A stretch of DNA of 64,000 bases, from contig CAZSCV010000005.1 of the NCBI GenBank assembly GCA_964605525.1, positions 39,256 to 103,255 on the forward strand, in the 5' to 3' direction. Made by a program: the position numbers and the translations under genes. The DNA comes from an uncultured Bdellovibrionales bacterium (GTDB lineage: Bacteria > Patescibacteriota > Minisyncoccia > Moranbacterales > UBA9337). Of the stretch, positions 1 through 64,000 are shown piece after piece. Every line of letters begins with the position of its first letter. The first letter of the stretch is position 1. Under the pieces are notes generated by a model. That model did no database searches, had not been told where the DNA came from, and saw only the letters and a program-made list of their open reading frames with translations.

Positions 1-196
1 GTTTTGGATTTCTTCAGAGAAATTGTAAGTGGAAAAATCTTTTTTGCTGCGCGAATCTTTGTTTTCGGCGATTTCCCAGGTTTTTTCTTTCGGTTCGGCA
101 AGATATTGAATGGAGTTGTAATGCCGAGCTTCATCTTGACCGGAGAAAATAGGGAAAACCGAAGCCAAAAAAACCTCCCTGAGAAAGAAAGAAAAT

Positions 197-307
197 AAAA
201 TCAAAAACAGGACAAATCCCGGTTTTTTCCAAAAATCTTTGTTGAATTGAGTGAATTTCATATTATTCAGTATACCGCTTTTTTTGATTTCGTAAAAGTG
301 ATATAAT
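197..307 (+). repeat. ~111-bp direct repeat, copy 1 of 2 flanking the Fic gene; ends in an extended -10-like GTGATATAAT
   Basis: Near-identical to 1704..1815. A ~73-nt core is identical (aaaatcaaaaacaggacaaatcccggttttttccaaaaatctttgttgaattgagtgaatttcatattattca) and the tail matches ...gatttcgtaaaagtgatataat. Confidence 0.85.
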
Positions 308-494
308 CAGAAAAAGGAAATAATTGAATATTGTGCTATATCAAACACGTTTCCGTAATTCATAAAAAATAGTGAATTAAAGAAATGAAATTTCTTAGAA
401 TCTATTGAAGTTAGTGAAATATTTGAAATGATTTGAAAATAAAAATAATTCGCTCAATGATTTTTGACAAGTGATTGATTTTTGGGATGAAAGT

Positions 495-523
495 TTGACA
501 ATCGTCTAATAATCGTCTATAAT
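495..523 (+). promoter_or_regulatory. sigma-70-like promoter (TTGACA-N17-TATAAT) upstream of the Fic gene
   Basis: TTGACA at 495-500, a 17-nt spacer, TATAAT at 518-523, and a second TATAAT at 529-534. The spacer contains repeat module A (atcgtctaataatcgtctataat), also present at 4664-4686. Confidence 0.55.
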
Positions 524-551
524 TAGTCTATAATAACAAGAAAAAATAGCT

Positions 552-1589
552 ATGTTTACGCCTAAATATGCCATTTCTAATCGACTATTGGCTAATATAA
601 AAAGGATAACCGAAATTACCACCGATCTAAACAGTCGCAGTTTTTCTGGTGTGGTTTTGACGGAGTTGGAAAAAAAAGCTCGTGAAATATCAGTTTTTTC
701 TTCAACTAGTATTGAAGGCAATCCATTGCCACTGACTGATGTTAAAAGAATCTTAAAGACTAGGCCGGAACATATTCGAGACACAGAGAAAGAAGTTTTG
801 AATTATAACAGGGCTCTGGTGGAATTGAATGACTTGATTCGGGATGAAAAACAAGTTTTTGAGTTGTCTTTAGTTTTGAAAATTCAAAAAACCATCACAC
901 AAGAGCTGATTGAGGATTATCGATGTGGTTTTTTGAGGCAAGAACCGGTTTTCGTAAACAATCCCAAGACGCGCCAAGTTGCGTATTTACCGCCTGATCA
1001 CATCGAAGTGCCGGTCTTGATAAATGATTTATTTGAATATATCAAAAGTAGCGAAAATAAAATTGACCCTTTGATTTTAGCGGGAATTTTTCACAAACAA
1101 TTTGTTATTATTCATCCATTTATCGATGGCAATGGACGAACAGCTCGCTTGGCGACTAAAGTTCTCCTGGCTAAAATGGGGCTGAATACTTTCAATTTAT
1201 TTAGTTTTGAAAATTATTATAACAAAAATGTTAGTAAATATTTTCAAGAAGTTGGACTTCTTGGGAATTATTATGACATCAATGATCAAATAGATTTCAC
1301 TGCTTGGCTGGAATATTTTACAGACGGTATTATTGATGAACTGTTGCGAGTCAGCAAAGAGATGTCTCGAGAATCTGTTTCTCCAAAGACAGAGTTGAAA
1401 GAGTATCACAAAAAAATCATCAACTACATCGAAAAACATGGATTCATCAGTGATCGCGATTATACCAAGATGACTGACCGAGCCAAGCCAACGAGAAATC
1501 TCGATTTTAGAAAATTGATAAACCTAGGTATCATTGAAATGGAGGGGAGGGGCAGAGCGACGTATTATAAATTAAAGAAAAAGTCATAA
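552..1589 (+). CDS. Fic/DOC family protein (AMPylation-type toxin fold) with a C-terminal winged-HTH-like region
   Basis: Canonical Fic motif HPFIDGNGRTARL in the translation. The gene is bracketed by ~111-bp direct repeats. Confidence 0.8.
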   Translation: MFTPKYAISNRLLANIKRITEITTDLNSRSFSGVVLTELEKKAREISVFSSTSIEGNPLPLTDVKRILKTRPEHIRDTEKEVLNYNRALVELNDLIRDEKQVFELSLVLKIQKTITQELIEDYRCGFLRQEPVFVNNPKTRQVAYLPPDHIEVPVLINDLFEYIKSSENKIDPLILAGIFHKQFVIIHPFIDGNGRTARLATKVLLAKMGLNTFNLFSFENYYNKNVSKYFQEVGLLGNYYDINDQIDFTAWLEYFTDGIIDELLRVSKEMSRESVSPKTELKEYHKKIINYIEKHGFISDRDYTKMTDRAKPTRNLDFRKLINLGIIEMEGRGRATYYKLKKKS

Positions 1590-1660
1590 TGTTTGTATGA
1601 TTTCAATCGCAAAAAATGGATTTGAAGCAAGCGGCAAAAGATGTGGAAAGATTTCTTTTT

Positions 1661-1690
1661 TATCCCGAACAAGCGGAGTGGATTTTGAAA
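1661..1690 (+). repeat. repeat module D (tatcccgaacaagcggagtggattttgaaa), second copy at 4782..4809
   Basis: Exact 28-nt match between two intergenic regions. Confidence 0.7.
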
Positions 1691-1703
1691 TAAGAAGGAA
1701 AGC

Positions 1704-1815
1704 AAAATCAAAAACAGGACAAATCCCGGTTTTTTCCAAAAATCTTTGTTGAATTGAGTGAATTTCATATTATTCAAGTGCGCTACTTTTTTCGATTTCG
1801 TAAAAGTGATATAAT
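1704..1815 (+). repeat. ~111-bp direct repeat, copy 2 of 2 flanking the Fic gene
   Basis: See copy 1 at 197..307. It is immediately followed by module C (gtgatataatgtctgtggaaggaatgat, 1806..1833), which recurs at 4732..4760. Confidence 0.85.
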
Positions 1816-1856
1816 GTCTGTGGAAGGAATGATTAAAGCAATAAAAAACAATAACC

Positions 1857-1912
1857 CTGTGCATCGGCGGGTTTTTAGGTATTTGACTTTTGGATTAGTT
1901 TTAAGTATACTT
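1857..1912 (+). promoter_or_regulatory. repeat module F (ctgtgcatcggcgggtttttaggtat) fused to a TTGACT-N17-TATACT promoter
   Basis: The module recurs at 2971..2996, where it precedes a TTGACA-N17-TACTAT promoter upstream of the AbiEi-like gene. It may be an operator plus promoter unit. Confidence 0.4.
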
Positions 1913-2001
1913 AAAATATATCAATAAAAATTAAAAACTTTTAACTATGAATAAAACATATCAAAAACGCCCATTTTATTTGAATAAAATTACCCCCTTT
2001 A

Positions 2002-2850
2002 TTGGGGTTGATCTTATTAAAGTGCTTATTGGACAGCGGACGTTACATTGAAATTCCAGTACACACTCTGTCGTATGGGGAGTTTTTGAAATTTCAAAAA
2101 CTGCCATCCAGCGAAGAGTCACTCCTGAAATATATTCGTTATGGTGGGTTGCCTTTTCTTTCTAATTTAAAGCTTACCGATGAAATTGTATATGGTTATT
2201 TGCAGAGTGTATACAATACAATTATTTTAAACGATGTAGTAGCAAGGTTTAGGATTAGAAATATTAACTTCCTTAATCGCCTTCTAGAGTATTTAGCAGA
2301 CAATATCGGTTCCTTAGTTTCCGCCAATCGAATTAGCGATTTTTTGAAATCGCAAAAAATAAAAACTACACCCAATATAGTTTTAGATTATTTGTCATTT
2401 CTGACTGCCAGCTTCATTATTCATGAAGTTAATCGCGCAAATATAAGAGGTAAAAAAGTTTTTGAAATCAATGAAAAATATTATTGGGAAGATTTGGGCT
2501 TACGAAATTCTAGGGCTGGATACAAATCGACGGAAATTGGTCAGATGTTGGAAAATTTAGTTTTTTCTCATTTGTTGCGACTTGGATTTGCCATTCATGT
2601 TGGACAACTGGCAAATAAGGAGATTGATTTTGTGGCGGAAAAAGAAGGAAAGAAAATATATATTCAAGTGGCATATTTGATAAATAATGATTCAGTCAAA
2701 AATAGAGAGTTTGGTAATCTTTTGGATATTAAAGATAATTATCAAAAAATTGTAGTTTCAATGGATAAAATAATAGGAAATGATTATAATGGGATTAAGC
2801 ATTGCCAGATTATTGATTTTTTACTCGATGATAATATATTGAAAATATAA
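2002..2850 (+). pseudogene. 5'-truncated ATPase of the AAA_14/DUF4143 family (N-terminal Walker A domain missing)
   Basis: The translation matches only the C-terminal two-thirds of DUF4143 ATPases (KYYWEDLGLRN, EIDFVAEKEGKKIYIQV). An in-frame TGA lies at 1981-1983 and the only start is TTG. The Fic repeat module lies immediately upstream. Confidence 0.6.
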
Positions 2851-2878
2851 ATTTATACCAGTCTTTTTCTGGCGGAAT

Positions 2879-2904
2879 AATTACAGGAAAGCGGGGTGAG
2901 GCTT
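2879..2904 (+). repeat. repeat module B (aattacaggaaagcggggtgaggctt) in a 3' UTR; second copy at 4624..4649
   Basis: Both copies lie about 30-50 nt after the stop of a plus-strand gene (2850 and 4575). Confidence 0.6.
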
Positions 2905-3091
2905 AAGAGATAAAAGATTTTAAAAAAATGATTGAGAATTTGAAATTAAAATTAATCTCCTTGTTCGAAGCTGTGCATAGACGGATTTTTAGGTATGAGA
3001 TGAGTGATGAATAAGGTCTTTTAAAAAGTATTTCTTGACATCCCGTTTCTGATAGTGTACTATTATTGTATACTATTAGAAATAAGTATTT

Positions 3092-3748
3092 ATGAGTAAA
3101 ATTGATAAAAATAAATCTAAAGCAATTTGGGAAGCTGTGAGAAATCTTCCTTATTTTACTATTTATGACTTGGTGTCAATGGAAAAAAACGGAGAATATT
3201 TAAAGGTATTGCTCTATAGATTTTCCAAGCAGGGGAAAATAAAGTCATTAAAAAGAGGTATTTATGTTAGTAAAAATTTCTTAGAAAATGTACATAAAAA
3301 AAATATTACTAACGAATATGCTGAATTCATAGGAAATATCATATATGAACCTAGCTATTTAAGTATGGATTACGTGCTTGAAAAATATTCGGTACTATCA
3401 GAATCAGTAAGTACTTTTACGCTAGTTAGTGAAAAAAAGACCAATAAATTTTCCAATTATTTAGGTATTTTTAAGTTTTATAGCATTAAAAAAAGTTTAT
3501 TCACCGGATTTAATATTAAGAAGAAGGGAGATTTTTTTATTGCCGAAGCCACTCTTGCAAAGGCTTTGTTTGATTTTTTATATTTCAGGAAAAATATTTT
3601 ATTTTCCGATAAGCAAGTGGACGAGTTAAGATTGAATCTGGATAATTTTACCAGAAAAGACTTTAAAGAATTAGAAAAATATATTAATTTGGAAAAATCA
3701 AAAAGAATGAAGAAAATTTTTGATTATTTAAAAATAAAATCAATATGA
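3092..3748 (+). CDS. AbiEi-like antitoxin/transcriptional regulator (type IV TA, putative)
   Basis: A ~218-aa protein directly upstream of, and overlapping by 4 nt (ATGA) with, an AbiEii/DUF1814 nucleotidyltransferase gene. The assignment rests on this positional pairing. Confidence 0.45.
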   Translation: MSKIDKNKSKAIWEAVRNLPYFTIYDLVSMEKNGEYLKVLLYRFSKQGKIKSLKRGIYVSKNFLENVHKKNITNEYAEFIGNIIYEPSYLSMDYVLEKYSVLSESVSTFTLVSEKKTNKFSNYLGIFKFYSIKKSLFTGFNIKKKGDFFIAEATLAKALFDFLYFRKNILFSDKQVDELRLNLDNFTRKDFKELEKYINLEKSKRMKKIFDYLKIKSI

Positions 3749-4575
3749 AAAAAGTAATCCTGGAGTTAAAAAATATTATTGATGAAAACTCTGACAGAAC
3801 TGATTCGTATAAACGAAATTTATTAAAAAATTATTTACAGGTATATGCTTTAAATTTTATTTATTCTGAAAAAAAATACAGTAATTTAATATTTTATGGA
3901 GGCTCAGTTCTTTCTCAGTGTTATAACTTACCGCGTCTTTCTGAGGACTTAGATTTTGTGGATCTGACTGGGCGCATTAACCTAAGCGATTTGGCGAATG
4001 ATTTAAAAAACTACCTTAAAAAAGAGTTGGGCTTGCCATTAGAAATTAAAATACAGAAATTTAGAATATATTTGAAAGTTCCAATTCTTAAGCAACTGGA
4101 GGTATCTACTGACTCAGAATCTGACTGGCTTTATTTAAAGGTGGAAATTTTTAATGGGACAGGCTTTTGCAAAAAGCATAAAACAGAAATTAGGCCACTT
4201 TTTAAATTTAATCAATCGGTGTTAATTAAAACTTTTGATTTGCCAACATTAATGGCAACAAAAATTGGGGCTATTTTACATCGAAAATGGGAAAAAATCA
4301 GCAAATCCGGAGAAGTTCTGCTGAGCGTCAAGGGAAGGGATTACTTTGATTTAATGTGGTATTTGCAAAAAGACATCTCTCCGAATTTAGATTGCATAAA
4401 GGAGGTTGAGGATGTTGCGGAGTTAAAGAACGAGCTTTTAGATATTGTGAATAAAATTGATAAACAAAGCATTATTCTCGATTTGGAAAATTTTATCGCA
4501 GATAGGGAATTTGTTAAAAATCTTGGAAAAAATATAAAAGATATATTAAAAATAGAAATTAATAAATTGCACTAA
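3745..4575 (+). CDS. AbiEii/AbiGii-family nucleotidyltransferase toxin (DUF1814)
   Basis: Family motif IFYGGSVLSQCY...RLSEDLDFV (GGTAL...R.SEDlDf). Confidence 0.7.
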   Translation: MKKVILELKNIIDENSDRTDSYKRNLLKNYLQVYALNFIYSEKKYSNLIFYGGSVLSQCYNLPRLSEDLDFVDLTGRINLSDLANDLKNYLKKELGLPLEIKIQKFRIYLKVPILKQLEVSTDSESDWLYLKVEIFNGTGFCKKHKTEIRPLFKFNQSVLIKTFDLPTLMATKIGAILHRKWEKISKSGEVLLSVKGRDYFDLMWYLQKDISPNLDCIKEVEDVAELKNELLDIVNKIDKQSIILDLENFIADREFVKNLGKNIKDILKIEINKLH

Positions 4576-4623
4576 GGATTATACCAAAACAATGCGGTCG
4601 TCGAGTTTTTGGCATAATCATTA

Positions 4624-4812
4624 ATTACAGGAAAGTGGGGTGAGGCTTGAAAAGCATTGGTTTATCGTCTAACAATCGTCTATAATCTATGAGGGAGATA
4701 AAAAAATAAAAATAACCCCGAGGTTAAAATGGGTGGTATAATGTCTGTGGAAAGAATGATCTGGATCTGGTTTCCATTTTACCCCGAACAAGCGGAGTGG
4801 ATTTTGAAACTG
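4624..4812 (+). repeat. composite of repeat modules B', A', C', D' in the spacer upstream of the glycan locus
   Basis: B' at 4624-4649, A' at 4664-4686 (with a TATAAT), C' at 4732-4760 (tggtataat extended -10), D' at 4782-4809. The order C-D is permuted relative to the D-E-C arrangement at 1661-1833. Confidence 0.7.
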
Positions 4813-4881
4813 TCGAAATATTTGAAAGGGTTTGAGATGTGAAAAATAATTCATTTAAAAATTTTTTAACAAAAAATAAAA

Positions 4882-5688
4882 ATGGAGATAAAGATTGAAG
4901 AAATCAAAGAAATCGCCAAAAAATCCGGGGAAAAAGTTTTGGAATATTATTACAAAGATTATAATATTTCATACAAAGATAACGGTGGCAAAAAATCACC
5001 TTTGACTGAGGCGGATTTGGCGTCGGATAAAATAATCATGGAAGGACTTGAAAAATACAATTTTCCGATTTTGAGCGAAGAAACGGAAGATGATTTATCA
5101 AGGATTCAAAGTGAATATGTTTGGATTGTTGATCCGTTGGACGGTACGAGTGATTTTATGGAAAAGACCGGTGAATTTTCGATTCTTATCGGGTTAGTGA
5201 AAAATGGTGATCCGGTTTTGGGTATGGTTTTCGAACCGGTAAAAAATACTTTTTATTGGGCGGAAAAAGGGAAGGGCGCTTTTATGGAAAAAAATGGAAA
5301 AATCAAAAAAATAAATGTTTCCAATAAGGATAATTTTCAAGATATGACTATTTTGCTCTCGCGAAATCATCTTTTGGAAAGCGATAAAAAACTTTGTGAA
5401 AATTTGAAAATAGGAAAACAAACAAAAAGAGGGTCGACTTCCAAAATGTGCGTGATTGCGCGTGGGGATGCGGAAATCTATGTAAATACCAGTGATAAAA
5501 CGGGGGAGTGGGATACTTGCGCGCCACAAGTAGTCTTGACGGAAGCGGGAGGTAAGATTGTGGATATGCGGGGAAAAGAACTAATGTATAACAAAAAAAA
5601 CCCGAAGAATCTTAATGGATTCGTGGTGTCAAATGGTAAAAATTATGCTAGAATAGTTGAGGAATTGAAAGGGGTAATAAAAAGTTAA
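4882..5688 (+). CDS. inositol monophosphatase family / 3'(2'),5'-bisphosphate nucleotidase (CysQ-like)
   Basis: IMPase motif WIVDPLDGTSDF. The gene is adjacent to the APS kinase. Confidence 0.65.
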   Translation: MEIKIEEIKEIAKKSGEKVLEYYYKDYNISYKDNGGKKSPLTEADLASDKIIMEGLEKYNFPILSEETEDDLSRIQSEYVWIVDPLDGTSDFMEKTGEFSILIGLVKNGDPVLGMVFEPVKNTFYWAEKGKGAFMEKNGKIKKINVSNKDNFQDMTILLSRNHLLESDKKLCENLKIGKQTKRGSTSKMCVIARGDAEIYVNTSDKTGEWDTCAPQVVLTEAGGKIVDMRGKELMYNKKNPKNLNGFVVSNGKNYARIVEELKGVIKS

Positions 5689-5702
5689 ATTCAATAAGAA
5701 TA

Positions 5703-6227
5703 ATGAAAAAAGGAATAGTGATTTGGCTTACGGGCTTGCCGTGCAGTGGGAAAACAACATTATCCAAGGAAATCGAAAAATATTTTCAGCAAAAGAATTT
5801 GCCCATTCAGAGATTGGATGGCGATGTGGTGCGTGAAACTATCAGCAAGGATTTGGGATTTTCGAAAAATGATCGAGATGTTAATATCGAGAGAATTTCG
5901 TATGTGGCGCAGATGCTTTCGGATAATGGTGTAAATGTTGTTTCCGCTTTTGTTGCTCCATATCAGAAAATGAGAAATTTTACACGTAGTCTTTGTGAAA
6001 ATTTCGTAGAAGTTTATGTTAAATGCGATATTGAAGAATGCAAGAGAAGAGATGTAAAAGGAATGTATGCCAAAGCCGCCAAGGGACAAATTAAAGATTT
6101 CACAGGAGTCGACGATCCTTATGAAACTCCAAATAATCCAGAGGTTGCTGTAAATACGGAATACGAAGAAATAAAAGAAAGTACAGAAAAAATTATTCGT
6201 TGTGTTTTAAATAAGCATACTTTATGA
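5703..6227 (+). CDS. cysC: adenylyl-sulfate (APS) kinase
   Basis: P-loop GLPCSGKTTL, an RLDGDVVR motif, and length/architecture typical of CysC. Confidence 0.85.
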   Translation: MKKGIVIWLTGLPCSGKTTLSKEIEKYFQQKNLPIQRLDGDVVRETISKDLGFSKNDRDVNIERISYVAQMLSDNGVNVVSAFVAPYQKMRNFTRSLCENFVEVYVKCDIEECKRRDVKGMYAKAAKGQIKDFTGVDDPYETPNNPEVAVNTEYEEIKESTEKIIRCVLNKHTL

Positions 6228-7039
6228 TAAAAATATTTTTTCTAAAAAAATATTATTTTATTGTTTATCATCTTACAAGAATGTTTTTTTTGGAAAATAT
6301 GGTGATAAATAAAGAAAACAAGCACAAAAGAATATATCATTATCATATTAGAAAAACCGGAGGAACAAGCTTGAATAAGATGTTTTTTTTATTAAATAAC
6401 ACAAAAGATGATTCAATGAATATATATAGTGAGATTTGCAATTCCATGAATCACAGAGCGGTTGATAGCATGAGTAGAATTTATGTTGGATATAATCCTT
6501 ATTTTATTGAAAATGAAGATTATTTTTATGGATTTTCTCATATTCCAATGCATAAAATAAAAATTCCTACAGAAATATTTACCTTTACAATAATAAGGGA
6601 TCCTGTCGAAAGAATATTGTCCCATTATAAAATGTTATTAGACTATGAAGCAAATAAAAATAAACATCCTTCGTTTAATACTGAAAAAAAATGGATAGGG
6701 GATAGCTTCGGTGATTTTATTAGTAGAGTGCCGTCTAGACATTTAATGAGGCAGTTGTATATGTTTTCCAATAGCTTTAATGTGGAAGAAGCAGTAGAGA
6801 ATATTTCAAAATGTTCCCATGTGATATTTTTTGAGGATTTTAATAAAGGAGTGAAATCGTTATTTGATAAACTAGAATTGGATATGCCGGAAATTATTCA
6901 TGAAAAGAAAAGTGCTGTATGTTTTGAGCCAAAATACGATGAATTGTTGATGTTAAGAAAACTGATAGAAAAAGAATTGGTTTTCTACGAAAGGGTAAAA
7001 TATATTTATAGGCATAGTGATTTATTGAATAATTTATGA
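6224..7039 (+). CDS. carbohydrate sulfotransferase (Sulfotransfer_2-like)
   Basis: 5'-PSB-like YHIRKTGGTSL and 3'-PB-like IIRDPVERILSHY motifs. ATGA overlap with cysC. Confidence 0.55.
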   Translation: MIKIFFLKKYYFIVYHLTRMFFLENMVINKENKHKRIYHYHIRKTGGTSLNKMFFLLNNTKDDSMNIYSEICNSMNHRAVDSMSRIYVGYNPYFIENEDYFYGFSHIPMHKIKIPTEIFTFTIIRDPVERILSHYKMLLDYEANKNKHPSFNTEKKWIGDSFGDFISRVPSRHLMRQLYMFSNSFNVEEAVENISKCSHVIFFEDFNKGVKSLFDKLELDMPEIIHEKKSAVCFEPKYDELLMLRKLIEKELVFYERVKYIYRHSDLLNNL

Positions 7040-7049
7040 ATACAAAAAA

Positions 7050-7679
7050 ATGATATTAAAAATTTTATTGCGAGAGATAAGATATGTATTTTCAGTAACG
7101 AAGAGGTTTTTTATAAGTCCAAAATTTCCAAAAAATAAAGACGGAAAGATCTTGATTCATATTGGATGCGGAGATATAAAAGACTCTTGTTTCGTGAATA
7201 TTGATGCGCGACCCATGGAGCATATTCATTATGTAACAAAAAATGTTGATAATTTAAGCTTCCTTCCATCTAAAAGTGTTGATTTATTGTATATGTGTCA
7301 TGTTATGGAGCATTTTGATAGAGCAAAATCTGTCATGGTTACAAAAGAATGCTTTAGGGTTCTCAAACATGGCGGAATATTGAGAATTTCCGTTCCAGAC
7401 TTCGATCGAATAGTTGATATTTATCTTGATAACAATAGAAACATGAAGGCTATTATAGCCCCGTTATTTGGAGGACAAGATTATGAGTTTAATTACCATT
7501 ACAATATGTTCAACAGAGAAAGTCTTGGTGAATTATTTAAACAATGCGGTTTTCGTATTACAAGAGAATGGAAGCCTGATGATGTGCAGTATCATAAATT
7601 TGATGATTGGTCGCGAAGAAAATTTAGCGTCGATGATAAAAAGTATATCATAAGTCTGAATTTGGAGGCTGTTAAATAA
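7050..7679 (+). CDS. class I SAM-dependent methyltransferase
   Basis: Motif I-like ILIHIGCGD and HVMEHF. Confidence 0.6.
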   Translation: MILKILLREIRYVFSVTKRFFISPKFPKNKDGKILIHIGCGDIKDSCFVNIDARPMEHIHYVTKNVDNLSFLPSKSVDLLYMCHVMEHFDRAKSVMVTKECFRVLKHGGILRISVPDFDRIVDIYLDNNRNMKAIIAPLFGGQDYEFNYHYNMFNRESLGELFKQCGFRITREWKPDDVQYHKFDDWSRRKFSVDDKKYIISLNLEAVK

Positions 7680-7697
7680 TCCATTTTATTTTTTTAA

Positions 7698-9005
7698 ATG
7701 AATTTATATAGAAGATTGTTAATTTTTTTAGAAAATATTCATGTGCTCATTTTTAAGCGCTCATCAGGAAGAAAGATGCGAGAATTTGCTATAAATCTTT
7801 CTTGGTCATTGGGTGGATTTTTTTTTAGTTCCTTTATATTATTTTTTCTTAATGTTTCAGCTGGTAGAATTTTAGGACCCGTCGGATATGGAAAATATAA
7901 TCTGATATTGGTTTTGGCAAATATTGTTTCTGTGGTTATCCTCCTTGGATTGAATACGACAACTACAAAATTTTTAGCAGAAAGTAAAAATGAATTGGAA
8001 AAGAAAAGAATTCTTTCAAATTCAATCATTATTATATCTATTACTAGTTTGATTTCTTTATGCTTATTTCTGCTGATGTTGTTTTTGGATTTATTTAATG
8101 GATTAAATTTAAATCCGAATCTGTTTTTTACAGCTATAATCTTTGCGATTTTGTTAAGCTATAAATCTTTATTTGACGGAATAGCCAAAGGATTAAATTT
8201 ATTTGAATATCAAACGAAAATTAGAATTGCGGAGAGTTTGATTGTAGTTATAATTTTTTTACTATTTTTTTCCCAACTAAAAATTGGCAATTTTTTCTAT
8301 TATGCCATATCCCTAATTGGAGGAATGGTGTTTTTTTGCCTATTTTTTTATTTTAAAATTAAAAGTTATGTAATAGGGTGGAGCATGCAACATTTTAAGA
8401 GGATATTTAAATATACAAGAGACACAATTGTTATTACTATTATTCTTATGATTGTAAATTATTTAGATAGGATTTTTGTAGGAAGATTTATTGGATTAAC
8501 AGATCTAGGAATATATAGTGCCTATCTAACTTCGTCATCAGTTTTCGTAGGTCAAATAATGATAGTTTTAAATAATGTTTTTTTTCCGGCAGTAATTTTA
8601 TTAGAAGATAAAGATGCAGTAAAAAAACAAGTAGATAAATTATTTATATTTTTTTCAATTCCAGTATTTTTTTTATTTTCCATTGTTTCATACGGAGCAT
8701 TGTATCTTTTTGGAAATAATTTTGAGAAGAATATTCTTATTATTTTTGCCTTTTCTTTTGCTTCCGTTCTTCAATTGTTTGGAAGCTTATATAAAAGTTT
8801 AGTATCTTCACATGAATCAAAATATGGAAAATATAGGAAACTTTCTTTTACTCTGCCGATTTTTTTTATAGTCTTTTATGGGATATTGGTTGTTTTTGAT
8901 TTAAAAAATTTAAATTACGCGACATTTGCCTATGTGGCGTTTGTAAGTTATAATTTTACTATTATTCGATTAAGTTGTAATTATGAAAAGAAAAAAAACA
9001 TTTAA
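7698..9005 (+). CDS. polysaccharide biosynthesis protein / Wzx-like oligosaccharide flippase
   Basis: 435 aa with about 12 predicted TM helices, in a glycan locus context. Confidence 0.5.
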   Translation: MNLYRRLLIFLENIHVLIFKRSSGRKMREFAINLSWSLGGFFFSSFILFFLNVSAGRILGPVGYGKYNLILVLANIVSVVILLGLNTTTTKFLAESKNELEKKRILSNSIIIISITSLISLCLFLLMLFLDLFNGLNLNPNLFFTAIIFAILLSYKSLFDGIAKGLNLFEYQTKIRIAESLIVVIIFLLFFSQLKIGNFFYYAISLIGGMVFFCLFFYFKIKSYVIGWSMQHFKRIFKYTRDTIVITIILMIVNYLDRIFVGRFIGLTDLGIYSAYLTSSSVFVGQIMIVLNNVFFPAVILLEDKDAVKKQVDKLFIFFSIPVFFLFSIVSYGALYLFGNNFEKNILIIFAFSFASVLQLFGSLYKSLVSSHESKYGKYRKLSFTLPIFFIVFYGILVVFDLKNLNYATFAYVAFVSYNFTIIRLSCNYEKKKNI

Positions 9006-9738
9006 AAAAAGAATTTTTAATGCGCTAAAAACTGTCGGACTTTGGGGTATTATAAAACTTATTTTTGTAAACATAAAATTGTATTATCTTAGAATAAGGA
9101 AAACTCCATCCTATTCGCAACTGTTCGAGGATTATTTTCTGGATTCATTGATGAAACATAGTAGAAATGGATTCTATGTCGATATTGGCGCTAATGATCC
9201 CTTTAATTTGAATAATACGGCATTTTTTTATCAAAAAGGATGGCATGGTATTAATATTGAACCGGATATGCAAAAATTTAATTTATTAAAAGAAAAAAGA
9301 CCTGACGATATTAATATAAACATGGGCGTAGGCAAGAATGCCGGAATACTTAAGTTCTACAGATTTAAAGATAGCTCCTTATGTACATTTTCAGAGGATG
9401 AGGCGAAAAAAAGAGTGCAGCAGGGCGTTGAATTGATTGGTGAAACTGAAGTCTTCGTAGATACTCTCGCGAATATTTTGGCAAAGAATATTCCATCGGA
9501 GAAGAGAATAGACTTTATTTCAATTGATGTCGAAGGTCTTAATCGAGATGTTCTGTATTCAAATGATTGGAAAAAATATAGACCAAGATATGTTTGCATA
9601 GAAGTTGCTGAGTATTGCAAAGATGTTTTAACTAAAGATATGGAGATTGTTAAATTTTTAGAAAAGCAGAAATACAAAGAAGTATTTTTTAATGGAATTA
9701 ATTCTATTTTTAAAGATATAAAAAAAAATGAAAAATAA
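8983..9738 (+). CDS. FkbM-family methyltransferase
   Basis: FYVDIGANDPFN and FISIDVEGLNRDVL motifs. Confidence 0.7.
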   Translation: MKRKKTFKKRIFNALKTVGLWGIIKLIFVNIKLYYLRIRKTPSYSQLFEDYFLDSLMKHSRNGFYVDIGANDPFNLNNTAFFYQKGWHGINIEPDMQKFNLLKEKRPDDININMGVGKNAGILKFYRFKDSSLCTFSEDEAKKRVQQGVELIGETEVFVDTLANILAKNIPSEKRIDFISIDVEGLNRDVLYSNDWKKYRPRYVCIEVAEYCKDVLTKDMEIVKFLEKQKYKEVFFNGINSIFKDIKKNEK

Positions 9739-10687
9739 GGACGAGATAGAGTTTAAGCAGGAATCCATTAATAATTGCCCTGTTTGCCTTTCGAGTGAGA
9801 TCAGGTTTCACTTAAGTAAGTTTGATGATAGATATGGACAAGCCGATATTTTTCATTTATATCGTTGTTTGGAGTGCGATGCAGTTTTTTTGAAAAATAG
9901 AATAAAAGAAGCTGAGCATCCTCCGTTGTACGAAAAATATTACATTTTTTTATCTAAAATTAATAAAAAGACTTCTACAAAGGAAGCATTTTTTTGGTTA
10001 CAAAAAATGATTATGAAGGTAGCAGGCGAGTTTTTTTTAATTGGGAAGATGAATTATGAAGCGAAAGTTCTTGAAATAGGTCCTGGCGATGTTTCTCAAT
10101 TATCAATGCATAGCATAAAAAAGAATAAGTTAAAATGGATTGGACTGGAGGTCAATGAAAAATGCGCGAAAAATATCAAAGGAAAGGGGTTAGATGTTTA
10201 TCGAGAGTCGTTCGGAGACTTTATTTCGAGAGGAATGAAATTTGATTCAATAATTTTGTCGATGTCAATAGAACATTTGCATGACCCAATCCTTTTTTTT
10301 GGTAATTGTAAAAAAGTTTTACATGAAGATGGTGTTATATTTTTAACTACCGCTAATCTGGATTCCAGATATCGAGAAAAATACAATAAAAGATGGATCA
10401 ATTGGCACGTCCCATATCACCAAGTGCTTTTTTCGAAAAAATCTATAAAAATGATTTGTGAAAATAATGGATTCTACATAAAAAAATATCACACATCTAC
10501 TCCAACTAGCTGGTTTTTATTGCAAAAGAAATTTAGTATACCTACGAGAGGAAAAATAAATACTGATTGTGCGATGAGTTTTTCATTTGTGGATTACTTG
10601 CTATTTTCAGTGTTCCTCAGATTTTATGAATTTTTTTCCAGGAATAGTGGGGATTGCATGTATTGTGAAATAAAATTAAGAAAGTAA
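9728..10687 (+). CDS. SAM-dependent methyltransferase with an N-terminal Cys4 zinc ribbon
   Basis: CPVC...CLEC pair and a VLEIGPGD motif I. Confidence 0.55.
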   Translation: MKNKDEIEFKQESINNCPVCLSSEIRFHLSKFDDRYGQADIFHLYRCLECDAVFLKNRIKEAEHPPLYEKYYIFLSKINKKTSTKEAFFWLQKMIMKVAGEFFLIGKMNYEAKVLEIGPGDVSQLSMHSIKKNKLKWIGLEVNEKCAKNIKGKGLDVYRESFGDFISRGMKFDSIILSMSIEHLHDPILFFGNCKKVLHEDGVIFLTTANLDSRYREKYNKRWINWHVPYHQVLFSKKSIKMICENNGFYIKKYHTSTPTSWFLLQKKFSIPTRGKINTDCAMSFSFVDYLLFSVFLRFYEFFSRNSGDCMYCEIKLRK

Positions 10688-10698
10688 ATAAAAAAAGT

Positions 10699-12891
10699 AT
10701 GTTTTTTTTGGGTGTGATTTTATTTTTTATTATACCGTCAAATATAGCGTTGCTTTTTTTTGCACATTTTTGTTTAGCAAAGAACTATAGGATAATTTTT
10801 ATAACTTCATATGGAGTAGCTCCCTTCTTAAGTCCAGTGCTTTTCTATTACCTGATTTGGTTTTTTCCGGAAAGGTCAGATTTGTTTTATTTGTTATGGC
10901 TGTCAATTTTTTGGATTATAGCATTGGTGATATCGTTTATGAAATGGAGAAAGGTCGCTTTGTTGTACAGGATGATTTATAGAGATTTCATCAGATTCTT
11001 TGAAATTTTTATAAGAATGAAAATGATTTCCTATTTAGCGGTGTTAAGTATGTTTTTATTCTTATATTTTATTCAATCTTTTTATTATCCGATTTTAGGG
11101 AATGACAATGCCCTTTATATTGGGCAAAGTATTGCATTGCGGGAATATAAAAACTTAGAATGGGAGAAAAAAACATTTGTCATGGTTGATGGAAGCGAAT
11201 ATAGATACAACTCATCAATTAGACCAGGAATTCCATTTTTTGTTTCTATCTTTATAATGAGCGGAGTGGATTACAGGAAAATGTTTCAGTTTATTTCTAC
11301 ATATTATTACGTTCTTCTTTTTGGAATATTTATGCTTTTTGTATATAAAGTATCCATAGAACTAAAAAAAAATATCGGGCGGTCTTTTTTTTGGGCCAGT
11401 TCATTCTTTTTGTTTTCTTGGGTGCTTACCAGAGCATTTATTTTTAATGCAAAGGAGATTGTAGTTTATTTTTTTGCACTTCTTTCTTTGTATTTAATTT
11501 ATGTTTTAATTAAGATGAAAGAGCGAAATATTTTTTTTGAATTATTAACAGGAATAGCAATAGGCGTGGGTGTTTTTGTTAATTTACACGGAGTGATAAT
11601 TGGCGGTATTGTTATTATGTTGTTATTTGTATTATCAAAGCTTAATATTAAGGAAAGAATTAAACAATGTGTTTCTATATTTTTATACCATTTTATTTTT
11701 AGTGCTTTTGATTTTGCGAGAATTTTTCGTTTTATATTTATTATTACCATAAAAGGTTTAATCGCAAAGGGTAGTATTTTTTTGAATAAAATATTTAGCG
11801 CTTTTGATTTTAAAAATAGATCTAATATTTTTTCTGATAATACAAACAATATTCCTAGAAATGAAATTAAAGAGGCTGATCATGCAGTACGGGCAGTGAT
11901 AGTGAATAATTCAGGAGGAAATATTAATTCCGGGATTTTGAGGGGTACCACCGGAAAGCACCTTGCGCTTTACGGAATGAAAAATTTATTTGATATATAT
12001 ATAAAGGGAAAATTTCAAATTTTTACAAATATAGGGGTTTTCGGTTTCTACTTTTGGGTTTTTTTGACTATATTAATGCTTAAGATAAGGGAGTTATTAA
12101 GGAGTGACATTACTAAAATTCTTGTATTTTTTATTTTAATTTATTTTTTATTTATACTGGATGTTTTTAACATAAACACTCACCCTGCCGCCATTGTATT
12201 ATGGGGGAGCACGAAATATGCGGCTTTATTGCTCCTTATAAGTATGATTGTGTCAAGCGTGTATATCGAACAATTTTTTGAATTTTTTATTGGTTTTATT
12301 AAAAAAAATGTTAGGAAAGTTATAATTTTTTCTTTCCTGGTCGTTTCTTTAATTATAAGTCTAAATAAATTATTTATATCGCTAGGAGTCAGCTTATTGT
12401 CATTGACAATTTCTTTTTCGAAAGACGAGTATTTTTATAGAGAAAAAGTAGAATATTTTTATTATATTTTAGTATTTTTTATAATTATTTTTTTAGTGGC
12501 TATTTTTTTATCAAAATACAGGGAAAAATTATCTTATAATATTCTCGTGTCTTCTTCATTGATGTTTTTTGTCTTAATGCCGTTTTTTATTACTACGGTA
12601 GGAAAAGTTGATTTATTAAAAACTTTTCATTATTTGAATAGTAGTTTGCAAAATAAGCTGGAGAAGAGTTATTTGAAAGATATATATGATGTGTATTTTT
12701 TTGCAAAAGATAACCTGAAAAAAAATTCCATCATTAGAACTGGATTTTATGACATATATACTTACAATGATTATTTTTCACTGAGAATGAAAAGCGATAA
12801 TGAAGTTCAATATGAGATAAGTGCTGAATGTGGTATAAGTAGTGCTCATATTATATATAACTCGAAAGAGGTTTATTTATGCGAGAAATAA
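10699..12891 (+). CDS. large polytopic membrane protein (730 aa), putative GT-C-type glycosyltransferase/polymerase
   Basis: More than 15 hydrophobic segments, in a glycan locus context. No specific family motif was recognised. Confidence 0.3.
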   Translation: MFFLGVILFFIIPSNIALLFFAHFCLAKNYRIIFITSYGVAPFLSPVLFYYLIWFFPERSDLFYLLWLSIFWIIALVISFMKWRKVALLYRMIYRDFIRFFEIFIRMKMISYLAVLSMFLFLYFIQSFYYPILGNDNALYIGQSIALREYKNLEWEKKTFVMVDGSEYRYNSSIRPGIPFFVSIFIMSGVDYRKMFQFISTYYYVLLFGIFMLFVYKVSIELKKNIGRSFFWASSFFLFSWVLTRAFIFNAKEIVVYFFALLSLYLIYVLIKMKERNIFFELLTGIAIGVGVFVNLHGVIIGGIVIMLLFVLSKLNIKERIKQCVSIFLYHFIFSAFDFARIFRFIFIITIKGLIAKGSIFLNKIFSAFDFKNRSNIFSDNTNNIPRNEIKEADHAVRAVIVNNSGGNINSGILRGTTGKHLALYGMKNLFDIYIKGKFQIFTNIGVFGFYFWVFLTILMLKIRELLRSDITKILVFFILIYFLFILDVFNINTHPAAIVLWGSTKYAALLLLISMIVSSVYIEQFFEFFIGFIKKNVRKVIIFSFLVVSLIISLNKLFISLGVSLLSLTISFSKDEYFYREKVEYFYYILVFFIIIFLVAIFLSKYREKLSYNILVSSSLMFFVLMPFFITTVGKVDLLKTFHYLNSSLQNKLEKSYLKDIYDVYFFAKDNLKKNSIIRTGFYDIYTYNDYFSLRMKSDNEVQYEISAECGISSAHIIYNSKEVYLCEK

Positions 12892-12899
12892 TTTAATTT

Positions 12900-13649
12900 T
12901 TAAGACCGAAATTTGTTTAGCTTGTCTATAATATTTAACAGAAAGATTAGGACGGAACTTTTTAAATATTGCTTGTGAATAAGATTATGCTCGTTGTTAG
13001 ATTTTCCTTTCGTGCTCTGTGAATCAGGATGAATAAAGAAATTACATATAGTTTTATTAAAAAATACCGGAAATACGTTGTTTTTTAAGAGCCGTAACCA
13101 CATCTCATAGTCCATTGAGTTCTTGTATTTTTCATTGAAGTATCCATATTTTTTGAATATTTTTTTCTGAATGAAAACGGATTGATGAGGAATATAATTA
13201 GTTGCTAGCAAAAGCCAGAACTTAGCTTTATGATAAATTTTTCTATGCGGGATTATTCTACTAGCTCCTCTTATCTCATTGATAAATAATGCTTTTCCAT
13301 ATATCCAATAAGGATTTTTGTTTATTAATATAAAGGCGTTGATTTCCTTTAATGTATCCGGACTAAATAAACTATCATCGGAATGCAAGTGAATAATATA
13401 TTTTCCCGACGATTTATTTATTCCAATATTCATAGCATTTCCGATTCCTCGCGGCTTGAATTGAAATAGTTTAACTTTTTCTGGAAATTCTTTTTGATAA
13501 CTTTTTATGATAGAGGTGGTTTTGTCTGATGAAAATCCATCAATGAATATGTGTTCAAAATTTTTGAATGATTGATTTTTTATGGAATCTATGTTTCTCC
13601 GGATATACTTTTCGCTGTTGTATGTGCAAGTAATTATCGAAAATTTCAT
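12900..13649 (-). CDS. glycosyltransferase family 2
   Basis: N-terminus FSIITCTYNSEKYI...FIDGFSSDKT. Confidence 0.8.
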   Translation of the reverse strand: MKFSIITCTYNSEKYIRRNIDSIKNQSFKNFEHIFIDGFSSDKTTSIIKSYQKEFPEKVKLFQFKPRGIGNAMNIGINKSSGKYIIHLHSDDSLFSPDTLKEINAFILINKNPYWIYGKALFINEIRGASRIIPHRKIYHKAKFWLLLATNYIPHQSVFIQKKIFKKYGYFNEKYKNSMDYEMWLRLLKNNVFPVFFNKTICNFFIHPDSQSTKGKSNNEHNLIHKQYLKSSVLIFLLNIIDKLNKFRS

Positions 13650-14770
13650 AATAAAGTGGATTTAATTATATTAGCTGCAGTTTTTGTTTTTTGGATAATT
13701 CCCCACGAATCATTTTTTAAGTGCAAATTATTTTCAAAAACATTTTTTATTGCCTTGGTGATTTCTTTTGAATTAGCAGATTTGATTATGTATCCATTTT
13801 TTCCATCTTCAATAAGATCGGCGCTCGCTCCAGCTTCTTTCGTTGCTATAACGGGTAGATCACAAGCCATAGCTTCATTTATTACCAAGCCCCAAACTTC
13901 CTCGTAAGATGGAAGTATCAGTAAATTGGAAATGGAATAATATTTGTAAAGATCGTCATATTGGATGAAATCAGTAAAAATTATATCTTTTAAATGCATT
14001 TTTTTTATAATTCGTTTCATCTTTTCTTTCTCTCTCCCTCTTCCTATGATTAACAAGGAAACGTCAGGGTCATAAGTATGATAGTCTTTAAAGCCCTCAA
14101 GGAGGTTATAAATTCCTTTTCTTTCAATTAGCTGTCCGTTAAATAATATTATTTTTGAAGTTTTTATTCCTAGTTTATTTGTTATCAATTTTTTTTCTGT
14201 TCGAGTAAGGTTTTTTGTCTTTTCTTTAAAGTAGTCTATGTCAATAGAATTGAAGATTATTTCAATGTTCTTAGGGTTAACTCCGAGCGAAATGATGTAA
14301 TCACGCGCTCTTGTTCCGTAGACTACAAATTTATCCGTATTTTTAAATAAATATTTCACAAGAGGAGAAAATATTGTTCTTCTCCAACTCGGTTCATATT
14401 TAGTACTTCCTGACCAAAGAATGAATTCTTTTTTGTTCTTGCGTGCCCACCAGTTTGCTGCGTAAGCAGCAAAATGATCCCAGCCGAAACATATTATTTT
14501 ATCTGGATTATTATGACTAAGCGCACTCAGTATGTTTGGGTTTATAAAGAAAGTAAAGAGATCTTTTTTTCCAATTCTGATGGCAAAATTTTTTAGAATT
14601 TCATAATCAAATCTGATGTTAAAATCTTTCCAATATCTATTTTTGTCACTTTTGCTCAGGAAAAAAACTTTAAGTGTGCTTTCGTTATTGTGATAATGTT
14701 TATTTAACTCATTGAATAAATGAATTCTTGCTGGGCTTATTATGTTATGTAATACGAGTATTTTCTTCAT
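13646..14770 (-). CDS. glycosyltransferase family 4 (GT-B)
   Basis: C-terminal EX7E-type region SYEEVWGLVINEAMACDLPVIAT. Confidence 0.7.
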   Translation of the reverse strand: MKKILVLHNIISPARIHLFNELNKHYHNNESTLKVFFLSKSDKNRYWKDFNIRFDYEILKNFAIRIGKKDLFTFFINPNILSALSHNNPDKIICFGWDHFAAYAANWWARKNKKEFILWSGSTKYEPSWRRTIFSPLVKYLFKNTDKFVVYGTRARDYIISLGVNPKNIEIIFNSIDIDYFKEKTKNLTRTEKKLITNKLGIKTSKIILFNGQLIERKGIYNLLEGFKDYHTYDPDVSLLIIGRGREKEKMKRIIKKMHLKDIIFTDFIQYDDLYKYYSISNLLILPSYEEVWGLVINEAMACDLPVIATKEAGASADLIEDGKNGYIIKSANSKEITKAIKNVFENNLHLKNDSWGIIQKTKTAANIIKSTLL

Positions 14771-14806
14771 TTTTTTGATGTAATTATGAAAAATGTTTAG
14801 AAGCGG

Positions 14807-15970
14807 TTATTTGTAGATATTTTCTAGCTTGGAACAAACTTTGTCTATGGAAAATTTAATCGCAATCATATTTTTTGAATTTATGGATAGTTTTTTCTTT
14901 AAATCGGAATCATTTAGGATAGTTAATATTTTATCTGAAAATTCAGTTTTATTTTTTAGTTCCAATTCAAAGCCTGCTTTATGTGTTTCAATTTCTGGAA
15001 CATTGCAGTTTTTTGAGATGATCTGGGGGATGCCAATGGCGGCGACCTCCAAAACTGTCATAGGTAGACCTTCGTTTCTGGATGTGAAAATAAAAATATC
15101 ACACGATTTTATCGTTTCGAGTTTTTCTTTTCCGGTTAGTATTCCAGTAAAAACAACGTTGTTTTGCAAATCTAGTTCAATTGCCATTTTTTTTAATTTT
15201 TCTTTTTCTCCTTCATCGGGACCGATAATAAGATAGGTGAATTTTGTTTTGTATTTTAGGGAAGATAGAATTTCTATTGATATATCCACTCCTTTGATAT
15301 ATTGCAATCTTCCGATATATGCGATGATTTTATTTTCTTTCGGAAAATTGTATTTTTTACTTAGATTGATTTTTTTGATGTTTTCAAATTCTTCAAGGTG
15401 GAGACCATTGGGAATGATAATAGTTTTATTCTCAAATTTTTTGTTTATTGAAATTATTTCACTTTTTTCATTTTCCGTCAGGGCAATAATGTTCTTTGAG
15501 TTTTTTAGTATGGTTGTAAAAATATCTAAAAAAATCTTTTTTATGAATTTAAATTTGGCCTCTTGTCGAACCAAGGAAAGAGTGCCGTGAGGTTGAATAA
15601 TGAAGGGAATATTATGTTTTTTGCAAAAATGGGCAGTAATGATGTTTTGTAAAGTAAAAAAATCATGGCAATGAACTACATCAAAATTTCGTATATTATT
15701 TTTAGCCCAAAAATAAAATCCAATTGGTAAGTACCCGTTGCAATTTTTGGCTAGCCAATTACTGATGTTTCTGAAGCGGATAATTTTTATTCCGTTAACA
15801 TCTTCTTGAAGTTTTAAGATTCTATTTTTTTTATCAAGTGTGTCTGTTGTGACCACGGTAACTTTGTTTTTGCGGGCGGTTAATTCTTTGGAAATATCGA
15901 AACAAACTTTAACTGGTCCGCCGAAGCCGTAGGCTGGAATAAAATATGGAATAACTTGAAGTATTTTCAT
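14807..15970 (-). CDS. glycosyltransferase family 4 (GT-B)
   Basis: RNEGLPMTVLEVAAIGIPQI motif. Confidence 0.7.
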   Translation of the reverse strand: MKILQVIPYFIPAYGFGGPVKVCFDISKELTARKNKVTVVTTDTLDKKNRILKLQEDVNGIKIIRFRNISNWLAKNCNGYLPIGFYFWAKNNIRNFDVVHCHDFFTLQNIITAHFCKKHNIPFIIQPHGTLSLVRQEAKFKFIKKIFLDIFTTILKNSKNIIALTENEKSEIISINKKFENKTIIIPNGLHLEEFENIKKINLSKKYNFPKENKIIAYIGRLQYIKGVDISIEILSSLKYKTKFTYLIIGPDEGEKEKLKKMAIELDLQNNVVFTGILTGKEKLETIKSCDIFIFTSRNEGLPMTVLEVAAIGIPQIISKNCNVPEIETHKAGFELELKNKTEFSDKILTILNDSDLKKKLSINSKNMIAIKFSIDKVCSKLENIYK

Positions 15971-17466
15971 TTGGTTTTTATAAACGAGTATTCTTCTTTG
16001 GAAGATGAAATGGCAAAAATTTTATAGTTTGCTTTGTTGAGTTTTTGTATCGCATCTCTTGTTTTTTGGGCAGATATAGAAGAAAAGCGATGATGAAATT
16101 CAATTAATATCTGCTTGATATCAAAGTTATTTTCAATTATGTCATCAATAATTTCATATTCAGAGCCCTCGATATCCATTTTTAGAATGTCAATTTTATT
16201 GTGACCCAATTCTTTCATTATTGTTGTCAGATTTTTTACCTTAACTATTATTGGACTGTTTGCATGGTCTTTGCGTACAATACTGTGTGAAATGTGATTT
16301 GGGTTTTTCGGGGGAAACAGCTCGACAAATCCATTTTGTGCGGATAATCCATAATCAAAATATTGAAAATTATTCGGAAGATGTTGTTTCTTCAACCAAC
16401 TTATTGATTTTGGAGTAGGGTCAAAGGCAAAAACCTTACATCCATATTTTGAAATAATGTCTAAATCAAATGAAATATCCTCTCCTATTCCAAACGAATA
16501 AATAATGCTTTCGCTGTGTATATTTTTAGGGGAAATAGTCCAACCTCCATATTTTTTCGATCCAATAAAATCACCGTGAATGTTTTTTTGAACGAAAAAA
16601 AACACTTCTTTACCTAAAGCAACTTTTGCTAGGTATCTGATTTTCCAAAGAAGTAGTTTTAATTTTTCCACAAAGAAATATTTATTTTTTTTTATCTTAC
16701 TTAAGGCTTCATAGATCGTAGTTATCTTGTAATAATTGAATTTATGCAAGAATAATGATGCTGGATATTTCCCCCCGTATTTTTTAGCTAGCCTCAGTTC
16801 ATCTTGAAATTGTTTTTTGTTGACACTGCCACTTTTGCTGTTTGGATAATATCTGAAATTCGCCAGATAATTATCAATAACTCCGGCTGGATATTTTTGA
16901 CCGATTCTAAGCCAAAATTCATAATCCATACACAGATGCTCATTTTCATCAAAAAAACCCCTCTTGGCGTGAATTTCGCGTTTCCAGAACGTTGCGGGTT
17001 GGGAGATGAAATTTTCTGTCAGGAGTTTTGCATAACTGTATTTTCTAAGAAGAAAGTTTTTGTACCATGTTATGGGCTTCCTTATTTCTTCATCATTCTT
17101 GTTGATAATTTTGCATTTGCCATAGACCCAAAATTTTTCCGGATTTTTCTTGAAAAAATCGGCGACTTTTCGGAGCGCGCTTGGCTTGTAGGTATCATCG
17201 GAATTGAGATAGGCGACAATGTCTCCGGTAGCCATTTTGAGTCCCTTGTTGATGGCATCAGATTGTCCATTGTCTTTTTCGGATTTCCAAATGATGTGGT
17301 CGGAATATTTTTTCAAAATTTCAATTGTTCCATCGGTTGATCCTCCGTCCATAATGATATATTCAAGATTCGGATAATCTTGCTTGAGCACGCTCAAAAT
17401 AGTCCGTTCAATAAATTCGGCTTGATTGTATGATGGGGTAATAATTGAAATTTTAGGATTGTTCAT
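15967..17466 (-). CDS. bifunctional glycosyltransferase family 2 / FkbM-family methyltransferase fusion
   Basis: N-terminal [14 protein letters not shown]...[10 protein letters not shown] (GT2) and C-terminal [11 protein letters not shown]...[16 protein letters not shown] (FkbM). Confidence 0.7.
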
Positions 17467-18388
17467 AATTTTTCAGAAACCATTGGTAGGTATCTTTGAT
17501 TCCTTGATTGAGTTCAATTTTGTGCTTCCAATTGAGACTGTGCAATTTGGAAACATCCAGAAGTTTTCTTGGCGTGCCATCCGGTTTCGATGTGTCATTT
17601 TTTATTTCTCCTTCAAATCCGACTATTCGCTTGACTATTTCGGCTAATTCTCGAATGGAAATATCCTCCCCGGTTCCAATGTTTACGATTTCATTTTCGT
17701 TGTAATTTTCCATTAAAAAAACGCAAGCGTCAGCCAAATCATCAACGTGCAAAAATTCTCTTTTCGGGGAGCCCGTTCCCCAAATCAATACTTCTTTTTG
17801 ATTATTGATTTTCGCTTCGTGAAATTTTCGGAGTAGGGCAGGGAGAACATGAGATGAATTCAAATCAAAATTATCATTCGGTCCGTACAGGTTTGTTGGC
17901 ATTACGGAAATATATTTTGTGCCATATTGTTTGTTATATGACTGGCACATTTTAATTCCGGAGATTTTGGCAACAGCGTAGGCTTCATTTGTTCTTTCCA
18001 GCGGTCCGGTCAAAAGATATTCTTCTTTGATTGGTTGGGGACATTCGCGCGGATAAATGCAAGAGCTTCCGAGAAAAAGAAGTTTTTTGACTTTGTTTAG
18101 ATATGCATTGTGAATAATATTGTTTTGTATTTGCAGATTTTGAAAAATGAAATCGGCGGGATAGGTATCGTTTTCCAATATTCCGCCAACTCTCGCAGCT
18201 GCCAGAAAAACATATTCCGGTTTTTCTGTTTCAAAGAATTTTTTTACTTCCTGCCAGTCGAGCAGATCTAATTCTTTGTGTGTTTTCAAAACGAGATTGT
18301 TAAATCCGTTTGATTTGAGATTGCGAATAATCGCTGAACCGACAAGTCCATTATGCCCCGCGATATATATTTTAGAATTCTTTTCCAT
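17453..18388 (-). CDS. fcl: GDP-L-fucose synthase (GDP-4-keto-6-deoxymannose 3,5-epimerase/4-reductase)
   Basis: N-terminus [19 protein letters not shown]. Adjacent to gmd. Confidence 0.85.
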
Positions 18389-18398
18389 ATGCTTTGTC

Positions 18399-19436
18399 TT
18401 ATGATTCTTTTTTCATATCCGCTTTCATCATTATTTTTACCAACTCTTTGAATTTGGTTTTCGGCTTCCAATTCAATTTCTTTGCCGCCTTTGTCGGATC
18501 TCCCAGAAGTAGATCGACTTCGGTAGGGCGGTAATATCTTGGATCGATTCTGATCATTATTTTTTTTGTATTTTCATCAATTCCAACTTCTTTTTCTTTT
18601 TTTCCTTTCCATTTCAATTTTATTTTGGCGACTTTGCAAGCCTCTTCAATAAATTCTCGCACGCTGTGAGTTTCGCCGGTTGCCAAAACAAAATCATCCG
18701 GAGTTTTTTGTTGGAGCATCAGCCACATCCCTTCCACATAATCTTTTGCATAGCCCCAGTCTCGCTTGGAGTCGATATTTCCCAAATAGAGGCAGTCATC
18801 TTTTCCGGCTAAAATTCTGGCAAGTCCGCGAGTGATTTTTCTAGTCACAAAAGTTTCTCCGCGACGCGGTGATTCGTGATTGAAAAGAATTCCATTGCAC
18901 GCATATAGATCATAACTTTCTCGATAATTTACGGTTATCCAATAAGAATATAGTTTGGCGACTCCATAGGGTGAGCGGGGATAAAATGGAGTAGTTTCTT
19001 TTTGCGGGGTTTCTTGAACAAGTCCGAAAAGTTCACTGGTAGATGCTTGATAGAATTTGGTTTTTATTCCGGATTCTTTGATTGCATCTAAAATTCTCAA
19101 CGTTCCAATACCGGTGACATCGGCGGTATATTTTGGCACATCAAAGCTGACTTTGACATGGCTTTGAGCGGCAAGGTTGTATATCTCATCCGGCTTTATT
19201 TTTTCAATTATGCGGCTAATATTGCTTCCGTCCGACAAATCTCCATAGTGCAAAAACAAACGCACATTGTTCAGGTGCGGATCTTTGTACAAATGATTTA
19301 TTCTTCCTGTGTTGAATGAGCTTGATCGGCGAATTATTCCGTGAACTTCATATCCTTTTTCTAATAATAATTCGGCTAGGTATGATCCGTCTTGTCCCGT
19401 TATTCCCGTTATTAATGCTTTTTTCTTTTTTTTCAT
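18399..19436 (-). CDS. gmd: GDP-mannose 4,6-dehydratase
   Basis: [33 protein letters not shown]. Confidence 0.9.
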
Positions 19437-19469
19437 TATCGCGCAGCGTATTAGATTTTTTACGATTGT

Positions 19470-19817
19470 TTATTGTTTGATCTCAGATTCATTGATAGCT
19501 TTTTTTCTTACGATTTCAGTCATCTGTTGTTCCAGTCTTTCGATAGCGGAGAGCAGTTTGAATATCATTAGGAATATTAAAAGAAATCCGGCAAGTATTA
19601 CGGCGTTTATATTTCCTTCAAGTCCAATTATGCGAGCCATTATATTAGTAAAAGAAGGAAAGAGCGCAATCAGAATCATTCCACCCCAGACAAAAAAACG
19701 AATGGATAGCTTATAAAAATTCTGACCCGTTTTACCTTTGACAAAATTTACAATTCCGGAATAAATCATTGATGAAGAAACTATGATCACGATAATTTGA
19801 TATAGATGTAGAGACAT
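19470..19817 (-). CDS. DUF2304-family small membrane protein (commonly paired with GT2 enzymes)
   Basis: 115 aa with 3 TM segments and a C-terminal charged tail. Family resemblance only. Confidence 0.45.
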   Translation of the reverse strand: MSLHLYQIIVIIVSSSMIYSGIVNFVKGKTGQNFYKLSIRFFVWGGMILIALFPSFTNIMARIIGLEGNINAVILAGFLLIFLMIFKLLSAIERLEQQMTEIVRKKAINESEIKQ

Positions 19818-19910
19818 AATATTTGTAATTTATTTTTTCTAATGTTGATTGTAGCAATTTTTTTTAAATTGAACAACTATATGTCGTAACTTGTTAATTT
19901 AAAAAATAAG

Positions 19911-19950
19911 ATACCCAGCTGTTTTAAGGCTGGGTTTTTTGTAAGTTACT
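19911..19950. terminator. bidirectional rho-independent terminator
   Basis: Hairpin cccagctgttttaaggctggg flanked by an A-run and a T-run. It lies between two minus-strand genes, at the low-GC / higher-GC boundary. Confidence 0.7.
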
Positions 19951-19975
19951 TGTTTTTTGAATGGCAACTAGTGCA

Positions 19976-20335
19976 TTATTCCTTGGTTGCTCGAATAGCA
20001 ACCGGATATGCATTAGTTCCAGGTGTACATCCGGAAACATAAAAATATACCGTAAGTCCTTCTGCTTGTGCAACTTCCATGGCGATGGACATGCGGTCAC
20101 CATTAGTGCTCACTGTTCCATCCAGATTTATTAATTGAATGTCGATGTATGTTGCTGATCCGCAGCCGTCGGGATTGGTTAGGACTGATAATGGTTCCAC
20201 ACGAAAAATATCGTCACTTACGTAATAAGTTTGACCGATTAAAGTCGGTCCGATCCAGCCAGCACCGAAAGTCGTATTTGCTAAAAGTAAAAATGGCAAC
20301 ACAACAAGTAGAAACAGGGGGGTTGTTTTTTTCAT
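19976..20335 (-). CDS. small secreted protein (signal peptide, 2 Cys), function unknown
   Basis: N-terminus MKKTTPLFLLVVLPFLLLANTTFG. 4-nt overlap with the upstream FN3 gene. Higher GC than the genome background. Confidence 0.5.
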   Translation of the reverse strand: MKKTTPLFLLVVLPFLLLANTTFGAGWIGPTLIGQTYYVSDDIFRVEPLSVLTNPDGCGSATYIDIQLINLDGTVSTNGDRMSIAMEVAQAEGLTVYFYVSGCTPGTNAYPVAIRATKE

Positions 20336-20970
20336 TGGATACTCCTTTTCTTTTTTAATAGGATTATTCTTGTTGCGGATCCTTTTACAATCCGCGATGT
20401 TCCATCAATCATTACAACCGTAAACATTACGGACTTTCCGTAATATCCGGTTGCATCATATGGAGATACTGCGAAGAAGTATCTTCCGTCGGCGAGGCTC
20501 AAAGTCGAGAGGTCGAGCGACGTTGTCGCTCCGACATCAATTTCGTTGGTGGTGCCTCCTTTGACGGTGTCATAGAATACTGAGTATCCTGCGACGTCAC
20601 CAGCCCCCGCTGTCCAACTCAGGATTGTTCCCGTGGTGATGATGGGAGTGGAGGGACTTTTGAGACCGAAATTGATGTAATACGGGACAGCGTGAGCGTC
20701 AGTCGCTGCATCTCCCGTTCCGAATGTAAAAGTGTTAACACCTTCCGTGAGCGCAGAGGTTTTGAATTCCCCGCTACAAACTCCGGAAGTATCGGTGAAT
20801 GTGAAAGTATATATGAGTACTTGTTCATGATATACCCTTACGGTATCGTCGACTATATTACTGCAGTCGACAGATGTTCGAATCGTTGCTTCTTCGGCGA
20901 TTACTGTTCCAGTCCAAAAAAACAACAAGAAAAACCATAAAAATTGAAAAATCAAAAATCGTCTCTTCAT
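20332..20970 (-). CDS. secreted protein with a fibronectin type III-like domain
   Basis: Signal peptide, then an FN3-like signature (W..G..v.GY.vfyd....ttsLdLstLsladGrYfFaVspyDatG). Strong SD (gggagg) upstream. Confidence 0.5.
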   Translation of the reverse strand: MKRRFLIFQFLWFFLLFFWTGTVIAEEATIRTSVDCSNIVDDTVRVYHEQVLIYTFTFTDTSGVCSGEFKTSALTEGVNTFTFGTGDAATDAHAVPYYINFGLKSPSTPIITTGTILSWTAGAGDVAGYSVFYDTVKGGTTNEIDVGATTSLDLSTLSLADGRYFFAVSPYDATGYYGKSVMFTVVMIDGTSRIVKGSATRIILLKKKRSIQ

Positions 20971-21222
20971 TTCTCCTCCCTCGCCTCCCTTATTTCAGGA
21001 GACTTTTTATTTTATTGTCAAAACAACTATTTCTTATCCTTATATCACTATTTTGCCGTATTTTGGAAAAAAAGCAAGTTTTTTTGATGTTGAGATTGAC
21101 AAATGAGGTTGAGATAGGGGATAATGGGAAATCATAGAAATATGGTTGTTGGTTGCAGTTGTTTGACAAATGAATAATGGAATAATGATTGATGAATATA
21201 AAATTATATAGGAGGAAGGAAG

Positions 21223-22378
21223 ATGAAAGATATGAAGATAATCGGATTGGAAGATGTTTTGAAAAAGGCGAAAAAATATGCCGCTACGGATGTTCCGATT
21301 CTCATCACTGGAGAGCCGGGAGTGGGGAAGGAAGTTGTGGCGGAATTTATTCACAGGAATAGTTTGCGTGCGGAAAGAGTTTTCAATCCGCTTAACTGTG
21401 GGGCCGCTAATGGCCTCGTGGACAGCGAACTTTTCGGACACAGAAAGGGCTCTTTTACGGATGCTCGCTTTGATCGCCCGGGACGTTTGATGGCATCTGC
21501 TGGCGGGACGGTTTTTTTGGACGAGATTGGCGATATGCCGACTTCCGTTCAAGCAAAAATCTTGCGGTTTTTGAACGGCAGAGGCGAGATTCAGCAAATC
21601 GGGGCGGACCGTCCCGTATATGTTGAAACGCGCATAATTTGCGCAACAAATCAGTTGCTCCGAAAAATGGTTTCAGAAAAAACGTTTCGGAGAGATTTGT
21701 ATAGTCGGATTTCCGGGTTTGAAATTCACATTCCGTCGCTTCGCGAGCGCAGGGATGAGATTCCAACTTTTCGTGGAACATTTTTTTGAGTATTTCACTG
21801 AGAAATATCAAAAAAAATGGTGTCGCGATTTCATTATCCCTCGTCTTACAGAGCTGGCGATGGAAATGTCATGGCCGGGGAATGTCAGGGAATTGATGGG
21901 TTGGATCGAGAAGTTTGTTGTTCTTGAAGATCTTGAGACAGCCTGTTGTTCTAGTAAAAAAGAAATAAAGATCATCAGGAGTGTTCCTGATGATGCAATG
22001 GGAAAATGCATTATAATTCCGGAGAAAGAGTTTCCCCTTTTTCCCGAGGAGGTTGGTTTTGAAAAAATTCCGGTTGAAGGTGGTTTTGTGGATGGGGAAT
22101 GCTTTGCACCTAATTGTGCAAGCGGGGATTTTCAGCCGTTGTCATTGAGTTTTAATCCGTTTGTTCTCGATAATTTCCGTTTTTTGGAAATGGATGAACC
22201 TCAAAAAAAAGAAGCTTTGAAAAAAGCTCTTGAAAAAAATAATGGGGTTGTAACGGCGGCTGGAAGGGATTTGGGCTTGCCCGAATCTTCGGCTAGCTAT
22301 TTCGTAAAAAAATTGGGGCTTATTGAGTATGCAAGGGAACTCAAAAAAGCCGCAAAAAAATCGGAAAAATCCGCTTGA
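21223..22378 (+). pseudogene. sigma-54-dependent transcriptional activator (AAA+ bEBP, PspF-like, no sensor domain), disrupted by a +1 frameshift near 21768
   Basis: Walker A GEPGVGKE, GAFTGA-loop variant GSFTDA and RRDLYSRI in frame 1. WPGNVREL and a C-terminal Fis-type HTH in frame 2 (ORF 21719..22378). Removing one A in ccaactttt restores EIPLFVEHFFEYF. Confidence 0.75.
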
Positions 22379-22385
22379 TTTAAAA

Positions 22386-22421
22386 CAGGATCGGCACAAA
22401 TGCGCCGACCCTGTTTTTTTG
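22386..22421 (+). terminator. rho-independent terminator
   Basis: Hairpin caggatcggcacaaatgcgccgaccctg followed by T7. Confidence 0.7.
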
Positions 22422-22431
22422 TCTTTTAAAT

Positions 22432-22476
22432 TTAATGTACCAGTTTCCAGAGCATTTTCCAGACGGTTTTGATGCC
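22432..22476. repeat. 45-bp direct repeat, copy 1, duplicating the 3' end of the GT2 gene at 23805..24494; the second copy is 23805..23849 (the native 3' end)
   Basis: 44/45 identical. The reverse complement encodes GIKTVWKMLWKLVH plus a stop, which is the C-terminus of the GT2. The copies bracket the second AbiE-like cassette. Confidence 0.85.
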
Positions 22477-22553
22477 ACTTGTAAGGGCAAATTGACAATA
22501 TTTCAAGTTATGATAAACTGAAAGTAAGAAAAAATAACACTTTTAGTCTATAT

Positions 22554-23126
22554 ATGGATAATTTTCTGACAATTATATATGGTTCAAAACAAACGGTTTT
22601 TACCAGCAAAGAAATCGCTATTTTAATCGGGGAAAAAAATGCCGATAAACTCAAGTCAAAGTTGTCCTATTATGTGAAAACCGGAAAATTGATCCGGCTT
22701 CGTCGTGGAATTTTCTCAAAAAAAGATGATTATGACAAAAATGAACTGGCTGTCAGAATTTTTACTCCGGCATATGTGAGTTTTGAAACGGTTTTAGCAA
22801 AAGAAGGCGTGATATTTCAATATTATGAAACAATTTTTGCAGCCAGCTACCTTTCGCGGAATCTGAAATTCAGGGAAAATAAATTTACGTTTCGAAAACT
22901 CAAAAGTGAGATATTGATTAATCAGCAAGGATTAATAAATCGAGGGACGTATTTTGAGGCATCAAAAGAGCGAGCTTTTTTGGATATGTTGTATTTGTTT
23001 GGAAGCTGTCATTTTGATAATCTTCGAAATATCAATTGGAATACTTGTTTTGATATTGTCGGTATATATAAAAACAAAATGCTGGAAAAAAGACTTAAAA
23101 ATTATTTTGAAAAATATGCTAAATAA
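22554..23126 (+). CDS. AbiEi-like antitoxin/regulator (type IV TA, putative)
   Basis: 190 aa, directly upstream of and overlapping the AbiEii-like gene. Its own TTGACA-N16-TAAACT promoter lies at ~22492-22520. GC is at genome background, unlike the surrounding island. Confidence 0.45.
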   Translation: MDNFLTIIYGSKQTVFTSKEIAILIGEKNADKLKSKLSYYVKTGKLIRLRRGIFSKKDDYDKNELAVRIFTPAYVSFETVLAKEGVIFQYYETIFAASYLSRNLKFRENKFTFRKLKSEILINQQGLINRGTYFEASKERAFLDMLYLFGSCHFDNLRNINWNTCFDIVGIYKNKMLEKRLKNYFEKYAK

Positions 23127-23808
23127 AGAAAAACACAGACTGGTTATGGCGCAAATATTAAAAGATATTTATTCTGATATCTCTATTGCATCTCTGTTGG
23201 GTTTTAAGGGTGGTACGGCAGCATATTCATTTTATGAATTGCCGAGATTTTCTGTTGATTTGGATTTTGATTTATTGGATGACTCTGAATCAAACAGGAA
23301 TTTGATATTCGAAAAAATAAAAAATATTATTTCAAAATACGGTGAAATCAAGGACAAACAACAAAAATTTGCGACTATATTTTTTGCTCTTTCATATGAA
23401 TCAGGTGAGCATCAAATAAAGGTTGAAATAAATATGAGAAAAACCGGTGCCAGTTATGAAATGAAAAATTATTTCGGCATACCGGTTTTGGCAAGTACCA
23501 AAGAGTCTATGTTTTCGGCAAAACTAGTGGCACTTTTGAATCGCAAGGAATTTGCGGCGCGGGATCTTTTTGATGTGTATTATTTTCTCAAAAACAATTG
23601 GGGGACTGATAATAATGTTTTTGAATCATATAATATTTCGTCTGAAAAAGAATATATCAAAAAGTGCGTTTCTTTTGTTGAAAACGTTCCGGAGAATACT
23701 TTATTGAAAAATCTCGGAGAGCTTATTGATGAAAAGCAAAAAGAATTTGTCAAAACAAAAATAAAAGACGAGGTAATTTTTATGTTAAAGGCTCGTTGGA
23801 ATATTTAA
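23116..23808 (+). CDS. AbiEii/AbiGii-family nucleotidyltransferase toxin (DUF1814)
   Basis: LLGFKGGTAAYSFYELPRFSVDLDFDLL motif. Start is the in-frame ATG at 23116; an alternative is 23146. Confidence 0.7.
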   Translation: MLNKEKHRLVMAQILKDIYSDISIASLLGFKGGTAAYSFYELPRFSVDLDFDLLDDSESNRNLIFEKIKNIISKYGEIKDKQQKFATIFFALSYESGEHQIKVEINMRKTGASYEMKNYFGIPVLASTKESMFSAKLVALLNRKEFAARDLFDVYYFLKNNWGTDNNVFESYNISSEKEYIKKCVSFVENVPENTLLKNLGELIDEKQKEFVKTKIKDEVIFMLKARWNI

Positions 23809-24494
23809 TGCACCAGTTTCCAGAGCATTTTCCAGACGGTTTTGATGCCGTTGGCAAGCGATTGCTTTTGAGCTTTTCCCATTGAGTATTCTGTATAGCG
23901 GACTTGAATGGGGATTTCTTTGTATTTAAGTTTGTATTTGTATATTTCCCGGATTACTTCGCTGTCATATTCATATCGGTCGCCAAGAGTGTTGATGACT
24001 TCGGCGGCGCGACGGGAATAGGCGCGCAATCCCGATTGACTGTCGGTAACCCAAAGACCATAGAGATACCAGGTGATGGCGTTGCCGATTTTGTTGTGGA
24101 TGATTTTGTACCAAGGCATTCCTTCAGGATTCATCAGACGCGAACCCAAAACCACGTCGCAATTTCCTGAGGCGATAGGGGAGATGAGGCGCGCAATGTC
24201 TTTGGGGTCATGCTGTCCGTCGGCATCCATTGTGATGATAATATCAGCGCCCAAAAGTTTGGCGGCTTCAATACCGGTTTTGGCGGCCGCTCCTTTTCCG
24301 CGGTTGATTTTGTGCCGGAGCGCCGTGGCGCCGGGAATTTCCTTGGATTTGGAAAAAGTGCCGTCCGCGCTTCCGTCGTCGACGATAATGATTTTTTCAT
24401 ATCCGGCATCGCGGATTTCTTTGGCAACATCAGCAATAACCTTTTCTTCGTTGTAAGCGGGAATAACGATATAAATTTTTTCGTTGTTTTTCAT
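23805..24494 (-). CDS. glycosyltransferase family 2 (polyprenyl-phosphate sugar synthase, DPM1-like)
   Basis: IYIVIPAYNEEKVI...IIVDDGSADGT. Noticeably GC-rich. Confidence 0.8.
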   Translation of the reverse strand: MKNNEKIYIVIPAYNEEKVIADVAKEIRDAGYEKIIIVDDGSADGTFSKSKEIPGATALRHKINRGKGAAAKTGIEAAKLLGADIIITMDADGQHDPKDIARLISPIASGNCDVVLGSRLMNPEGMPWYKIIHNKIGNAITWYLYGLWVTDSQSGLRAYSRRAAEVINTLGDRYEYDSEVIREIYKYKLKYKEIPIQVRYTEYSMGKAQKQSLANGIKTVWKMLWKLVH

Positions 24495-24517
24495 ATTTGT
24501 TATTATATGTCATTTTT

Positions 24518-24561
24518 GAAAAATAAAAAACCCCGCCAAGCGCTCGTGGCGCATGGCGGGG
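24518..24561 (-). terminator. rho-independent terminator for the lipoprotein gene
   Basis: Hairpin ccccgccaagcgctcgtggcgcatggcgggg followed on the minus strand by a T-run. Confidence 0.65.
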
Positions 24562-24568
24562 GCAAAGG

Positions 24569-25042
24569 TTATTCTAAATAGACTACTTCTATCTCATTTG
24601 AATGATCACTTATGTATACCAAGCGGTGTTCAAATGGATAATACGCTATTACTTTGTTAGTGAAGTAGTATTTTTTGATTCCCGGAACTGTTTGGATTTT
24701 TATTTTTATCCATGGAGACCTCACACCGGAAACCTCCCTCTTGGAAACTATAAAAATCCGATCATAATTTCCGCTTTGGGTGCCGTAGGATATTATATAT
24801 CCCAGTATCGTTTCTCCGTATCCCTCTTCGGCATACGAGAAATTTTCAATAGACGTATCTATTAATATGTTATCAATAAATCGTTCTTTTCTTTTATTAT
24901 CATCCGGTGTATCCCATGCGAAAGTTAGCGAAACTTCTTTTTCTAAATTTCTTTCGACAACAAGATGTGACTGCGACGTGCAAGCTGCCAGTGGCAACAA
25001 TATCGACAACAAAAATAAAACAGATAAGAGATGTTTCTTCAT
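24569..25042 (-). CDS. lipoprotein, function unknown
   Basis: Signal peptide with lipobox LAAC. Confidence 0.5.
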   Translation of the reverse strand: MKKHLLSVLFLLSILLPLAACTSQSHLVVERNLEKEVSLTFAWDTPDDNKRKERFIDNILIDTSIENFSYAEEGYGETILGYIISYGTQSGNYDRIFIVSKREVSGVRSPWIKIKIQTVPGIKKYYFTNKVIAYYPFEHRLVYISDHSNEIEVVYLE

Positions 25043-25054
25043 TATAATACCTCA

Positions 25055-25996
25055 TTATTTTTCAGTTTTGGGTTTGAAATACGGATTTGGAAATCCGTAT
25101 TTAATTTCCGTTGACGGACCTGAGATCTCACCGCTTGAGAGGTAGAGAATGCAGGCGATATAAAAAACGATATCGCGCTGGTTTTTCCATTGGTGTACTG
25201 TTGTAGTTATGACAAGTGACTTTGCGGGATTTTCCGGTGTGGCAGTCAGACCCACATCGATTACGTGGTCATACTTCCGGCTCTCGGTGCCGTACAAGAT
25301 TTTGTAGCCGGCAAGCTTCTCCTCTTCCAGATTTTTATCCCACACCAATTTTATTTCTGGGGTCCGGATTATGACATTTCCCTTCTTGTCTTTTTCCAAT
25401 GACACGAATTTCGCGTCCTTTTCCTTTTCGGTTTTATTTTTATACCGGATAAAGAAATATGGACGTCGGATATCCGAGTCGTCGCCATCGGAAATTCCGT
25501 CATTGTCGGAATCAGGGTCGATGATGTTTGGAATGTTGTCTTCATCGAAGTCGATTTTGTTTTCGACTCGATCAATTCCCCAAGTTGCCAATTCTTCGCC
25601 GTCAGGAATCCCATCTTCATCGGAATCCGCTTTTTTTGGATCGGTTCCGATTTTTTGTTCGAAATCATCCGCCAACCCGTCCTTGTCGGAGTCGATTTGA
25701 TTTTCTCCGATTTGAAAAAGGATGATCTCCTCGGACGGAGGCATTTCCCTCCTGTCTTTGACAAATGAAACAGAAATGAAATTCGGCGCATCCAAATAGA
25801 GCGGAAGAGTGGAAACACTGACCTCGGTTAAATTTTCAACCGTGATTTTTTCCGAATAATCACGGGAATGCTTCCCGATTCGGATGATGTACTCCTTTAC
25901 GGTTATATCCGGCAATTTCGGCCAGATAATTTCGTATCCTAATGCAACGTCGGAACACGAAAAAACAAAGCAAAAAATCAGGAATACTTTTTTCAT
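25055..25996 (-). CDS. secreted calcium-binding protein with thrombospondin type-3-like DxDxDG repeats
   Basis: Signal peptide plus repeated DSDKDGLADD, DSDEDGIPDGEE, DEDNIPNIIDPDSDNDGISDGDDSD motifs. Confidence 0.55.
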   Translation of the reverse strand: MKKVFLIFCFVFSCSDVALGYEIIWPKLPDITVKEYIIRIGKHSRDYSEKITVENLTEVSVSTLPLYLDAPNFISVSFVKDRREMPPSEEIILFQIGENQIDSDKDGLADDFEQKIGTDPKKADSDEDGIPDGEELATWGIDRVENKIDFDEDNIPNIIDPDSDNDGISDGDDSDIRRPYFFIRYKNKTEKEKDAKFVSLEKDKKGNVIIRTPEIKLVWDKNLEEEKLAGYKILYGTESRKYDHVIDVGLTATPENPAKSLVITTTVHQWKNQRDIVFYIACILYLSSGEISGPSTEIKYGFPNPYFKPKTEK

Positions 25997-26090
25997 GGCA
26001 AAACCTCTCGGGTTTAATATGTTGAATTGTTAAGAAGCTGTTTTTTGTTTTCATAAAAGTCTAGCATATTTTCGCATAAAAGCAATACTG

Positions 26091-26123
26091 CTACAAAATC
26101 TCGCGATCGTGAGTGTTTTGTAG
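26091..26123. repeat. 33-bp imperfect palindrome ctacaaaatctcgcgatcgtgagtgttttgtag; second copy in inverted orientation at 30858..30890
   Basis: A 22-nt core tacaaaatctcgcgatcgtgag is identical between copies. It sits between a terminator and the next promoter. Confidence 0.7.
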
Positions 26124-26139
26124 TGTGGGAATGTGGGAA

Positions 26140-26179
26140 ATAAAAAAGGACTCATGCAAGGCAATGCTTGCATGAGTCC
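26140..26179 (-). terminator. strong rho-independent terminator for the 646-aa protein gene
   Basis: Perfect 13-bp stem ggactcatgcaag/cttgcatgagtcc followed on the minus strand by TTTTTTATTT. Confidence 0.8.
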
Positions 26180-26203
26180 TGTTGTGTCGGGTTTCCGACG
26201 TTA

Positions 26204-28144
26204 CTATTTCAAACAAGATAACAGTGAATGATCGGAAGAGTGATCGAATTCAAATTCGCTTACTCCTGCCATTCTGACAGTGCGATTTGTTCCAACCCCG
26301 TGGACTACTGAGATGATGGGATTGTCATATCCCTTCTCTTGCCACGAAAATTGGTGGAGCTTGTCCGTTTCGAATACATCACCATTTTTAGTTTTTGTAT
26401 CCAGAGACTCGGTTTCCCCTGTTGCCTCGACAAATACGAACGGTACTCCGTCGATGAGCATATGGTTTGAAAATGGATCTGTGATCACCCTTTCCGCCGG
26501 AATATTTTCCGCCTGCACTAACGTGACGGCATGACCTCGTCCGAAAAAGTTGAGGGTTCCGATGGCAACTGTGCTGGTGTCGCCGAGGACGGTGTTCTCG
26601 GCGGAAAAATAAAGCGTTGCCATGGCAATGGCATGTCCCTCGCAGTCTTCACCGCGATTGAGCATTGCCATTGGAAGTGTCATTGGAATTTCCTCGGGAC
26701 TGTTATTTCCGGACTTACTTCCATCAAACTTCTTGTCGGAAATATAGTCCAGATCTCGGGCCGAAAAATCGGAAATTTTTTGAAGTGCCTCTGGTTTAGT
26801 TGAGGCATCTCCGATGATTTCCTTGGCAAGTCTTTCAGTGGAGGGCGTTTTGACGATGTATGCCGCAAGATAGCTGTCGCCAAAATTACTATTTCCGTTG
26901 CCGGGATAGAGCGGTAAGACTTTCGCCCGGCGGTTTTCCTCGACTTGCTGTTGCGCAACAAGAATGTCGCGATATGTTATTGACTTGTCGCGTTTGGCGC
27001 CGAGTACAATTGGATCATCTTGACCCATTTTCGCCAAATAGGAAAACGGGATGATGATTGATTGTGTCGGGTCGAGTGACCCAAAAAAGAGCAGTTCATT
27101 GCGGGAATTCCGCAATGGAACTGCCACTTCGTCGTACCCGTCAACTTCGTGACCGTTTTTGTCGGTTTTTTTCCAGGCGACAACGGTCATATCGACAGGA
27201 AGGTCTGCTGAATACACAGGACGTGCATTTAGACCGCTTCCTGTAATCTCGATTTTTTTCGGATCAAGATATGCTCCATAAGCGGCAGCATATTGATTCG
27301 AAATCAGTCGCGTTGTTCGCTCCTGATCCCACTCGCCAGTCTCCCAATCGCAAAGATTAGTGAGGATATAGTAGGCAACTAGGAGAGATTCTTCCGGTTC
27401 TAGATTGGGCGTTCCTAATTCAACACTGGTTTTGTCCCGGCGCCCCTTGCCATTGGGGTGCAAAAATATATAGATGTCGCCCGAAAGGTCGATCCAGCGT
27501 GTTTCGCCGTCGGCGAATTGCCGATTGAAACCAGTAAGACCTTGCATTCCATCTGTTTCGAAAAACGGATTGGACATATAATAATCCGAGCCTTGAACAA
27601 GCGCGCCATTACTGCCGGAGAAATCTCCATATGGTACTGAAGAGAATGCCATCGAAAAATTTTCCCTTGCTACGATTTCCGTGTTCATTTTTCCCTCTCT
27701 TGCGATTCGAGAGGGGAGAACCCAGTCCATCGCTGTGGTTCGCGAAAGGTATTTCCTTGCCGCGTTGTACGCGGCAAAACTTACAGGATCATTCAGCTCC
27801 CGATTTTTTCCGTCGCCTTCGACAATAGAAATCGTGTCGCCGAGAGCGAACCTTCCATTGACGAAGTCAAGCCATGAAATCGTGATGGACTGGATGTGAA
27901 GATCTTTTTCGATGCTGGAATATGGGATGTGATACACCCCTCGATAGGGGTGATGGATTTTTGCTGCATTGGATACGGCATATTCGACCGCGAACCCTCC
28001 GCCGACAAAAAACGCAATTGTGAAAAATATCCCCAGCCATTTGAAAACAGATTTTGCAATTTGTTTTCTGGGTTGGAAATTACCGCTTGTTGTTCCGGAA
28101 ACATGCTTTGCTTCCGGCCAATTCAGTTTTTCCAGATAACTCAT
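26204..28144 (-). CDS. N-terminally membrane-anchored extracellular protein (646 aa) with a C-terminal transglutaminase-like Cys-His-Asp core
   Basis: TM helix WLGIFFTIAFFVGGGFAV near the N-terminus. Candidate C-terminal triad GEDCEGHAIAMATLYF ... GHAVTLV ...(18 aa)... DP. GC-rich. Confidence 0.45.
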   Translation of the reverse strand: MSYLEKLNWPEAKHVSGTTSGNFQPRKQIAKSVFKWLGIFFTIAFFVGGGFAVEYAVSNAAKIHHPYRGVYHIPYSSIEKDLHIQSITISWLDFVNGRFALGDTISIVEGDGKNRELNDPVSFAAYNAARKYLSRTTAMDWVLPSRIAREGKMNTEIVARENFSMAFSSVPYGDFSGSNGALVQGSDYYMSNPFFETDGMQGLTGFNRQFADGETRWIDLSGDIYIFLHPNGKGRRDKTSVELGTPNLEPEESLLVAYYILTNLCDWETGEWDQERTTRLISNQYAAAYGAYLDPKKIEITGSGLNARPVYSADLPVDMTVVAWKKTDKNGHEVDGYDEVAVPLRNSRNELLFFGSLDPTQSIIIPFSYLAKMGQDDPIVLGAKRDKSITYRDILVAQQQVEENRRAKVLPLYPGNGNSNFGDSYLAAYIVKTPSTERLAKEIIGDASTKPEALQKISDFSARDLDYISDKKFDGSKSGNNSPEEIPMTLPMAMLNRGEDCEGHAIAMATLYFSAENTVLGDTSTVAIGTLNFFGRGHAVTLVQAENIPAERVITDPFSNHMLIDGVPFVFVEATGETESLDTKTKNGDVFETDKLHQFSWQEKGYDNPIISVVHGVGTNRTVRMAGVSEFEFDHSSDHSLLSCLK

Positions 28145-28164
28145 TTTTTCCTCCTCCTTTTTTG

Positions 28165-28533
28165 TCAGGAAATTCCGCCGGATAATTCTCTGATTCTCCA
28201 GAAAACTCCCGGCATAGAAACTGCGTTCGTATATTCCTCAAGAAAATAGCTATATACCTTTCTTTCGGAGTTGAAGCGAACCTCAACGGTTCGGTGTTTT
28301 TTCTTTGCAAGTATTACGATACTTTTCAGTTCATAAGAACTCATATCACGATCATTGCATCTTGCGATGCAATCTTCTCCGATGCGGTACATATAGACAT
28401 CTACGTACGGAATCGGATCACTGCTTTCAAATTCTGTTGCATTATTTCCACCCTCTGATCGAACGGTGAATATCAGGAATACGCAAAATATCATCAGAAA
28501 ATCCACAAAACGGCGCAATAATGCTTCTCTCAT
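28165..28533 (-). CDS. ExbD/TolR-like single-pass membrane protein (putative)
   Basis: N-terminal TM helix with a conserved Asp (RRFVDFLMIFCVFLIF), then a ~90-aa domain patterned like the ExbD periplasmic domain. ATGA overlap with the upstream MotA/ExbB-like gene. Confidence 0.4.
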   Translation of the reverse strand: MREALLRRFVDFLMIFCVFLIFTVRSEGGNNATEFESSDPIPYVDVYMYRIGEDCIARCNDRDMSSYELKSIVILAKKKHRTVEVRFNSERKVYSYFLEEYTNAVSMPGVFWRIRELSGGIS

Positions 28534-29228
28534 AATGTTTTCTCCTTATTGAGTCGCAGAATCACGATAAAAGTTTTGAGCAGGATTTTTCTTTCCTCCT
28601 CCACTACGGTATTAAGGGTTAAAATTACCAATCCTCCGTACAATGCTAGAATAGTAGTATCCATTGCCAGATCGGCTCCAGCGAGCATTGAAGCAACCGA
28701 CGAACTTTTCTCATGGCATGCCAACTTGAACCCGACGAGCGTGCCAATTAAACCCAGTGCGGCAAGAATATAATCCAAATATTTCACCGCATTTGTGGAG
28801 CGAAGAAAAACTTCCTCGAAATAATTATCCAACCCATTCTTCACTTCATCCGACCAATTTCTTTGGTTGGCCAGAGAAAGCTTTTGAAAATGCTGAACAA
28901 GAATTGAATCGAAAAATTTCTTAGATAATGGAAGTTCTCCGCGTTGCAGGCTGGTGTCATTTGTGTATGCAATCATCCTCTCAATCAATATCGCTTCACT
29001 TTTTGTTGAAAAAAGTGTTGCGATTGATGAAATTATTCCAATCGCTATGATTGCCGAAATGGCAATCATTAGCGGATTGGAAAAATCCATTTTTTGAACA
29101 ATCGGCATTTTTGCCAGAAAAAACGTCAACAAAAATACCGCCATCATCGTTTGTAAATATTTCCAGATAAAAACGGTTGAATCTTTGATGGTTCTTGTTG
29201 TTTTTGTGATTTCCAAAGTTTTTTCCAT
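28530..29228 (-). CDS. MotA/TolQ/ExbB proton-channel family protein
   Basis: C-terminal TM pair with family signature LAALGLIGTLVGFKLA ... AMDTTILALYGGLV. Confidence 0.55.
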   Translation of the reverse strand: MEKTLEITKTTRTIKDSTVFIWKYLQTMMAVFLLTFFLAKMPIVQKMDFSNPLMIAISAIIAIGIISSIATLFSTKSEAILIERMIAYTNDTSLQRGELPLSKKFFDSILVQHFQKLSLANQRNWSDEVKNGLDNYFEEVFLRSTNAVKYLDYILAALGLIGTLVGFKLACHEKSSSVASMLAGADLAMDTTILALYGGLVILTLNTVVEEERKILLKTFIVILRLNKEKTL

Positions 29229-29393
29229 TTGCCTCTTCCTCCTCCATAGATTTGCGGGGATATCCCGCTAGTTCGATATTCAATTGTCAAATTACTACAA
29301 AACTTCGAAAATTCCGATTATTCGGACTTTTCTTGTATTTGCTTTAATTATCCATTTCTTGTGTTTTAAAGTCAAGCTTTTTTACGTTTTTAT

Positions 29394-29422
29394 TGACAAA
29401 ACCTTGGAAGTTTCTTATTCTT
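29394..29422 (+). promoter_or_regulatory. sigma-70-like promoter TTGACA-N17-TATTCT upstream of ugd
   Basis: Sequence match. A strong SD (ggagaggag) lies 6 nt before the ATG. Confidence 0.5.
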
Positions 29423-29525
29423 GCAGAAAGTTGTTTGAAAAAATGGTTATGCTAAAATAAAAGCATAAAAAATAAAAAATCCCAAATTCGGGAAAAACTT
29501 CCCGAGATAGGGAGAGGAGAAAAGA

Positions 29526-30839
29526 ATGAATATTGCAATAATTGGTTCGGGTTATGTTGGGCTGGTCACTGGTGCGTGTCTAGCGGAATTTGGGCATCGG
29601 GTCATCTGCATGGATAAAGACAGCAGTAAAATCGAACGGCTTCGTAACGGCGAGATGCCCATTTACGAACCGGGATTGGATGCCTTGGTGGTCAAGAACG
29701 TCAAAGACGGCAGGTTGTCCTTCACCAGCAATATGGAAGAGAGCGTCAGTCAGGCCAAAGCTGTTTTTATCGCCGTGGGCACCCCCTCGTCCCGTCGTGG
29801 CGACGGCTATGCTGACTTGACCTATATTTATGCTGCAGCCAGGGATCTGGCCCCGTATTTAGGCAAATACACGGTGGTGGTTGATAAGAGCACCGTCCCG
29901 GTTGGCACAGCCAGACAGGTTGCGCGCGTCATAAGAGAGGCAAATCCCGCCGCCCAGTTTGATGTGGTTTCCAACCCGGAATTTTTACGGGAAGGCGCGG
30001 CAATCAATGATTTTATGCGTCCGGACCGGGTGGTCATCGGAATTGAGACGGAACGGGCCAGCGAGGTCATGAAAGAAATTTATAATCCTCTATACCTGAT
30101 CGCCACCCCATTTGTCTTAACCGGACTTGAAACCGCCGAACTGATCAAATACGCCTCAAATGCCTTCCTGTCGATGAAGATCTCGTTTATTAACGAGATG
30201 GCAAATGTGTGCGAGGTCTTGGGAGCGGATGTTATTGATCTGGCCAAAGCCGTTGGGCTTGATGGGCGCATTGGAAGGAAATTTTTACATCCCGGTCCCG
30301 GTTATGGTGGTTCCTGCTTTCCGAAAGATACATTGGCTTTGTTGCGAATTGCGCAGGAGAATGGAGTTCCAATTCGAACTGTCGCGGCAGCAGTTGAGAC
30401 TAATGCTGCTCAAAAAGCGGCGATGGTGAAAAAGATTCGTGACGCCCTCGGCGGTTCGGAGGCCGGCAAGACTATCGGAGTTCTTGGCTTGACTTTTAAG
30501 CCGGAAACGGATGATTTGCGAGATGCTCCGGCACTAACGATCTTGCCACCTCTTTTTGAAAAGGGGGCAAAAATTCAGGCGCACGATCCACAAGGAATGA
30601 CAGAGTGCGCCAAAATGTTTCCGGAATTTTCTTATGTTGGAGATGCGTACGAGGCAGCCGAGGGCGCGGATGTTCTCGTGCTGATGACAGAATGGAATCA
30701 GTATCGCGCGCTTGATTTGCAGGAGCTGAAATCCAGGATGAAAGCCTTGGTATTTGTTGACCTGCGCAATGTGTATAATCATAAGCAGGTGAAGGATGCC
30801 GGATTTACGTATGTTGGCGTAGGACGGGGAGGGTTGTAA
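29526..30839 (+). CDS. ugd: UDP-glucose 6-dehydrogenase
   Basis: MNIAIIGSGYVGLVTGACLAEFGHRV and the catalytic GGSCFPKD motif. The most GC-rich gene in the window by eye. Confidence 0.85.
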   Translation: MNIAIIGSGYVGLVTGACLAEFGHRVICMDKDSSKIERLRNGEMPIYEPGLDALVVKNVKDGRLSFTSNMEESVSQAKAVFIAVGTPSSRRGDGYADLTYIYAAARDLAPYLGKYTVVVDKSTVPVGTARQVARVIREANPAAQFDVVSNPEFLREGAAINDFMRPDRVVIGIETERASEVMKEIYNPLYLIATPFVLTGLETAELIKYASNAFLSMKISFINEMANVCEVLGADVIDLAKAVGLDGRIGRKFLHPGPGYGGSCFPKDTLALLRIAQENGVPIRTVAAAVETNAAQKAAMVKKIRDALGGSEAGKTIGVLGLTFKPETDDLRDAPALTILPPLFEKGAKIQAHDPQGMTECAKMFPEFSYVGDAYEAAEGADVLVLMTEWNQYRALDLQELKSRMKALVFVDLRNVYNHKQVKDAGFTYVGVGRGGL

Positions 30840-30857
30840 GGTCTGCGCCAAAATATA

Positions 30858-30890
30858 CTACATTTTTCTCACGATCGCGAGATTTTGTAG
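30858..30890. repeat. second copy (inverted) of the 33-bp palindromic element
   Basis: ctacatttttctcacgatcgcgagattttgtag; see 26091..26123. Confidence 0.7.
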
Positions 30891-30910
30891 TATATATTTG
30901 ATGAGTGTAA

Positions 30911-30958
30911 AAATAGCAAAGCTCCGATAATCATGATTGATTGCCGGAGCTTTTTTTA
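30911..30958. terminator. bidirectional rho-independent terminator
   Basis: Hairpin agctccgataatcatgattgattgccggagct followed by T7; an A-run lies upstream. Confidence 0.7.
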
Positions 30959-30978
30959 TGGAGCGGGAGAAGTAGCTT

Positions 30979-31116
30979 TTATTTAAAGACTACGAAAATT
31001 ACCACAGGACCCTTGCCGCCAATACGCATTGGCTCTCCGCACGCCTCAATGGACTCAGGGGCGGTGTTCTCAAACTCTTCAATCGTGATCGGTACTGCCT
31101 TTTTTTCAGAAGACAT
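30979..31116 (-). CDS. small ORF (45 aa, MSSEKKAVPITIEEFENTAPESIEACGEPMRIGGKGPVVIFVVFK), hypothetical
   Basis: Not in the >=60-aa ORF track. Perfect SD aaaggaggtgactt 7 nt upstream of the ATG. GC-rich like the island. The plus-strand ORF 30941..31162 over the same DNA lacks an SD. Confidence 0.35.
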   Translation of the reverse strand: MSSEKKAVPITIEEFENTAPESIEACGEPMRIGGKGPVVIFVVFK

Positions 31117-31140
31117 AAGTCACCTCCTTTCGGTGTTTTT

Positions 31141-32418
31141 TTATCTTCCTATCCCTTTGTAAATCACTCCTTGCTTTTCAAAAGCTATTTTGTCGAGGCA
31201 GTTTTTGCCGTCGATTATGATTTTTATTTTGTGCTTTTTGAAAAGTTTCGGGTCGATTTCTTTGAACGCCTTGTGGTCGGTTACCAAGACAACTGCTTCA
31301 GATTTTTTCAGCAATTCCTCAATATTTTTAACAGTGGACATTTTCGGAAAATAGGGGTCAAAGATTTCCACTTTAGCTCTGTGTTTTTTGATTTCTTCAA
31401 TTACCTTGAGAGCGGGAGTTTCGCGCAAATCATCAACATTGGCTTTGTAAGAAAGTCCAAGAATTCCGATTTTGGTTCCGTTGAGAGGTTTTTTTATTTT
31501 GTTCAATTCCTCGTGCAGAAGCTCAACAGTATAAAGTGGCATTGAGTTGTTTATTTTTCTGGCTATTTTGAGGAATTCATGGTCAAAACCGGAAAGCTTG
31601 GCGCGCTCAATCAAATAATACGGATCAACCGGAATACAATGTCCGCCAACTCCGCAACTTGGCCAGTGAGCCATAAAAGAGAAGGGTTTGGTGGAAGCGC
31701 CAGTAATCACATCTTTGACATCAATCCCCATTTTGTCGAAAGATTTTGCCAGCTCGTTAACAAAAGCGATGTTAATGTCGCGGAAAGAATTTTCCACCAC
31801 TTTCACCGCTTCAGCTTCACGAATTGATTTCATCGGAAAAATTTCTGCGTCAATGATTGCTCGGTAAAAATTCAAGGCTTTGTCTAATCCTTGTTTGTCA
31901 AATGATCCAACTACGCGTGGAATGTTTGTTACGTTCCATTTCGGATCTCCAGGGTTGATTCGTTCCGGGCAATGCGCCAAAAAATAATCTTTTCCAACTT
32001 TGAATCCCGCTTCGGCAAACATCGGTTCAACTATTTCTTCACAAACGCCGGGATTGATAGTGGATTCAATGACAATCAGTTGTCCTTTTTTGAAATTGCG
32101 AACAATTGACGCAACTGCTCCGCGCACCGGACTCAGATCCGGAAAAAATAATTTATCAACAGGAGTGGGAACACAAACCAAAACAATGTCGGATTGTTTG
32201 ATTATTTTTTCATCAGTAGTAGCCGTGAGTTTCACGATAGGAAGATTTTTGTGCAAAAATTCTTCTTCAATGGGACTTTTTCCTGCTTGAATTTTTTTAA
32301 TTTTTTCTTTGTCCATATCTAGACCGAAGACCTCAAAACCTTTGAGCGCCGATTGGACGGCAAGAGGGAGCCCGACATAACCCAAACCGATGATGCAAAC
32401 CTTTGCTGTGTTTTTCAT
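31141..32418 (-). CDS. nucleotide-sugar dehydrogenase (UDP-N-acetyl-D-glucosamine/mannosamine 6-dehydrogenase family, TviB/WbpA-like)
   Basis: VCIIGLGYVGLPLAVQSALKGFEVFGLD. Length 425 aa. Confidence 0.75.
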   Translation of the reverse strand: MKNTAKVCIIGLGYVGLPLAVQSALKGFEVFGLDMDKEKIKKIQAGKSPIEEEFLHKNLPIVKLTATTDEKIIKQSDIVLVCVPTPVDKLFFPDLSPVRGAVASIVRNFKKGQLIVIESTINPGVCEEIVEPMFAEAGFKVGKDYFLAHCPERINPGDPKWNVTNIPRVVGSFDKQGLDKALNFYRAIIDAEIFPMKSIREAEAVKVVENSFRDINIAFVNELAKSFDKMGIDVKDVITGASTKPFSFMAHWPSCGVGGHCIPVDPYYLIERAKLSGFDHEFLKIARKINNSMPLYTVELLHEELNKIKKPLNGTKIGILGLSYKANVDDLRETPALKVIEEIKKHRAKVEIFDPYFPKMSTVKNIEELLKKSEAVVLVTDHKAFKEIDPKLFKKHKIKIIIDGKNCLDKIAFEKQGVIYKGIGR

Positions 32419-32633
32419 AGTTTTTTTAATTTTTTATTACCTGCGTATTTAGATAATTTTCGTATGGTTTTTCGAAAAAACATTTTTTTCTCCGGTCCTT
32501 TCGAGGGACGCGGACAGCTGCGAAAAAAACATTTTTTCGGAAAACCGAGAGTATTGTTATTTAATTGCGTAAGTTCTAAATTTACGCAAATTGTAGAAGC
32601 AATAATGTTATTATATTATTTTCAAGCTTTTCG

Positions 32634-33605
32634 TCAACCGAAACTTATTTTTTTGATTATTTCTTTGACATCTTTGAGATTTTTTATTTGTACCGCACGG
32701 GCGCGCCACGCGCCGGCATCGGGAATGCTTTTCAGGTAGGAAGCGAGATGCGCGCGGAAGATAACGAAGCCTTTTTCGCCGAAATATTTTTCCACCAATT
32801 CGGCGTGGCGCAAAATGGTTTTCTTTTTTTCAACTTCGCTTGGGAAGGAATATTTTCCGGTTTGAAAGAAATCTTTGATTTGGGAAAATATCCAGGGATT
32901 TCCGATGGCTGCTTGTCCAATCATCAATTGAATACATCCGGTTTTTTGCGCGTAAAAAAGCGCATCTTCAGGGGATTTGATTCCACCGTTGTAAACGATA
33001 GGAATTTTTAACATTGCTGTGAGTTTTTTGACTATTTCCCAGTTCGGTTCCTGATGAAACATTCCCGGTAATGTCCGGGCGTGAACAATCAGGCAATCAA
33101 TCCCGGCTTTTTCTAATTTTGGAGCAAATGACAAAACTTCTTTTGGATCAGAAAGTCCTAGTCGAGTTTTGATTGAAAGGGGAAGGGAGACACTTTTTTT
33201 TATTTCGCGCACTATTTTTTCAACTGACTCAATATCTCCCATTTGGCAAGCGCCATAGCCCGCTTTTTTTGCTTTGGGAACAGGACATCCCAAATTGATA
33301 TTAATTTCCATCGGATGAATTTTTTCTTCAACAGTTTTGGCGGCACTCACCATTGATTCAATATTGCTTCCGAAAATTTGTACAGTGTAATTTTTTTCTG
33401 AGGGAGAATATTTTTCCGCCAAAGATAGGGATTTGTTTAATTTTGAAGAATTTCGCACTAATCCTTCAGCACTAATCATTTCACTCCAAGTGATGTCGGC
33501 ACCGTTTTCGACGCAAATTTGCCTCATCGCCTTATCGGTAAATCCGGCCATTGGAGCCAAGTGCAATTTTAAATTATTAAATTGTTTCATTATTAAATTG
33601 TTCAA
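32634..33605 (-). CDS. dus: tRNA-dihydrouridine synthase
   Basis: LAPMAGFTDKAMRQICVENGADITWSEMISAEGL and the catalytic-Cys region. Confidence 0.85.
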   Translation of the reverse strand: MNNLIMKQFNNLKLHLAPMAGFTDKAMRQICVENGADITWSEMISAEGLVRNSSKLNKSLSLAEKYSPSEKNYTVQIFGSNIESMVSAAKTVEEKIHPMEININLGCPVPKAKKAGYGACQMGDIESVEKIVREIKKSVSLPLSIKTRLGLSDPKEVLSFAPKLEKAGIDCLIVHARTLPGMFHQEPNWEIVKKLTAMLKIPIVYNGGIKSPEDALFYAQKTGCIQLMIGQAAIGNPWIFSQIKDFFQTGKYSFPSEVEKKKTILRHAELVEKYFGEKGFVIFRAHLASYLKSIPDAGAWRARAVQIKNLKDVKEIIKKISFG

Positions 33606-33695
33606 AATTGTAAATTAAAAGTTTTTGGATTATAATTAAAATCACATAGTCAGTGTATACCTGCCTATAATCAGTTTATATCAGTCTATAAAATA

Positions 33696-34880
33696 ATGAA
33701 AGAAAAACAAAAAATAATCAAGGTGGGGATTAATGCTTCTTTTTTACGCAAGCCCAGTAATGGTACTGGACAAGTTACGAGTAATTTTCTTGGCAAACTG
33801 ATTGAAAAAAACTGGAAAAGTTTGGAGCGGAATATTCAATATGTTTTGTATTTGGAAGAAGATATTAATTGGGCGTTGCCGGGGAATTTCGAGAAGCGTG
33901 TTTTTTTGCCAATTTGGAAGCGGGATGATTTGATCCGCAAAATTTGGTGGGAAAAATACTTGTTGCCGTGCCAAGTGAAAAAAGACGGGTGTGATATTTT
34001 TTTAAGCATGTATCAATGCCCGACAATATTGAAAAAAATAAAGCATATAATGGTGGTTCATGATATTATTCCAAAGCTTTTTCCTGAATATTTGAATAAT
34101 TGGAGAAAAAAAATATATTGGAGTATAACAGAAAAGGCAATTGCCAAAGCCGGCAAGATTGTTGCGGTTTCAATTCATACTGAAAAAGACCTGATCCGCC
34201 ATTTGGGACTGAATGCTTCCGATATTGCTGTTAATTATATTGATGTTGATGAGATGTATAAGAAGGAAGTTTCCGAGCGAGAAATAGAAAGAGTTATGGC
34301 TAAATATGACATCAAGCGCGGATATATTTATGCCGGTGGGGGAATGGAAGTACGCAAGAATATTGAGGGCGTAATCCGGGCTTATGGATTGCTTTTGGAA
34401 AAAAACAAAAGAGAACATTTTTTGAGCTATTTTCCGAATTTGGTTGTCAGTGGAAAATTGCTCCCGCAGTTGGCACCCCTGATAACTGATGCGGAAAAAT
34501 TGGTGCGGGAATTGAATTTGACAGCTCACGTAAAACTATTGGATTTTGTTCCGCAAGAAGATTTGCCGGCTTTGTATTCCGCTGCTAGTGTTTTTGTATA
34601 TCCTTCGTTTTATGAAGGTTTTGGACTCCCGATTTTGGAAGCGATGAATCAAAATACTCCGGTGGTGACTTCGCGCAATTCTTCCTTGGAAGAAGTTGGG
34701 GGCGATGCGGTGCAATATTGCCATTCGGACAGTGTTTCCGATATTGCCGGAGCGGTGAAAAATGTTCTCTTGAACAAAGAGCACAAAAAAGAACTTGTTC
34801 GCCGCGGAAAAGAAAGATCGAAATATTTTTCCTGGAACAAATTCACTGACAAAATGCTGGAATATTTTTCCAATAATTAA
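33696..34880 (+). CDS. glycosyltransferase family 4
   Basis: EGFGLPILEAMNQNTPVV motif. Confidence 0.75.
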   Translation: MKEKQKIIKVGINASFLRKPSNGTGQVTSNFLGKLIEKNWKSLERNIQYVLYLEEDINWALPGNFEKRVFLPIWKRDDLIRKIWWEKYLLPCQVKKDGCDIFLSMYQCPTILKKIKHIMVVHDIIPKLFPEYLNNWRKKIYWSITEKAIAKAGKIVAVSIHTEKDLIRHLGLNASDIAVNYIDVDEMYKKEVSEREIERVMAKYDIKRGYIYAGGGMEVRKNIEGVIRAYGLLLEKNKREHFLSYFPNLVVSGKLLPQLAPLITDAEKLVRELNLTAHVKLLDFVPQEDLPALYSAASVFVYPSFYEGFGLPILEAMNQNTPVVTSRNSSLEEVGGDAVQYCHSDSVSDIAGAVKNVLLNKEHKKELVRRGKERSKYFSWNKFTDKMLEYFSNN

Positions 34881-34899
34881 TAATTGAAATAAAAAAAGT

Positions 34900-35253
34900 A
34901 TGAAAACTGAACAGTCATCCGGTTTTGAGGGTTTGCCGGAAAATAGTGTGAGTAATTTTGAAGAACCGAAAGATCTTCCTCCTTTTGCGGCGGAAATCAA
35001 AAGCGCAATGGAAGGGGAGTCGGGATGTGATTTGTTAAAAAGGTTTCTTTCCACGGAAGTTTTGTCTGATTCCAAAAAAGTTGAAAAATTGGATTTGATT
35101 TTAAATTCCATAGGAGAAACTCCGCGCTCTCTTTTCTTGGCTGAAAATGAAGGCGCGGCTGCCATCGAATCGCTCAGAGAACTTCTTGTTTCGGAAATCG
35201 ACAAAGAAGCAGAAAAGAAACGAAGAAACGAATTAAAGGATATTTTGGGATAA
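34900..35253 (+). CDS. hypothetical acidic protein
   Basis: ORF only. No recognisable motifs. Confidence 0.3.
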   Translation: MKTEQSSGFEGLPENSVSNFEEPKDLPPFAAEIKSAMEGESGCDLLKRFLSTEVLSDSKKVEKLDLILNSIGETPRSLFLAENEGAAAIESLRELLVSEIDKEAEKKRRNELKDILG

Positions 35254-35280
35254 AATGTTGTTTCTGCATTCTGAATAACC

Positions 35281-35371
35281 TTGTCATTTCCGCTCTAATA
35301 TTTTGTTACTCCCGCTCTTAATTTTGTTACTCCCGCTCTTAATTTTGTCATTCCCGCGGAGGCGGGAATCC
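35281..35371 (+). repeat. four tandem ~21-bp units (ttgtcatttccgctctaatat / ttgttactcccgctcttaatt x2 / ttgtcattcccgcggaggcgggaatcc); the last unit is the left palindromic inverted repeat
   Basis: Direct inspection. Units degenerate towards the 5' end. Confidence 0.8.
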
Positions 35372-35374
35372 AGC

Positions 35375-35665
35375 ATGAGTATGAAAATATATTGCGTTTA
35401 CATTTTAACCAACCAAAGGAATGGAACGTTATACATTGGAATAACGAGTAATTTAAAGAATAGAATTTTTCAACATAAAGAAAAAATGTTCGAAGGTTTT
35501 ACGAAAAAATATGGAATTGACAAATTGATTTATTTTGAACAAACGGAAGATGTGCAAAGCGCCTTGCGCAGAGAAAAACAATTGAAAAAATGGAATAGGG
35601 ATTGGAAATTGAGATTGATTGAAGAAAAAAATCCCCAATGGAAAGATTTATATGATGAATTATAA
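35375..35665 (+). CDS. GIY-YIG nuclease family protein (UPF0213/YhbQ-like)
   Basis: KIYCVYILTNQRNGTLYIGITSNLKNRIFQH and a KKWNRDWK tail. The start is reset to the ATG at 35375; the tracked ORF begins inside the repeats. Confidence 0.75.
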   Translation: MSMKIYCVYILTNQRNGTLYIGITSNLKNRIFQHKEKMFEGFTKKYGIDKLIYFEQTEDVQSALRREKQLKKWNRDWKLRLIEEKNPQWKDLYDEL

Positions 35666-35688
35666 ATTTGTGCAGTTGTAAGTTTTCT

Positions 35689-35713
35689 GGATTCCCGCCT
35701 CCGCGGGAATGAC
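35689..35713. repeat. right palindromic inverted repeat ggattcccgcctccgcgggaatgac, the exact reverse complement of 35347..35371
   Basis: 25/25 reverse-complement match. Each copy can fold as a 7-bp stem hairpin. It is followed by a purine-rich gggaatga-type degenerate repeat run to ~35800. Confidence 0.85.
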
Positions 35714-35814
35714 AAGTGGAGGTGGGAATGATAAAAAAGAGATGGGAATAATGAAGTGAAGAAGAGAATGATAAGGTAAAGAAGTGGGGGATGATGAGTA
35801 GAGAGGGAAGCCTT

Positions 35815-35853
35815 ATAAATAAAAAATCGGCAGGCGCAACTTGTGCGTCTGCC
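35815..35853 (-). terminator. rho-independent terminator for the minus-strand gene 35861..36304
   Basis: Hairpin ggcaggcgcaacttgtgcgtctgcc with a T-run on the minus strand. Confidence 0.6.
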
Positions 35854-35860
35854 AATTGAA

Positions 35861-36304
35861 TCAAGGAAATTGATAATACGCCTTGTCGTATTCGTCTGTT
35901 TTATTATTGGTGAATTTTTCGGAATGAAACATTATTTGATTTCCGTTCCTAAGATTTAAATAATAATCGCCAGTCGACATCATTGGCACCATTAGTAGCG
36001 ATTCATTATTAACATCCGCAGTTGTGCTGGTCTTGATGACCAGCACGCTTTTCACAAAATCCTTGGGAAAAAACAATACAGCGGAACTGGATTCCTTAAT
36101 AATGTTAGCTTGCCGGGTGATCGTTTCTTCCAGCTCGGCAATGCGGTTGTCTTTTTTTACAATTGCGGTCGCACCCATAACGAATCCCGCCAGCAGTACG
36201 GATACGAGAACTATTAATCCGATTATTTTTTCTTTTTCCAATGCCTGTTGTTGATTCATCTTTTCTCCTCCCCGAGAATTTTTATTTATGGTATAATAAT
36301 ACAA
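35861..36304 (-). CDS. hypothetical single-pass membrane protein
   Basis: ORF with one TM helix. A likely alternative start at MNQQQ shortens it by 15 codons. Confidence 0.35.
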   Translation of the reverse strand: MYYYTINKNSRGGEKMNQQQALEKEKIIGLIVLVSVLLAGFVMGATAIVKKDNRIAELEETITRQANIIKESSSAVLFFPKDFVKSVLVIKTSTTADVNNESLLMVPMMSTGDYYLNLRNGNQIMFHSEKFTNNKTDEYDKAYYQFP

Positions 36305-36338
36305 ATTGTTAAATTAACTGTCGACTGACTAACTTCTA

Positions 36339-38030
36339 ATGTTTTCATATTTTCGACAATTTGTCAATGCGGGGAAACCCCTCCTCAATCCTCCCCTTGG
36401 AAAAGGGAGGAGGTTTGGGATTGGAGCTTGGCTAATTTGGGCCAATGTTTTTTTGGTTTTCTTTTTGATTTTGCTTTCCAATTTCTCTGTTTTGCCAGTG
36501 AAAAATGTTGGGGATTTTCTTTTTTTTGCGGTGATTGTTTTGCTGTTTTCTTTATACCGTCCAGGGTGGGCGTTTTTGTTTTTTGTGGGGACGATTGCTT
36601 TGGAGAATGTGAATTTGGCGCCAAAAGAATTGGGATTGGCAGTGCGACCGTATCAGCTTTTGGGTGCCGCTTCTTTGATTGCTGTTGTGATTCGATATTT
36701 TACCAAGCGTCTTTCATTTGCATTGCCAAAATGGAATTGGATTGACACGTTGATTTTGGTTTTTGCATCAAGTGGATTTGTCAGTGCGCTGGCGAGTCCG
36801 ATTTCCAAAGGAATTGCGTTCAAGCAATCGATCGTGATTGCAAGTTTTGCGGCGCTGTATTTTTTGACGAGGATTTTTATTCAGGACTTGAAGGATGTGA
36901 AAAAAATAATTCCGTATTTTTTGAGTTCGTCGGTGGTTGTGATTGGATATGGAATTTGGCAAAACTGGCGATTTGTTCGCGGATTTTCTCATTTTGAAGT
37001 GATGCCTGGGCGTCCCAATGCGACATTTTCCGAGGCGGACTGGGCCGGAATTTATTTAACTTTTTTATTAAGTGTGATATACGCATTGGTTTTCTTTTTT
37101 TGTAAAACTCAAGGCGATGCAAATTCCGGAATTTCCAATTTCCAATTTCCAATTTCTAAACAATTTCCAATTCTTAAATTAAATAATTTAAAATTTAAAA
37201 TCCAAAATTTTTTCTTATACTTAATTCTTACTTCTTTATTCTTGATTCTTATTCTAACTGTTGCACGGAGCGCTTGGTTGGGAGCGGGGGCTGTTAGCGT
37301 TCTGTTTTTTGCGTTTTGCGTTTGGTATTATTTTAAGAATAAAAATTCAAAAATTCTCTGGATTCCCGCTTTCACGGGAATGACATTGGTATTGGCGATT
37401 CTTATTATTAAAGTTTTCGGTTTGACGAATTTTGAATTGGGAAATCGAATTCAAAGCACCGGGTCAGGACTTCAGGAGATTACAATCTCTTGCTTGTCCG
37501 TATCGAAGATTGACCCCGAGTTGGTGATTGCGGATGTCAAAGAGTTGGAACAATATGGTTGCCGGCATATCAATTTGGAGGAAATTGAAAGTGAAGAATC
37601 GATGGGAAATTTTGTTGCGCGCGTAAAAAGAAATGATCCGAACGTGAATATTCGCGCTGAAATTTATCAATCGTCGTGGGAGCAAATCAAAGCGCATCCG
37701 ATTTTGGGAATTGGCTGGGGGAATATTTCGCAAATTTTGGGAACGGATGATTTGGGACACGGCCTTAATGCGAGTAATATATTTTTAGAAATATGGCTGG
37801 GAGCGGGACTATTAGGTATTGTTAGCTTCATTGTTATTTTAGGATTAATATTAATGCAAGGTATTCGTTTATTATATGAAGGAATCAAGAGTCAGGAATC
37901 AAGAATTATGATTTTTGGATTTTTTATTATTTTGAGCCTATGCGCAATTGTTGTTCCAAATTTGTTTAATTCCGGAATTATGTTAGGATTTTTGTGGGTA
38001 TGGCTGGCGGTAGTGCAAGCAAAAATATGA
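36339..38030 (+). CDS. O-antigen ligase/polymerase family membrane protein (Wzy_C-like) with in-frame repeat insertions
   Basis: Polytopic, with the Wzy_C-type motif VARSAWLGAGAV. It contains a low-complexity insert (NSGISNFQFPISKQFPILKLNNLKFKIQNFF) and, in frame, a copy of the 25-bp palindrome. Confidence 0.55.
   Translation: MFSYFRQFVNAGKPLLNPPLGKGRRFGIGAWLIWANVFLVFFLILLSNFSVLPVKNVGDFLFFAVIVLLFSLYRPGWAFLFFVGTIALENVNLAPKELGLAVRPYQLLGAASLIAVVIRYFTKRLSFALPKWNWIDTLILVFASSGFVSALASPISKGIAFKQSIVIASFAALYFLTRIFIQDLKDVKKIIPYFLSSSVVVIGYGIWQNWRFVRGFSHFEVMPGRPNATFSEADWAGIYLTFLLSVIYALVFFFCKTQGDANSGISNFQFPISKQFPILKLNNLKFKIQNFFLYLILTSLFLILILTVARSAWLGAGAVSVLFFAFCVWYYFKNKNSKILWIPAFTGMTLVLAILIIKVFGLTNFELGNRIQSTGSGLQEITISCLSVSKIDPELVIADVKELEQYGCRHINLEEIESEESMGNFVARVKRNDPNVNIRAEIYQSSWEQIKAHPILGIGWGNISQILGTDDLGHGLNASNIFLEIWLGAGLLGIVSFIVILGLILMQGIRLLYEGIKSQESRIMIFGFFIILSLCAIVVPNLFNSGIMLGFLWVWLAVVQAKI
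37125..37230 (+). repeat. ttccaattt-type low-complexity element inserted in frame in the ligase gene; a related copy lies in trmD at 44985..45045
   Basis: Shared string caatttccaatttc.aaacaattt.c.aatt, giving a shared peptide QFPISKQF in two unrelated proteins. Confidence 0.7.
37360..37384. repeat. third copy of the 25-bp palindromic element (ggattcccgctttcacgggaatgac), in frame inside the ligase gene
   Basis: Same stem and flanks as 35689..35713, with a different loop. It encodes WIPAFTGMT within a TM segment. Confidence 0.75.
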
Positions 38031-39181
38031 AAATCGGCATTGACATTCGAAATATTGGAAAAGGAAGGACCGGCGATGAGGTGGTGTTTTTTAATTTAGT
38101 GAAAAATTTACAAGAGATAGTGCGTGAAGAAAAGCAGGAAGAGGGTGATTTTTTGCTTTTTACGGATATTGCTGATAAAAGTAAGTTGAAAGAAATTGAA
38201 AAGGATTTGGGTATAACGAAAGGTGATGGTTTTAAAATCATCTCACTTCCTTCAAAAAACAAGTTTGTTTGGAATTTCTGGACTTTGCCAAATTATTTGC
38301 GCAAGTATCCTGTTGATATTTTTCATACGCAATATATCACGCCTTTTTTTGTTTCTCGCAAAACGAAGATTGTTACCACGCTTCATGATGTTTCATTTCG
38401 AGTGCACAAAGAGTTTATCAAAAAAACCGATCTCTTTTTTCTGAATATTTTGATTCCGCTCAGTATTCGGCGTGCTGACAAAGTGATTGCAGTTTCCCAG
38501 TTTACAAAAGATGAAATTGTGAAATATTATGCAGTGAATCCGGAAAAAGTGGCGGTTGTACGAAATTCTGTGGCGGATAATTTCAAGAGAAAGCTTTCCA
38601 ATGAAGAACTGGCCGAGGTAAAAAAGAAATATAATTTGCCGGATGAATTTGTTATGTATCTTGGAACCTTGCAACCGCGTAAGAACATTGCGTTGTTAGC
38701 TGAGGCTTATGCGAGAATAAAAAAAGATGTTCCTGGGGTAAAATTGGTTTTGGTAGGAAATCGCAAGTCGCATAATTTCGATCAAAAGATAGACGAAGTT
38801 ATCAAAAAGGAGAAATTACAAGAGGATGTGATTTTCCCCGGGTATGTGGATGAAAAAGATAAGCCGGCAATTTTTCGCTTAGCGAAGATTTTTGCTTTTT
38901 TGTCCTTGTATGAAGGATTCGGAATTCCGATTTTAGAAGCGATGAGTCAGGATGTTCCAGTGCTTGCTTCCGACATTCCGGTTTTGCGGGAAGTCGGAGG
39001 AAATGGATGTAGCTTTGCGCCGGCGGAAAATCTTGATGAAATATCAAAAAAGATGTATAATCTTATTATTGACAATAATTTGAGAGATGAGCTTATTTTG
39101 AGCGGAAAAGGGCAACTGGAAAAATTTTCTTGGATGAAATCGGCTCAAAAAATGCTGGAAATTTATCAAAAATTAATTTAG
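38027..39181 (+). CDS. glycosyltransferase family 4
   Basis: EGFGIPILEAMSQDVPVLAS. Start reset to the ATG at 38027 (ATGA overlap with the ligase stop). Confidence 0.75.
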   Translation: MKIGIDIRNIGKGRTGDEVVFFNLVKNLQEIVREEKQEEGDFLLFTDIADKSKLKEIEKDLGITKGDGFKIISLPSKNKFVWNFWTLPNYLRKYPVDIFHTQYITPFFVSRKTKIVTTLHDVSFRVHKEFIKKTDLFFLNILIPLSIRRADKVIAVSQFTKDEIVKYYAVNPEKVAVVRNSVADNFKRKLSNEELAEVKKKYNLPDEFVMYLGTLQPRKNIALLAEAYARIKKDVPGVKLVLVGNRKSHNFDQKIDEVIKKEKLQEDVIFPGYVDEKDKPAIFRLAKIFAFLSLYEGFGIPILEAMSQDVPVLASDIPVLREVGGNGCSFAPAENLDEISKKMYNLIIDNNLRDELILSGKGQLEKFSWMKSAQKMLEIYQKLI

Positions 39182-39208
39182 AAATAAGAAACATAATATT
39201 ATAAAAAA

Positions 39209-40432
39209 ATGTGGCCATTTTCAAAAAAGAAACAGGGAGGTAATAATGATTTCGTGTACGATTCTTCAAAAAATAAAAAAATGAAAACCTGGAAAAAAGT
39301 TTCACTTATTCTGGGCGGGCTTTTGGTTTTGGTTTTTGGAGCGATGGCGTGGAAAACTGGAAGCGTTTGGCATAAAGTCGGAAGTGGTGGTATTTTTGAA
39401 AATTTATACAAAGCCTTACCGATCGGAGAAGACAAACTTGAGGGAGAGGCTGATGGAAGGGTTAATATTCTTCTTTTGGGAATGCGCGGAGAAGGTGTGG
39501 AGGGCGGAGGGCTTTTGGCAGATACAATTATGGTTGCCAGTGTTAAACCAGGAAGCGAAGGAGTGGAAAGCAAAGCCTCGCTATTTTCTGTTCCGCGAGA
39601 TTTTTATGTGAAAGTTCCCGGCAAAGATTTTCAAGCAAAAATAAATGCCGTATATGCCAGTGGCGAGGAGCGGGAAAAAGGAGGCGGACTTACTGATATG
39701 AGTACGATTATTGGTGAAATTGTCGGAGTTCCAATTCATTATGCAGTGAGTATTAATTTTGCGGGATTTCAGCAATTGGTGGATAGTTTGGGCGGAGTGG
39801 ATATTCATCTTGATCAGCCATTTAGTGAAACACTGCAATTTAAGGGTCTTGAACAGCGTTGCGATCCAACTACCGTTTTCAATGTCCCGTCTGGAAATTA
39901 TGAAGAAAAATGGATTCAACGAAAGAACGGAACATATTATACTAATCCGAAAAGATATCCTCTTTGCTATGCCAATAACGCTGACAAAGCATCTTTGGAG
40001 TGCGGAGGAGATTTTGAATTGCCTGCCGGAGATATTACTTTAACTGGAGAACAAGCGCTTTGTTATGTAAGATCCCGCGTTACTTCAAGTGATTTTGAAA
40101 GAGCGCGCCGTCAGCAGGAAATACTTCAGAAAATTAAAACCAAAGCTTTGAGCGTAGGAGTTCTTTCTGATTTTGGAACGATAAACAAAATGATGGATAG
40201 TTTGGGAAATAATGTTCGCACTAATATGCAAATGTGGGAAATGAAGAGATTTTTTGAACTATACCAGCAAATGGGAGATGTGAAAATCAGTCAGAAAGTT
40301 TTGGAAAATTCCGAAGAAGGGCTTTTGTACACGCCAACCGGAGATGAATGGAAAAGCGCCGGGTATATCCTTTTTCCAAGAGGCGATAACTACGACAGAA
40401 TAAAAGAAGCGTTTGCGAAAATGCTTGATTAA
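39209..40432 (+). CDS. LCP (LytR-CpsA-Psr) family protein
   Basis: N-terminal TM helix, then RVNILLLGMRGEG...ADTIMVASV...SVPRDFYVKVPG. Confidence 0.75.
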   Translation: MWPFSKKKQGGNNDFVYDSSKNKKMKTWKKVSLILGGLLVLVFGAMAWKTGSVWHKVGSGGIFENLYKALPIGEDKLEGEADGRVNILLLGMRGEGVEGGGLLADTIMVASVKPGSEGVESKASLFSVPRDFYVKVPGKDFQAKINAVYASGEEREKGGGLTDMSTIIGEIVGVPIHYAVSINFAGFQQLVDSLGGVDIHLDQPFSETLQFKGLEQRCDPTTVFNVPSGNYEEKWIQRKNGTYYTNPKRYPLCYANNADKASLECGGDFELPAGDITLTGEQALCYVRSRVTSSDFERARRQQEILQKIKTKALSVGVLSDFGTINKMMDSLGNNVRTNMQMWEMKRFFELYQQMGDVKISQKVLENSEEGLLYTPTGDEWKSAGYILFPRGDNYDRIKEAFAKMLD

Positions 40433-40440
40433 AATATCAA

Positions 40441-41709
40441 ATGACTCAAGATAGCCAACAGCCTCAAGAAATGAAAAAAAGCGGAAAAACATTTGGATTG
40501 TACGTCCAAAGTTTTTTCTTTTTCATTTTGTTGATTTTGAGTTTTTGGGTCGGGCTGGAAAAAGGAAGACAGGAAAACCAAGCTAATATTATTTCAAGCG
40601 AGGAGGTTCCGCTGGAAGAATCCATTTTGATTAATAAGGAAAAAGGCGGGAAAACTGTCGATTTCTCCCTATTTTGGAAGGTTTGGGATTTGCTCAAAGA
40701 AAAATATGTTGATACTAAAGATTTGAAAACGCAAGATTTGATTTATGGCGCCATCGAAGGAATGCTTGCGGCGACTGATGATCCATATACGGTGTTTTTT
40801 GATCCGGAAAAAAACAAACAATTCAATGAAGAAATCGAGGGAACGTTTGAGGGAATCGGTGCCGAGCTGGGAATCAGGGACGAAATTTTAACGGTAATCG
40901 CGCCTTTGGAAAATTCTCCGGCGGAAAAAGCCGGACTCAGACCGGGGGATAAAATCATTAAAATTGATGGAGAGGAAACTGATACAATAATCGAAGATGC
41001 AGTTAAGAAAATTCGCGGACCAAAGGGAAGTGAGGTTAAGCTTACGATATTTCGCAGCGGAGCGGAAGAGGAAACAAAAGAAGTTACGGTTATTCGGGAC
41101 ACTATCAGTGTTGATAGTGTTAAATCGGAAGAAAAAGGTAGTGGAATTTTTTATATAAATATAATCCGCTTTGGCGATACGACGATCAAGGAATTTCATG
41201 GTGCGATTAATAAAATCCCAAAGGATACAAAGGGGTTGATTATCGATTTGCGAAACGATCCCGGGGGATATTTGGATGCGGCGGTTGAAATGTCCAGCCG
41301 TGCTTTGCCAAAAGGAAAAACGGTTGTGATTGAGGAAGATTCCCAAGGAAAGCAGAAAAAAATATTCAGTACCGGAGGGGATGTTTTGAGTCAAATTAAT
41401 ACCGTAATTTTGATTAACGAGGGAAGTGCGAGCGCGTCGGAGATTATGGCGGGAGCGCTTCGTGAAAATCGCGATAATGTGACTTTGGTAGGAAAAAAAT
41501 CTTTCGGAAAAGGCTCAGTTCAGGAAGTAGTTTCTCTTCCCGGAAATAGCGCGGTTAAGATCACGGTTGCCAAATGGCTTACGCCCAGCGGAAATCAAAT
41601 CAACAAGGAAGGAATTTCCCCGGATGTCGAAGTAGACCTTACGGAAGATGATTGGAATAACGACCGCGACCCCCAACTGGACAAAGCAATTGAGATTTTG
41701 AAAAATTAA
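40441..41709 (+). CDS. ctpA: S41-family carboxyl-terminal processing protease with a PDZ domain
   Basis: PDZ GLRPGDKIIKIDGEE and the catalytic region LINEGSASASEIMAGAL. Confidence 0.8.
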   Translation: MTQDSQQPQEMKKSGKTFGLYVQSFFFFILLILSFWVGLEKGRQENQANIISSEEVPLEESILINKEKGGKTVDFSLFWKVWDLLKEKYVDTKDLKTQDLIYGAIEGMLAATDDPYTVFFDPEKNKQFNEEIEGTFEGIGAELGIRDEILTVIAPLENSPAEKAGLRPGDKIIKIDGEETDTIIEDAVKKIRGPKGSEVKLTIFRSGAEEETKEVTVIRDTISVDSVKSEEKGSGIFYINIIRFGDTTIKEFHGAINKIPKDTKGLIIDLRNDPGGYLDAAVEMSSRALPKGKTVVIEEDSQGKQKKIFSTGGDVLSQINTVILINEGSASASEIMAGALRENRDNVTLVGKKSFGKGSVQEVVSLPGNSAVKITVAKWLTPSGNQINKEGISPDVEVDLTEDDWNNDRDPQLDKAIEILKN

Positions 41710-41735
41710 TAGACGTACGCAGATGTTTTAATATC

Positions 41736-41765
41736 AAAAGACGGCTATAATGAGCCGTTTTTTGA
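41736..41765 (+). terminator. rho-independent terminator
   Basis: acggctataatgagccgt followed by T6. Confidence 0.6.
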
Positions 41766-41879
41766 TATGAGATATTGATTTTATTTTGATTCTATTATAT
41801 CTTTGTCTGATGCTGTTTGACAATTTCATAATTTAAAAACCAAAAAAGATGTTTTTAATTTCAAAACGGAGGAAGTGGT

Positions 41880-42527
41880 ATGAAAAAAACAAGTATTATC
41901 GCTGTGTTGTTGATTGCAGTTTTTCTTGGTGGCGGATGTGCTGTCGCGGATGATGCTGTTGTTGAATGGAGTAATCCGGAACAGCCGCAGCCGGAAATAC
42001 TTTTTGACCTCTGGGGGGATGGTGGCGAGAAATATGCCGTCACAATATCAGTGAGAGATATCTTCTTTGATAATCTCTCTGTTGAGGTTGACGGAGAGTT
42101 TGCCATTAGCGGGAAATCCCGCTATCTTTCCGATTTTAGTGTCGTTCTACCTGAGGTTGGGAAGAAGTATGACATCAAAGTCAGACTCTTTGATAAAAAT
42201 CGGAAGGAGATTTTTTCAAGGAGCGAAAAAATCTCAACTCCGCTTGTTGAATTCGAGACATGCTATTGTCTTAAAAAAAATGACCAGATTATGGTCGTTT
42301 GCGAAGGGAATTTAATGGTGGAGGATTATATTTTCCAGAAAATTTCCCTTTTGATGGGGGAAGATGTGAGCAGAGAGCCATTGGTTATTAATAATGGCGG
42401 AAACTTGTTTGTCATTGCGTCTTTTACGAAGGAGGAGTTTAGGAAGATCGGGAGTCTTCCTGTGGTGGTGAATTTCGATGAATTCTCCTCCGAGCCAATG
42501 GTTTTGGAGGATTGCAATAAGAAGTAA
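41880..42527 (+). CDS. secreted/lipoprotein-like protein, function unknown
   Basis: Signal peptide MKKTSIIAVLLIAVFLGGGCAV. Strong SD. Confidence 0.4.
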   Translation: MKKTSIIAVLLIAVFLGGGCAVADDAVVEWSNPEQPQPEILFDLWGDGGEKYAVTISVRDIFFDNLSVEVDGEFAISGKSRYLSDFSVVLPEVGKKYDIKVRLFDKNRKEIFSRSEKISTPLVEFETCYCLKKNDQIMVVCEGNLMVEDYIFQKISLLMGEDVSREPLVINNGGNLFVIASFTKEEFRKIGSLPVVVNFDEFSSEPMVLEDCNKK

Positions 42528-42548
42528 AAAATTGCAAATAGTTCTTTT

Positions 42549-42591
42549 TAAAAAATCCCGGACACGCACTGCGTGTTCGGGATTTTTTTGT
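42549..42591. terminator. bidirectional rho-independent terminator between the convergent lipoprotein-like gene and cysS
   Basis: atcccggacacgcactgcgtgttcgggat flanked by an A-run and T7. Confidence 0.75.
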
Positions 42592-42610
42592 GGTTTTAAA
42601 AAGATAAGAT

Positions 42611-44044
42611 TTATTTTTTCTTTACCTTGAATCCTTCTTTGATGTCTTCAATGAGGTAGCCTTTTTCTTCAATACTTTTGCGGAAGGTGTCGGCTTTTTG
42701 GAAGTCTTTTTCTTTGCGGGCATTTTCCCGGTTTTTTGCCAGCGCCAAAATTTCTTCCGGAATTTCCGCTTGTCCATTAAGATGAAGACCGAAAACGGAA
42801 TTCATTTTTTTCCAAAGGGAAAGTATCTGCCGGGCTTTTTTGGAAGGAATTCTTTGCTGGGAAGTTATTTTGTTTGTAGTGCTAATCAAATCAAAAAGAA
42901 CGCTGAGCGCCAGAGGCGTGTTGAGATCGTCATCCATTGCTTCCCTGAAGCGTTTTTCAAATTCATCCAACTGAATTTTTTCAGAAATTTCAATGTCCAG
43001 ATTCTGCGCCGCCATGATTTCCATATTCAAAACAAAATCGGAAATTTTTTGCAGATTTGATTTGGCTTGCTTCATTGCATCCCAGGTGAAATTCAGATTT
43101 GAGCGATAATGGGAAGAAAGAAGAAGAACGCGAAGCGCCATTGGTTCAAATCCTTTCTCTTTAATATCAACAAGGGTGTAAAAATTTCCTTTGGATTTTG
43201 CCATTTTTTCTCCGTCAACGAGCAAATGGCGGACGTGAATCCAATAATTAACAAATTTTTTCCCAGTATAACACTGAGTTTGGGCAATTTCCGCTTCATG
43301 ATGAGGAAATATATTATCTTCTCCTCCGGTGTGAATGTCGATGGTTTCACCTAGATATTCGGTACTCATTGCGCTACATTCAATGTGCCAGCCGGGATAA
43401 CCGATTGACCAAGGTGATTCCCATTGCATCAGGTGTTTTTCCGGAGCTTTGAGCCAAAGAGCAAAATCCCAAGGATTTTTTTTGTCCGGATGCTCTTCGA
43501 GGCGAGCGCCGATTTTGAGGTTTTCCAAAGTGTTTCCGGAAAGTTTTCCATATTCCGGAAATTTTTCAATATCAAAAAAGACATTCCCATTTTTTTCATA
43601 GGCAAATCCTTTTTCAATTAACCCGCTTATTATTTTTATCATTTGGTCGATATGCGCTGTGGCTCTTGGGAAATAGGTAGCCGGAAGAATGTTCATTTCC
43701 TTTTCCACTTCTTTGAAATTTTCTTCATAAAATCGGGCAATTTCTTTTGGAGATTTTTTTTCTGACAGAGCTTTTTTTACAAGCTTGTCATCTCCGCTGT
43801 CGCCCTGATTGACATCATCTTCCGTGAGATGTCCGACATCTGTGATATTTTTAATCAGACGGACTTCAAAACCAAGAAATTCCAAGTATCTTCGCAAAGT
43901 GTCAGCATTTAAATAGGCGCGGATATTTCCCAAGTGGATGTAGTCATAAACAGTCGGACCGCAAACATACATCCCGACTTTTCCGAGATGCAAGGGTTTG
44001 AATTCTTCTTTTTGTTTTGCAAGGGTGTTGTATAGAGTTAGCAT
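42611..44044 (-). CDS. cysS: cysteine--tRNA ligase
   Basis: HIGH-type YIHLGN and KMSKS-type KMAKSKGN motifs. CGPTVYD at the N-terminus. Confidence 0.9.
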   Translation of the reverse strand: MLTLYNTLAKQKEEFKPLHLGKVGMYVCGPTVYDYIHLGNIRAYLNADTLRRYLEFLGFEVRLIKNITDVGHLTEDDVNQGDSGDDKLVKKALSEKKSPKEIARFYEENFKEVEKEMNILPATYFPRATAHIDQMIKIISGLIEKGFAYEKNGNVFFDIEKFPEYGKLSGNTLENLKIGARLEEHPDKKNPWDFALWLKAPEKHLMQWESPWSIGYPGWHIECSAMSTEYLGETIDIHTGGEDNIFPHHEAEIAQTQCYTGKKFVNYWIHVRHLLVDGEKMAKSKGNFYTLVDIKEKGFEPMALRVLLLSSHYRSNLNFTWDAMKQAKSNLQKISDFVLNMEIMAAQNLDIEISEKIQLDEFEKRFREAMDDDLNTPLALSVLFDLISTTNKITSQQRIPSKKARQILSLWKKMNSVFGLHLNGQAEIPEEILALAKNRENARKEKDFQKADTFRKSIEEKGYLIEDIKEGFKVKKK

Positions 44045-44346
44045 TTGTTTGATTTTAAAAAATAATAGGAGATTTGCATATTCAGATTTATGATATGTTC
44101 TTCAAAAAATAATGAATTTTTCTTTTTCCAGTTGTCCCTTTTGGTTGGTTTATTTTTTCTTTTCTGGTATTCGGTTGGCTCGTGCGTGAAGTTTTTGCTG
44201 TATACGCACAAAGACAAGAGTAAAAAGAAAAATTCATTATTTTTTTGGAAAACAGGAGTCTATTTGAATACGCAGGCTGTATAATTATTAAAACAGAACG
44301 ATATTTTTAACTTATTAACATTTGAATTATACACTTTTTTATTTTT

Positions 44347-44375
44347 GTTGACAAAGTATGTGGGCTAAAATAGTA
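44347..44375 (+). promoter_or_regulatory. sigma-70-like promoter TTGACA-N17-TAGTAT upstream of yidD
   Basis: Sequence match. Confidence 0.45.
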
Positions 44376-44383
44376 TAAAGAGT

Positions 44384-44641
44384 ATGAAAAAGTTGCTTCT
44401 GTTGTTTATTCGATTTTACCAAAAAACTTTGTCGCTTGACCAGGGTATTTTTAGTTGGATGGTTTCCGAGCAATCTTGTCGTTTTTACCCAACTTGCTCG
44501 GAATATTCTTATCAGGCGATAGATCGCTTTGGAATTACAAGAGGAGGATGGCTGGCAGTCAAAAGAATTTCACGCTGTCATCCATGGAATCCGGGAGGAT
44601 ATGATCCAGTGCCAAAGAAGGAATTAAGAATTAAGCATTAA
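44384..44641 (+). CDS. yidD: membrane protein insertion efficiency factor YidD
   Basis: [19 protein letters not shown]...[14 protein letters not shown]. Confidence 0.85.
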
Positions 44642-44722
44642 GAAGTAGGAAGTTGGAATTAAGCGTGGAGTGCGCGCAAGTTGGCGCTTTTTTATTTTCT
44701 CTAAAAATGTTAGAATGAAGTT

Positions 44723-45442
44723 ATGCAGTTTGATATCATTACAATATTTCCGGAGATATTCAACTCGTATTTTTCCGAGTCGATTTTGAAGCGCGCGCAG
44801 AGGGAAAATCTCATTAAAATAAATGTGCATAATTTGCGGGATTATACGACAGACAAACATCGAACAGTTGATGACACGCCATATGGTGGGGGAGCTGGGA
44901 TGGTAATGATGGTGGAGCCGATACTTCTAGCTGTTAGCTCAATAATTTCCAATTTTTCCTCCAAAGGCGGACCAGCCTTGGGCTGGCAATTTCCAATTTC
45001 CAAACAATTTTCAAATTCCAATTCTAAAATTTCCAAACCGAAAAATACGCGCATTATACTGTTTTCTGCCAAAGGAAAAAGGTATACTCAACAAGATGCA
45101 ATCAGATTATCCCAATATAAAAATATCATAATGATTTGCGGGCGGTATGAAGGAGTTGATGAAAGAGTGGCGGAGCATATTGCGGACGAAGAAATATCGA
45201 TCGGGGATTATGTTTTGACTGGCGGGGAAATTCCGGCAATGGTTATCGTTGATAGCGTGTCGCGATTGTTGCCGGGAGTGCTTGGGAATAAAGAAAGTAC
45301 CAAAAAAGAATCACACAATGAACCTGGAGATCTTGAGCACCCTCAATACACGAAACCGGAAAAGTTCAACGATTGGAAAGTTCCGGAAGTTTTGCTCGGA
45401 GGAAATCACGCTGAAATTGAAAAATGGAGAAATGAAAAATAA
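44723..45442 (+). CDS. trmD: tRNA (guanine37-N1)-methyltransferase with a ~35-aa in-frame low-complexity insertion
   Basis: MQFDIITIFPEIF...TPYGGGAGMVMMVEP and C-terminal GDYVLTGGEIPAMV. Insert ISNFSSKGGPALGWQFPISKQFSNSNSKISKPKN at nt 44985..45045. Confidence 0.85.
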   Translation: MQFDIITIFPEIFNSYFSESILKRAQRENLIKINVHNLRDYTTDKHRTVDDTPYGGGAGMVMMVEPILLAVSSIISNFSSKGGPALGWQFPISKQFSNSNSKISKPKNTRIILFSAKGKRYTQQDAIRLSQYKNIIMICGRYEGVDERVAEHIADEEISIGDYVLTGGEIPAMVIVDSVSRLLPGVLGNKESTKKESHNEPGDLEHPQYTKPEKFNDWKVPEVLLGGNHAEIEKWRNEK

Positions 45443-46523
45443 AAACATAGATAAAAAATTATTATTTACGGTTATCGCTTTGTCGATTTTCGGATTAGTT
45501 ATGATTGCCAGCGCCGGAGTGATTTATTCAAAAACTCGGTTTGGAGATCCGAATTATTTTTTCAAGCACCAGCTTTTGTACGGTTTCCTTCCGGGGTTGT
45601 TTGTCATGTATTTTTTTCAAAAAATTGATTATCATTTTTGGAAAAAAATGGCTTTTCCTGCGATTGTTGGGGCGTTGATTGCTTTGGTGCTGGTTTTTGT
45701 GCCGGGGATAGGCTCGAGAGTATATGGAGCTAATCGTTGGATTGGACTGGGGCCGATTTCTTTTCAGCCGTCTGAAATGGCAAAAATATCGATTATTATT
45801 TATTTGGCGGCTTGGTTGGAAAGCAAGGGAAAACAGAGAATAAAAGATATTTATGAAGGGTTGTTTCCCTTTTTGGGTATTTTGGGAATAATCGGCTTTT
45901 TAATTATTAAACAGCCAGACACGGGAACGATGGGGGCGATAATTTTAATTGCAATGTCGATTTTCTTTGTTTCCGGGGCTAGAATTTCCCATATTTTCGG
46001 ATTGATAATTGCCGGGTTGACAGGGCTTATGATTCTGATAAAAATTGAGCCCTACCGAATGAATCGTTTTTTGACGTTTATGAATCCGGAAGCGGATCCT
46101 CAAGGAATTGGTTATCAAATCAATCAAGCGCTTTTGGCAATAGGATCCGGAGGAATTTTCGGTCTCGGCTTGGGGCATAGCCGGCAAAAATTCAATTATT
46201 TGCCGGAACCGATTGGAGATTCAATTTTTGCAATTATCGGGGAAGAACTTGGATTGGTTGGCGCAGTTACATTGGTGTTGCTTTTTTCTATGCTGGCTTT
46301 CCGCGGCTATAAAATTGCCAAAAATGCTCCGGATGAATTTGGAAAATTGATGGCAGTGGGGATTACTTCATGGATTGCTTTCCAGGCATTTATTAACATT
46401 GCGGCAATTTCTGGTATAATTCCATTGACGGGAATTACTTTGCCGTTTGTGAGCTACGGAGGAACATCATTGATATTTTTGATGTCAGGAGCTGGAATTT
46501 TATTAAATATTTCTAAACATTAG
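45432..46523 (+). CDS. ftsW: FtsW/RodA/SpoVE-family peptidoglycan glycosyltransferase (SEDS)
   Basis: Polytopic, with the SEDS signature region. Start reset to MKNKNIDKK at 45432; the tracked ORF extends into trmD. Confidence 0.8.
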   Translation: MKNKNIDKKLLFTVIALSIFGLVMIASAGVIYSKTRFGDPNYFFKHQLLYGFLPGLFVMYFFQKIDYHFWKKMAFPAIVGALIALVLVFVPGIGSRVYGANRWIGLGPISFQPSEMAKISIIIYLAAWLESKGKQRIKDIYEGLFPFLGILGIIGFLIIKQPDTGTMGAIILIAMSIFFVSGARISHIFGLIIAGLTGLMILIKIEPYRMNRFLTFMNPEADPQGIGYQINQALLAIGSGGIFGLGLGHSRQKFNYLPEPIGDSIFAIIGEELGLVGAVTLVLLFSMLAFRGYKIAKNAPDEFGKLMAVGITSWIAFQAFINIAAISGIIPLTGITLPFVSYGGTSLIFLMSGAGILLNISKH

Positions 46524-46597
46524 ATCGTAGGATTTAGGTGGTAGCTTTTTAGAAAGAATCTAAAAAGTTAAGTAGCTAATTTCTAAAAAGTTTAATT

Positions 46598-47713
46598 ATG
46601 AAAATCGTATTAGCAGGCGGCGGAACCGGAGGGCATATTTTTCCTCTTGTGGCGGTCGCTAGAAAATTAAAAGAAAAACACGCATTGGGAATAGATTTGC
46701 TTTTTATCGGACCGAACGGAAAACTGGAAAAAGAAGTGATGATGGAAGAGGGAATTCGCGCAAAAAGTGTTTTAAGTGGAAAGGTCAGGCGATATTTTTC
46801 TTTTTTGAATTTTATCGATTTTTTTAAGGTTCCTTTCGGTTTTCTGAAAGCGCTTTGGATTTTGCTTTGGGAAATGCCCGATGCGGTTTTTTCCAAGGGA
46901 GGTTACGCATCTGTTCCTGTTGTTCTGGCCGCGTGGGTATACCGTATTCCGGTTTTAATACATGAATCGGATGCAGTACCAGGAATTGCCAATAGGTTTT
47001 TGGAAAAATTTTCCAAGCGAGTCGCTATTTCATATCCGACGGCTGAAAAGTTTTTTATGTCTTCTAAAATTTTGCTTACCGGAAATCCAATTCGCGAAGG
47101 AATGAATCAAGGGAATAAAGAAGCGGCGCGGGAGAAATATAATATGGGACAATCAAAGCCAACTTTATTGGTATTAGGGGGAAGCCAGGGATCTCAGGCG
47201 GTGAACCGTGCAATCGTGGAGGCGCTCCCGGATATTTTGCAAACAGTTCAAATAATTCATCAAACCGGGCAGGAAAATTTTGAAGAGGTTGTGCATTCTG
47301 CGGCCAAGAAAGGAATTAAAAACGGAAGAGATGGATATTTCGCAATTCCTTTTTTGAATTTCGAAGATATGCGCAATTGCTTGGCGTTGGCAGATGTGGC
47401 GGTGAGCCGCGCCGGAGCCAATTCAATTGCCGAACTGGCGGCAAATGGAATCCCACCTGTCTTAATTCCCCTGGCAACTGCTGCCAATGACCATCAAAGA
47501 ATGAATGCTTTCCGCTTGGCGGAAATCGGAGGCGCAATAATGCTGGAAGAATCAAATTTGGGAAAACATATTCTTATTGAAAAAGTTCAATCGATTTTAT
47601 CCAGCGAAGAATCATATCGGAAAATGGCGGAAAAAATTCAAACATTCTATCATCCGGACGCTGCGGAAAAAATCATTGAAGGATTGGAAGGAATGATAAT
47701 GTATGAAGAATAG
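46598..47713 (+). CDS. murG: undecaprenyldiphospho-muramoylpentapeptide beta-N-acetylglucosaminyltransferase
   Basis: MKIVLAGGGTGGHIFPLVAVARKL and a C-terminal GT-B motif. Confidence 0.9.
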   Translation: MKIVLAGGGTGGHIFPLVAVARKLKEKHALGIDLLFIGPNGKLEKEVMMEEGIRAKSVLSGKVRRYFSFLNFIDFFKVPFGFLKALWILLWEMPDAVFSKGGYASVPVVLAAWVYRIPVLIHESDAVPGIANRFLEKFSKRVAISYPTAEKFFMSSKILLTGNPIREGMNQGNKEAAREKYNMGQSKPTLLVLGGSQGSQAVNRAIVEALPDILQTVQIIHQTGQENFEEVVHSAAKKGIKNGRDGYFAIPFLNFEDMRNCLALADVAVSRAGANSIAELAANGIPPVLIPLATAANDHQRMNAFRLAEIGGAIMLEESNLGKHILIEKVQSILSSEESYRKMAEKIQTFYHPDAAEKIIEGLEGMIMYEE

Positions 47714-47826
47714 AACATAGAACATATGAAGTATGGAACATTAGAGCATGGAGTATGGAGCGTAAAGTGAAATTACGTCTTACGTCTTACGTCTTAAAAA
47801 ATATTATTAATTTTTTTTAAAAAAAT

Positions 47827-49200
47827 ATGAATGTATATATTATTGGAATTGAAGGTGCCGGGACTTCGGCTTTGGCGGAGATGTATGTTGATTTGGGGCA
47901 CAGTGTTTCCGGGTCTGATAATGGTGATCATTTTTATCAAGCGGCTCTCAAGAAAAAAAATGTTCCAGTTTTTTCTGAATATTTAGCGGAAAATATCCCG
48001 GATAAGATTGATTTGTTGGTTTTTTCCACCTCAATCAAAGAGGATAATCCGGAAATAGTTGAGGCGCGAAAAAGGGATTTGAGAATGCTTTCTTACCCGG
48101 AAGCCTTGGCGGAACTTTTCAATAGTAAAATCGGGATTGCTGTTTGCGGAACGCATGGAAAAACAACTACCACCGCGATGATAGCCCATATTTTGAATGA
48201 AATCGGAAAAGATCCGAGTGCTGTAGTGGGAAGCCGTGTTTTGAATTGGGGAGGGAATTCCATTTCCGGAGGAGGAGATTATTTCGTTATTGAAGCGGAT
48301 GAATATCAAAATAAATTGCAATATTACGAGCCATTTGCAGCTGTTCTTACAAGTATTGATTGGGATCATCCTGATTTTTATCCAACAGAGGCGTCTTATC
48401 GGCAGGCTTTTTCTGATTTTGTTTCCAAAGTGCCTAATCACGGATTTTTGGTTGTTTGTGGAGATGATTCGGCCGCAGGAAGCGTGGCACTTTCAGCTGT
48501 GTGCAAGATTTCGACGTACGGGTTCTTAGAAGGAAATGATTTTAGGATTATGGAACAAAAACCATGGGATGCAAAAAATAAAATGCGTAATTTTTCAATT
48601 ATTCATAAAAAGCAGACAGTAAGAGAATTTGAGATTGGATTGCCAGGAGATTACAATTTGCTTAATGCCGCGGCAGCTATTTCGGTTTGTTATCGGTTGA
48701 ATTTGGATATGAAAGAAGTAGCAGATGCTTTGCGCACTTTCAAGGGTACTGCTCGCAGATTTGAATATGTCGGAAAAAGAAACGATGCGATTTTAATTGA
48801 TGATTACGCGCATCATCCGGAAGAAGTTAAGGCCATGTTAAAATCTGCGCGCAGTTTGTATGAAAGGAAAAATATTATCGCACTTTTTCATCCGCATTCT
48901 TTTACTCGCACCGAAGCTCTTCTTGGTGATTTTGCGCAAAGTTTTGACAATGCCGACAAAGTTTTTGTTTTGGATATTTATGGTAGCGCTCGAGAGGAAA
49001 AAGGCAATGTGAGCTCGCAAAATTTGGTTGATCAAATTAATAGGTATTTTCCGGCAAAAGCTGAGCTAATCCCGACAATCCCCGAAGCGGTTGAATTTTT
49101 CAAAAATAAGCTTGCCAGTAAAGATATTCTGATTTCCATCGGTGCCGGAGATGTTTGGAAAGTGACGCATGAATTGGCCGGAAAAATAAAAAATAAATGA
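47827..49200 (+). CDS. murC: UDP-N-acetylmuramate--L-alanine ligase
   Basis: IGIEGAGTSALAEMY...GSD and VCGTHGKTTTTAM. Confidence 0.9.
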   Translation: MNVYIIGIEGAGTSALAEMYVDLGHSVSGSDNGDHFYQAALKKKNVPVFSEYLAENIPDKIDLLVFSTSIKEDNPEIVEARKRDLRMLSYPEALAELFNSKIGIAVCGTHGKTTTTAMIAHILNEIGKDPSAVVGSRVLNWGGNSISGGGDYFVIEADEYQNKLQYYEPFAAVLTSIDWDHPDFYPTEASYRQAFSDFVSKVPNHGFLVVCGDDSAAGSVALSAVCKISTYGFLEGNDFRIMEQKPWDAKNKMRNFSIIHKKQTVREFEIGLPGDYNLLNAAAAISVCYRLNLDMKEVADALRTFKGTARRFEYVGKRNDAILIDDYAHHPEEVKAMLKSARSLYERKNIIALFHPHSFTRTEALLGDFAQSFDNADKVFVLDIYGSAREEKGNVSSQNLVDQINRYFPAKAELIPTIPEAVEFFKNKLASKDILISIGAGDVWKVTHELAGKIKNK

Positions 49201-49481
49201 GTAAATTATTCCTTTTTTTGACAGTATTTTTTTTGACAGTTAATTTACTGGCTTTTTTGGTGATGCTTTTGGATAAGGTTAAGTCGAAAAAGCCGGGAGC
49301 GGAGAGAATTTCAGAAGGGATGCTATTTTTTTTGGCGACAGTTTTTGGAAGCGTCGGAGTTTATGCCGGAATGTTCGTCTTTCGCCACAAAAGTCGAAAA
49401 TGGTATTTTTTGATCGGCATTCCACTACTGATTCTCCAAAACTGCGCATCCTTGTATTTTTTTTATATTTTTTATAAATAA
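49197..49481 (+). CDS. DUF1294-family small membrane protein
   Basis: FRHKSRKWYF and GSVGVYAGM motif region. ATGA overlap with murC. Confidence 0.55.
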   Translation: MSKLFLFLTVFFLTVNLLAFLVMLLDKVKSKKPGAERISEGMLFFLATVFGSVGVYAGMFVFRHKSRKWYFLIGIPLLILQNCASLYFFYIFYK

Positions 49482-49524
49482 AAGTGCGATCGAATAGCTC
49501 TTTTTTGTGGTATAATAAAAACAG

Positions 49525-50508
49525 ATGGCTATTGAAATTCAAAAAGATGTGCTTTTGGCACCATATACTACTTTTAAAATCGGCGGACCGGCGAGGTTTT
49601 TTGTCGAGGTGGAGAATGAAAAAGAATTGATTGAAGCTTTGGAATATGCCAAGAAAAACAATTTTGAGTATTTTATTTTGGGAGGAGGATCAAATATTTT
49701 GATTAGCGACAAAGGATTTGATGGGATGGTGATTAGGTTGCAAAATACAAAATATGAAATATCCGCCAATGGCGGATTGGCACCTGGTTTACAAGATGCG
49801 GATATTGAGTGCGGAGCGGGCGCGTTGCTTTCCGCTATTGTTTCTGAATCTGTGAAAAATGGATTGACCGGACTAGAATGGGCAGCGGGAATTCCCGGAA
49901 CAATCGGCGGAGCGGTGCGAGGGAATGCCGGAGCGTTTAATGGAGAAATGGTGCAAAGTGTTGTTTCGGTGAGAGCAATAAACACCCTTGATTCAAGAGT
50001 GGAAATTATTAAATTGACGAATGAAGATTGTCATTTTAAATATCGAAGCAGTATTTTCAAAGAAAATAAGGGGTGGATAATAATCTCAGTTAATCTGAAA
50101 TTAACAAAAGAAATAAACGCCGGAGAGAGTAGTAATAGAGTGAAAGAGATTATCCAAAAGAGAACTGGATCTAGCCCAAAATTTCCGAGCGCTGGAAGTA
50201 TATTCAAAAATTGTATAACATTTGATGAGCTAAAAGCACATAATAAAGAATTAGCCGATTATATTGTTCAAGAGGGAATCGTAAACAGAATGGGGAATGT
50301 CGGCACTGGTTTTTTGATTGAATATTTAGATTTAAAAGGGAAAAAAATTGGTGGAGCGGAAGTGAGTACTGTACATGGAAATTTTATAATCAATAATGGG
50401 AATGCCACTGCGGAGGATGTTATAATGTTAATAAATTTTATTAAGCAACAGGTTCGAACAAAATTAGGTATTCAGCTTCAGGAAGAGGTTCAACTGGTGG
50501 GATTTTAA
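49525..50508 (+). CDS. murB: UDP-N-acetylenolpyruvoylglucosamine reductase
   Basis: FAD-binding PYTTFKIGGPARFF...ILGGGSNIL. Confidence 0.85.
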   Translation: MAIEIQKDVLLAPYTTFKIGGPARFFVEVENEKELIEALEYAKKNNFEYFILGGGSNILISDKGFDGMVIRLQNTKYEISANGGLAPGLQDADIECGAGALLSAIVSESVKNGLTGLEWAAGIPGTIGGAVRGNAGAFNGEMVQSVVSVRAINTLDSRVEIIKLTNEDCHFKYRSSIFKENKGWIIISVNLKLTKEINAGESSNRVKEIIQKRTGSSPKFPSAGSIFKNCITFDELKAHNKELADYIVQEGIVNRMGNVGTGFLIEYLDLKGKKIGGAEVSTVHGNFIINNGNATAEDVIMLINFIKQQVRTKLGIQLQEEVQLVGF

Positions 50509-50526
50509 TAATTAATAAAAATCAAT

Positions 50527-50901
50527 ATGGAAAACATGAGAATCATGCTCAAAGGGTTGACAATTGATGACAGAACAAGAGAGTATGTTGAAAAGCGAAT
50601 TGTTTCGATTAAAAAATTATTAAAAAAATACGATAGCAAAGAGGGAGATACATTGAAATTCGAAGTAGAAATTGATTTGGACAAAAAAGGAAAATTTCGA
50701 GTGGAAGTGATGGTGAAAACTCCGCGCAATTTGTATCGCGCCGAAGATATTACGGAATCGATTGAAGGTTCTGTTGATTTGGTTGAAGACCAGCTCAAAA
50801 AGCAAATCATTCGAAAAAAAGATGAGATCAGGACAAGAATTGTCCGAGGCGCTCGCTCACTGAAAAAGAAAATGTCAATTGATGAAGACGCAAGATTTTG
50901 A
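50527..50901 (+). CDS. hpf: ribosome hibernation-promoting factor / RaiA family
   Basis: GLTIDDRTREYVEKRI...KFEVEI...FRVEVMV pattern. Confidence 0.75.
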   Translation: MENMRIMLKGLTIDDRTREYVEKRIVSIKKLLKKYDSKEGDTLKFEVEIDLDKKGKFRVEVMVKTPRNLYRAEDITESIEGSVDLVEDQLKKQIIRKKDEIRTRIVRGARSLKKKMSIDEDARF

Positions 50902-51005
50902 TTTTAACAGCGTAAATAGAACTAAAAATCCTTCTTTGACGGAGGGATTTTTAATTGATATACTGGATAATGCTTGAAATTATCCAAAGATATTATATTT
51001 AAAAT

Positions 51006-53699
51006 ATGATTAAAATTTTCAAAAAAATATTCGGTTCAAATGAGCGGGAAATAAAAAAACTTCAACCGATTGTGGATAAGATAAATTTCTTAGATGAAGA
51101 AATTTCCAAACTTTCCGATGAAGATTTGAAGGGAAAAACGCAAGAATTTAAAAAAAGAATAAAGGATGCGGAAGATGAGAAAAAGGCGTTGGATGAAATT
51201 CTTCCTGAGGTTTTTGCGGTTGTGCGCGAAGCGGCGCATCGGGTGATTGGAGAAAAACATTACGATGTGCAATTAATCGGAGGATTGATTTTGCATCAAG
51301 GAAAAATTGCGGAAATGAAAACGGGGGAGGGAAAAACCCTGACTTCGACTTTGCCGATTTATCTTAATGCACTTTCCGGAAAAGGCGTGCACGTGGTTAC
51401 GGTCAATGATTATTTGGCAAAAAGAGATTGTAATTGGATGGGTTCTATTTTTAATTTTCTCAATCTTTCAACGGCTTGCATTATGCACGACGCCTCATAC
51501 CAGTATCGGCCGAAATTGATTGATGAAAATGAGGTGAGTGTAGAGATGGAAAATCTTTCTCCTGTTTCCCGCAAAGAAGCGTATAGTTGCGATATTACAT
51601 ATGGAACAAACAACGAATTCGGTTTTGATTTTTTGCGCGATAATATGGCGCACAGTTTGGAACAATATTCCCAGCGCGGATTTAATTATGTAATCGTTGA
51701 CGAAGTGGATTCAATTTTAATTGATGAGGCGCGGACCCCTTTGATTATTTCCGCTCCGGATACGGAATCCACCAAGCAATATGTGCAATTTGCAAAAATC
51801 GTACCTCAATTGAAAATGACGGAAGATTTTGAAGTGGATGAAAAAATGCGCTCTGTTACACTCACAGACAAAGGAATTTCCAAAGTGGAAAAACTTTTAG
51901 GAGTGGGAAATATTTATGAACCCGGAAAAATTAGCTATGTCCATCATTTGGAACAATCTTTGAAGGCGGAAATTCTTTTTAAGAAGGAAAAGGATTATAT
52001 TGTTAAGGATGGAAAGGTGGTGATCGTGGATGATTTCACTGGACGTTTGATGGAAGGGCGCCGGTATAGCGAAGGGTTGCATCAGGCGATTGAAGCGAAG
52101 GAGGGAGTTGCTGTTCAGAGAGAATCAAAGACATTGGCAACCATTACGTTTCAAAATTATTTCAGGATGTATGAAAAAATATCCGGTATGACCGGGACAG
52201 CAATTACGAGTGCGGAAGAATTTGCAAAAGTATATAAGCTGGATGTTGTGGATGTCCCGACCAATGTTTTGGCGCAAAGGAAAGATCTGCCAGACATTGT
52301 GTATAAAACTGAAGAAGGAAAATTCAAAGCTATTGTTGAAAAAATAAAAAAAATAAACGAGGCCGGACAACCGATTTTGGTTGGTACCGTGGCGATTGAA
52401 AAATCGGAATATTTAAGCGAGCTTTTGGAGCGGGATGGAGTTAGGCATGAAGTTCTTAATGCTAAACAGCATGAAAAAGAGGCGCAAATTATTTCTAACG
52501 CCGGACAGAAAGGATCAGTTACGATTGCTACTAATATGGCGGGGCGCGGAACTGATATTAAACTCGGAGAAGGCGTAAAAGGGTTGGGCGGATTGTATAT
52601 TATAGGAACGGAACGCCATGAAGCGAGAAGAATCGATAACCAGCTTCGCGGACGCTCCGGACGACAAGGAGATCCCGGGGTGTCGCAATTTTATGTTTCG
52701 CTTGAAGATGAACTGATGCGCCGTTTTGGAGGAGACCGGATGAAAAATATGATGAATACATTGGGCCTTCCGGACGATCAGCCGATTCAAAATAAAATTA
52801 TTTCAAAAACAATTGAAAATGCCCAATCAAAAATTGAAGGGTTTAATTTTGATATTCGCAAGCACGTTTTGGAATATGATGATGTGATGAATAAACAGCG
52901 GGAAGTTATTTATCGGAATCGAAGAAAAATTCTGGAAACAAAAAATGCTCGAAATGAAATATTTCAATATATTTCCGAAGAATTGGAGGCGATCGTTTCA
53001 TCTCGTTGCGGAACGGAAGAATGCAATTGGGATATAAAAACTATCATAACGGATATAGGAGGAATTTTTTCTTTGTCGGATGACAATAAAAAACAGCTTC
53101 AGGTAATCAGCAATGACAGGGGATTGGACGGAGCAACTCAAGCTAGTAAAATACTGGATTATTTAATGGGGATTGCCAAGCAAGCCTATGCAAAGAAGGA
53201 GGAAGAAATCGGAGAGGAAAATATGCGAAAAGTGGAAAAAATGATTATTTTGCAATCAATGGATACTCTCTGGATGAATCATTTGGATCAGATTGATTAT
53301 TTACGCCAGGGAATCGGACTTCGCGGTTATGGACAGCGCGATCCATTGATTGAGTACAAAAAAGAAGCGTATGATCTTTTCTCTACCTTAATTCGAAGTA
53401 TTCACTCAACGATTGTAAATACTATTTTCAAAATAACTCTTGCGCGCCCATTGGAGCAGATTTCGACTGAAGAAAAAAAGGAGAATTGGAAATTGCAAGG
53501 AGCTGATGATCAGATCGAGCAGTTTAAATCTGTCAAAAATCCGCAAGCATTCGCTTCCGGAGGATCGTCGCATGATGAAATTCCAAAACAGAAACCCATA
53601 AAGGTTGCCAAGCTTCCAGGAAGAAATGATCCTTGCCCATGCGGAGCAACAAAAGAAGACGGGACTCCGAAAAAATTCAAGAATTGCTGCGGAAAATAA
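51006..53699 (+). CDS. secA: preprotein translocase ATPase SecA with a C-terminal zinc finger
   Basis: KTGEGKTLTSTLPIYLNAL...VTVNDYLAKRD and C-terminal CPCGATKEDGTPKKFKNCCG. Confidence 0.95.
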   Translation: MIKIFKKIFGSNEREIKKLQPIVDKINFLDEEISKLSDEDLKGKTQEFKKRIKDAEDEKKALDEILPEVFAVVREAAHRVIGEKHYDVQLIGGLILHQGKIAEMKTGEGKTLTSTLPIYLNALSGKGVHVVTVNDYLAKRDCNWMGSIFNFLNLSTACIMHDASYQYRPKLIDENEVSVEMENLSPVSRKEAYSCDITYGTNNEFGFDFLRDNMAHSLEQYSQRGFNYVIVDEVDSILIDEARTPLIISAPDTESTKQYVQFAKIVPQLKMTEDFEVDEKMRSVTLTDKGISKVEKLLGVGNIYEPGKISYVHHLEQSLKAEILFKKEKDYIVKDGKVVIVDDFTGRLMEGRRYSEGLHQAIEAKEGVAVQRESKTLATITFQNYFRMYEKISGMTGTAITSAEEFAKVYKLDVVDVPTNVLAQRKDLPDIVYKTEEGKFKAIVEKIKKINEAGQPILVGTVAIEKSEYLSELLERDGVRHEVLNAKQHEKEAQIISNAGQKGSVTIATNMAGRGTDIKLGEGVKGLGGLYIIGTERHEARRIDNQLRGRSGRQGDPGVSQFYVSLEDELMRRFGGDRMKNMMNTLGLPDDQPIQNKIISKTIENAQSKIEGFNFDIRKHVLEYDDVMNKQREVIYRNRRKILETKNARNEIFQYISEELEAIVSSRCGTEECNWDIKTIITDIGGIFSLSDDNKKQLQVISNDRGLDGATQASKILDYLMGIAKQAYAKKEEEIGEENMRKVEKMIILQSMDTLWMNHLDQIDYLRQGIGLRGYGQRDPLIEYKKEAYDLFSTLIRSIHSTIVNTIFKITLARPLEQISTEEKKENWKLQGADDQIEQFKSVKNPQAFASGGSSHDEIPKQKPIKVAKLPGRNDPCPCGATKEDGTPKKFKNCCGK

Positions 53700-53759
53700 A
53701 ATATTTCGGATGTTCTTGTGGGTAAAAAATCCAAAAACAGAATCAATAATAAATACAAA

Positions 53760-54221
53760 ATGATAACTTTTGAAGAATCTTCCGGTGCAGTGGTATTCCG
53801 GCGCGAAGAAGGAAAAATAAAATATCTGCTTTTGCAATATCGAAACAAGCACTGGAGTTTTCCGAAGGGTCATATTGAAAGCGGTGAATCTTTGCTCGAA
53901 ACAGTCAGAAGAGAAACAAAAGAGGAAACCGGAATTGATGATTTGGAAATATGCCCCGGCTTTTCCAGGCGTATTTATTTTTATTACAAAGCAGTCGGAT
54001 CAGAAAGGGAAGAGAGGATTAAATCAAAAAGAAGCATACGAATATTTAAGCGGGTAACTTTCTTTTTGGGAAAAACCGCAAAAGAGAAGGTTGTTTTGTC
54101 TGATGAGCAAATTGATTTTGCATGGCTAGAATTTGATAAGGCCTTCGAAAGGACGACGTATTCCAAAGACCGTTCGGTTCTTGTCGCGGCAAGTCAATAC
54201 TTGAAAAATGCCGAGATTTAG
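53760..54221 (+). CDS. NUDIX hydrolase
   Basis: Nudix box GHIESGESLLETVRRETKEETGI. Start set at MITFEE. Confidence 0.8.
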   Translation: MITFEESSGAVVFRREEGKIKYLLLQYRNKHWSFPKGHIESGESLLETVRRETKEETGIDDLEICPGFSRRIYFYYKAVGSEREERIKSKRSIRIFKRVTFFLGKTAKEKVVLSDEQIDFAWLEFDKAFERTTYSKDRSVLVAASQYLKNAEI

Positions 54222-54239
54222 TTTATACTCAAAAAAGAT

Positions 54240-55991
54240 ATGAACTCAATAAAAAAGACAAGAATAAAATTTGCATCGGTTATTGTCCTGGCTTTGCTGG
54301 CGGGAATTGTTTCCTATCCGCAATCAATAAAATTCATTCCTCCGGCATATAATGCCGTCAATAAATTGAAAATAAATTTAGGGCTGGATTTGCAAGGAGG
54401 AATACATTTGGAATATAAAGCTGACTTGAGCAAAATAGACAGCGCAAAAGTGGAAGAATCAATGCAGGCAGTGCAGGATGTTATTGAGAGAAGAGTCAAC
54501 GCTTTTGGAGTGGCGGAGCCGGTAATATACACCACTGAATCCGGATCAGAGCACAGGCTGGTTGTGGAATTGGCCGGAGTAAGGGATATCAATCAGGCAA
54601 AAAATTTAATCAAAGAAACGCCTTTTTTGGAATTTAAAAAAGAAGCCGACCTGAGTGATCCAGAAATCAAAACAGTTATTGATCAATTGAATGAAGAATC
54701 GAAATCCCAGGCTGATGATATTTTGATTCAGGCACTTTCTGAGAATAGTAATTTTGAAGAATTGGCAAAACAATACAGTCAAGATCCGGGATCAAAAAAT
54801 ACTGGGGGCGATTTGGGATTTGTTAAAAAAGGCGAGTTAGTCGGAGAATTTGATGCGATACTTTTTAATAATGATTTTAAAGACGGACAAATATATCCAA
54901 AGTTAATTGAAACTCAATATGGATGGCATATCATTAAAAAAATGGAAGCTCGCGGAGAAGAAGATAATATGGAGGTACGGTCGGAACACATTCTTTTTAT
55001 AAAAGCGACAGTTGATATGCTTCCGAGCTTGAAATATAAATCGACTGGTCTTACGGGGAAAAATTTAAAAAGTGCGGCTGTTGAATTTGCAAGCCAGGGT
55101 CTTTCGGAACCACAAGTAGCGTTGAAATTTGACGATGAAGGTACGAAAATTTTTGCCGAGCTGACGAAGGAAAATATTGGAAAAACCATCGCTATTTATC
55201 TTGACGGATTGCCCATCGTTGATACGAATGGGGATGGAATAATTGATAATAACGACGCTCCATATGCGCCGGTAATACAATCGGAAATTACCGACGGACA
55301 AGCGGTAATTTCAGGGAATTTCACATTGGATGAAGCGAAAAATCTTGTCGGGAGATTGAATGAAGGCGCATTGCCCGTGCCGATTAACTTGGTTAGCCAA
55401 GAGAGTGTTGATGCATCGCTGGGAGAACAGTCATTGTCCGCCAGTTTGAAAGCCGGATATATCGGACTTGGATTGGTGGTTATTTTCATGCTTTTGTATT
55501 ACAGATTTTTGGGTCTTATTGCTTCTGTAGCGCTGCTAATCTATTCCGGACTTATGGTTTCTATTTTTAAATTATCCGGACTCACACCTTGGCAAATAAC
55601 TTTGACATTGCCGGGTATTGCTGGTTTCATCTTGTCTATCGGTATGGCAGTGGATGCGAATATTTTGATTTTCGAAAGAACCAAAGAAGAAATCCGCCGA
55701 GGAAGAACCATTCTTGGAGCTTTGGACGAAGGCTTCAAAAGGGCTTGGACATCTATTCGGGATGGAAATTTTTCATCAATCATTACTTCATTTATTTTGA
55801 TTGAATTGGGAACTGGATTTGTTAAGGGGTTTGCTGTAACTTTGATTGTCGGAGTCCTACTCTCAATGTTTACCGCGGTTACGGTTTCCCGAACATTGTT
55901 AAATTTTATCTTAGGTGAATGGATTTCAGATAAATTGTGGCTGGTGGGAATAAAGAAAAGTGAAATTTCAAATATTAATAAAAAATCGTAA
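54240..55991 (+). CDS. secD: protein translocase subunit SecD with an embedded parvulin (PpiC-type) PPIase domain
   Basis: SecD hallmarks: LGLDLQGGIHLEY, TIAIYLDGLPIV and a C-terminal 6-TM bundle. Embedded segment FEELAKQYSQDPGSKNTGGDLGFVKKGELVGEFDAILF...TQYGWHIIKK matches the parvulin core. Confidence 0.85.
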   Translation: MNSIKKTRIKFASVIVLALLAGIVSYPQSIKFIPPAYNAVNKLKINLGLDLQGGIHLEYKADLSKIDSAKVEESMQAVQDVIERRVNAFGVAEPVIYTTESGSEHRLVVELAGVRDINQAKNLIKETPFLEFKKEADLSDPEIKTVIDQLNEESKSQADDILIQALSENSNFEELAKQYSQDPGSKNTGGDLGFVKKGELVGEFDAILFNNDFKDGQIYPKLIETQYGWHIIKKMEARGEEDNMEVRSEHILFIKATVDMLPSLKYKSTGLTGKNLKSAAVEFASQGLSEPQVALKFDDEGTKIFAELTKENIGKTIAIYLDGLPIVDTNGDGIIDNNDAPYAPVIQSEITDGQAVISGNFTLDEAKNLVGRLNEGALPVPINLVSQESVDASLGEQSLSASLKAGYIGLGLVVIFMLLYYRFLGLIASVALLIYSGLMVSIFKLSGLTPWQITLTLPGIAGFILSIGMAVDANILIFERTKEEIRRGRTILGALDEGFKRAWTSIRDGNFSSIITSFILIELGTGFVKGFAVTLIVGVLLSMFTAVTVSRTLLNFILGEWISDKLWLVGIKKSEISNINKKS

Positions 55992-56003
55992 AACAGTTAT
56001 TAC

Positions 56004-56897
56004 ATGCTTAATATCATTTCAAAAACTAAATACGCATATATTTTCTCCATTATTTTATCGATTCTGAGTATTCTGAGTATTTCTTTGTGGGGTTTGAAAT
56101 TCGGTATTGATTTTACTGGCGGAACGGTGATGGAAATAAATTTTTCCCAAAATATTCCAACAAATGAAGATGCGACCGGCATCTTGGGCGATTTGAATTT
56201 AGGCAGTCTTACTATTCAAAAGAAAGGAGATAGTTCATTACTTGTGAGCTATGCTTCAGTTGACGATAGTGTCAATCAATCGGTGTGGGAAAAAATTAAC
56301 GGAAAATATCCGGAATCGACGCAAGTAAAGGTGGATTATCGCGATTCTTCCATTTCAAATGAGTTGAAAACTAATTCCTTGTGGGCGCTTTTTTGGGCGG
56401 CATTGGGTATTATGGCATTTATTGCTTTTGCTTTTCGAAAAGTTTCCCGTCCGGTTCAATCCTGGAAATATGGCGCTGGTGCGGTTGTCGCTTTGATTCA
56501 TGATGTATTAATTACAGTTGGGGCGTTTTCAATTCTGGGACATTTTGCGGGCATTGAAGTGGGGATTCCTTTTATTGCGGCACTGTTGACTATTTTAGGA
56601 TTTTCCGTTCATGATACTATCGTGGTTTATGACAGGACTCGTGAAAATTTGCTGAAAAGATTAGACAAGGAATCTTTTCCGGAAGTGGTTAACCGCAGTT
56701 TGAATGAAACGTTAGTGAGATCCATTAATACTTCGCTTACTGTGATTATAACACTGCTGGCAATTTATATTTTCGGAGGAGAAACTATTCAAAATTTCGC
56801 ATTGGCACTTTTGATTGGTGTTTCCTTTGGAACATATTCTTCAATTTTTATCGCGTCTGCTTTGCTGGTAACGAGTTATAATCGAATAAAAAAATAA
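56004..56897 (+). CDS. secF: protein translocase subunit SecF
   Basis: GIDFTGGTVMEINF and a conserved C-terminal TM region. Confidence 0.9.
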   Translation: MLNIISKTKYAYIFSIILSILSILSISLWGLKFGIDFTGGTVMEINFSQNIPTNEDATGILGDLNLGSLTIQKKGDSSLLVSYASVDDSVNQSVWEKINGKYPESTQVKVDYRDSSISNELKTNSLWALFWAALGIMAFIAFAFRKVSRPVQSWKYGAGAVVALIHDVLITVGAFSILGHFAGIEVGIPFIAALLTILGFSVHDTIVVYDRTRENLLKRLDKESFPEVVNRSLNETLVRSINTSLTVIITLLAIYIFGGETIQNFALALLIGVSFGTYSSIFIASALLVTSYNRIKK

Positions 56898-56908
56898 AAA
56901 ATATTCCA

Positions 56909-57607
56909 ATGGAAAAAAAAGAGAGAAAAACGGTTGTGATTTCATTAGGTGGATCGTTGGTTGTTCCGGAAGAAGTGGATACTGTTTTTGTTCGTGATTT
57001 CAAAAAAATGGTCGAAAGTCGATTGTGTGATTTTCGTTTTATTCTTGTTGTCGGAGGAGGAAAATTGGCGCGAAATTATATTATGGCAGCCGACAAAGTC
57101 GGAGAAATTACTAATGAAGATAAGGACTGGATTGGAATTCATGCCACTCGGATGAACGCACATTTTATCCGAACCGTTTTTCACAAGAATGCTTACAAAA
57201 AAATTATCACCAATGAGGAAAAAATTGAAGAATGTTTGGGATCAGACGCGCCAGTAGTCATTGCTTCCGGTTGGCGTCCGGGAAATTCCACAGACTTTAT
57301 CGCAGTAAGCTTGGCAAAACATCTTGGAATCAAGAATGTTATCAATCTTTCAAATATCAGTTATGTATATGACAAAGATCCGGGAAAATATTTCACGGCG
57401 CAAAAAATAAAAAATATTTCCTGGAATGATTTTCGAAAAATGTTTCAGCAGGAATGGAGCCCGGGACTCAATACTCCTTTTGATCCGGTTGCCGCACAAA
57501 TGGCGGAAAAGGAAGGTTTCCAAATTGCAATTATGCATGGTAAGGATTTGGAAAATTTAAAAAAATATCTAGACGGAAAAGAGTTTGAAGGAACCGTAAT
57601 TGGATAA
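56909..57607 (+). CDS. pyrH: UMP kinase, archaeal-type
   Basis: VISLGGSLV, VVGGGKLARNYI, GIHATRMNA. The ~230-aa length matches the archaeal subfamily. Confidence 0.8.
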   Translation: MEKKERKTVVISLGGSLVVPEEVDTVFVRDFKKMVESRLCDFRFILVVGGGKLARNYIMAADKVGEITNEDKDWIGIHATRMNAHFIRTVFHKNAYKKIITNEEKIEECLGSDAPVVIASGWRPGNSTDFIAVSLAKHLGIKNVINLSNISYVYDKDPGKYFTAQKIKNISWNDFRKMFQQEWSPGLNTPFDPVAAQMAEKEGFQIAIMHGKDLENLKKYLDGKEFEGTVIG

Positions 57608-57622
57608 AAATAAAACCCCGGA

Positions 57623-58771
57623 TTATTCCGGGGTTTCTTCATCTTCGTCGCCCATTTCATTTTGTTTTTTGACGCCAAATCCCCTGGTTTCTTTTCCGAG
57701 TTCTTTGGCCAGGTCTATTTTTTTTCGAGTTTCAACTGGCAAAGTGGGGAGGATTTTTTTCAAAGCGGTGGCATCAATCTTGATTACATCATCCCATTGT
57801 CCCAAGGGTTCAAGAGCTTCTTTTACTTTCTTGTCGTCATATTTGTATGTGGCGCGAAGTGTCCGGGCGATTATTCCGGCATTGGAGAAAACTCTCTCGA
57901 CCCCTTCTTGGTCCATATATTGGGAAATTTTTTCTTGGAGCTCGGCGATTTTGTAACGCAGGCTTTTGGATTCATCCTCGGCAGAAATATAATCGGCAAT
58001 AGCCTGATTGACCTCCTCGGTGTCAATTTTGCGCACATCTTTGAATTTGTGTTTCCACATCGGGCAGATTTTTTGATATCCGCACCACGCGCAAAGAGGG
58101 GTGACATTGGGCTGGAATTTCCCTTCTTCAATTTGCCCGATAACTTCAAGGAACAATTCGTCGACTTCTTGCAGTTGTTTTTGATTTCGAGTGGCGCTGA
58201 GTTTTACTCCGTGTTTGAGGAAGTATAAGCTAACTTTTATTTTTTCCAAGTTTTTTGCTTCTTCCGGATAGCGCGACAAAAATGCTTTCAGGTAGATCGA
58301 GAGTTGCAGGTCATTGTCGATTTTTTCTTGGGAGGGCATTTTTTTGGTGGTTTTGTAATCCACGATTTCATAACCATCCTCGGTTTTGTCAATGCGGTCG
58401 ATTATTCCAGAGATGATATTTCCTTCCAAATCAAGAGAGAATCGACTTTCCAAATCTACAATATTGATTCTGGCAATGTCATTTTTTTCATAATATTTCC
58501 GGATCATTTCCACTCCCTGGGAAAAAGCGGCGCGCTCTTCAGCTTCAATCTCAAAAACATCACTATTCCAACTGCGAGAATAAAAATCCAAGGTTTGTTC
58601 AAGAGTAGGAGAAAGAATGCCCGGAGTGTGAGCAAATTTGAGGGCGCTGTGAATGATCGTCCCAAAAACCGCCTCTTTACTCTTAGGCTCTTTGATTTTG
58701 TCGATATTTTGATATTTGTACTTCAAGGGACAATTCTGATAAGTCCCCAAAGCGCTGTAAGATATTCGCAT
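57623..58771 (-). CDS. PD-(D/E)XK nuclease, RecB/Cas4-like, with a C-terminal Cys cluster
   Basis: N-terminus ISYSALGTYQNCPLKYKY, motif GIIDRIDK...EIVDYKTTKK, and C-terminal CAWCGYQKIC. No cas genes nearby. Confidence 0.7.
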   Translation of the reverse strand: MRISYSALGTYQNCPLKYKYQNIDKIKEPKSKEAVFGTIIHSALKFAHTPGILSPTLEQTLDFYSRSWNSDVFEIEAEERAAFSQGVEMIRKYYEKNDIARINIVDLESRFSLDLEGNIISGIIDRIDKTEDGYEIVDYKTTKKMPSQEKIDNDLQLSIYLKAFLSRYPEEAKNLEKIKVSLYFLKHGVKLSATRNQKQLQEVDELFLEVIGQIEEGKFQPNVTPLCAWCGYQKICPMWKHKFKDVRKIDTEEVNQAIADYISAEDESKSLRYKIAELQEKISQYMDQEGVERVFSNAGIIARTLRATYKYDDKKVKEALEPLGQWDDVIKIDATALKKILPTLPVETRKKIDLAKELGKETRGFGVKKQNEMGDEDEETPE

Positions 58772-59006
58772 TTATTTGTTGTTTATCACCAATTATTTCA
58801 AATTATATCACGCCCACCAATCAATGTCGACAAACCCCCAAACGGCTCACTAAACGGCCCACCTGAGTCGTTCACTCTCATAAGCCAATCTAGCATCATT
58901 TTCTTTACTCCGAGGTCGTTTGGCGGTATTATGAAAACATAAAGAAAAAGATGATCTATGGCGGGAAACAAAAAAACAGGGGATATTGAGAAAATAACTA
59001 AAAATT

Positions 59007-59595
59007 ATGGCGCAAGAATCACAAAATCAAATAATTATTTATGAAGGCAGTGACGGAAAAGCACGTATAGAAGTGCGATTTGAAGGTGAAACTGCTTGGC
59101 TTACTCAAGCGCAAATAGCACAGCTTTTTGGTAAAGGTAGGTCCACTATTGCAGAACATATTCAAAATATATTCAAAGAAAAAGAATTAGATGAAGAAGT
59201 GGTATGTCGGGATTTCCGACTAACCACAGAACATGGGGCAATAAGGGGAAAAACTCAGGAAAACACCGTAAAACATTACAATATCGATGTCATCATTTCA
59301 GTTAGCTATTGTGTAAAATCACCTCAAGGTACAAGGTTTCGTCAATGGGCAACAGCGCGACTTCGTGAATATTATGAAAATGGCGGACTGGGTGAAGCAT
59401 CTTGATAATATTCTTACATCTACTGGAGAACAACTCTTGCTGGATGCAGGAAACGTGAGCCATGAGCAGGCTATTGATAAGGCCGAAAGTGAATACAAAA
59501 AATATCAAGCCAAGACGCTTTCATCAGTAGAAAAAGATTATTTGGAAGCGATCAAAATGGTGGAGAAAAAGATTAAAAAGAAAACAAAGCCTTGA
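59007..59595 (+). pseudogene. RhuM-family (virulence/DNA-binding) protein split by a frameshift near 59370-59400
   Basis: ORF 59007..59405 has the RhuM N-terminal signature: IIIYEGSDGKARIEVRFEGETAWLTQAQIAQLF...YNIDVIISVSYCVKSPQGTRFRQWAT. ORF 59365..59595, in another frame, continues the family C-terminus (ADWVKHLDNIL...). Confidence 0.65.
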
Positions 59596-59678
59596 ATTAT
59601 CATTAGTACGTAGCATGTTATGTAGTGTCAGGATGATGGATAGTTTTATTAAATACCTTTTTAAATAAAAATAATTCT

Positions 59679-60278
59679 ATGGAAAACAGCTTTGAAAAAA
59701 GAGAAATGCCTATTGAATGCGAAGAGGTTGCGAAGGATAATTTAGATCTGGCTATTAAGATCCAGCGGGTCATTTTTCCCGAAGAAGATGGGGCATTAAA
59801 TCTGAGAGCATCAGTGGACGAAAGTCTTATTGAAAAAGTATATGGTGAAGGTGCCAGAGAAAAAGTAACTTTCTGGCTATGTAAAGATAAAGAGGGTGAC
59901 GCTGTGGGGATTACCGGTATCTATGTCTATTTCGAATATCCAGATGATGCTTGGCTTGCTTGGTATGGAATTTTGCCGGAAAAAAGAGGGCAGGGATATG
60001 GAAGCAAGTTATTGTTATGGACAATGAAGAAAGCGAAAGAATTAGGTTACAAGAATCTGCGGTTATATACCGATCTTGAGGATAATGGTGCGGCTGTGGA
60101 ATTGTATCGCAAAATGGGAATGATAGAAGAGTCATATGAGGCTGAGGATATGGGGGAGGAAAAAACAATAATTTTTTCTAAAAGCTTGGTATCTGATAAA
60201 TCAGAAAAACTCGGCAACAAGATGCTTTTTTTGAAAAAACAAGCAGAGATCCAAATGAGAGGAAAAGAGCTTGATTGA
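59679..60278 (+). CDS. GNAT-family N-acetyltransferase
   Basis: Motif A RGQGYGSKLLLWTMKKA. Confidence 0.75.
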   Translation: MENSFEKREMPIECEEVAKDNLDLAIKIQRVIFPEEDGALNLRASVDESLIEKVYGEGAREKVTFWLCKDKEGDAVGITGIYVYFEYPDDAWLAWYGILPEKRGQGYGSKLLLWTMKKAKELGYKNLRLYTDLEDNGAAVELYRKMGMIEESYEAEDMGEEKTIIFSKSLVSDKSEKLGNKMLFLKKQAEIQMRGKELD

Positions 60279-60473
60279 TGAAATTTTTTATTGATCTTGA
60301 CTTCAATTCTTAATCACATTATGGCAATTGCAATATATTGATTAAATTTTAGATAATAAATTAGTTGACTATATTGATTATTTGTGCATATAATATTAAG
60401 TTGTTTAACAATTTTAGTGAAAAGGCGTTATTTTTGAAATACAAACCAATATTTTTTCCAAGGAGGAGAGAAA

Positions 60474-61352
60474 ATGGAAAGCGGAAAATTTTATTGTTGC
60501 GGACAGTTGTTGACCGAATCAAATCAGTTGGGCGGAATATTTTCCTGTTGTAATGAGATGGATAATTCCGAAATGGCTATTATCGTCGGAGGATTTGCCA
60601 GAGTGGCTACCGAAGAAAAATTACTCTTGGCGATTGCCAAAAAGATTAATATGCCATCCTTTGTTCTGGATTGGCATGGACTCGGAATGTCCGAAGGAAA
60701 CTTCGGAGATGTTACAGTAAGCCGACTAAAGGATGACTTGAAAAAGGTTATCTGGAGGTTTCTCTCAGAAGGATTTTCCAAGTTCCATTTGATTGGGCAC
60801 AGCCTCGGAGCTTGTGCTATTGCCTTGCTTGATGGCGAAAATCGCGAGACGAATTGTCTTAATATTGACAAAAAAATTCTTCTTGCGCCCGCTCTGAATC
60901 AGAGCTTTCTTTTGAGGTATTGGTTTGCCAAAGAGAACGGGTTTGATTTTTCGATTTCAGACTGGAATGAGGATTGTGAAAAAAATAGTGCTCATTTCAA
61001 TGAATGGATAAGAGAAAGAAGATTTTGTGATTTTGGAGCATGTTGGGTGTTCGAAGATAAGTTCAAAGAATATCTTCAAAAGCGCAAACTTATTAAGGGG
61101 ATTAGCTTTGAGCCAGATTATTGGCAGCAGGAAAATTCAATGAATTACCTCTATTATTTGCACTACGATCACATGATCGAAGGGGTAATAGATAGAAAAG
61201 CACTCTTTTTACTCGGAGAGCATGACAAGACCGTGCCTCCGGAGAGTATTTCTTTTGAAGCACCTAACATGTACACCCTTGATGATGCCGATCATTATTT
61301 CACGGGAAAGGAAATGGAAGTCGCTGAAATTGCAAGAATTTTTTTAAAGTAG
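60474..61352 (+). CDS. alpha/beta-fold hydrolase
   Basis: Nucleophile elbow HLIGHSLGA. Strong SD. Confidence 0.6.
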   Translation: MESGKFYCCGQLLTESNQLGGIFSCCNEMDNSEMAIIVGGFARVATEEKLLLAIAKKINMPSFVLDWHGLGMSEGNFGDVTVSRLKDDLKKVIWRFLSEGFSKFHLIGHSLGACAIALLDGENRETNCLNIDKKILLAPALNQSFLLRYWFAKENGFDFSISDWNEDCEKNSAHFNEWIRERRFCDFGACWVFEDKFKEYLQKRKLIKGISFEPDYWQQENSMNYLYYLHYDHMIEGVIDRKALFLLGEHDKTVPPESISFEAPNMYTLDDADHYFTGKEMEVAEIARIFLK

Positions 61353-61599
61353 TATCGGCAAAAAAGATCGCATCTGAATATAAGTGTATAAATGGCCAGG
61401 GCTTGAATGAGTTCTGGCCATTTTTTTAAAAATCTTTATTAGGACTAGTATAAATTATAAAAAAGACCATGTTGCAATTAAGAATAGAATTCAAGCCGTA
61501 AACCTTGACGTTTTGTTTATTTCATTGTAATATGTTTAATAGTTTATTTTTAAGGCGTAGTTCATTTTATTAATTTTTTCAAAAAAGAAGGGTCTCAAG

Positions 61600-62064
61600 A
61601 TGGCAGAAGGCGGGATGATTATTGTTTCAGAGGGAATGTTTTCCCTCGAAGAGGTTGCGGAAATATTAAGGGGAAATAAGAAATTCCCTAAAGATATTTA
61701 TTCTCGAGGATTTAAGCCTGCTAAAATTAAGCAAAAGTTTCGAACAAGAAACGGGAGGGGGCGTAGTGGCAAGTGCCGCATATTTACTCGCGAGGAAATT
61801 TTATATGAGGAAATGTGTCGGCATGCTATCAATAAGCCGATGATAATTATTGGTACAATACTAATAATGATTGAAATCGGTTATAACTTTTTTGAAATTG
61901 ATTCAGAAAAAATCAGCACGTTTATTGAGGTGCTGAAATTCGAAAAAATCACTCGGCAAGAAATAGGTCGAGTATTGATGAAATTGGAGGACAGTAATTT
62001 GTTTGAAAGGCTGGTTCTTAAAAATCAGATAGGGCTGCAGGCAGCTTATAGGCTCTATCGTTAG
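61600..62064 (+). CDS. hypothetical protein
   Basis: ORF with a plausible SD. No motifs recognised. Confidence 0.3.
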   Translation: MAEGGMIIVSEGMFSLEEVAEILRGNKKFPKDIYSRGFKPAKIKQKFRTRNGRGRSGKCRIFTREEILYEEMCRHAINKPMIIIGTILIMIEIGYNFFEIDSEKISTFIEVLKFEKITRQEIGRVLMKLEDSNLFERLVLKNQIGLQAAYRLYR

Positions 62065-62230
62065 TTGAGTCCTGGGAGCGTACCAGGAAGGTCGTCTTCA
62101 CTGAAGCGGCCTTTTTTATTTTGTGTTTTTTCTTACTCCGCGTCTGTTGACATCCTTTTTTGAAAGTATTATTATTAAACCATACTGAATTGGTGGGGGA
62201 TAGATTTGTTTTGTTAAATAATTTGATATT

Positions 62231-62617
62231 ATGAAATTTTCAACTAAAGCTGAATATGGCCTGCGGGCGATTGTGAATCTGGCGGATGCGTATCCGGAAA
62301 TCAAGAGTTTAAACGATGTTTCCAAGGAGGAAAAAATTTCTCTCAAATATTTGGAGCGCCTGATGGGGGATATGCGCAAAAAAAATCTAGTTGTGAGCCA
62401 GAAGGGAAAAATGGGAGGATATGTTTTGGCGCGAGAGCCAAAAGATATTAATGCCGGGGAAATTGTTGAAGCGCTGGAAGGACCGATTGAGTTTATGCAG
62501 TGTGAAAGTTCGCAGTGTACTTCCAAAAATTGCCGGCCGAAAAAAGTTTGGCTTACGCTGGGAAGGCAAATTCGAGAAACATTAAAAAGCATTACATTGG
62601 AAGATTTGATAAAATAA
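62231..62617 (+). CDS. iscR: Rrf2-family transcriptional regulator (IscR-like, with Cys ligands)
   Basis: MKFSTKAEYGLRAIVNLA and the CESSQCTSKNC cysteine cluster. Upstream of a cysteine desulfurase. Confidence 0.8.
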   Translation: MKFSTKAEYGLRAIVNLADAYPEIKSLNDVSKEEKISLKYLERLMGDMRKKNLVVSQKGKMGGYVLAREPKDINAGEIVEALEGPIEFMQCESSQCTSKNCRPKKVWLTLGRQIRETLKSITLEDLIK

Positions 62618-62689
62618 ACAATATTCTGATTCGAATTTGCGAATAATGCGAATCTGCAAATAAAAAATAAATTTATTTACAAAAAAATT

Positions 62690-63898
62690 ATGAATAACAA
62701 TAAAAGAATATATTTGGATTATGCGGCAACTACTCCGGTCGATGAAAATGTTTTGAAAGAAATGATGCCGTATTTTTTTGAAAAATTCGGAAACGCAATG
62801 TCGGTGCACAGTTTTGGACAAGAGGCTCAGCAAGCAATTGACACAGCCAGAGAAAGAGTGGCGAAATTTTTCAATTGCTCTTCTTCGGAAATAATTTTCA
62901 CTTCCGGAGCCACAGAAAGCAATAACCTTACCGTTAAGGGTGTTGTAAAATCATTTCACTCCATTTCGCGCAAGAAAGGAGAAATCCCGCATATCATCAC
63001 AACTGTTTTCGAACATCATTGCGTTTTGGATGCTTGCCATGCGATGGAAAAGGAAGGTTTGGCGGAAATCACTTTTTTGCCAGTAGGGAGGGATGGAATT
63101 GTGAAGATTGCGGATGTCAAAAAAGCCATCAAGCCAAACACGATTTTAATTTCAGTTATGTATGTAAATAATGAAATTGGAACAGTCCAGCCGATTGAGG
63201 AAATCGGAAAAATGATCAAATTGCAAAATGCCGAAAGAAAAAATCGAATTCTTTTTCATACTGACGCGACCCAGGGCGTGAATTATTTTGATTGTAATGT
63301 GGAAAATTTGGGAGCGGATCTGCTTTCATTTTCCGCGCACAAGATATATGGACCGAAGGGAGTTGGCGTTTTGTATGTCCGCAGAGGAACGCCGATTCGC
63401 AGAATTCAAGATGGCGGAGATCAAGAATACAAACTCCGCGCCGGGACGCACAATGTTGTCGGAATTGTCGGCTTGGGAAAGGCAATAACTTTGATTAATG
63501 AAAAAGACAAAAAAAAGGTTTTGCAATTGCGGGATTATTTGATTGAAAAAGTTTTGCGGGAAATTCCCGCCGCATATCTGAATGGATCAAAGGAAAAACG
63601 TTCGCCGAACAATGCCAATTTCCGTTTTGACAATGTGGAAGGGGAGGGATTGATTCTCTCTCTGGATCTGGAAGGAATCGCCGCTTCAACCGGCAGCGCT
63701 TGTTCATCGGGAGCGCTTGAGCCATCTCATGTACTTTTGGCGTTGGGACTCAGGCATGAGCAGGCGCATGGAAGTTTGCGCATAACCATCGGGAAATATA
63801 CCACAAAAGCGGAACTGGACAGAACCGTCAAAGTGCTCAAGGAAACAGTCGCAAGACTTCGAAAAATTTCCGGAAATGTATTAGCTGACTTTAAATAA
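62690..63898 (+). CDS. iscS: cysteine desulfurase (IscS/NifS family)
   Basis: IYLDYAATTPVD, the PLP-Lys region SFSAHKIYGPKGVG, and the active-site SSGSAC loop. Confidence 0.9.
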   Translation: MNNNKRIYLDYAATTPVDENVLKEMMPYFFEKFGNAMSVHSFGQEAQQAIDTARERVAKFFNCSSSEIIFTSGATESNNLTVKGVVKSFHSISRKKGEIPHIITTVFEHHCVLDACHAMEKEGLAEITFLPVGRDGIVKIADVKKAIKPNTILISVMYVNNEIGTVQPIEEIGKMIKLQNAERKNRILFHTDATQGVNYFDCNVENLGADLLSFSAHKIYGPKGVGVLYVRRGTPIRRIQDGGDQEYKLRAGTHNVVGIVGLGKAITLINEKDKKKVLQLRDYLIEKVLREIPAAYLNGSKEKRSPNNANFRFDNVEGEGLILSLDLEGIAASTGSACSSGALEPSHVLLALGLRHEQAHGSLRITIGKYTTKAELDRTVKVLKETVARLRKISGNVLADFK

Positions 63899-64000
63899 AT
63901 ATTTTGTAAAGATTTCTTGTTTTTTAATTTTTTTAATAATTTTATATTTTAAAATTGTTTAGAAATTAGAAATTAGAAGTTAGAAATTTTAATATGAATT

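Follow-up and report, generated by a model that had tools for sequence, protein, structure and literature searches.

In SecDF, the P1 head is the part that grasps the unfolded chain as it emerges from SecYEG and draws it out. What SecDF does on the outside of the translocon, and how translocation passes into folding, is a matter of ongoing debate. Cryo-ET and biochemical studies have recently found parvulin foldases physically associated with SecDF/SecYEG, docked in trans (10.1101/2025.04.25.650208; 10.1101/2024.09.05.611430). In Mycoplasma pneumoniae, Mdp444/436/489 form a "dome" that sets a PpiC foldase over the extracellular face of SecDF/SecYEG, with substrate density touching the active PpiC domain (10.1101/2025.04.25.650208; 10.1101/2024.09.05.611430). 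PpiD and SurA are likewise described as associating or interacting with the Sec machinery (PMC9643414, PMC9987972). Here, we analyzed a secD gene from an uncultured bacterium of the candidate phyla radiation (CPR) whose product carries a parvulin domain in the same polypeptide. We hold with reasonable confidence that it is a genuine SecD bearing a complete, permuted parvulin at the junction between P1 base and P1 head, likely to serve isomerisation and/or holding in cis.

The secD open reading frame (583 aa; 54240..55991, stop codon counted) lies in the window, by which we mean the whole 64-kb stretch of DNA that was analyzed; all coordinates refer to the window and all features are on the + strand. 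Its product belongs to the NCBIfam family TIGR01129 (375.3 bits, cut-off 244.4; match over the full profile, 1-397/397), and the Pfam families PF21760, PF22599 and PF02355 were each matched above their gathering scores. SecDF was the best fold match of the full-length model, and at the sequence level the protein matched solved SecDF, SurA and PrsA chains. The AF2 model begins with a transmembrane helix (residues 3-25, 54246..54314), whose topology was taken from the matching solved SecDF structures; as this helix precedes P1, the P1 region would be extracytoplasmic. The N-terminal part of the P1 base (SecD_1st, residues 75-136, 54462..54647; PF21760, E = 2.3e-16) ends in the conserved 'TPFLEFK' strand and aligned with residues 29-119 of Thermus thermophilus SecDF, and the intact P1 head (SecDF_P1_head, residues 267-380, 55038..55379; PF22599, E = 7.5e-26) aligned with residues 160-252 of the same protein. 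The transmembrane bundle (SecD_SecF_C, residues 383-556, 55386..55907) was identified by PF02355 and by alignment to 3aqp and 5mg3. Within its TM4, Asp472 in 'GMAVDANILIFER' was invariant across 73 aligned sequences, and this segment aligned with 'GAAVDGNVLSFER' of T. thermophilus, whose D340 we take to be the conserved TM4 Asp of the proton pathway and the counterpart of Asp472. Sequence comparison also revealed an EF-hand-like loop, 'DTNGDGIIDNND' (residues 328-339, 55221..55256), inside the P1 head and separate from the parvulin. This loop is sporadic: four of the 120 close relatives and four of the 150 representative clusters have it, the closest homologs (P0002-P0004) do not, and its region forms a gap in the alignment to T. 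thermophilus SecDF.

The initial annotation had placed a parvulin-type domain within P1, between 'LDLQGGIHLEY' (residues 49-59) and 'TIAIYLDGLPIV' (residues 316-327), and profile searches bore this out. Residues 151-236 (54690..54947) matched Rotamase_3 (PF13616; E = 4e-22, 79.4 bits, cut-off 22.5) and Rotamase (PF00639; E = 1.5e-19, 71.2 bits, cut-off 21.7), well outside what chance would give, the matches beginning at profile positions 33/116 and 15/97, respectively. The inserted domain as a whole spans ~125 residues (137-262, 54648..55025), as delimited by an AF2 model of the insert alone, by Foldseek and by comparison with SecDs that have no insert. Modeled alone, it formed a compact domain (pLDDT 96.6, pTM 0.89) with helices alpha1-alpha3, beta2, alpha4, beta3 and beta4, followed by a strand that we read as a relocated beta1, so that the predicted structure comprises the four-stranded sheet and helices of a parvulin fold. 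Foldseek superimposed it on the parvulin domain of Bacillus anthracis PrsA (6xd8) over 75 columns at 1.6 A with 41% identity, and a second superposition, with CsPin (2rqs), covered 81 columns at 2.6 A; by sequence, its best matches were SurA (E = 5e-17) and PrsA (9e-14). The PrsA, SurA and PpiC models of NCBIfam matched the parvulin segment only, at scores far below their cut-offs (PrsA, 55.9 vs 361), and none of the chaperone-domain families SurA_N, SurA_N_2 and SurA_N_3 matched the window SecD at E <= 1 in Pfam. Replacement of the P1 head by the parvulin, which the initial annotation had raised, is ruled out: the head is fully matched by Pfam at 267-380, and the strongly matched Rotamase segment is distinct from it. 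The parvulin is an extra domain, inserted at the P1 base-head junction of a genuine SecD.

Three residues of catalytic type are found in the insert. Asp182 (codon 54783..54785), in 'YSQDPGS', is Asp in 117 of 119 close homologs, and judging by the sequence motif it would correspond to Pin1 Cys113 and to the Asp found in bacterial parvulins. On the same grounds, His230 (codon 54927..54929), in the beta4 segment 'GWHIIK' and conserved as His in 115/119, is presumably the equivalent of Pin1 His157, and His250, in the trailing strand, is proposed as that of Pin1 His59. That Asp is equivalent to Pin1 C113 (C113D) is cited in 10.1101/2024.09.05.611430. The complete triple was kept in 113 of the 119 close homologs, and in this clade the pocket positions Leu192 and Phe204 are occupied by Leu or Tyr and by Phe or Tyr, respectively. 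We infer from these residues that the embedded parvulin would be catalytically active as a PPIase. The strongest competing explanation, which we nevertheless judge unlikely, is that the domain mostly binds substrates or serves as a chaperone without catalysis, enlarging the preprotein-capturing surface of P1 instead of isomerising prolines. Parvulin catalysis is not known to depend strictly on both histidines. Two parvulin domains, that of PpiD and the first of SurA, are reported to be inactive as enzymes; conservation of the fold is thus no proof of catalysis, and an analogy with these inactive domains can be drawn. Many related SecDs carry modules that have lost the catalytic-type residues: where two parvulin modules occur in tandem, the beta4 His is present in only 2 of 32 first modules, and both His were lost from the single-module SecDs P0129, P0157 and P0149. 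A parvulin domain can thus be retained without its catalytic set, and persistence of the fold in such cases argues for a binding or structural role. Against this stand the near-invariance of Asp182, His230 and His250 and the restricted pocket positions in the clade of the window SecD, and the finding that tandem SecDs always keep the full catalytic set in one of their modules (second module: His in 29/32, Asp or Glu in 31/32), as though each SecD were under selection to retain one catalytic site or more.

The arrangement of the insert differs from that of a canonical parvulin. No beta1 was found N-terminal to alpha1, so the canonical order beta1-alpha1-3-beta2-alpha4-beta3-beta4 is not followed, and the strand after beta4 has the family consensus 'E.hsAHILiaK', which is a beta1 signature. 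In the window SecD this strand is 'EVRSEHILFI' (residues 245-254, 54972..55001; present in both the full-length and the insert-only AF2 models), which includes His250; 'HILFIK' corresponds to residues 250-255, and its first three residues, H-I-L, are the same in at least 98% of 120 homologs. Since the profile match starts only at position 15/97 and a beta1-type strand follows beta4, the insert is best described as a permuted variant and not as a canonical parvulin. In agreement with this, moving strand 245-254 to the N-terminus in silico extended the Rotamase match from profile positions 15-96 to 1-96 and raised the Rotamase_3 score from 84 to 88.8 bits, the gain in score being small (2-5 bits). 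The single-domain parvulins 6xd8 and 2rqs superimposed on the core of the insert only, with their own beta1 left unaligned, from which it follows that the gap between beta2 and beta4 of the canonical sheet would be filled by the only spare strand. Strand 245-254 is deduced to occupy this beta1 slot of the predicted fold, where His230 and His250 would be in contact. The beta4 and beta1 His co-varied, with both present in 146 modules, neither in 5 and only one in 8 (Fisher p = 6e-6, a value not corrected for phylogeny). The permuted reading is further supported by SurA, to which the insert is colinear over the first parvulin core, the linker and beta1 of the second parvulin domain, strand 245-254 taking the position of that second beta1.

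It is very unlikely, in our estimate, that the parvulin is not permuted, being either truncated without beta1 or completed by the SecD strand 'LEFK', with 'EHILFIK' as a hinge or head strand of P1. Such a reading draws on the 'PFLEFKKE' strand, which in the colinear alignment with SurA occupies the place of beta1 in linear order. It can also appeal to the alignment with Escherichia coli SecD, which begins at query residue 254. However, 'LEFK' is part of the P1 base and is conserved in all SecDs, including those free of an insert, and the insert modeled without it was still very confidently predicted, retaining beta2 as a strand together with beta4 and the extra strand 245-254. The minimal, insert-free SecDs run from 'LEFK' to 'TGLTG' in ~10 residues and have no counterpart of the HILF strand, which is therefore not native to SecD; for the same reason, 'HILFIK' as the first strand of the P1 head is ruled out. 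Placed at the front, the HIL motif fits Rotamase profile positions 1-14, and the co-variation of His250 with His230 is likewise at odds with a hinge or head strand. Overall, the insert is very probably circularly permuted, its His-bearing beta1 following beta4, and the hint of a permuted rotamase that the initial annotation had seen in the trailing HILFIK strand has held up against the in-silico rearrangement, the structural models, the insert-free SecDs and the paired histidines. The permuted unit probably derives from a tandem parvulin, such as the P1-P2 pair of SurA, cut after beta1 of the second domain. No description of a permuted parvulin was found in the literature searched, which covered few subscription journals, and the insert would seem to be the first parvulin described with a circular permutation.

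The gene lies in a sec operon with the gene order secA-nudix-secD-secF. The conserved secA-secD-secF cluster opens with secA (897 aa, 51006..53699), supported by SecA Pfam domains at the orthologous position in the relatives L081-L083, and closes with secF (297 aa, 56004..56897; PF02355, E = 1.3e-55, Sec_GG), the partner subunit of SecD, which adjoins secD in the same order in L081-L083. The Nudix hydrolase gene between secA and secD (53718..54221; PF00293 NUDIX, E = 1e-16) lies outside the feature, is mentioned for context only and is missing from this interval in L081-L083. The deposited proteins of 'Parcubacteria group bacterium Athens0714_25' include one identical to the window SecD, and an ortholog with 79% identity was found on at least 24 independently assembled contigs of up to 788 kb with secA-secD-secF synteny kept, which rules out a chimera made during assembly. 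An artefactual fusion (chimeric assembly, frameshifted gene pair or mis-called ORF), for which no support was found and which we raised only since the source is a metagenome-assembled genome, is refuted, with next to no probability left to it, by these contigs, by the single unbroken ORF, by SecD sequence flanking the parvulin on both sides of an insertion inside P1, and by an architecture common to all 120 best homologs from many sources.

A survey of SecD architectures showed how widely the insertion is shared. It was present in all 120 closest homologs and in 85 of the best 150 clusters at 50% identity, in single, tandem, SecDF-fused and larger forms. A profile scan of genome contigs found it in at least 17 species-representative genomes among the matches listed, a figure that indicates presence and not frequency, as 63 of the 80 loci among those matches are ordinary SurA, PpiD or PrsA genes. 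All reliably named carriers belong to CPR/Patescibacteria. One apparent exception, L041 from a 'Gammaproteobacteria' entry, was rejected, its relatives at 60-68% identity all being named as Magasanikbacteria, Parcubacteria or Patescibacteria; L013 and L019 (also labelled 'Gammaproteobacteria') and L011 (labelled 'Binatia', 64% GC) are 49-55% identical to tandem-class SecDs. No other parvulin was found within the 64-kb window, and a genome labelled Patescibacteria (L072) encodes a standalone PpiD-like protein with SurA_N_3 and Rotamase domains; the suggestion in the initial annotation that minimal genomes seem able to do without PpiD, PrsA and SurA is therefore tentative. The domain combination can already be read from the precomputed Pfam annotation of public proteins named only "SecD", and a description of the fusion was not found in the literature searched, in which few subscription journals were covered. 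The SecD-parvulin fusion is thus common in the CPR lineage and apparently undescribed.

Because the P1 head is the chain-capturing part of SecDF, the insert would bring a foldase, with a surface for substrate binding, close to the chain as it emerges. It would likely serve to isomerise prolyl bonds in secretory proteins and/or to hold these proteins in cis, a task that separate, translocon-docked PrsA, PpiD, SurA or Mdp proteins perform in other bacteria. Given the conserved catalytic-type residues and the known complexes of parvulins with Sec components in trans, export may reasonably be taken to be coupled to prolyl isomerisation. A more ambitious reading, possible but doubtful, joins two ideas, in which the hinge-mounted parvulin forms a coupled export-and-fold machine and the series of SecDs records a circular permutation. 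In the first, the parvulin would sit at the hinge by which the proton motive force swings the P1 head, every power stroke would offer the emerging chain to the isomerase active site, and standalone PrsA or PpiD would be replaced in a minimal envelope proteostasis system. In the second, duplication and truncation would have left tandem forms in which a canonical, live parvulin is flanked by a dead core and a spare beta1, and in single forms the spare beta1 would complete the core. Covalent fusion of SecD and parvulin across many CPR lineages offers independent "Rosetta-stone" type evidence that both activities belong together and marks the P1 base-head junction as a site where a foldase is useful. 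It also provides a compact single-polypeptide system for studying the coupling of export and folding, supplies plausible intermediates in the evolution of a permuted parvulin, and illustrates how a very small genome may save on envelope chaperones.

Compared with canonical SecD/SecDF (T. thermophilus 3AQP/5YHF, Deinococcus radiodurans 5XAN, E. coli 5MG3), the window SecD shares the N-terminal transmembrane helix, the Sec_GG motif, P1 base and head, an RND-type transmembrane bundle with the Asp in 'GxAVDxNxLxFER', and an adjacent secF. Unlike these proteins, which have no enzymatic domain in P1, it has a parvulin between 'LEFK' and the head. The Mdps of M. pneumoniae, a genome-reduced and wall-poor bacterium, likewise bring a parvulin to SecDF. 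However, each Mdp is a large PrsA-like lipoprotein in its own right, with SurA-type chaperone domains and a non-covalent mode of docking, whereas the window parvulin is bare, covalently part of SecD and permuted. The parvulin domain is also homologous to those of PrsA, SurA and PpiD, which are standalone proteins with SurA_N/NC chaperone domains and a beta1-first parvulin, none of these being features of the window SecD. At the sequence level, the P1-P2 junction of SurA looks like the template for the permuted unit. Further counterparts are the tandem-parvulin SecDs of Magasanikbacteria and other CPR (such as P0138, P0134 and L041), which share the insertion site and the SecD scaffold and in which a beta1-like strand follows every parvulin core. 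These differ in having two modules, the first with a core that has no beta4 His and the second matching Rotamase over 1-97/97 in canonical order with the full catalytic set. The window SecD has a single module, which must draw on its trailing strand.

The open reading frame at 54240-55991 (+) encodes a 583-aa protein that has all defining features of the SecD family, scoring 375 bits against the NCBIfam secD equivalog TIGR01129 (cut-off 244). It lies in the gene order secA (51006-53699, +), Nudix hydrolase (53718-54221, +), secD and secF (56004-56897, +); at orthologous loci L081-L083, secD directly follows secA with no Nudix gene in between. Pfam matches were obtained for Sec_GG (residues 44-62, E = 1.2e-4), SecD_1st, i.e., the P1 base (75-136, E = 2.3e-16), Rotamase_3 and Rotamase (151-236, E = 4e-22 and 1.5e-19), SecDF_P1_head (267-380, E = 7.5e-26) and SecD_SecF_C (383-556, E = 1.3e-9). 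The scan thus matched both Rotamase profiles as well as the SecD domains and bore out the initial annotation, which had placed a parvulin domain inside SecD P1, as the Rotamase_3 match is flanked by SecD domains and far beyond chance. When compared with the sequences of solved structures, SecDF chains matched both flanks of the insert (residues 137-262), and SurA and PrsA chains matched at residues ~151-250 only. The suggestion that the parvulin fold might replace the P1 head did not hold; because the head is fully present at 267-380, the parvulin is an addition.

The P1 head also contains an inserted EF-hand/dockerin-like loop, DTNGDGIIDNND (55221-55256, residues 328-339; pattern D-x-N-x-D-G-x-I-D-x-x-D), which may bind Ca2+. 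The closest homologs (P0002-P0004) lack the loop, and AF2 confidence is lower in this segment. Four of 120 close relatives carry it at this position, as do 4 of 150 representative clusters, among them the insert-free SecD P0164. Across the 64-kb window, GC content is 28-30% in the first ~16 kb and 34-47% elsewhere, peaking at 41-47% at 20-32 kb, and a search for Rfam families, tRNA and rRNA included, detected none.

In canonical parvulins, the N-terminal strand beta1 bears the first active-site histidine ('..asHILv..'). The Pfam match of the insert begins at position 33/116 of Rotamase_3 and 15/97 of Rotamase, and beta1 is therefore absent ahead of helix alpha1. After the core, beta4 ('GWHIIK') leads through a short 'RGEGD'-type loop into 'EVRSEHILFIK', a strand with the consensus 'E.hsAHILiaK' and an invariant H-I-L across 120 homologs. 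This strand is very probably the displaced beta1, which would make the insert a circularly permuted parvulin; of the permuted or extended rotamase at which HILFIK had been taken to hint, the permuted form is favored by both sequence and models. Moving the strand in silico to the N-terminus lengthened the Rotamase match to 1-96/97 and placed the Rotamase_3 match at 13-114, the scores rising only slightly, from 75 to 77 and from 84 to 88.8 bits, respectively. Insert-free SecDs ('...TPFLEFKELKGKDFVATNLTGRYL...') have only ~10 residues from base strand to head motif, and therefore the HILF strand is not native to SecD. His230 (beta4) and His250 were both present in 146 modules, both absent in 5 and singly present in 8 (Fisher p = 6e-6, uncorrected for phylogeny), with joint loss in at least four lineages (P0129, P0157, P0237 and P0069/P0091). 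The insert is further colinear with the SurA P1 core, linker and P2 beta1, in an alignment that includes GWHIIKKMEARGEEDNMEVRSEHILF.

In the full-length AF2 model (overall pLDDT 82.2; 81-93 per 10-residue block at residues 131-260), the post-beta4 strand pairs with beta4 as a hairpin. Modeled alone, the insert (137-262) formed a compact domain (pLDDT 96.6, pTM 0.89) that retained beta2 (191-196), beta4 (228-238) and the extra strand (245-254) without other SecD strands to pair with. Single-domain parvulins could be superposed on the insert core only, 6xd8 over 75 columns (1.6 A, 41% identity) and 2rqs over 81 columns (2.6 A), with ~15-20 of their own residues left unaligned. As the beta2-beta4 spacing is canonical, the one-strand gap in this model must be filled by the sole spare strand.

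Tandem SecDs, which carry two modules, have a beta1-like strand after every core and before none. The beta4 histidine was found in 2 of 32 first modules, Asp/Glu at the 182 position in 23 (19 Asp, 4 Glu) and a histidine in the next strand in 29; for second modules (n = 32) these counts were 29, 31 and 7, and the Pfam Rotamase match spans 1-97/97, i.e., canonical order. On the simplest reading, each protein would have one dead and one live domain, and the middle strand would belong to the downstream core. The window core more closely resembles the putatively live module-2 cores, with a median of 52 bits against 40 bits for module-1 cores, and tandem SecDs seem to represent relatives or intermediates of the single-module permuted form.

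The deposited SecD of 'Parcubacteria group bacterium Athens0714_25' is identical to the window protein, and all 120 best homologs (64-82% identity; most named Candidatus Moranbacteria) share its Rotamase and SecD Pfam set, despite being annotated only as SecD. A 79%-identical ortholog was present on at least 24 contigs (longest 788 kb) with synteny resembling the window (secA-secD-secF-AA_kinase-PDDEXK). With the P1 region as query, an exhaustive profile-free search yielded, at E < 1e-30, 230 clusters (50% identity); our own HMMs for four sub-regions, run on representatives of the best 150 of these, detected one parvulin module in 63 clusters, two in 22 and none in 65. Variants included the single ~125-aa insert of the window type, tandem inserts (proteins of ~655-705 aa), SecDF fusions with single or tandem insert (877-1099 aa), and forms with 350-480 aa separating base from head. 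The base-head junction ('LEFK'-'TGLTG') is an insertion hot spot, with 3-228 aa spacers in SecDs lacking a parvulin-HMM match (P0159-P0270), and some long spacers (P0236, P0195, P0266 and P0207) resemble, by eye, degenerate parvulins, one or two per spacer, that fall below the detection limit. P0136, a SecD with a large insert, has two strongly hydrophobic TM-like stretches (residues ~430-500; INWWQLIAYLVALGAGIAFVSSALGLFIG and IILALSAVLLAGAIYGIATI) between parvulin and remaining P1 head, which, if real, would alter membrane topology.

Among the 80 loci of species-representative genomes in the matches listed, at least 17 encode the fusion, under labels including Moranbacteria, Buchananbacteria, Komeilibacteria, Parcubacteria and Patescibacteria. 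Four of the 17 listed bear non-CPR labels. The 'Gammaproteobacteria' label of L041 is not credible, since every named relative at 60-68% identity belongs to Magasanikbacteria, Parcubacteria or Patescibacteria. L011 (DATJFD010000021.1, labelled Candidatus Binatia; GC 64%, unusual in CPR), L013 and L019 (labelled Gammaproteobacteria) encode tandem-parvulin SecDs 49-55% identical to the tandem class, and their labels likely reflect mislabelling or mis-binning, demonstrated for L041 only.

Given the modeled N-terminal TM helix and known SecD topology, P1 is extracytoplasmic, and the parvulin with it. Within SecDF, P1 is the moving, substrate-contacting part (F/I-form model), a view with which the matching solved structures accord, and the insert occupies its base-to-head connection. 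Of 119 close relatives, 113 carry the full catalytic-type trio Asp182/His230/His250, and pocket positions are conserved as Leu or Tyr (192) and Phe or Tyr (204) in these 119 homologs. Tyr occupies the two positions in 29 and 30 of them (~1/4), a subgroup ('GGEYDF...EYE') suggestive of a co-substituted substrate-pocket variant. The best-supported mechanism is that the embedded parvulin would act in cis as foldase and holdase on chains exiting SecYEG; we infer both catalytic activity and export-folding coupling. A purely non-catalytic chaperone role appears rather unlikely and is the main rival because degenerate parvulin modules persist in other lineages. The cis-acting foldase and holdase has precedents in trans: in M. 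pneumoniae, a PrsA-like Mdp dome sits on SecDF with substrate density at the active PpiC domain (10.1101/2025.04.25.650208; 10.1101/2024.09.05.611430), and two further papers describe PpiD-YfgM on SecYEG (PMC9643414) and SurA with the Sec machinery (PMC9987972). No further parvulin was found in the 64-kb window or in 22-kb orthologous loci. The Patescibacteria-labelled locus L072 (3095-5068) encodes a standalone PpiD-like protein of 658 aa with SurA_N_3 and a canonical-order Rotamase domain, so separate parvulin chaperones do exist in at least some genomes so labelled.

Full-text searches of a library with few subscription journals turned up no account of a PPIase embedded in SecD or of a permuted parvulin; the SecD and Rotamase combination is already visible in precomputed Pfam annotations of public proteins. 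Overall, the fusion is clear, lineage-wide and mechanistically suggestive, with an apparently unusual fold rearrangement; it combines two well-known modules, and its function is putative. The window SecD is not a member of the PrsA, SurA or PpiD families, as it contains no SurA_N or NC chaperone domain, and its insert is homologous to parvulins yet fails their canonical strand order, which makes it, most probably, a permuted variant of that fold.
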